Positions 1-26,272 of a stretch of 26,272 nucleotides of DNA are shown piece after piece. The notes under the pieces were generated by a model. That model was not told the DNA's origin. It saw nothing but the letters and a program-made list of their open reading frames with translations, and ran no database searches. The position numbers and the translations under genes were made by a program. Source of the DNA: an uncultured Deferribacteres bacterium. Its GTDB lineage: Bacteria; Zhuqueibacterota; Zhuqueibacteria; Zhuqueibacterales; Geothermadaptataceae. The stretch spans positions 1 through 26,272 of the forward strand of contig CAXHAT010000109.1 in the NCBI GenBank assembly GCA_964014485.1, in the 5' to 3' direction. The first letter of the stretch is position 1. The number at the start of each line of letters is the position of its first letter.

Positions 1-78
1 GGGAATGACCTTGGCAGGAGTTTCTTTGGCTTCATAGCTGGCGCGTAACATCAGTCAATAATTTTGATGCGCGTTTGT

Positions 79-108
79 TAACCGCAGCCGCATGTTGTGC
101 GTCATAGT
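79..108 (+). promoter_or_regulatory. Putative ECF-sigma-dependent promoter for the 150-2994 operon
   Basis: TAACC-N16-CGTCATAG fits the generic ECF 'AAC...CGT' -35/-10 pattern, about 40 nt upstream of an operon that encodes an ECF sigma. Confidence 0.45.
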
Positions 109-149
109 TTGAAAAATCGCGAATTCCATCAATAACAAACGAGGTTAAA

Positions 150-1520
150 ATGAAAACTTTGAAAATATTCTTGAGTTTGGTTTTGTTGGCCAGCCCAATC
201 ATGGCGAAATTCAAGCAAGGTAATGCGCCGGCAGGTCGCTGGCAACAGTATTCTAAGGCAATGGACGCCGGTTATTCGCAAGCAGGTCTCGATTCGGCGC
301 GAGCTTTTTTCAATAAGAGCCGAGCCGCCGGACTTTTTATTGTTCACCGAGGCAACGTGCTGGCTGCCTGGGGCGAAACCAATCGTCGTTTTATTTGCGC
401 TTCTATCCGCAAAAGTTTTATCAGCGCATTGTTCGGCATGGCCGTCGGCGAAAAGGCAATCGATCTTGGAAAATCATTGCAACAATTGCAAATAAACGAC
501 ATTCAAAAACTTTCCGAAATTGAAAAACAGGCGACGGTAAAGCATTTGTTAACCGCAAGATCAGGCGTATTTCATCCCGCAGCTTATTCTCCAAGAAATA
601 TGATCGCCAATTTGCCCGAACGCGGCAGCCATAACCCCGGGGAGTTTTGGTACTACAATAACTGGGACTTCAACGTTCTCGCGACAATATTCAAGCACGA
701 AACCGGCAAAGGCGTGTTTGAAGCCTTTGAGAAGGAAATTGCGAAGCCCCTGCGAATGCAAGATCTTCTTATCGAGCACACATATTACCGTCTCGAGCCG
801 AACAAATCGGAACATCCGGCATATTTGTTTCGCATGACCGCGCGGGATATGGCGCGCTTTGGTTTGCTGTATTTAAATAAAGGCGCTTGGCGTGGCAAGC
901 AAATCATTCCGTCGCCATGGATCGCAACCAGCACGCAAGCCGTAACCAAAGAAACAGGCCGGCACAGCGCTCTCGGCGGTTACGGATATTTGTGGTGGGT
1001 TTCCGCGCCGATTCGCGGGCAGGACATGTATTTTGCCAGCGGAAGCGGCGGTCAAAAAATCGCGGTTTTACCTGAAGCTGAATTAGTGGTCGTGCAAGTC
1101 GTCGATACTTACCAGAACGACAATGTGGATCATAATGAATTTAAAAATCTCATCGATTTGCTGCTTGCGGCGCGGGTTTCCGAACCGGCGACAAGTCCTG
1201 CTCTCGTCAGTTTAAAACAGAAAGATCGGACGTCTCCAAAGGGCGTTAAACTCACAGAAAAAATAACACGCCAGTATCACGGAACGTTCCGCCACCGGTT
1301 TCTCGGCGAATTCAAGATCAGCGGCTCCGGCGGTCGGCTGAAAATGGAAGCCGGGATCGGCGTTTTCGATTTGACGGCCACTGCCGAGAACGTTTTCTGG
1401 GTTCCCGACATCGAGCAGTCGGCAGTTTTCAAACAGGCCCAAACTGATGATAAAAAATTTACGATAGACCCTGTTTTTGATGAAAATCGCAGAGTCGTGA
1501 AAGTCATTTTCAACTATTAG
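150..1520 (+). CDS. Secreted serine hydrolase, beta-lactamase class C/AmpC-like family, with C-terminal extension
   Basis: Signal peptide; SxxK (ASIRKS); HLLTARSG; YxN (YYNN); MTARDMARFGLLYLNKG; YGYLWW; GAGG RBS. Confidence 0.88.
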   Translation: MKTLKIFLSLVLLASPIMAKFKQGNAPAGRWQQYSKAMDAGYSQAGLDSARAFFNKSRAAGLFIVHRGNVLAAWGETNRRFICASIRKSFISALFGMAVGEKAIDLGKSLQQLQINDIQKLSEIEKQATVKHLLTARSGVFHPAAYSPRNMIANLPERGSHNPGEFWYYNNWDFNVLATIFKHETGKGVFEAFEKEIAKPLRMQDLLIEHTYYRLEPNKSEHPAYLFRMTARDMARFGLLYLNKGAWRGKQIIPSPWIATSTQAVTKETGRHSALGGYGYLWWVSAPIRGQDMYFASGSGGQKIAVLPEAELVVVQVVDTYQNDNVDHNEFKNLIDLLLAARVSEPATSPALVSLKQKDRTSPKGVKLTEKITRQYHGTFRHRFLGEFKISGSGGRLKMEAGIGVFDLTATAENVFWVPDIEQSAVFKQAQTDDKKFTIDPVFDENRRVVKVIFNY

Positions 1521-1532
1521 TGAGGATGAAAT

Positions 1533-2015
1533 ATGGAATTCATTTTGACGGTGATTCTTTCCGTGTTGGCCTTGACGGGCTGGTTGAGCTACGTCCGCTA
1601 CCAGCGTTATCAATTCACCATAAACAACGGCAACGCGAGGTTCGAAGCCATGCTAAAACGCTTTGAAAATCAGAAAGAGTTCCTGGATTTTCTGCAAAGC
1701 GCAAATGGTTTACGGGTTTTGAACATGTTGACGAGCTCGCCGACGAGCACCAAAATCCCCATCATTATCCTGGCTTGCAGCGGAATTGTGTCTTTCGCAA
1801 TCGGAATGGGCGCGCTAATATTGACGCTATTTGAAGACGGAGATTTGATTTTCGCAACTGCGTTTACCTCATCCCTCGGGCTTGGACTCTTGGCTGCCGC
1901 GTCGGTTTCGCTCAAGCTTTCTCGCAAGTGGGGCGTTTTTGAAGAAAGCGTTTTACCGGACAAATCAGACGGTTCTCTTTCGGCGCATTCGTCACAAGAA
2001 GAAAAGCTTCAATGA
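1533..2015 (+). CDS. Hypothetical membrane protein (about 3 TM segments) coupled to the ECF sigma gene
   Basis: 160-aa ORF with hydrophobic N-terminal and two C-terminal segments; ATGA overlap with the next gene. Confidence 0.75.
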   Translation: MEFILTVILSVLALTGWLSYVRYQRYQFTINNGNARFEAMLKRFENQKEFLDFLQSANGLRVLNMLTSSPTSTKIPIIILACSGIVSFAIGMGALILTLFEDGDLIFATAFTSSLGLGLLAAASVSLKLSRKWGVFEESVLPDKSDGSLSAHSSQEEKLQ

Positions 2016-2524
2016 CCCATGCCGCTTTCGACGCATTTTACGCCGAAACGTCTCAGCGGCTTTGGGCTTATCTGCTGCGTCTCTGTAACAACCGCGAGAA
2101 TGCAAAAGACATTCTGCAGGAAAGCTATTTGCGCTTCCTGGAGAAGCCGCCGGATCACGACGATTTTGCGAAAATGAAAAGTTACTTGTACACAATAGCG
2201 ACGCGTTTGCACTTCGATCGCGTACGTCGTGAAAAAAGAAAACGACTTAACGTTTTGGAGCGATTCTCTAAAAAGGCCGCAACTAACGTCGATCCACAAG
2301 TTGCGGCCAATCTCCAGCTTGATATGTCCGTGATTTTTGATAAACTGAAACCGCGTGAACGTGCGCTGCTCTGGCTGGCTTATGTTGAAGAACAGTCACA
2401 CTTGTCCATTGCGCAAATTCTTGGGATGCGGGAAAAGAGCGTCAAGGTCGTGCTTTATCGCGCCCGGCGAAAATTGGCGAATCTCTTGGAAAAATTTGGG
2501 ATTAATGAAAAGGTTGGTTTATGA
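2012..2524 (+). CDS. ECF (sigma-70 group 4) RNA polymerase sigma factor
   Basis: Region 2 (AKDILQESYLR, SYLYTIA) and region 4 (KLKPRERALLWL...IAQILG...SVKVVLYRARRKL). Confidence 0.92.
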   Translation: MTHAAFDAFYAETSQRLWAYLLRLCNNRENAKDILQESYLRFLEKPPDHDDFAKMKSYLYTIATRLHFDRVRREKRKRLNVLERFSKKAATNVDPQVAANLQLDMSVIFDKLKPRERALLWLAYVEEQSHLSIAQILGMREKSVKVVLYRARRKLANLLEKFGINEKVGL

Positions 2525-2994
2525 AAAATGCGCCCTGCTCGAAACTGCCTGCTGTCCGCAAAGCGCTGAAGAACGATTTTTTGAGCGCCGAAGTGCGCCG
2601 TCATTGCGAGTCCTGCAACGACTGTCAGGAAGAAATTCGCATTTATCAATGGCTGCAGACGTTTAACGCCGTCCAGTCCGACGAAGAACCGCCTGTAACG
2701 CCTCAGCTTTTGCGAATCAAGGCGCAGCTTTCGGCGCGACAAGCTGCGCGGAAAAACGCCTTTCGTCCGTTAGTCTACATTTATACTACTCTTCAGCTTT
2801 TGTTCAGCATTGGTTTTCTTGCGTTTTTTTGGATAAATCGCTCCACAGTCCAGCGCTGGTTTGATGATTCGTCTTTTGAAGCGTTTGTGCTTTCGCCCGG
2901 CGCAATGTCGGGCGCGTCCTTTCTTATATTTACTGCGATCATCTTCAGCGTCGTCGCACTTGTTTTGTTTAGCGCATTTACCCAAAGAAAATAA
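2521..2994 (+). CDS. Zinc-binding (ZAS) transmembrane anti-sigma factor
   Basis: HxxxCxxC motif (HCESCNDC) near the N-terminus, two TM helices, ATGA overlap with the sigma gene. Confidence 0.8.
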   Translation: MKNAPCSKLPAVRKALKNDFLSAEVRRHCESCNDCQEEIRIYQWLQTFNAVQSDEEPPVTPQLLRIKAQLSARQAARKNAFRPLVYIYTTLQLLFSIGFLAFFWINRSTVQRWFDDSSFEAFVLSPGAMSGASFLIFTAIIFSVVALVLFSAFTQRK

Positions 2995-3064
2995 GGAGTT
3001 TTCAGTTCAAAAAAAGCCTCGCCTGATCTCCGCCCGCCTTTTTATTCCGACCGCATTTAAACGC

Positions 3065-3093
3065 TTGCAAATATATTGCACACGCTCTATATT
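3065..3093 (+). promoter_or_regulatory. Putative sigma70 promoter
   Basis: TTGCAA-N17-TATATT upstream of the small ORF at 3142. Confidence 0.4.
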
Positions 3094-3141
3094 CGGCGCT
3101 TTCAAAAACATGAGCCCCAGTAGATTCCAGATTTCAATCGC

Positions 3142-3309
3142 ATGAATACGCAACTCACAGATCAACAAATCAAAACTATCATTCGTTTGATAATCGCCAA
3201 CAGTGAAAGCGAATTGTCACAGGCGGCGATTAAGAAAATCGCGAGCATGGTTATTCATAGATTATTTCAGCAAAACGAATTGAACGGCTCAGAATTTAAA
3301 TCCAATTAA
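3142..3309 (+). CDS. Small hypothetical protein, 55 aa (below the ORF-track cutoff)
   Basis: Hand-translated MNTQLTDQQIKTIIRLIIANSESELSQAAIKKIASMVIHRLFQQNELNGSEFKSN*; amphipathic helical pattern; upstream promoter-like boxes; no clear RBS. Confidence 0.45.
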   Translation: MNTQLTDQQIKTIIRLIIANSESELSQAAIKKIASMVIHRLFQQNELNGSEFKSN

Positions 3310-3354
3310 CTCTCTACTTGACACTTTTTTGTAAACTGCATATTCGAACCGTCG

Positions 3355-3490
3355 AAAGGTCCCGTTTTGTCATTCTGCAAAGCCGAAGGCCGGCGAAGCA
3401 AAATCTTTGTTATCGCCCAGTATTGATCATGCCCAAAAGTTCAAGGGTCGGATCAAAAAAGATGCTTCCAGCATGACAATTCCGACCTTT
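3355..3490. repeat. REP-like long imperfect palindrome (TGTCATTCTG...CAGCATGACA family)
   Basis: Paired arms AAAGGTC/GACCTTT, TTGTCATTCTG/CAGCATGACAA and GAAGCAAAATCTTT/AAAGATGCTTC; similar to 21769-21846. Confidence 0.65.
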
Positions 3491-3592
3491 TTCGCCAGCT
3501 TTAGAAGCCTATACAAAAAATATCAGGTAGTGAATCCAATTAATCAAGTTAGCGGCCACCACAATCTTCTTCTCCGCATTTAGGAAAAAATC

Positions 3593-4873
3593 ATGAATTA
3601 TATTGAACCCGCGCCAATAAACCCGCATGATGACGATCCTTTTGAATCAATGATGTCCCGCTTCGATATCGCGGCGGAAATTCTCCACCTTGATCCCGGA
3701 ATATACGACTATCTGAAAACTCCCGCCTTCGAAGTCAAAACTTCAATTCCTATTCAAATGGACGACGGGACTATCGAGGTCTTCGAAGGATATCGCGTGA
3801 TTCACAACAACGTTCGCGGCCCTTCGAAAGGCGGCATCCGCTACAGCCCGGATATTACAATCGAAGAAGTGCGCGCTTTGGCCGCGTGGATGACCTGGAA
3901 GTGCGCGATTGTCAACATTCCCTTCGGCGGCGCAAAGGGCGGCGTAAAGTGTGATCCAAGCGTTTTGACGCCGGTTGAAGTAGAGAAAATCACGCGGCGG
4001 TACACGGCAAATCTAGCCGATGTTTTTGGCCCGGAGCGCGACATCCCGGCGCCAGACGTCAACACAAACGAAAAAGTGATGGGCTGGATCATGGATACTT
4101 ACAGTATGCACCAACACCAAACCGTTACTGCCGTTGTTACGGGAAAACCGACCATTTTAGGCGGCTCGCTGGGCCGGGTAGAAGCGACGGGCAAAGGCGT
4201 TCGCATCGTTGCCGAGGCGGCAATGAATAAATATGATTTTAAGCCTGAAGAAACGAGCATCGTCGTGCAAGGCTTTGGAAATGTGGGTTCGGTTGCCGCT
4301 AAGGAGTTTTCGGATTTAGGATGTATAGTCGTTGCAATCAGCGACGTGACCGGCGCTTACTACAATGACAAAGGCCTGAATATTGACGAAGCGCTTGCCT
4401 ATCGCGAGGCGAACAGCGGCACATTGCGCGGCTTTGCAGGCGGCGAATCCATAACAAACGCAGAATTATTAGAATTGCCGTGCGATATTTTGGCTCCTTG
4501 CGCCATGGAAGACCAAATCACCAAGAAGAACGCAAGTAACATTAAAGCCAAAATCATCGTCGAAGGCGCGAACGGCCCGACGACGGCGAAAGCCGACCCT
4601 ATTTTGGAAGAAAAAGGCGTTATCGTCATTCCTGATATTATTGCGAACGCCGGCGGCGTGACCGTTTCCTATTTTGAATGGGTTCAGGACAGAATGGGAT
4701 ATTTCTGGCCGATCAATGAGGTGAACGAAAAGCTGACTCGCATTCTTACCGAATCTTTCGACGCTGTGAGCAACGTTTCAGAGAAATACGAAGTCAATAT
4801 GAGAATTGCAGCATATGTTCTGGCAATTGACAGAGTCGCCCGAACGTTGAAGCTGCGTGGGATTTATGGATAA
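3593..4873 (+). CDS. gdhA: Glutamate dehydrogenase (Glu/Leu/Phe/Val dehydrogenase family)
   Basis: GPSKGGIRY, MTWKCA, PFGGAKGG, DIPAPDVNT, VQGFGNVG, EGANGPTT, NAGGVTVSYFEWVQ. Confidence 0.95.
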   Translation: MNYIEPAPINPHDDDPFESMMSRFDIAAEILHLDPGIYDYLKTPAFEVKTSIPIQMDDGTIEVFEGYRVIHNNVRGPSKGGIRYSPDITIEEVRALAAWMTWKCAIVNIPFGGAKGGVKCDPSVLTPVEVEKITRRYTANLADVFGPERDIPAPDVNTNEKVMGWIMDTYSMHQHQTVTAVVTGKPTILGGSLGRVEATGKGVRIVAEAAMNKYDFKPEETSIVVQGFGNVGSVAAKEFSDLGCIVVAISDVTGAYYNDKGLNIDEALAYREANSGTLRGFAGGESITNAELLELPCDILAPCAMEDQITKKNASNIKAKIIVEGANGPTTAKADPILEEKGVIVIPDIIANAGGVTVSYFEWVQDRMGYFWPINEVNEKLTRILTESFDAVSNVSEKYEVNMRIAAYVLAIDRVARTLKLRGIYG

Positions 4874-4977
4874 AATTTATTCTACGGGGCTTTGAGCCGT
4901 CAAACAAGACTCAAACGATCCAATAGCAAACCGTCCCAAATTCAATCATTGCTTATACTTAGTTTACTGCATATTAC

Positions 4978-5006
4978 TTGACTTTTAGGCGGTGATCGTA
5001 TATATT
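4978..5006 (+). promoter_or_regulatory. Putative sigma70 promoter of secDF
   Basis: TTGACT-N17-TATATT, with a GGAGG RBS before the ATG at 5062. Confidence 0.6.
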
Positions 5007-5061
5007 TGACGCTCTTTGCCCGAACACGCGTGAATTTGAAACTCGTTGGAGGAAAGCGCAG

Positions 5062-7113
5062 ATGCGCCGAAATAATACCCTAAGAACAGTGCTCGCCGTG
5101 GCTATCGTCGCCGGAGCGATCTACACGTTATACCCAACCTATAGCTTATACCAACAGAATCAGGACGCCGAACAATACATTCAGCATATTGAGAGCGCGA
5201 CGTCTCTCTCGCGCAGCGACATTAAGCAGTCGTTGTATGAAGGCAGCCTGAACTTACGATTAGAAGACCTTGCAGAGCCGGTCGATCAGGACGTTAAGGA
5301 TGCGGCGACGCTGCTGACGGATTTGCATGTAGATATTGCAGAAAATGAACCGCGTGCGATTAAACGAGGACTCGATTTGCAAGGCGGCGCGTACTTTGTT
5401 TACGAAGCGAACTTGCCCAAAATTGCTGAAACTCTTGCAAGAGACACGGATCTTAAGTTCGAGCAATATGTTGCTGAAGCCAAACAAACCAGCATTAGCG
5501 CTGGGGATAACTTTTTTGATGTTTTGAGCGCAATTTTTCAACGCGAAAACATCTCCATGAATCGCTACTTCGGCCGCCGGTCGCAAAGCGACGGTGAAAT
5601 TATTGATGAATTGAAAAAGGAATCCGAAGACGCGATCGACCGCACCGTCGAAGTGTTAAGAAATCGCGTTGATAAATTCGGCGTTTCTGAACCGTCAATC
5701 ACCAAACAAGGCACTGAAAGATTGGTCATTGAACTCCCTGGAATTGACGATATTGAGCGCGCGAAAGAAAATATTGGCAAAACGGCGGTTCTCGAGTTCA
5801 AGCTTGTCCAAGATCGTCAAGTCGTTCGCGATGTGCTTCAGGATATCGACAGAGCTTGGAAGAACCGTCTTGGCGGCTCAGACAGCAGCGCCGTTGATTC
5901 TTCTGTTGCCGCCGCGGAAAAAGTCGCCGAACAAGTTCAGACTTCGAGCCAAATCGACGAAATTCTTGGCACGACCCAAACCACTGCGGATACTTCTGAT
6001 ACAAGCAAAGCCGATCTGAATCTTGCGACAGACTTCGCTCAGAATACGCCTTTCCTGGCAATGTTGAGGGATTACGGTGATGATATTACCGGCGTACCTG
6101 CTGAAAATCTGTATGCGGTCAGAAGAATTGTTAACCACCCCGATGTTCGGCAAGTTATTCCCTCGGATTATCAGATTGCATTTTGGGACAAGCCTCAAAA
6201 TTTTGGGGCTGATGATACGGAACAGGCTTACTACCAGTTTGTCGTCGTCAAAAAAAGCGCCGAACTGGACGGAAGCATGCTTGAAAAAGCATTTGTAACG
6301 ATTCCGGGAAGCGGCTCGCAAAGCATTAATCAGGGCCCGCAGATTTCACTGCAATTTAATAGCGATGGCGCACGTAAATTCGCGCGCGTTACAGGCGGGA
6401 ATGTTGGTAAAAAGCTGGCAATTTTGCTCGACGGCAACGTCAAATCAGCGCCAAATATACAGGAACGAATTCCAAACGGCAGCGCCGTCATTACAGGACA
6501 GTTTGCCATGCAGGAAGCCAACGATTTAGCAATCGTCCTGCGCGCGGGCGCTTTGCCTGCTCCCGTCGATCCGATTGAAGAACGAACCGTAGGCCCTTCT
6601 TTGGGTGAAGATTCGGTGCGACAAGGACAAATGTCGATTGGTATTGGCATTGCGCTGGTTATTGTTTTTATGGCGATCTACTATAAATTATCCGGTTTTG
6701 TCGCAGTACTCGCCCTGGTACTCAACCTGGTTTTAGTTATGGCTGTTTTAGCAGGCCGCGGCGCGACCCTGACACTGCCTGGAGTCGCTGGTCTCATATT
6801 GACGATCGGGATCGCCGTCGACGCCAATGTGCTGATCTTTGAGCGCATACGTGAAGAATTACGCTCGGGAAAAACAGTGCGGGCGGCTGTAGATGCAGGT
6901 TATGGCCGAGCGTTTTGGACAATCTTTGACGCTAATATCACAACTTTGCTGACGGCATTGGTTATTTACCAATTTGGAACCGGGCCTCTTAAGGGTTTCG
7001 CCTTTACTTTGGGCTGGGGAATTGTCGCGAGTATGTTTACGGCCATCGTTGTCACGCGAATCATCTTTGATTTTGTGACTCAAAGAAAGAAGATGGCGAG
7101 TTTGAGCATTTAA
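5062..7113 (+). CDS. secD: Protein translocase subunit SecD
   Basis: GLDLQGG, RNRVDKFGVSEP, LRAGALPAP, ERTVGPSLG, TLTLPGVAGLILTIGIAVDANVLIFERIREE. Confidence 0.97.
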   Translation: MRRNNTLRTVLAVAIVAGAIYTLYPTYSLYQQNQDAEQYIQHIESATSLSRSDIKQSLYEGSLNLRLEDLAEPVDQDVKDAATLLTDLHVDIAENEPRAIKRGLDLQGGAYFVYEANLPKIAETLARDTDLKFEQYVAEAKQTSISAGDNFFDVLSAIFQRENISMNRYFGRRSQSDGEIIDELKKESEDAIDRTVEVLRNRVDKFGVSEPSITKQGTERLVIELPGIDDIERAKENIGKTAVLEFKLVQDRQVVRDVLQDIDRAWKNRLGGSDSSAVDSSVAAAEKVAEQVQTSSQIDEILGTTQTTADTSDTSKADLNLATDFAQNTPFLAMLRDYGDDITGVPAENLYAVRRIVNHPDVRQVIPSDYQIAFWDKPQNFGADDTEQAYYQFVVVKKSAELDGSMLEKAFVTIPGSGSQSINQGPQISLQFNSDGARKFARVTGGNVGKKLAILLDGNVKSAPNIQERIPNGSAVITGQFAMQEANDLAIVLRAGALPAPVDPIEERTVGPSLGEDSVRQGQMSIGIGIALVIVFMAIYYKLSGFVAVLALVLNLVLVMAVLAGRGATLTLPGVAGLILTIGIAVDANVLIFERIREELRSGKTVRAAVDAGYGRAFWTIFDANITTLLTALVIYQFGTGPLKGFAFTLGWGIVASMFTAIVVTRIIFDFVTQRKKMASLSI

Positions 7114-7155
7114 CCATTTTTATGAGAAATTTTTGAAGCGGAGAGCGATTTCGAG

Positions 7156-8091
7156 ATGAGAATTCTTAAAGAAACTGATATAGATTTTCTGAGCAAGCGC
7201 AAAACGGCGCTGATTTTTTCAGTCTTTCTGATCGTAGCCGGACTTGCCGTTACGATATTTAAAGGCGGCCCGAATTACAGCATTGATTTCCTTGGCGGCA
7301 CCGAAATCAGAGTTGGTTTTGATCAACTGCCCCCGACGAATGACGTTCGGCAAACACTCGCCGACATTGGTTTTGCAAACGCCGAAATCAAAGTGATCTC
7401 GGAAATCGGCAATCCCAAAGACGATATTCTCGTCCGGATAGAACAACAGCAATTAGAAACCCAAATTTCTGATTCAGTTATGGCAGCGCTTCAAGCACAA
7501 TTTAGCGCGAACCTCCCAGTAAATCGCGGCGTTGACAGCGTTGGCCCCAAAATTGGCAGCGAGTTGCGAGAAGCCGGCGTTCTTTCAGTCATATTTTCAC
7601 TATTACTTATTTTGGTTTATATCTCCATTCGATTCGAGTTCGTATACGGAATTGGCGCGATTGCCGCACTTTTTCACGATGTTTTGATCACGTTTGGCAT
7701 GTTCTCGATTATCGGCTTCGAATTGAGTCTTTCCGTCATCGCCGCTTTCCTGACGATTATCGGGTATTCGCTGAATGACACCATCGTCGTTTTCGACCGC
7801 ATCAGGGAAAATGTCAAGAAGCTCCGTAAAGAAAAATTCACGAGAGTGCTGAATATCAGCATCAACCAGTCTTTAAGCCGAACTGTCGTGACCTCTCTCA
7901 CCACGCTCCTTGTAGTTCTGGTTCTCTTCTTATTGGGCGGCGAGGTCTTAAGAAGTTTTTCATTTGCGCTCTTGATCGGCGTGCTAGTCGGAACGTACTC
8001 GTCGGTATTTATTGCGACGCCGGTCGTCGCTGAATGGCAGGAAAGACGTATGCAAAAGCAGGCGCAGAAGCCTGCGGCAAAACGCAAATAG
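7156..8091 (+). CDS. secF: Protein translocase subunit SecF
   Basis: IDFLGG, VGPKIGSEL, ALFHDV, GYSLNDTIVVFDRIREN, GTYSSVFIA. Confidence 0.97.
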   Translation: MRILKETDIDFLSKRKTALIFSVFLIVAGLAVTIFKGGPNYSIDFLGGTEIRVGFDQLPPTNDVRQTLADIGFANAEIKVISEIGNPKDDILVRIEQQQLETQISDSVMAALQAQFSANLPVNRGVDSVGPKIGSELREAGVLSVIFSLLLILVYISIRFEFVYGIGAIAALFHDVLITFGMFSIIGFELSLSVIAAFLTIIGYSLNDTIVVFDRIRENVKKLRKEKFTRVLNISINQSLSRTVVTSLTTLLVVLVLFLLGGEVLRSFSFALLIGVLVGTYSSVFIATPVVAEWQERRMQKQAQKPAAKRK

Positions 8092-8164
8092 ACTGCAACC
8101 CGTTGCTCGACATAAGCGTCTCTTATATGTTGAGCAAATGTGGTAACACTTGACGGAGACTCTC

Positions 8165-8506
8165 ATGTTATTGAGTCAAAAAGAAGAATATGGGGCTGTG
8201 ATTCTCGAATTGTCGGGCAAGATAATGGGCGGGCCCGACGCCAGCCTGCTGAATGACAAGCTTCACGAACTGATTGATGCTGGACAGAAACGCGTAATTG
8301 CTGATTTGTCGCAAGTGGAGTGGGTAAACAGCTCCGGCTTGGGCATACTCATCGGCGGGCTGATCACCATGCGAAACAACGGCGGGAGCTTGAAATTAGC
8401 TCGCGTTACGGACAAGATTTTAAATCTAATCAAGATTACGAAACTCAAGTCCGTATTTGAAACTTTTGATACAATCGAAAAAGCCGCCGAAAGTTTTGAT
8501 AATTAA
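8165..8506 (+). CDS. STAS-domain anti-sigma factor antagonist
   Basis: DLSQVEWVNSSGLGILIG phospho-Ser motif; start placed at ATG 8165 after GGAG (the track uses TTG 8150). Confidence 0.9.
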   Translation: MLLSQKEEYGAVILELSGKIMGGPDASLLNDKLHELIDAGQKRVIADLSQVEWVNSSGLGILIGGLITMRNNGGSLKLARVTDKILNLIKITKLKSVFETFDTIEKAAESFDN

Positions 8507-8524
8507 ATTTGCATCTGACTTTTT

Positions 8525-8576
8525 AAAACTCCGAAAGTTGAGACGATGTGCCAGTCTCGCGTCGGGGTTTTTTTTT
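8525..8576 (+). terminator. Intrinsic terminator or attenuator-like hairpin between STAS gene and purA
   Basis: AAAACTCCGA..GAGAC-loop-GTCTC..TCGGGGTTTT stem running into a 9-T tract. Confidence 0.65.
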
Positions 8577-8602
8577 GCTTTGCTAAACTCGTCTTGGCGT
8601 GA

Positions 8603-9892
<1,290 letters not shown>

Positions 9893-9921
9893 ATCGCTCC
9901 AATTTTACGAGGTCATTTCAA

Positions 9922-11745
9922 ATGAAAAACAAATCCTTGTTCAAATGGCTGTTCGGCGCTGCATTAACCGTGACATATTTATTCTCTTGTCAGGGACAGA
10001 ATTGGGGAACCGCCGACATTGCAGTCGATGATATCAAAACTCACGTAACATACCTCGCCGCAGATGAGCTTGAAGGCCGTGAAACAGGTACGACGGGGGA
10101 ACAGAAGGCCGGTGATTACATTGCCGAGGCCTTTTCATCATTCGGCTTGGATCCGGCAGGGGAAAACGGGACTTACTTTCATTCGTTTGACGCCATAGCT
10201 GGCGTTAATCCAGGTAACAAGAACGCCCTTTCCATAATTGTCGGCGGAGAAACTGAATCTCTCAGATTTGGAGAAGATTTCACCGCATTCGGACATACTG
10301 AAAACGGAGATTTTGAAGGCGAAGTTGTTTTTGCGGGATTCGGCATTCAAGCTCCGGATTTAAATTATGATGAATACGCAGGCATTGACGTAAAAGACAA
10401 GATCGTGGTGGCGTTTCGGCACACTCCGGTCGGCGATGATCCGCACAGCGACTTCTTTGCGCATTCCGCGGAACGCAGAAAAGCGATTACTGCGCGTGAA
10501 CAGGGAGCAAAAGCGGTCATTTTTTTAACCGCCGAGGCTGATAATCCTGAAGACGCCCTGGCTGCGCTGCGATACGATAGAACTTCGTCCAGATCTGGCG
10601 TCGGGCTGGCTCATCTTAAGCGGCAAGCCGCGGAGAAGCTTTTTGAAGCGGTCGGAAAATCGCTCGAAAGCGTTCATTCTAAGCTCATCTCAACGAAAAA
10701 ACCAAATTCATTTGAAATCCCCAATGTTAAAATAAACCTTACAACCGATGTCCAAAATGACGAGCGCATTGGCCGCAACGTCGCCGGCTTCCTGGAAGGC
10801 TCCGACCCTGCGTTAAAGGAAGAGATCGTTATTATTGGCGCCCATTACGATCATCTTGGCTACGGCGGCTCCGGATCATTGGACGTTGACAAAGGCGCTC
10901 AAATTCACAACGGAGCTGATGACAATGCTTCCGGGACTGCGGGCTTGATTGAGTTAGCCCAAAAGTTATCGGCCAATCGAGCGTCCTTGAAACGCAGCCA
11001 TCTTTTTATTGCGTTTTCTGGAGAAGAATTGGGACTCTTGGGCTCAAAAGCATATGTTGAAAGCTCCCCAATTTCACTTGAAAACGCAGTCGCTATGATG
11101 AACATGGATATGATCGGGCGCTTGCGGGATGACGAGCTGGTGCTCTATGGCATGGGCACAGCGCCTATTTGGAGCACGCTGGTGGATTCGGCCAACCAGA
11201 CCGCAAATTCCGAGTTGACGCTCAAGAAAAACGATGACGGCGAAGGGCCTAGCGATTTTGCCTCATTCTATCGCGCGAAAATGCCGGTTCTTGCGCTTTT
11301 CACGAATGTCCACGACGATTATCACAAGGCAAGCGATGATGCCCACCTTATAAATTACGAAGGTGAAAAACGCGTATTGGATTTTGCGTATGAAACCCTG
11401 CTCATGCTGGACGACGCTCAGGATCGGCCGCAATTTACGGAAGTTGAAGCTCCGCAAGAACGCCCTGTACGAGCATTCCGGGTATATCTTGGCACCATTC
11501 CCGATTATGGTGATACCGATGTTGAAGGCTTGAAATTATCAGGCGTTCGCAAGGGCGGGCCGGCGGAAAAAGCTGGAATCAAAGGAGGCGACATTATTGT
11601 CAAATTCGGTGAAAAGGAAGTTAAAAACATTTATGATTACATGTATGCTTTGCAGACATACAAACCAGGCGACCAAGTCGAAATCGTCGTACTTCGAGGC
11701 GAGGACAAAATAAGTCTTCCAACGTTGCTTGTAGGCAAAGAATAG
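9922..11745 (+). CDS. Exported M28 family peptidase with PA and C-terminal PDZ domains
   Basis: Signal/lipobox-like LFSC; LEGRETGT; PA insert (VVFAGFGI...DVKDKIV); GAHYDH, GADDNASG, FSGEELGLLGS, NMDMIG; PDZ (LGTIPDY...GPAEKAGIKGGDII). Confidence 0.92.
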   Translation: MKNKSLFKWLFGAALTVTYLFSCQGQNWGTADIAVDDIKTHVTYLAADELEGRETGTTGEQKAGDYIAEAFSSFGLDPAGENGTYFHSFDAIAGVNPGNKNALSIIVGGETESLRFGEDFTAFGHTENGDFEGEVVFAGFGIQAPDLNYDEYAGIDVKDKIVVAFRHTPVGDDPHSDFFAHSAERRKAITAREQGAKAVIFLTAEADNPEDALAALRYDRTSSRSGVGLAHLKRQAAEKLFEAVGKSLESVHSKLISTKKPNSFEIPNVKINLTTDVQNDERIGRNVAGFLEGSDPALKEEIVIIGAHYDHLGYGGSGSLDVDKGAQIHNGADDNASGTAGLIELAQKLSANRASLKRSHLFIAFSGEELGLLGSKAYVESSPISLENAVAMMNMDMIGRLRDDELVLYGMGTAPIWSTLVDSANQTANSELTLKKNDDGEGPSDFASFYRAKMPVLALFTNVHDDYHKASDDAHLINYEGEKRVLDFAYETLLMLDDAQDRPQFTEVEAPQERPVRAFRVYLGTIPDYGDTDVEGLKLSGVRKGGPAEKAGIKGGDIIVKFGEKEVKNIYDYMYALQTYKPGDQVEIVVLRGEDKISLPTLLVGKE

Positions 11746-11758
11746 CCAGTTTCTATAA

Positions 11759-11801
11759 AAACGATCTTGCAGAGGAAGCGAATTCCTCTGCAAGATCGTT
11801 T
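11759..11801. terminator. Perfect 19-bp stem-loop after the peptidase gene
   Basis: AAACGATCTTGCAGAGGAA-gcgaa-TTCCTCTGCAAGATCGTTT. Confidence 0.7.
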
Positions 11802-12054
11802 AGCAGTTTTAGTCGTCCTCCATATTTCCTGCGCGCTGTTAAATCCATCCACCCATTCCTGAAATTTAGAAAAACGTCTCTTGTTTCCCGAATTTGCAAA
11901 CACTCTCGTAAACTCGGCGCACCACGCTCCAGAATTTAAATCTATAAAAAACAGACGCTTGCTTAGCTGAGCCGATTATGGATTAAAGATTGCCTATATT
12001 TTAGAGCATCTACGTTCCTTTTCGCTATCACTTCTCTGCTTCAAGGAGGCTCTC

Positions 12055-13071
12055 ATGCTAACCATCAACAAAATTCTGTTTCCGACGGATTTTTCGACTT
12101 GCGCCGAACATGCATTTGATGAAGCGTTGGCCTTGGCGAAAGCATATGACGCTGAACTGCACATGCTAAATGCGATCAAGCTTAGTGATGAAATTCCGTC
12201 TGGCATGTTCGATTTTTACGGTCCCCGCTTGAACAGCCCGGGATATTATCCGGTTGACGATACGCTTTTCACGCGAGAACTGGATAAAATTCATCACCGA
12301 CTGAAGAAAAACGCTGAAGAAAGAATGGACGAGTGGGTAAGTTCGTCGAAGGCAAAAGGCGCAAAAATCCATCGAATAGCTCTGGAAGGAATCGTCCCTG
12401 CGCAAGTCATCATCGATTATGCAACCGAGCACGATATTGATTTGATCGTTATGGGAACGCACGGCAGGCGCGGATTGAAGCACTTGTTGCTCGGCAGCGT
12501 TGCCGAAGAAGTCGTACAGCGGGCTGTATGTTCAGTTTACACTGTGCGAGAAAAATCTGAAACCCCGCCCAAGCTGGAAAATCGAAACATACTCGTACCG
12601 CTTGATTTTTCAGAATTCTCACAAGAAGCGCTGGCCTATGCCGTTCATCTCGCCGGCGCCTTCAACGGACAATTGCAACTTCTGCATGTTGTTGAGCGAT
12701 ACGTCACGCCTGAATTCTACGGCCCGGAACCCTATATTTCCGGCGAATCTAAAGATATTACCACGCTCGAAGCTGAAGCGTTAGCGGAACTGCAAAAGCT
12801 ATTTGTCGAAAACCACGCGAATGCTGTAAGTCATGGGTGCTTTGTAAAAAGCGGACACGTGACGAAAGAAATTTTGCGTTTTGCGGACGAGAATCATTCT
12901 GACTTAATCGTCATGGCGACGCACGGCTTGACGGGTCTGGATCACTTCTTGATGGGCAGCGTGGCCGAAAAAATCGTTCGGCAGGCGCCCTGCCCCGTAT
13001 TCACGCTAAAGTCGTTTGGCAGAGGACTTTTGACTTCCGGAAAGTCATCCAAAACTGCAACAGCTAAATAA
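12055..13071 (+). CDS. Tandem-domain universal stress protein
   Basis: Two USP domains: ILFPTDFS...DLIVMGTHGRRG...LLGSVAEEVV and ILVPLDFS...DLIVMATHG...MGSVAEKIVRQAPCPV; AGGAGG RBS. Confidence 0.93.
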   Translation: MLTINKILFPTDFSTCAEHAFDEALALAKAYDAELHMLNAIKLSDEIPSGMFDFYGPRLNSPGYYPVDDTLFTRELDKIHHRLKKNAEERMDEWVSSSKAKGAKIHRIALEGIVPAQVIIDYATEHDIDLIVMGTHGRRGLKHLLLGSVAEEVVQRAVCSVYTVREKSETPPKLENRNILVPLDFSEFSQEALAYAVHLAGAFNGQLQLLHVVERYVTPEFYGPEPYISGESKDITTLEAEALAELQKLFVENHANAVSHGCFVKSGHVTKEILRFADENHSDLIVMATHGLTGLDHFLMGSVAEKIVRQAPCPVFTLKSFGRGLLTSGKSSKTATAK

Positions 13072-13146
13072 ATTCATATCGTTCGCCTGGATAATTGAGC
13101 AGCATGTGAATAATCCGGGTTAGGAGCCGTTTAAAAGGAGTATGCA

Positions 13147-14148
13147 ATGGATCTTTCGACCAGCTACATGGGCATGAAATTGAAGAGCCCGCTCGTTCCT
13201 TCATCATCGCCGTTGACGCACAAACTTGATAACCTTAAGAAAATGGAAGACGCTGGGGCGGGAGCCGTCGTTTTGTACTCGTTGTTTGAGGAAGAACTCG
13301 CACTCGAACGGTTTCCGGCTTTTTTGAATCTTGAATCCGGCTCGGAAGCATTTGTAGATTCGCTTACCTATTTTCCGGATATGGACGAATACACCGTAGG
13401 CCCAGACGCCTACTGCGAGCATATCAGAAAAGCAAAAGAGGCGCTCGACATCCCAGTCTTTGGCAGTTTGAACGGGCCGTCGTTGCAAATCTACGCGGAT
13501 TATGCGAAACGCCTTGAAGAAGCAGGCGCCGACGGTATTGAACTGAACATGTACGCCGTTGAAGCCAACCCCATGACGCAAGGTAAAGGCATTGAGAGTT
13601 ATTATTACGATACGGTTCAGGAAGTCACGCAACTCGTTTCCATCCCAGTCGCCGTAAAACTGAGTCCTTATTTTACCAGCATGGCGAATTTTGCAGCCGG
13701 GCTTGCGAATGCAGGCGCCGACGGGCTGGTAATGTTCAACCGTTTTTATCAACCCGATATATTTTTGGAAACGATGGAAGTCAAACCCAACTTGCTTTTG
13801 AGCACGCCGCAGGATTTACGCCTGCCCATGCGCTGGATCGCCATTCTTTATGATCGGACAAGCGCTGATTTGGCGGCCACAAGCGGTATCCATCGCGCCG
13901 TCGACGTCGTCAAAATGCTGATGGCGGGTGCGAACGTTACTATGCTCTGTTCTGTCCTTTTGCGCCATGGCGTTGACCACATCAAGGTGATTTCTAAACA
14001 TCTTGAGCACTGGCTGGAAAGAAAGGAATACGAATCCGTCGATCAAATTCGCGGCGTCTTGAGCCATAAAAATTGTGCGCATCCGGAAGCGTTTGAACGT
14101 GCCCAGTACATCAAAACGCTCTCAAACTACGCAAAAGACAAGCGCTGA
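13147..14148 (+). CDS. Dihydroorotate dehydrogenase-like flavoprotein (DHOD-like subfamily)
   Basis: MDLSTSYMGMKLKSPLV, GAGAVVLYSLFEE, PVAVKLSPYF, FNRFYQPDI, LRLPMRWIAIL, AFERAQY; ELNMY replaces the catalytic ELNxSCPN loop. Confidence 0.9.
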   Translation: MDLSTSYMGMKLKSPLVPSSSPLTHKLDNLKKMEDAGAGAVVLYSLFEEELALERFPAFLNLESGSEAFVDSLTYFPDMDEYTVGPDAYCEHIRKAKEALDIPVFGSLNGPSLQIYADYAKRLEEAGADGIELNMYAVEANPMTQGKGIESYYYDTVQEVTQLVSIPVAVKLSPYFTSMANFAAGLANAGADGLVMFNRFYQPDIFLETMEVKPNLLLSTPQDLRLPMRWIAILYDRTSADLAATSGIHRAVDVVKMLMAGANVTMLCSVLLRHGVDHIKVISKHLEHWLERKEYESVDQIRGVLSHKNCAHPEAFERAQYIKTLSNYAKDKR

Positions 14149-14172
14149 CAATGACTCTGCAAACTCGCACGC

Positions 14173-14195
14173 TCGCCGCCTTCACAAGGCGGCGA
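14173..14195. terminator. GC-rich stem-loop after the DHOD-like gene
   Basis: TCGCCGCCTT-cac-AAGGCGGCGA followed by an A-run. Confidence 0.55.
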
Positions 14196-14494
14196 TAAAA
14201 AGCCTGGGACGCTCTAAATGCGCGGGGTGTTAAACATCAGATTTGACTTCAGTACAAAATGCTCGAACGTCCTCTGCTTTTGGTAATTATTCAGCTAGCC
14301 AACCGCGCTTGTGATTGTGATCGAGAAGTAACTTGGAGTCAAACGCTTCAGCGTTTCAGTGCAGCCCGCCATCGCTGGCGACGATGAATCAACGCACCCC
14401 GAAAAGCGTTACTCAGAAGACCAAATCGAGATAGCCTTGTTTTTGAATTTTCCGAAAAAATTTCTCGGTAAATGTTAAGCAAAGGACGTCCGGA

Positions 14495-15241
14495 ATGAAA
14501 AAGTCCGTTGTTTTCATCAGCATTTTAGTCGTCGCGAGCGACTTAGATGCACAAGCATTGGGCCAGTCAAAGCATTTTCTTCTATCACAGCTAACAACTG
14601 TTTCAAGCGCGTGGTCGGAAGGGCAAAACGGGCGCGTGTTCCATTACAGTAAAATCAAAAACTTCGATTCGACTTTGCCGTTGCGATCCTCTTCTCAAAA
14701 ACCGCCGTTGCGAAAGGGACGCGTCATCGGACAAATTGTTATGGGCGGCGCGATGGGTGCTCTTATTGGAGCGGGCGGTGCTTTGGTCGGCGTCGTTGCG
14801 GAAAGAACAACGACTAGCTCATGCGACGATTGGTGCGGTCTCATTGGCGCGGCTTCAGGGTTTGCCGTTGGATACACGTTCGGCAGTGCGCTAGGCGTGA
14901 AAATTATTGGCAGTCGCGGGAACGAAACGGGATCGTTTGCTGCAGGGCTTCTTGGTGCGGCGGCTGGATTTTCGATTTGGTACATCGCGTCAGCGAGGGG
15001 TCGTGACGGCGTGTCCGACGGCGCGCTTGCGACCTTTGTGCTTTGGCCGCCTATCGGCGCGACGCTGTTTTTCAACCAGACGCGGCGATACGAAAATTCG
15101 TCGCCGCAAAATCACGCGCTGCTCAATTTCGACAACAAGCGTCTCCGGCTTGGCGTTCCGGCAATTGTCGTACGCCCAGTACATTCCATGAATGCTGCAA
15201 AGGTCGCGGGCGCAGCGACAATTTTGAGCATGTCGTTTTAA
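14495..15241 (+). CDS. Hypothetical exported/membrane protein with glycine-rich (glycine-zipper-like) helices
   Basis: Signal-like N-terminus; repeated GxxxG helices; CDDWC pair; C-terminal beta-strand-like segment ending in Phe. Confidence 0.65.
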   Translation: MKKSVVFISILVVASDLDAQALGQSKHFLLSQLTTVSSAWSEGQNGRVFHYSKIKNFDSTLPLRSSSQKPPLRKGRVIGQIVMGGAMGALIGAGGALVGVVAERTTTSSCDDWCGLIGAASGFAVGYTFGSALGVKIIGSRGNETGSFAAGLLGAAAGFSIWYIASARGRDGVSDGALATFVLWPPIGATLFFNQTRRYENSSPQNHALLNFDNKRLRLGVPAIVVRPVHSMNAAKVAGAATILSMSF

Positions 15242-15270
15242 AAATCGACGCCAGGGACAGGCAGCACCAA

Positions 15271-17688
15271 TCACCCTTTTACCAGAAAGGCGTCAAGATT
15301 TAGAATGACGTTGGCGGCAATGACCAATGCAGCAAGGCGTGCGCTGTTTTCGTTCTTAGCTCCGACGACCTGCGAAGCCGCTTCCGGGGAGCCTTGGTAA
15401 TAGCTGAAGCTTTTTTCATACGCTTGACGCAATTCACCTGGAATGTGCGGATCGGGCTCGGAAATGAGTGCAAGACGGTAGCCAAATCGAAGTTGTTCAT
15501 CCAAGTCACTAGAAATATTTGCCATACGTCGCGCCAAAGCTTGCGCCGCTTCAAAATAGACGGGATCGTTCAGAGTCACCAGCGCTTGCAGCGGCGTATT
15601 CGTGCGAATGCGTCGCGACACGCAAAACTCTCGACTGGGACTGTCGAAAGTCAAAAAAGACGGGTATGGGCTCGACTTGCGTGTAAACGTGTACAATCCT
15701 CGCCGGTATCGATCTTCCCCCCTGCTCTCTCGCCATTTCAACACATGACGAATCACATTCCAGACACCGTCCGGCTGCGGCGGCATCACACTGCGACCAT
15801 ACATTTTTTTGCTCAACAAGCCAGAAACCGCCAATGCCTGGTCGCGCACTTGCTCCGCTGAAAGCCGAACACGCGGAAATCGAGCCAGCCAAATGTTTTC
15901 CGGGTCTATCTCGACATGCGCCGCCGTTGTGTGCGAAACCTGACGGTATGTCGCGGACATAACGATTTCCTTGAGCAGCTTTTTGATGCTCCACTTGTGC
16001 TTGTCCGTAAACTCGACCGCCAGCCAGTCCAGCAATTGCGGATGTGACGGCGCCGCGCCCTGTGTACCAAAATCTTCCAGCGTGGAAACCAGGCCGCATC
16101 CAAAGATTTGGGCCCAAAAACGATTGACCGTGACGCGCGCCGTCAACGGATTCTCGGGGCTGACCAGCCAACGCGCCAGCGCAAGACGATCCTTTGACGC
16201 ATCATCTGAAAAAGCCGGCAAAACTTCCGGCGTACCAGGCTCAACCTCTTGACCATGAACTAACCAGTTGCCGCGTTCGAAAATGTGGGTTTTCCGCCGC
16301 AGGCTGTCAGGCAATTCCTGCATAATCGGCGTACGCACGGGTTCAATCAGCGCCAGCGAGTCGCCCGGCTCAACGTTTTGCAGAATCGTTTGCAAAGATT
16401 CAAAGTCAACGACTCCAGATTCGGAGATTTTAAATTCCGGGGAAGCCTGCGCTGCGAACTGGAAAATACGTTCTTGGTCTGCGAGTGAAAACGTCGGCAA
16501 AGTCGGCGCCTCGTTAGATCTATCGGCGTCGGCGGTATTATTGAAAAAAGCGAAGGATTGGAAGTATTCTTCATGCCGGAAAGGATCGTAAGGGTGGCTG
16601 TGGCACTGCACGCAACTCATGGTCGTGCCCTGCCACACTTCCCATGTCGTATTGACGCGGTCGATGACCGCAGCGGTGCGGAATTCTTCATCATCCGTCC
16701 CGCCTTCATCGTTTGTCATGGTGTTGCGGTGAAAAGCGGTGGCGAGAATCTGGTTTTCCGTTGCGTTCGGCAGCAAGTCTCCGGCAAGCTGCTCGATAGT
16801 AAATTGATCAAACGGCATGTCATCGTTAAACGCCTGAATCACCCAGTCGCGGTAGCGCCAAATGCTGCGATACGGGTCTTTCTGGTAGCCTTGCGAATCG
16901 CCGTAGCGCGCCAAATCGAGCCACATGCTCGCCCAGTGTTCGCCAAAATGCGGCGAAGCCAGCAGCCGGTCAACGACCTTTTCAAACGCCTGCGGCGAAT
17001 CATCCATTAGAAAAGCGTCCGCGTCCTCCAGCGTCGGGGGCAAGCCAATCAAATCCAGGCTCGCGCGCCGAATCAGCGTCTCCTTCCCCGCCTCCGGCGA
17101 CGGCGCCAGCCCCCGCTCCCGCATCTTCCGCAGCACAAAAAAATCAATCTCATTCCGTGACCATTGCTCTTCTCCGCTTTCTACAATGTTAGCGTCATTC
17201 CCGCGCAGGCGGGAATCCAGAGGGGCGTCCCGAACAACGTGCGCTGACGCTTTGCTCTGAACTGGCAGTCCAGTCTTCACTGGCTCAACATACGCCCAAT
17301 GCGTTTCCCATTTCGCGCCTTGCGCAATCCATTTTCTCAGAACGTCAATTTCTATCGGCGACAAGGGCGGCTTATCGGCGGGCATACGCTCCTCAGGATC
17401 ATCCGACGTGATGCGCGCAATCATCTCACTGATTTCCGGCTTGCCCGGAACAATCGCTCGATTCCCGGATTTCACCGCTTGCATGGCCTCTTCTTCAAAC
17501 AAAAAACTCACCCCGCCGTTCTTCCGCACGCCGCCGTGACAGGCCAGACAGTTTTTATTGAGAATCGGCTTCACCTCGGCGTTAAAATCGACCTCGCGCT
17601 GTTCAATCGGCGAGCAGGCCTGCACCGCCAGCAGCAGCACGAAAACGATTTTTGCGGCGGGAAAGAAACGTTGAATTATTACAGCCAT
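15271..17688 (-). CDS. Planctomycete-type cytochrome c / DUF1549 / DUF1553 (PSD1) protein
   Basis: VDFNAEVKPIL..NCLACHGG; HWAY; LIRRASLDLIGLPP; WLDLARYGDS; second CxxCH (CVQCHSHPYDP); NPLTARVTVNRFW; SHPQLLDWLA; TNTPLQALVTLND. Start moved to ATG 17688 (signal peptide with AVQAC); the upstream 84 codons lie mostly in repeats. Confidence 0.9.
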   Translation of the reverse strand: MAVIIQRFFPAAKIVFVLLLAVQACSPIEQREVDFNAEVKPILNKNCLACHGGVRKNGGVSFLFEEEAMQAVKSGNRAIVPGKPEISEMIARITSDDPEERMPADKPPLSPIEIDVLRKWIAQGAKWETHWAYVEPVKTGLPVQSKASAHVVRDAPLDSRLRGNDANIVESGEEQWSRNEIDFFVLRKMRERGLAPSPEAGKETLIRRASLDLIGLPPTLEDADAFLMDDSPQAFEKVVDRLLASPHFGEHWASMWLDLARYGDSQGYQKDPYRSIWRYRDWVIQAFNDDMPFDQFTIEQLAGDLLPNATENQILATAFHRNTMTNDEGGTDDEEFRTAAVIDRVNTTWEVWQGTTMSCVQCHSHPYDPFRHEEYFQSFAFFNNTADADRSNEAPTLPTFSLADQERIFQFAAQASPEFKISESGVVDFESLQTILQNVEPGDSLALIEPVRTPIMQELPDSLRRKTHIFERGNWLVHGQEVEPGTPEVLPAFSDDASKDRLALARWLVSPENPLTARVTVNRFWAQIFGCGLVSTLEDFGTQGAAPSHPQLLDWLAVEFTDKHKWSIKKLLKEIVMSATYRQVSHTTAAHVEIDPENIWLARFPRVRLSAEQVRDQALAVSGLLSKKMYGRSVMPPQPDGVWNVIRHVLKWRESRGEDRYRRGLYTFTRKSSPYPSFLTFDSPSREFCVSRRIRTNTPLQALVTLNDPVYFEAAQALARRMANISSDLDEQLRFGYRLALISEPDPHIPGELRQAYEKSFSYYQGSPEAASQVVGAKNENSARLAALVIAANVILNLDAFLVKG
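17194..17220. repeat. dRS3-like palindrome inside the CDS
   Basis: GTCATTCCCGCGCAGGCGGGAATCCAG contains ATTCCC-N8-GGGAAT; its reverse-complement end GGGAATGAC also occurs at window positions 1-9. Confidence 0.75.
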
Positions 17689-17738
17689 AATTTGAGTTCC
17701 CTGGGTACAGAGTTTTAAGTATGCGATTATACCGAAGC

Positions 17739-17885
17739 CGCCAACCTGAGCGCGAAGCACGTAAAAATTCCCTCTTTGAAGGGGGTAGGGGGATGTTTTG
17801 GGGCGTCGGAGCAAAGGCCGCAGCCTCAAACATCCCCCCCTCCCCGCCCCCCTTCGAAGGGGGAAACTTCGGGCGCTTCGCGCCC
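17739..17885. repeat. Palindromic REP-like element (CCCCCTTCGAAGGGGG type); right arm interrupted
   Basis: GCGCGAAGC/GCTTCGCGC, GGGGGATGTTT/AAACATCCCCC and two CCC.YTTYGAAGGGGG sub-palindromes. Confidence 0.7.
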
Positions 17886-17886
17886 T

Positions 17887-18125
17887 AGAGCGTATTTGGA
17901 AAGTCCCAGCGGGACGAATGAAAATAGCCCGGCGATTCATCGCCGGGGGAAGCGGCCGGGTTTTTCCCTCGTTTGAAGTCCCGTAGGGACGACCGAAATC
18001 AAGCCAAGCGCTGCAATCTCAACCGTCCCTGCGGGACTTCAAGGCGAGAAACGTGACATTTCGCCCCAACGATAAATCGTTGGGCTATTTTCAAGCGTCC
18101 TTCCAGGACTTTCCAAATACGCTCT
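17887..18125. mobile_element. MITE-like non-autonomous element, about 239 bp
   Basis: Perfect 20-bp terminal inverted repeats AGAGCGTATTTGGAAAGTCC / GGACTTTCCAAATACGCTCT; TA at both junctions; symmetric internal GTCCC-N3-GGGAC and TGAAAATAGCCC/GGGCTATTTTCA units; no transposase. Confidence 0.75.
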
Positions 18126-18202
18126 TAGGTTGACGCGCGTCCAAAGCAGTCGGAATGGTCACGAGACGATAAACGTCCGCCGGTTTCATCCGCGAGATGA
18201 GA

Positions 18203-18336
18203 AAGGAGTGCAAGGCTTGCCTTGCTTTTCAGCGGCAGGCGTTTTCTGAATCGCGAATTTCATCTTATCTTTTGCTGGAATGTTTGTTTTTTGTTCGGTT
18301 GAGCGAGTGAAAGGCAAAGCAAGCTTTGCACTCCTT
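18203..18336. repeat. Inverted REP doublet (AGGAGTGCAAGGCTTGCCTTGC family)
   Basis: 18203-18225 and an inverted copy at 18314-18336; a third copy at 24376-24397. Confidence 0.75.
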
Positions 18337-18478
18337 GCGGTGATACAGACAACCGTTTTTCCTTTCACGCCTCTGGGTAACCGCTGTCGTTAATATTTTT
18401 CATGAGTGCGGCTTCCGCCTCACGAAAAAGCTGCATTTGTATAGCGTCAACTCCATTTCTGAAAACCAAAAAAATTTT

Positions 18479-18527
18479 CCCGCTTCGCGGGGCTCAAAGG
18501 GTAAAAAGTGTAAAAAGCGCTCAAAGT
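18479..18527 (-). promoter_or_regulatory. Putative DGR target-recognition region (3' tract plus GAA-loop hairpin)
   Basis: After the stop, on the minus strand: ACTTTGAGCGCTTTTTACACTTTTTACCCTTTGAGC then CCCGC-GAA-GCGGG. Confidence 0.55.
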
Positions 18528-21500
18528 TTAAGGGACGTCCTGGGAGCAACGAAAACCCACATTGACGTACCTGAGGGTTGGAACGTACCCGTAGCGGTCG
18601 GCGCATCGTAAATCGTATGGATAATTGCTCCACGACCCGCCGCGCAACACACGAAGTTCTCCTGTTTTTGGCCCCGTCGGATTTTCTATAACGGCAGACG
18701 ACGTTTCGTATTTCGCATACCAGTCTAACCGCCATTCCCATACATTGCCCGCCAGATCACAAACTTTCTCCGGCGTAACTCCGCGCGGAAAAATGCCGAC
18801 CGCACTTGTACGCTCCAAACCGGTTTCGTCATAATTCGCCCGCTCCATGTCCGGTTTTTCATCGCCCCAAGGATAAATCCGCCCTTCGCCGTCGCGCGCG
18901 GCGTATTCGCCTTCCGCTTCCGTCGGCAGCCGGACAGTCACTCCTTTCGGCAAATCCAGCTTCTCCGTCAGCCAGTTGCAAAACGCCTCGGCCTCGAACC
19001 ATGAGACGCCGACCACGGGCTGGTTGGGCGCATTCCATGCCGAATCGTTCCACCAGTGCGGCTCGGACAATTCCTTTTTTTTGCAAAATTGCCAGCCGCC
19101 TTCACTCCACCATCTGCGTTCGCGGTAGCCGCCTGCCTGTATAAAACTCGCGAACTGCGCGTTGGTCACCAGATATTTCGAGATTTTAAATGGCAAGACT
19201 CTGACGCGATGTTCCGGGCTGGCGTCGTATAGCCCGGTAATTGTGTTGTCGCCCATCACGAATTCGCCGCCGGGAATGTCGATCCATTGCGGTTCCAAAG
19301 TGCAAACGCCGGGGCGCGGATCGCCGAGCCTGCCGAGTTGGAGTCCGGCTTCGGCGCGTTCGCGGGCGGGCAGGCGGCTGGTTTCGAGCAAGGTTACAAG
19401 GCGTTTGGTTAGGCGGTCGATAAAAGCCGGGCCGCCGCGGTCTTGCAGGATCACGTTTTTACCGATTTCATTGGCGAAGCAGGCGGCCCAAAACACGCCG
19501 CGCCAGCCGTTTTCGTCCTCCGGCGGAGGCACCGTTTCCGGGCACAGGTGGCAGGCGGCGTCAATGGCCGGAAACTCGGTCTGCATGTTGTGCAGCAGTT
19601 CTTCCACGCCCAGTTGCGCGGTGAGGCGCCAATAGTCGCCCTCGGGCAGGAGATTGACCAATTCGCGCTTAAAATCGCGCGTACGTTTGGCGAGAAAGCA
19701 GCCGGCGAAATATTCCTGAAAAGTGCGGTGCGGAAAGCCGTAGGTGCGGCTCTCTCCGCCCCCGCGTCCGCTCAAGAGTCCGGCGCTGTGGTCGACAAAA
19801 TCGAGAAATTTCTCCGCCGCCGTCAACGGAAACTCAACGCCGCTGAAATTGCGTTTGAGAATTTTCACCGCTTCGTCTTCCGGCAAATCAGCGCCCTGCG
19901 CGCTGCCGGAATCGCGGTCGGCCTGCTGGGCACGCCAGCCCAATTCCCACAGCGCCTGGTGCAGTTTGTTCTCGTCCTTGAGTCCGATTTCCTCGAACAA
20001 AGTGATTTTCCCAGCCTTTTCTTCCTGCCAGCGCAGCAGCAAAAGATCGCTGGCTTTTTTATAAAGCTTGACGCGCTGTTTCGGCAGTTCCACATTGTTG
20101 GCGTGGATCACAGCCATCGTGGTCAGTAAAAGCGGATTTTGCACCAGGGTTTTGTCCATATGCCCGACCGCGTTCCGCAGACTCGCTTTCTTTTCCTCGC
20201 CTTTTTCCAAAGTAAAATGATCGACGTGGATCAGCGCGTCGTACCAGCGCTGGATGAATCTCTCGATCTGTCCATCGTCGAACGGCGCCAGCGTCACATG
20301 CTTGCAGGCGGCAAGACGGGTTTGACCTTCGTAGGAACGCACGCGGCAGGTGACAATCACGCGGCTGCCGGGATTTTCGGCGCAAAAGGCTTCAATCGCT
20401 TCACGCGCCAAAACGCGCGGCACGGTCGGCGCTTCGTCGAGACCGTCGAAGACAATCAGGCAGTGACCGTCGGCGATTTCTTCGCGCAGGGCCGGGGCAA
20501 AATCTTCGGCGTCGTAATCTTCCTTGAGCTTGGCGGCGAGATGCTGGAAAACGATTTCATTCAACCGCTTTTGCCGCTGGAGGGCGCCCTCCTTTTTGCC
20601 GGATTCTGGACGGCTTTTTTCCAGCGCCACGACCAACTCTCGCACCAGCGCCCGCACCGGAAAACAATGCGCGTGCGGCCATTTTTCGAGCATCGCGCTC
20701 TCGCCGCCCCACTGTTTGGCGGCCAGCCCTGAGAGCAAGCGGTTGATAAACGAGCTTTTGCCGGCGCCGGGATCGCCGAGAATGACGAGATGATCATTTT
20801 GCGCCGCCGCCGTAAGCACGGCAAGTGGCAAGGTTTTGTCTTCTCCAGAGCGTTCGTCAACCCGCATTTTCTCTGACAAAATTGGCTTGCCGTCTTTGTC
20901 CACGCGGTCGGTGGTATTGAGATCGACGTAAACGTCTCCGAGAGACAGGCGGGCGTTTTTTTGCGGGTCGCGCTCTTCGGCAATGGCGGAGAGCGGCAGG
21001 CGGTCGCAGGCGGCTTGCAGTTTTTTCAGGTAGCGCCGCCGCACGCGGGCAAGATCGACCGCCGGCTTCGCGCTCGGCGTTTTGGGAGCGGCGTCCCGGT
21101 CTTTTTCACGCATCTCATCAATCAGCTTTTGCAAATCGATGCGGACGGCGTCTTTAAAATCCTGCGCTGTGTTGTACTCGCGATAGAGTCCTTCGTAATC
21201 GCCGCCCGCCTTGAATTTCGCGAAGAAGTCGTTCACTTTTTGCAGATGCTTCAGCACGTCCGGCTGAAAAAAATCTTCCGGCGGGCGGGTGCAGCGGTAC
21301 ATCATGATTTCCGGGCGGCCGGTTTTTTCAAATTGATCGAGCGCTGCGACAAACTCCTCCTCGAGTCCGCTTTCAAACGGTGCGCCGTCGGGCTTGTCGG
21401 CGCCGGTGGGCTGGCCAAACCGTTTCCAGAGCACGCCGACAAAAACGTCCCAGGTTTCCGGCGGAATCTGATCGAGCACGCGTTGCTGCGGGCGGCCCTG

Positions 21501-21662
21501 CTGCGGACGCGTATTCTTTTCCCAGCCGAGAAACGACAACGTAAGGCCGCGATTGTCGTAAACCAAATTCAATTCATTGATCACTTCGCGCAGGGCTTTT
21601 CGCTCTGCCGTTACGTCGGTCGGCGAAGCGCAAAATATGCGGATTTTTTGGGTTTTGGGCAT
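18528..21662 (-). CDS. DUF4062 - NACHT (STAND) NTPase - FGE-sulfatase/SUMF1 (C-type lectin fold) protein
   Basis: DUF4062 (RIFCASPTDVTAER...DVFVGVLWKRFG...SGLEEEF); Walker A GDPGAGKS, Walker B LIVFDGLDE, VIVTCR, NPLLLT, FPHRTFQEYFA; LGRLGDPR linker; FGE domain (IPGGEFVMG, VTNAQF, PVVGVSWFEA, RLPTEAE, DLAGNVWEW, RVLRGGSW...GFRC). Confidence 0.92.
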   Translation of the reverse strand: MPKTQKIRIFCASPTDVTAERKALREVINELNLVYDNRGLTLSFLGWEKNTRPQQGRPQQRVLDQIPPETWDVFVGVLWKRFGQPTGADKPDGAPFESGLEEEFVAALDQFEKTGRPEIMMYRCTRPPEDFFQPDVLKHLQKVNDFFAKFKAGGDYEGLYREYNTAQDFKDAVRIDLQKLIDEMREKDRDAAPKTPSAKPAVDLARVRRRYLKKLQAACDRLPLSAIAEERDPQKNARLSLGDVYVDLNTTDRVDKDGKPILSEKMRVDERSGEDKTLPLAVLTAAAQNDHLVILGDPGAGKSSFINRLLSGLAAKQWGGESAMLEKWPHAHCFPVRALVRELVVALEKSRPESGKKEGALQRQKRLNEIVFQHLAAKLKEDYDAEDFAPALREEIADGHCLIVFDGLDEAPTVPRVLAREAIEAFCAENPGSRVIVTCRVRSYEGQTRLAACKHVTLAPFDDGQIERFIQRWYDALIHVDHFTLEKGEEKKASLRNAVGHMDKTLVQNPLLLTTMAVIHANNVELPKQRVKLYKKASDLLLLRWQEEKAGKITLFEEIGLKDENKLHQALWELGWRAQQADRDSGSAQGADLPEDEAVKILKRNFSGVEFPLTAAEKFLDFVDHSAGLLSGRGGGESRTYGFPHRTFQEYFAGCFLAKRTRDFKRELVNLLPEGDYWRLTAQLGVEELLHNMQTEFPAIDAACHLCPETVPPPEDENGWRGVFWAACFANEIGKNVILQDRGGPAFIDRLTKRLVTLLETSRLPARERAEAGLQLGRLGDPRPGVCTLEPQWIDIPGGEFVMGDNTITGLYDASPEHRVRVLPFKISKYLVTNAQFASFIQAGGYRERRWWSEGGWQFCKKKELSEPHWWNDSAWNAPNQPVVGVSWFEAEAFCNWLTEKLDLPKGVTVRLPTEAEGEYAARDGEGRIYPWGDEKPDMERANYDETGLERTSAVGIFPRGVTPEKVCDLAGNVWEWRLDWYAKYETSSAVIENPTGPKTGELRVLRGGSWSNYPYDLRCADRYGYVPTLRYVNVGFRCSQDVP
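18546..18644 (-). other. Candidate DGR variable region (VR)
   Basis: RGGSW-SNYPYD-LRCA-DRYGYVPTLRYVN-VGFRC; 13 canonical variable positions are all NNY codons. Confidence 0.65.
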
Positions 21663-21768
21663 AATCTTTTCCCCATGTTTAAGTCAATTCAAAAACTGTA
21701 TTTGGGCGCATAGCTTTTGCTCATGCTTAAACGAGCCGTTATTTTACCAGCTATTCATCAAGCCATTC

Positions 21769-21846
21769 CCTCGCATGTCATTCTGAAAGAATCTTTTTAG
21801 TATAGAATACACGGCTAAAAAGATTCCTCCGGAATGACATACGAGG
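21769..21846. repeat. REP-like long palindrome (TGTCATTCTG...GGAATGACA family)
   Basis: CCTCGCATGTCATTCTGAAAGAATCTTTTTAG-loop-CTAAAAAGATTCCTCCGGAATGACATACGAGG. Confidence 0.75.
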
Positions 21847-21956
21847 AGACTTTTGAAGACCGTGATGTCGAAGGCTCTGCTTTCGGGTAGACTGGCCGTC
21901 TTTTAATCACTGCTCTCAGCGAAAAACCGTTTTATCCTGATAAAAAAGCACAAACA

Positions 21957-24377
21957 ATGAAAAGTATCCGCCGCCGCAAATCAAGTCGATTTTCCCCAAT
22001 CTTTTTGATTGTCATTTTATTGCTGATCGCCGCCGCTTACCGCACAACGGAAGACGCGCCTCAGCATTTTTACTACGACGCAGCTGATAGCTCCGTCGCC
22101 GTCGAATATCTCGGAAACACGGAATTTTACGATCCGGGCGTTGCGGTCAACGACGGCGAGGTTTGGCTGACCTGGCTGGAATTTATCCCCGGCGAAGGAG
22201 ACGTGATTTGGGTCGGCAAAAAGGATGGAGATGGTTGGGCGAATCAGCAAAAAGTCATCGAACAGCCCGGGCGTTTTGCCAGGCCAACGCTGACTTTTGA
22301 TAGTAAAAAGCGACTTTGGCTAAGTTATGAGCGATACGTCCCTAAGCAAAAACAGTGGGACGTTGTGGCGAGAATGCACGAAGGCGACGGCAAATTCGGC
22401 CCGCCAATGACCGTTTCCGAAAATCCGGGAAATGACATTAACCACAGCGTCGCCGCCGGAAAAGACGGCGCGCTTTGGTTCGCCTGGCAGGGAGATCACG
22501 AAGGTCGCTTTGAAATATTCGCTCGGCGTTTAAGCGAAGAAGTTTCTGCGGAGAAAATGGAACGAATCAGTCACACCGCCCACGGAGATTGGCGCCCGTC
22601 CATCGCCGTCGGGAGCAGCGGCGACGTTGTGGTTGCCTGGGATTATTACAACGGCGAAGACTTCGATGTTTTGTACAAGCGTCGAACTCCCGGTGGGTGG
22701 AAAGAAACCATCGTTGCAGCGGGAGGCCCAGCCTTTCAAGGGCGCGCTCAAATTGCTGCGAATTCAAAAAATGAATTCTGGCTGCTGTGGGAAGAAGGCG
22801 AGAAAAATTGGGGAAAATTCTATCGCGGAAACGAGAAAGTTTGGGACAATGTGACCGACGCTTACGGCCCGGTTCATCGTTTCCGCACGCTGAAAATCGC
22901 AAAGCTCGACGCACAAAATCGCATTTCAACGCCAGCCTCTCCCCTGCCGACGCCTGCATTTCAAAAAGCGGATCAACGGAAGAATCTGAGGCAAGCGTCT
23001 GAAAAACTTGGGGCGTTTTATGAGCGCGGCAAGTTAGCGATTGATGAAAAAGATCGGCTTTGGGTCGCTTACCGCCATTTTTATCAGCCGCAACTTGGCG
23101 CAGCGGAACCGGTCATTCACCACATCGAGGCTGGATGGAAAATTTTTGCGCGCAGGCTGGAAAAAGACGGGTGGTCGGAGCTCATTTCCTTTGACGCGCA
23201 CCAACGCGACGGTTTGCAGCGTTTGAGCATTGCTGCAAAAAATGACCAATTATTGGCTGCGTACAGCGCTGGAAGAACGGATCGACGAAACGACGCCCAG
23301 ACGCGCGGCGTTGTTTTCGGCGAGATTGACCGCAAAGCCGGAGAATCTCCAGCCATAAAGCTTGAGAACGTCAAAACATTCGCGCTGGCCAATGAAAAAA
23401 CGTACGTTCCTGAGCATCCTTCATTTCAGGGTCGCCGACTATTTTGGGGCGATCTGCACCGCCACACGGATATTTCGCTCTGTTTCCCGTTCTACGACGG
23501 CTCTCTCGACGACGGCTACCGCTACGGCATTGAAGCCGGAGCGCTCGATTTCCTGGCGATCACGGATCATTCGCGCGACATTGACAAAGGCAACGTGCAA
23601 AGCCAGCTCTGGTGGCGCAGCTTGAAGGAAGTCACGCGTCACAGTTTACACGAATCGTTTTTTCCCTATTTCGCCTTTGAGCGCAGCAATAACAACACAG
23701 ATCACAACGTCATTTCCTTAAACGAAGATATTCTGCGACCGCATCAGCCGCCGCTGCCGGAATTCTGGGCGGAGATTGATGAGAATACTTTCACAATTCC
23801 GCATCGGACGGCGCCGACTCCGGCGGAGCCGCTTAACGGCAAAATCTGGGAATATCACGACGAAGCCAAACGTCCGTTGCTGGAAATTTTTCAAGGCTTC
23901 CGTGACATGGACGTTGAAGAAAGCGCAAATACAGGCTTGGAAAAAGGCTATCGTTTTGGTTTCGTCGCCAGCAGCGATCATCTCTCCACTTCCGCAAGTT
24001 ACGCCGGCGTTTGGGCTGAAGAAGCCAGTAAGGAAAGTATTTTTCACGCTATGAAATCGCGGCGAACATTCGGCGCAACCGACAGGATCAGCCTGGTTCT
24101 TCGCGCCGGGGATCGTTGGATGGGCGAAAAGTTTTCGGCGAAGCAATTCCCGGAATTTCAGATCAATGTTCGCGGAACGGCGCCGATCAAGGCTGTGATT
24201 TTTAAACAAAACGGCAAGCAAATCGCGTCGCTGCCGTTTGAGGCGGGCTCGAAGGATTTAGCATTGAGTTTTACTCCCCCAAGCATCGAAGCTGGCGAAC
24301 ACTATTTTTACGTTCACACCATTCAGGCAGACGGCAATCAGGCTTGGTCGTCGCCGATTTGGGTTCAGATTGAGTAG
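21957..24377 (+). CDS. Secreted protein with N-terminal beta-propeller-like repeats and a PHP-like metallohydrolase domain (DUF3604/CehA-McbA-like)
   Basis: Basic/hydrophobic signal; repeated P.[LI]...G..W..W blades; FWGDLHRHT, LDFLAITDH, TIPH, GFVASSDH, AMKSRRTFG; C-terminal YFYVHTIQADGNQAWSSPIWV. Confidence 0.8.
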   Translation: MKSIRRRKSSRFSPIFLIVILLLIAAAYRTTEDAPQHFYYDAADSSVAVEYLGNTEFYDPGVAVNDGEVWLTWLEFIPGEGDVIWVGKKDGDGWANQQKVIEQPGRFARPTLTFDSKKRLWLSYERYVPKQKQWDVVARMHEGDGKFGPPMTVSENPGNDINHSVAAGKDGALWFAWQGDHEGRFEIFARRLSEEVSAEKMERISHTAHGDWRPSIAVGSSGDVVVAWDYYNGEDFDVLYKRRTPGGWKETIVAAGGPAFQGRAQIAANSKNEFWLLWEEGEKNWGKFYRGNEKVWDNVTDAYGPVHRFRTLKIAKLDAQNRISTPASPLPTPAFQKADQRKNLRQASEKLGAFYERGKLAIDEKDRLWVAYRHFYQPQLGAAEPVIHHIEAGWKIFARRLEKDGWSELISFDAHQRDGLQRLSIAAKNDQLLAAYSAGRTDRRNDAQTRGVVFGEIDRKAGESPAIKLENVKTFALANEKTYVPEHPSFQGRRLFWGDLHRHTDISLCFPFYDGSLDDGYRYGIEAGALDFLAITDHSRDIDKGNVQSQLWWRSLKEVTRHSLHESFFPYFAFERSNNNTDHNVISLNEDILRPHQPPLPEFWAEIDENTFTIPHRTAPTPAEPLNGKIWEYHDEAKRPLLEIFQGFRDMDVEESANTGLEKGYRFGFVASSDHLSTSASYAGVWAEEASKESIFHAMKSRRTFGATDRISLVLRAGDRWMGEKFSAKQFPEFQINVRGTAPIKAVIFKQNGKQIASLPFEAGSKDLALSFTPPSIEAGEHYFYVHTIQADGNQAWSSPIWVQIE

Positions 24378-24397
24378 GAGTGCAAGGCTTGCCTTGC
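24376..24397 (+). repeat. Single REP copy overlapping the stop codon
   Basis: AGGAGTGCAAGGCTTGCCTTGC is identical to 18204-18225. Confidence 0.7.
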
Positions 24398-24526
24398 AAA
24401 ATGATCGAGCGAGATAATAGACATTGTTTTCTCGCCGCAATGCGGATTCTAAGGAGCGTGCTTTTCCCGTATTAAAAATAGATCCTTTCAGGATGACAAT
24501 TGTTGACGCAATTTGTCCAGCATAAT

Positions 24527-25468
24527 CTATTCAGGCGGGTTGTAGACGACGGCAAGAGCGACTTTGGCGATTTGTTCGAGGCTTTCGGGACTGCATTTAT
24601 CCGGCGTGTCTTGCAGCGTGTGGTGCTGGGGATAGTCCAGGTCGATCAAGTTGATGCACCGAATGCCGGCGCGCAGGAGCGGCAAGTGATCGTCCGTAAT
24701 TGGCCCGGTGCGTTCCGATGAAAAAGCGTCGACGCCAAGACGGCTGGCGTAGTTCCAAACGACGTTCACTACGTCCGGAGCAAAATTCATCGAATGGCCT
24801 TCTTTCTTGATTTGTACGCCCTTCTCCCCCACCATATCTAGCAAAAGCCCGATGTACGGCGAGTAGCGCGCATCCTTATTTTTGGCAAAATACTGCGAAC
24901 CGACCGCCCAACTGCTCTCAATGCCGTTGGAACCAAAATCCTCGCCGTCAAACAGAATTATGTCAACGCCGACGGGCGGTGGATTTTCTTTGAGCACCTT
25001 GGCGATTTCCAGTAGTATCGCCACGCCGGAAGCGCCGTCGTTAGCGCCGGGAACCGGTTTTTTATAATTTTCCGGATTCGTGTCTGAGTCGGCCCAAGGG
25101 CGAGAATCCCAGTGAGCGGCGAGTAATATTCTTTGGGTTTGGCTACTGTTAAAACTAGCGATCAAATTAGTGAGTTGAACGTTATCGCCGCTTTTTTCAA
25201 TCGTATGCTGGAATGACTGACGTGCAACGTTCTCGGCGTATTTTTTTAGGTGCGCTTCCATGTAATCCAGACATTGTGCATGCGCCTCAGAGCCTGGAAC
25301 GCGAGACCCAAATTCGACTTGCTTGAGCAAGTGTTCCCACATGGCGTCCTTGCTGAACGATGGAACAGCCAAAGGGGCTGAAGGCTGGGACGCTTTATCG
25401 CCGCAGCCGACAAGCGTGAGGGAAAAGAATAGCGGAAAAAGATATCGCAGCCGAGTTTTTAAGAGCAT
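24527..25468 (-). CDS. M28 family lipoprotein, glutaminyl cyclase-like / aminopeptidase
   Basis: Lipobox LVGC; QVEFGSRVPGS; AHWDSRPWAD; GANDGASG; FDGED; LLDMVG; DDHLP; HHTLQDT. Confidence 0.88.
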   Translation of the reverse strand: MLLKTRLRYLFPLFFSLTLVGCGDKASQPSAPLAVPSFSKDAMWEHLLKQVEFGSRVPGSEAHAQCLDYMEAHLKKYAENVARQSFQHTIEKSGDNVQLTNLIASFNSSQTQRILLAAHWDSRPWADSDTNPENYKKPVPGANDGASGVAILLEIAKVLKENPPPVGVDIILFDGEDFGSNGIESSWAVGSQYFAKNKDARYSPYIGLLLDMVGEKGVQIKKEGHSMNFAPDVVNVVWNYASRLGVDAFSSERTGPITDDHLPLLRAGIRCINLIDLDYPQHHTLQDTPDKCSPESLEQIAKVALAVVYNPPE

Positions 25469-25619
25469 CTATCACATCTCATTCAATATAACCAATGTAG
25501 CGACGAATTTTACTGCCGGGCACAATAGCGATTTTGCCTAACGAATGCAATTCCAATTGTGCTCAAGAAGAATCGTTTGCCGCAAATCGCCTTGCTTTTT
25601 AAAACCGGTTTTCAATTAT

Positions 25620-25628
25620 TGGTATAAT
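25620..25628 (+). promoter_or_regulatory. Extended -10 promoter element
   Basis: TGgTATAAT about 23 nt before the ATG at 25652, with a GGGAG RBS in between. Confidence 0.5.
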
Positions 25629-25651
25629 CACATACCAAAAGGGAGCTTGTT

Positions 25652-26215
25652 ATGGTCAACTTTAATTTTATCTCTTTGTTAGAAGGCGGGCGCACTACCA
25701 AAGGTTACGTTCCCGAGCCGGAAAAAAGCAAAAGCGGCATCACGATCGGTACAGGCGTTGATCTTGGGCAAATGGGCGAGACGGATTTAGAGCGATTCAA
25801 TTTGCCTGAGCCGATTAAACTCAAGCTGCGGCCTTATCTTGGCAAAATCAAGCAAGACGCCGTGCGACTTCTCCATGAGCGGCCATTGCAAGTCAGCGAT
25901 GATGAAGCTCAGGAAATTGACAAGGCAGTCAAAGCCTCTTCACTCAATCGCGTTGCAAAAAGGTATAACTCGTCGTCGGAAACGGATTTTGATTCGCTGC
26001 CGGACGGCGTGCAAACCGTCATTGCTTCAGTTGCATTCCAATACGGCGATTTGGCTTCGCAAACACCGAATTTTTGGCGGCAGGTGACCTCCGGCGATTG
26101 GCAAGGCGCGTACAAAAACCTGCGCAATTTCGGCGACGCCTACAAAACCCGTCGTAACAAGGAAGCTGATCTTTTGCAGGAAAGTTGGGCTGAGAGTGGC
26201 GTAAATTTGGCTTAG
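25652..26215 (+). CDS. Pesticin C-terminal-like muramidase (T4-lysozyme-like fold)
   Basis: FISLLEG..GYVP....SKSGITIGTGVDLGQ; LRPYLG; FDSLP..VQTVIASVAFQYG; TPNFW; RRNKEA. Confidence 0.85.
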   Translation: MVNFNFISLLEGGRTTKGYVPEPEKSKSGITIGTGVDLGQMGETDLERFNLPEPIKLKLRPYLGKIKQDAVRLLHERPLQVSDDEAQEIDKAVKASSLNRVAKRYNSSSETDFDSLPDGVQTVIASVAFQYGDLASQTPNFWRQVTSGDWQGAYKNLRNFGDAYKTRRNKEADLLQESWAESGVNLA

Positions 26216-26217
26216 AC

Positions 26218-26272
26218 TTGGCTGTTGGCTGTTGGCTGTTGGCTGTTGGCTGTTGGCTGTTGGCTGTTGGCT
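26218..26272. repeat. Heptanucleotide tandem repeat (TTGGCTG)n, truncated by the window end
   Basis: 7 perfect units plus 6 nt, starting 2 nt after the muramidase stop. Confidence 0.97.

Follow-up and report, generated by a model that had tools for sequence, protein, structure and literature searches.

An RT copies the RNA of the template repeat (TR) in DGRs and misreads its adenines, and the cDNA then replaces the variable region (VR) of a target gene; AAY codons of the TR turn in this way into NNY codons on the ligand-binding face of a lectin fold. Proteins that combine a NACHT domain with a DGR-type lectin have been proposed to act as antigen sensors in bacterial conflict systems. The excerpted report on Thiohalocapsa describes NACHT/STAND-CLec proteins as DGR targets, activity in trans and one target that does not vary, as well as degenerate DGR loci and VRs devoid of a perfect TR match elsewhere in the genome (PMC10907252). 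For cyanobacteria, the portions of a survey considered here state that 121 of 219 CLec orthologs appear to be DGR-diversified and that CLec paralogs with less than 50% identity are referred to as 'VP homologs', with remote VPs being present too (PMC7517822). The class to which the gene presented here belongs is already known, and the TR-less situation has already been described for such genes.

Our window, that is, the whole stretch of DNA that was analysed (26,272 nucleotides), is one entire contig (C109) of the draft assembly of an uncultured Deferribacteres bacterium (GCA_964014485.1; 8.4 Mb in 465 contigs, 97% complete by marker genes). On its minus strand, at 18528..21662, the ORF list, Pfam and the homologs place a gene with an intact frame for a STAND-type sensor protein of 1044 residues. 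The N-terminal region of this protein (residues 7-252; 20907..21644, minus strand) is like the defence candidate PDC-S60 (PADLOC PDLC05050, E=1.6e-27), and residues 8-105 yield a weak DUF4062 match with a score of 18.6 bits, under the Pfam cut-off of 24.7. Further along the chain are a NACHT NTPase domain (residues 292-474; 20241..20789, minus strand; PF05729, 32.0 bits versus a gathering score of 26.7) and, at the C-terminus, an FGE-sulfatase / C-type-lectin-fold domain (residues 790-1039; 18546..19295, minus strand; PF03781, E=8.2e-59). In the PDB, the latter matches by sequence EgtB, FGE chains and, with E=4.3e-17, a variable protein of Treponema (2y3c). The M-C-H-R-S-Y-C stretch of human FGE, the two cysteines of which we take to be catalytic, aligns with a three-residue gap and a proline in our protein. 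Since the enzyme's cysteine stretch thus faces a gap and non-cysteine residues, the FGE-fold domain is predicted to be of the binding type rather than catalytic. A role as a catalytic formylglycine-generating enzyme was considered and rejected, because the cysteine pair is missing in the alignment to human FGE chains.

The codon imprint at the 3' end of the gene

The 3' end of the gene harbors a VR-like stretch of 36 codons (18546..18653, minus strand), which reads R-V-L-R-G-G-S-W ... G-F-R-C and agrees in length and register with verified TRs. An earlier, sequence-only reading of the window had quoted a string of codons from this stretch and related it to the mutation of adenines. The string is indeed present on the minus strand; its TGG...TGC part corresponds to 18546-18632, and the range originally assigned to it, starting at 18644, takes in four further codons (R G G S). 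Among the 14 codons that had been singled out, there are 13 NNY codons and one GGG, with codons for K, E, Q, M and W as well as stop codons being absent. When compared with TRs, the imprinted codons are located on the minus strand at 18627-29, 18624-26, 18621-23, 18615-17, 18612-14, 18597-99 and 18591-93 (codons 1-7), and at 18588-90 (the GGG), 18585-87, 18582-84, 18573-75, 18567-69, 18564-66 and 18561-63 (codons 8-14).

For an assessment of chance, the positions to be inspected were set by 10 distinct verified TRs of the family, and thus independently of the gene itself, with the proportion of NNY codons in the gene (0.525, n = 1001 codons) serving as the binomial background. Where at least 8 of the 10 TRs carry AAY, the gene exhibits NNY at 10 of 10 positions (P = 0.0016), and where at least 3 of them do so, at 14 of 15 (P = 0.0009); the 14 positions chosen by the sequence-only reading yield 13 of 14 (P = 0.0017). 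Fisher tests comparing imprint positions with the remaining VR codons gave values of 0.004-0.01, and verified VRs have NNY at 114 of 120 core positions. The GGG codon stands where 8 of the 10 verified TRs carry AGG, in line with the earlier suggestion that it is derivable from AGG. Moreover, the stretch matches the verified TR consensus W-NNN-x-x-N-VRCA-x-R-N-R-N-N-P-N-N-R-N-x-N-N-GFR, and the imprint is undecayed. The reservation that many of these codons are NNY by virtue of the genetic code was well placed: just four of them belong to four-fold boxes (GTT, ACC, CTC, GTC), and although all four end in Y, compared with a background of 278 of 493, this count taken alone is weak evidence.

Comparison with homologs points to the same positions. 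Among 8000 scored candidates, 4484 homologs of the C-terminal third were detected at E<=1e-10, and both the NACHT and the FGE domain recur in many of the best 120 of these 4484. P0004 and P0005, which come closest, have 57% and 55% identity to our protein over the C-terminal third and 45-46% overall, and a family search in 10 genomes (including the source genome) revealed no close ortholog, the best foreign match being 34% identical. Within residues 1004-1043, 25 of 40 residues are invariant among the 1044-residue protein, P0004 and P0005, and the 15 residues that differ include all 14 imprinted positions. Hence, because NNY is found at 10 of 10 TR-defined AAY positions, because GGG stands at the AGG site, and because homologs differ precisely there, we classify the stretch as a DGR-type variable region. 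The imprint of adenine mutagenesis that had been proposed is thus corroborated: it is position-specific, it fits the TR consensus of verified relatives, and it places GGG at an AGG site.

A TR had likewise been predicted from the VR, using the rule that AA followed by the kept third base is inserted at variable positions while the VR base is retained elsewhere. Applied to 12 verified VR-TR pairs, this rule provides the right codon at 136 of 168 variable and 95 of 120 scaffold codons, corresponding to 791 of 864 bases (92%; 62-69 of 72 bases per pair). It recovers the exact TR for 0 of the 12 pairs, because mutable positions of TRs are also occupied by AGG, CAA, ACA, GAA and AAG and because adenines of the scaffold are subject to mutation as well. 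The predictability of a TR from its VR therefore holds at the level of most bases and fails at the level of the exact sequence, and the predicted TR is a usable probe, not a reconstruction.

Template repeats in the source genome and around homologs

Neither a TR nor an RT is located beside the gene. BLAST of the VR region against all 465 contigs returned itself and a 42-nt match in the flank of a VR on contig C1 only. An adenine-tolerant scan of the 465 contigs over 133 nt, in which an adenine of the genome counts as compatible with every VR base and at least 72% of the 133 positions have to be matching or adenine-explained, returned the VR itself only, and thirteen 45-nt sub-windows of the VR, scanned over the whole assembly in the same adenine-tolerant manner with at most 3 non-A mismatches, returned 0 matches. 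In a listing of all windows of 24 codons that contain 8 or more AAY codons, the five known TRs of this genome ranked on top and the others listed were not TR-like. The repeat anticipated by the sequence-only reading was thus not encountered by BLAST, adenine-tolerant scans or AAY-window listing over 8.4 Mb in 465 contigs. Lack of such a repeat together with invariance among orthologs had been named as evidence against the imprint; the repeat was not found, and the nearest homologs vary at the stretch instead of being invariant.

Beyond the assembly, the exact 25-mer at the 3' end of the VR had 0 matches in metagenome contigs and 0 in viral contigs, in a search that is blind to a TR with one adenine difference there. 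A protein-guided metagenome scan yielded a single locus (L108, 52% identity), which is devoid of a TR and exhibits a less clean signature. The VR is identical, with no variants listed, in Logan contigs that stem from three runs of a single study (at a depth of 2-7, minority variants being invisible), so that the sequence variation expected at these codons was not seen there. For two of these three runs, contig termini fall at 18620-18628, on the first variable codons.

The same genome contains several verified VR-TR pairs, those on C94/C428, C1 and C343 being of the FGE type; RT neighbourhoods were compared by BLAST with a filter for adenine-type mismatches. Six RVT_1 matches are present, and the DGR-type RTs (PF00078) on contigs C94, C135 and C74, which share an LPIG..TSQ motif that we take to be a DGR hallmark, adjoin TRs with adenine-type VR pairs. 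The TR on C94 (28232-28356) pairs in this manner with two VRs on C94 and one on C428, the TR on C74 with two VRs on C74 and further ones on C135 (21518-21614) and C30, and the TR on C135 with two VRs. Another TR, on C1 (112153-112268), is paired with a VR at 111825-111943 in a 928-residue NACHT-FGE paralog, 18 of 22 mismatches being at adenines, and this TR is followed by the gene for a REP-associated tyrosine transposase, not an RT; the fifth, on C343 (757-856), has its VR at 1342-1441. Two of the five TRs have no adjoining RT, pieces of DGRs reside on contigs as short as those of C343 (5.4 kb) and C428 (2.5 kb), and the verified remote VRs on C428, C30 and C135 (21518-21614) have their TRs on other contigs. 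Because of these verified cross-contig pairs and of TRs without an RT, remote targets and RT-less TRs are normal in the source genome. The paralog on C1 shares with our gene the NACHT-FGE architecture, a 26-nt flank motif, a hairpin and a T-run; however, it possesses its own TR 210 nt downstream, whereas the gene for the 1044-residue protein has none.

TR-less genes are also frequent among the relatives. From species-representative genomes, 77 homolog loci were fetched, of which 57 reach the C-terminus and 55 were scanned (20 were left out for lack of the C-terminus and 2 because of a contig end). A cognate TR is located within 9 of the 55 loci, and none within the remaining 46, with full 10-kb flanks being available for 13 of the 46. 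Three TR-less loci that belong to large assemblies (L063, L104 and L091) were subjected to a genome-wide TR search, which revealed absence of the TR in 3 of 3 cases, and the positive controls of this search recovered the TR in 2 of 2. The same 24-residue spacing is found in 37 of 51 homolog loci, and among these 37 an imprint at 9 or more of 10 positions is exhibited by 8 of 8 TR-linked and 24 of 29 TR-less loci. Likewise, variable codons in four-fold boxes end in Y in 29 of 33 cases at TR-linked and 107 of 126 cases at TR-less loci, compared with a background of 0.49. Since TR-less loci keep Y as often as TR-linked ones, the imprint cannot separate a frozen from an active VR, and it marks DGR authorship, not present activity; many of the 'TR-less' genes may still be being written. 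The closest verified relative, L031 (Verrucomicrobia MAG contig JAJFLO010000040.1), is a target-RT-TR-target cassette. The NACHT-FGE protein of 1060 residues that it encodes shares the 24-residue VR core with ours and is 46% identical to it in the best segment. Unlike our locus, the cassette has both an RT (PF00078, E=4.9e-29) and a TR; this TR and the VR agree at 70 of 90 bases, and 19 of the 20 differences are at TR adenines.

The flank downstream of the gene retains features that are also associated with verified VRs. A 26-nt motif just 3' of the stop codon (18501..18526, minus strand) agrees at 24 of 26 positions with the sequence flanking the verified C1 VR. The possibility that this motif is a dispersed repeat was considered and rejected, its matches elsewhere being an 18-nt match on C71 and a few of 15-23 nt at chance level (E 0.6). 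Next comes a GC hairpin with a 5 bp stem and a 3-nt loop, followed by A4 and T7 in a terminator-like arrangement (18469..18491, minus strand), 36 nt downstream of the stop codon, and in L031 the verified VR is followed by a similar T-rich flank and a similar CGCGAAGCG hairpin. The idea of a strong hairpin structure was rejected, since the whole flank folds no better than shuffled sequences (z = +1.08). For phage DGRs, the available text of a study describes a hairpin or cruciform near the VR 3' end with a 7-10 bp GC stem and a 4-nt GRNA loop at a distance of 4-34 bp (PMC3240598). The hairpin found here departs from that description (PMC3240598) in having 5 bp, a 3-nt loop, a position 36 nt past the stop codon and a T-run after it, and it may be a simple terminator.

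Further downstream, and outside the VR, there are two copies of a REP-like element (18201-18240 and 18301-18336, with ~91 and ~95 BLAST matches genome-wide), and contig depth is in excess at 18300-18336. A MITE-like element (17902..18110), likewise outside the VR, has an inverted pair of Acido-Lenti-1 motifs at its ends (RF01687; 48.1 and 48.6 bits versus a gathering score of 37); this motif has 86 matches in the source genome, many of them being inverted pairs ~160 nt apart. The downstream spacer of the gene is thus made up of REP-like copies and a MITE-like element at the place where relatives carry the TR. A repeat finder applied to the window reported 8 direct families, 0 of which touch the VR.

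Explanations for a variable region without a template

The explanation that we favour, albeit by little more than an even chance, is that the stretch represents the orphaned and frozen VR of a NACHT-C-type-lectin sensor. As shown by comparison rather than by experiment, a DGR-type process has written the VR codons of the gene; the template would have been lost since, leaving the VR frozen with an inherited specificity, and small mobile repeats would now fill the downstream spacer in which relatives keep the TR. Several points speak against orphaning: the assembly is a draft of 465 contigs, so that a small TR-bearing contig could be missing; reading frame, flank motif and hairpin have been preserved in a form similar to that at verified VRs; the imprint shows no decay, with Y at the end of 4 of 4 four-fold-box codons, and TR-less relatives keep it as well as TR-linked ones do; and the Logan contigs are too shallow for minority variants to be seen. 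According to another view, the gene is still being rewritten in trans as an active remote target, and the TR, alone or together with an RT, resides on unassembled or unbinned DNA such as a short contig, a plasmid or a prophage. This view, which we regard as rather unlikely, is in accordance with the verified VRs on C428, C30 and C135 that use TRs elsewhere, with the DGR pieces on short contigs and the two TRs without an RT beside them, with the intact imprint, reading frame and VR flank, with contig breaks that coincide with the first variable codons for two of the three runs, and with trans activity as reported in the excerpted Thiohalocapsa study (PMC10907252). It has to contend, however, with the lack of a TR in 8.4 Mb, with a 25-mer of the VR 3' end that is unmatched in metagenome and viral collections (which a one-adenine variant would escape), with an identical VR in contigs of three samples, and with the genuine lack of a TR in all three of the well-assembled relatives tested. 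Hence, an orphaned frozen VR is most likely when compared with an active VR whose TR is unassembled.

That one of the five assembled TRs (C94, C1, C343, C135 or C74) serves as the template is scarcely conceivable: the TR on C94 does share the length, the register and the ...GFRCSQ ending with our VR, but its scaffold codons differ throughout, and 0 of the 5 TRs reach the thresholds of 72% of 133 positions or at most 3 mismatches per 45 nt. It may also be asked if there has been any DGR history at all, given that a lectin site in which Tyr, Asn, Asp and Ser abound would yield NNY by ordinary selection or common descent. Indeed, 10 of the 14 codons are those for Tyr, Asn, Asp or Ser(AGY) and are NNY by code, so that the four DNA-informative codons, with 4 of 4 against a background of ~0.56, weigh little, and the statistical support as a whole is only about P 0.001-0.002. 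We nonetheless deem this origin improbable, for the NNY codons correspond one for one with AAY of 10 verified TRs, and GGG with AGG; the scaffold between them is invariant in homologs which are only 45% identical overall; and FGE paralogs of the same genome that are not targets (C46, C14 and C1 at 59584) have codons for K, E and W in the corresponding stretch. Furthermore, the Y share in four-fold boxes of the pooled relatives (85-88% versus 49%) is not explained by amino-acid selection.

It is thus of importance for the detection of such genes that a VR can be recognised by its codon imprint alone, while its TR is only approximable, to about 92% of bases, and that the imprint gives no proof that the element remains active. 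What is encountered here is a sensor gene of known class (NACHT plus DGR-type lectin) that is now without its diversifier. Since TR-less imprinted copies are frequent among relatives, surveys relying on TR-VR pairing undercount the genes shaped by hypermutation. It is tempting to go a step further and speculate, if only tentatively, that template loss routinely locks in DGR-written sensor specificities, and that our gene, like another one on contig C289, encodes a frozen receptor. If so, the durable imprint (Y at 85% of four-fold-box sites in TR-less relatives) could serve to spot former DGR targets, and to date them roughly, in the absence of any TR, and would bring to light a large number of so far hidden NACHT sensors with a hypermutated past.

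When viewed alongside known systems, the C-terminal domain resembles that of Treponema denticola TvpA (PDB 2y3c), which has the same FGE-type lectin fold and a C-terminal DGR variable region. TvpA presumably consists of a single domain and is accompanied by a cognate TR and an RT, whereas the 1044-residue protein has a NACHT fusion and no TR. Human SUMF1 (PDB 2aft), a formylglycine-generating enzyme, belongs to the same Pfam family and shares the fold (E about 1e-25), but its cysteine-bearing stretch is replaced in our protein by a three-residue gap and non-cysteine residues. Closer in architecture are DGR 1, 3 and 6 of Thiohalocapsa PB-PSB1, for which the excerpted text describes a central STAND NTPase and a C-terminal FGE-type lectin with the VR (PMC10907252). 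According to the same excerpts, that genome likewise contains several DGR loci, among them RT- or TR-less ones, as well as remote targets and surrounding mobile elements (PMC10907252); our gene differs in being without any matching TR and in stemming from another organism than the one described there (PMC10907252). The remote VPs and VP homologs of cyanobacteria are similar in that they are scattered CLec paralogs, many of them without usable TR homology (PMC7517822). In the portions of that survey considered here, classes are defined by TR/VR identity and not by the codon imprint in TR-less members (PMC7517822), and in the terms given there the gene for the 1044-residue protein is a 'VP homolog' (PMC7517822).

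Surroundings of the sensor gene

The NACHT-FGE sensor gene lies between two genes which bear no relation to diversity-generating retroelements (DGRs), namely one for an 889-residue PSCyt1/PSCyt2/PSD1 protein (15271–17940, minus strand) and one for an 806-residue DUF3604 protein (21957–24377, plus strand). Small mobile repeats lie in the DNA downstream of the sensor gene, and the listed start of the PSCyt1/PSCyt2/PSD1 gene probably reads through repeat DNA. Two Acido-Lenti-1 RNA motifs (RF01687, scoring over the gathering threshold) form an inverted pair at 17902–17947 (minus strand) and 18065–18110 (plus strand), and a 248-nt stretch containing them has a copy with 88% identity on another contig of the same draft genome, C7. 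This genome contains 86 Acido-Lenti-1 matches, of which 38 exceed the cut-off; many of the 86 are likewise arranged as inverted pairs spaced by about 160 nt. The motif behaves here like the ends of a MITE. In addition, there are two copies of a ∼34-nt REP-like element (18201–18240 and 18301–18336), which yield ∼91 and ∼95 BLAST matches spread over more than 80 contigs; the element is visible in the sequencing runs, too, as surplus contig depth.

Two of the three runs, X1 and X3, have Logan contigs that begin or stop at 18620–18628, that is, at the first variable codons of the variable region (VR), while the contig of the third run, X2, extends across them. These breaks could reflect branching of the assembly graph through variants, or mere low depth.

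Template repeats and a second VR-like gene

A second VR-like C-terminus without a template repeat (TR) occurs in the draft genome, in an FGE-domain protein of 1022 residues (contig C289, 195–3260, minus strand). As read by eye from the sequences, this VR-like end carries NNY codons at 10 of 10 core positions, defined as those being AAY in at least eight of ten verified family TRs, and its flank holds three CTCTGA repeats and a hairpin. As 194 nt separate the end of this gene from that of the contig, its TR may be located just beyond the contig.

FGE-type TR and reverse transcriptase (RT) occur together only on contig C94 of this genome. Two further FGE-type TRs, within the stretches 112153–113200 of C1 and 1–856 of C343, have no neighbouring RT. 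On C1, the TR is followed by a tyrosine transposase of the REP-associated type (NF047646; 96.7 bits versus a cut-off of 80). On C343, the next feature is an ORF in which a GIY-YIG-like motif was recognized by eye, and then comes the contig end.

Short repeats and hairpin 3' of the VR

When the 110 nt past the G-F-R-C codon were scored (18436–18545 in the window), 29 of the 51 NACHT-FGE homolog loci carried at least three copies of the short repeat TCTG[AG] 3' of the VR; no such cluster was present in coding controls (0/51) or in controls located 300–410 nt further downstream (0/47). In many of the homolog loci, a GC-rich inverted repeat comes after these repeats. The short repeats are absent from the ∼40 nt 3' of those family TRs whose flanks were compared, and could represent a recognition signal on the VR side. 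A T-rich variant is present in the window, on C1, which holds a verified VR–TR pair in a NACHT-FGE paralog, and in L031, the target–RT–TR–target cassette from Verrucomicrobia.
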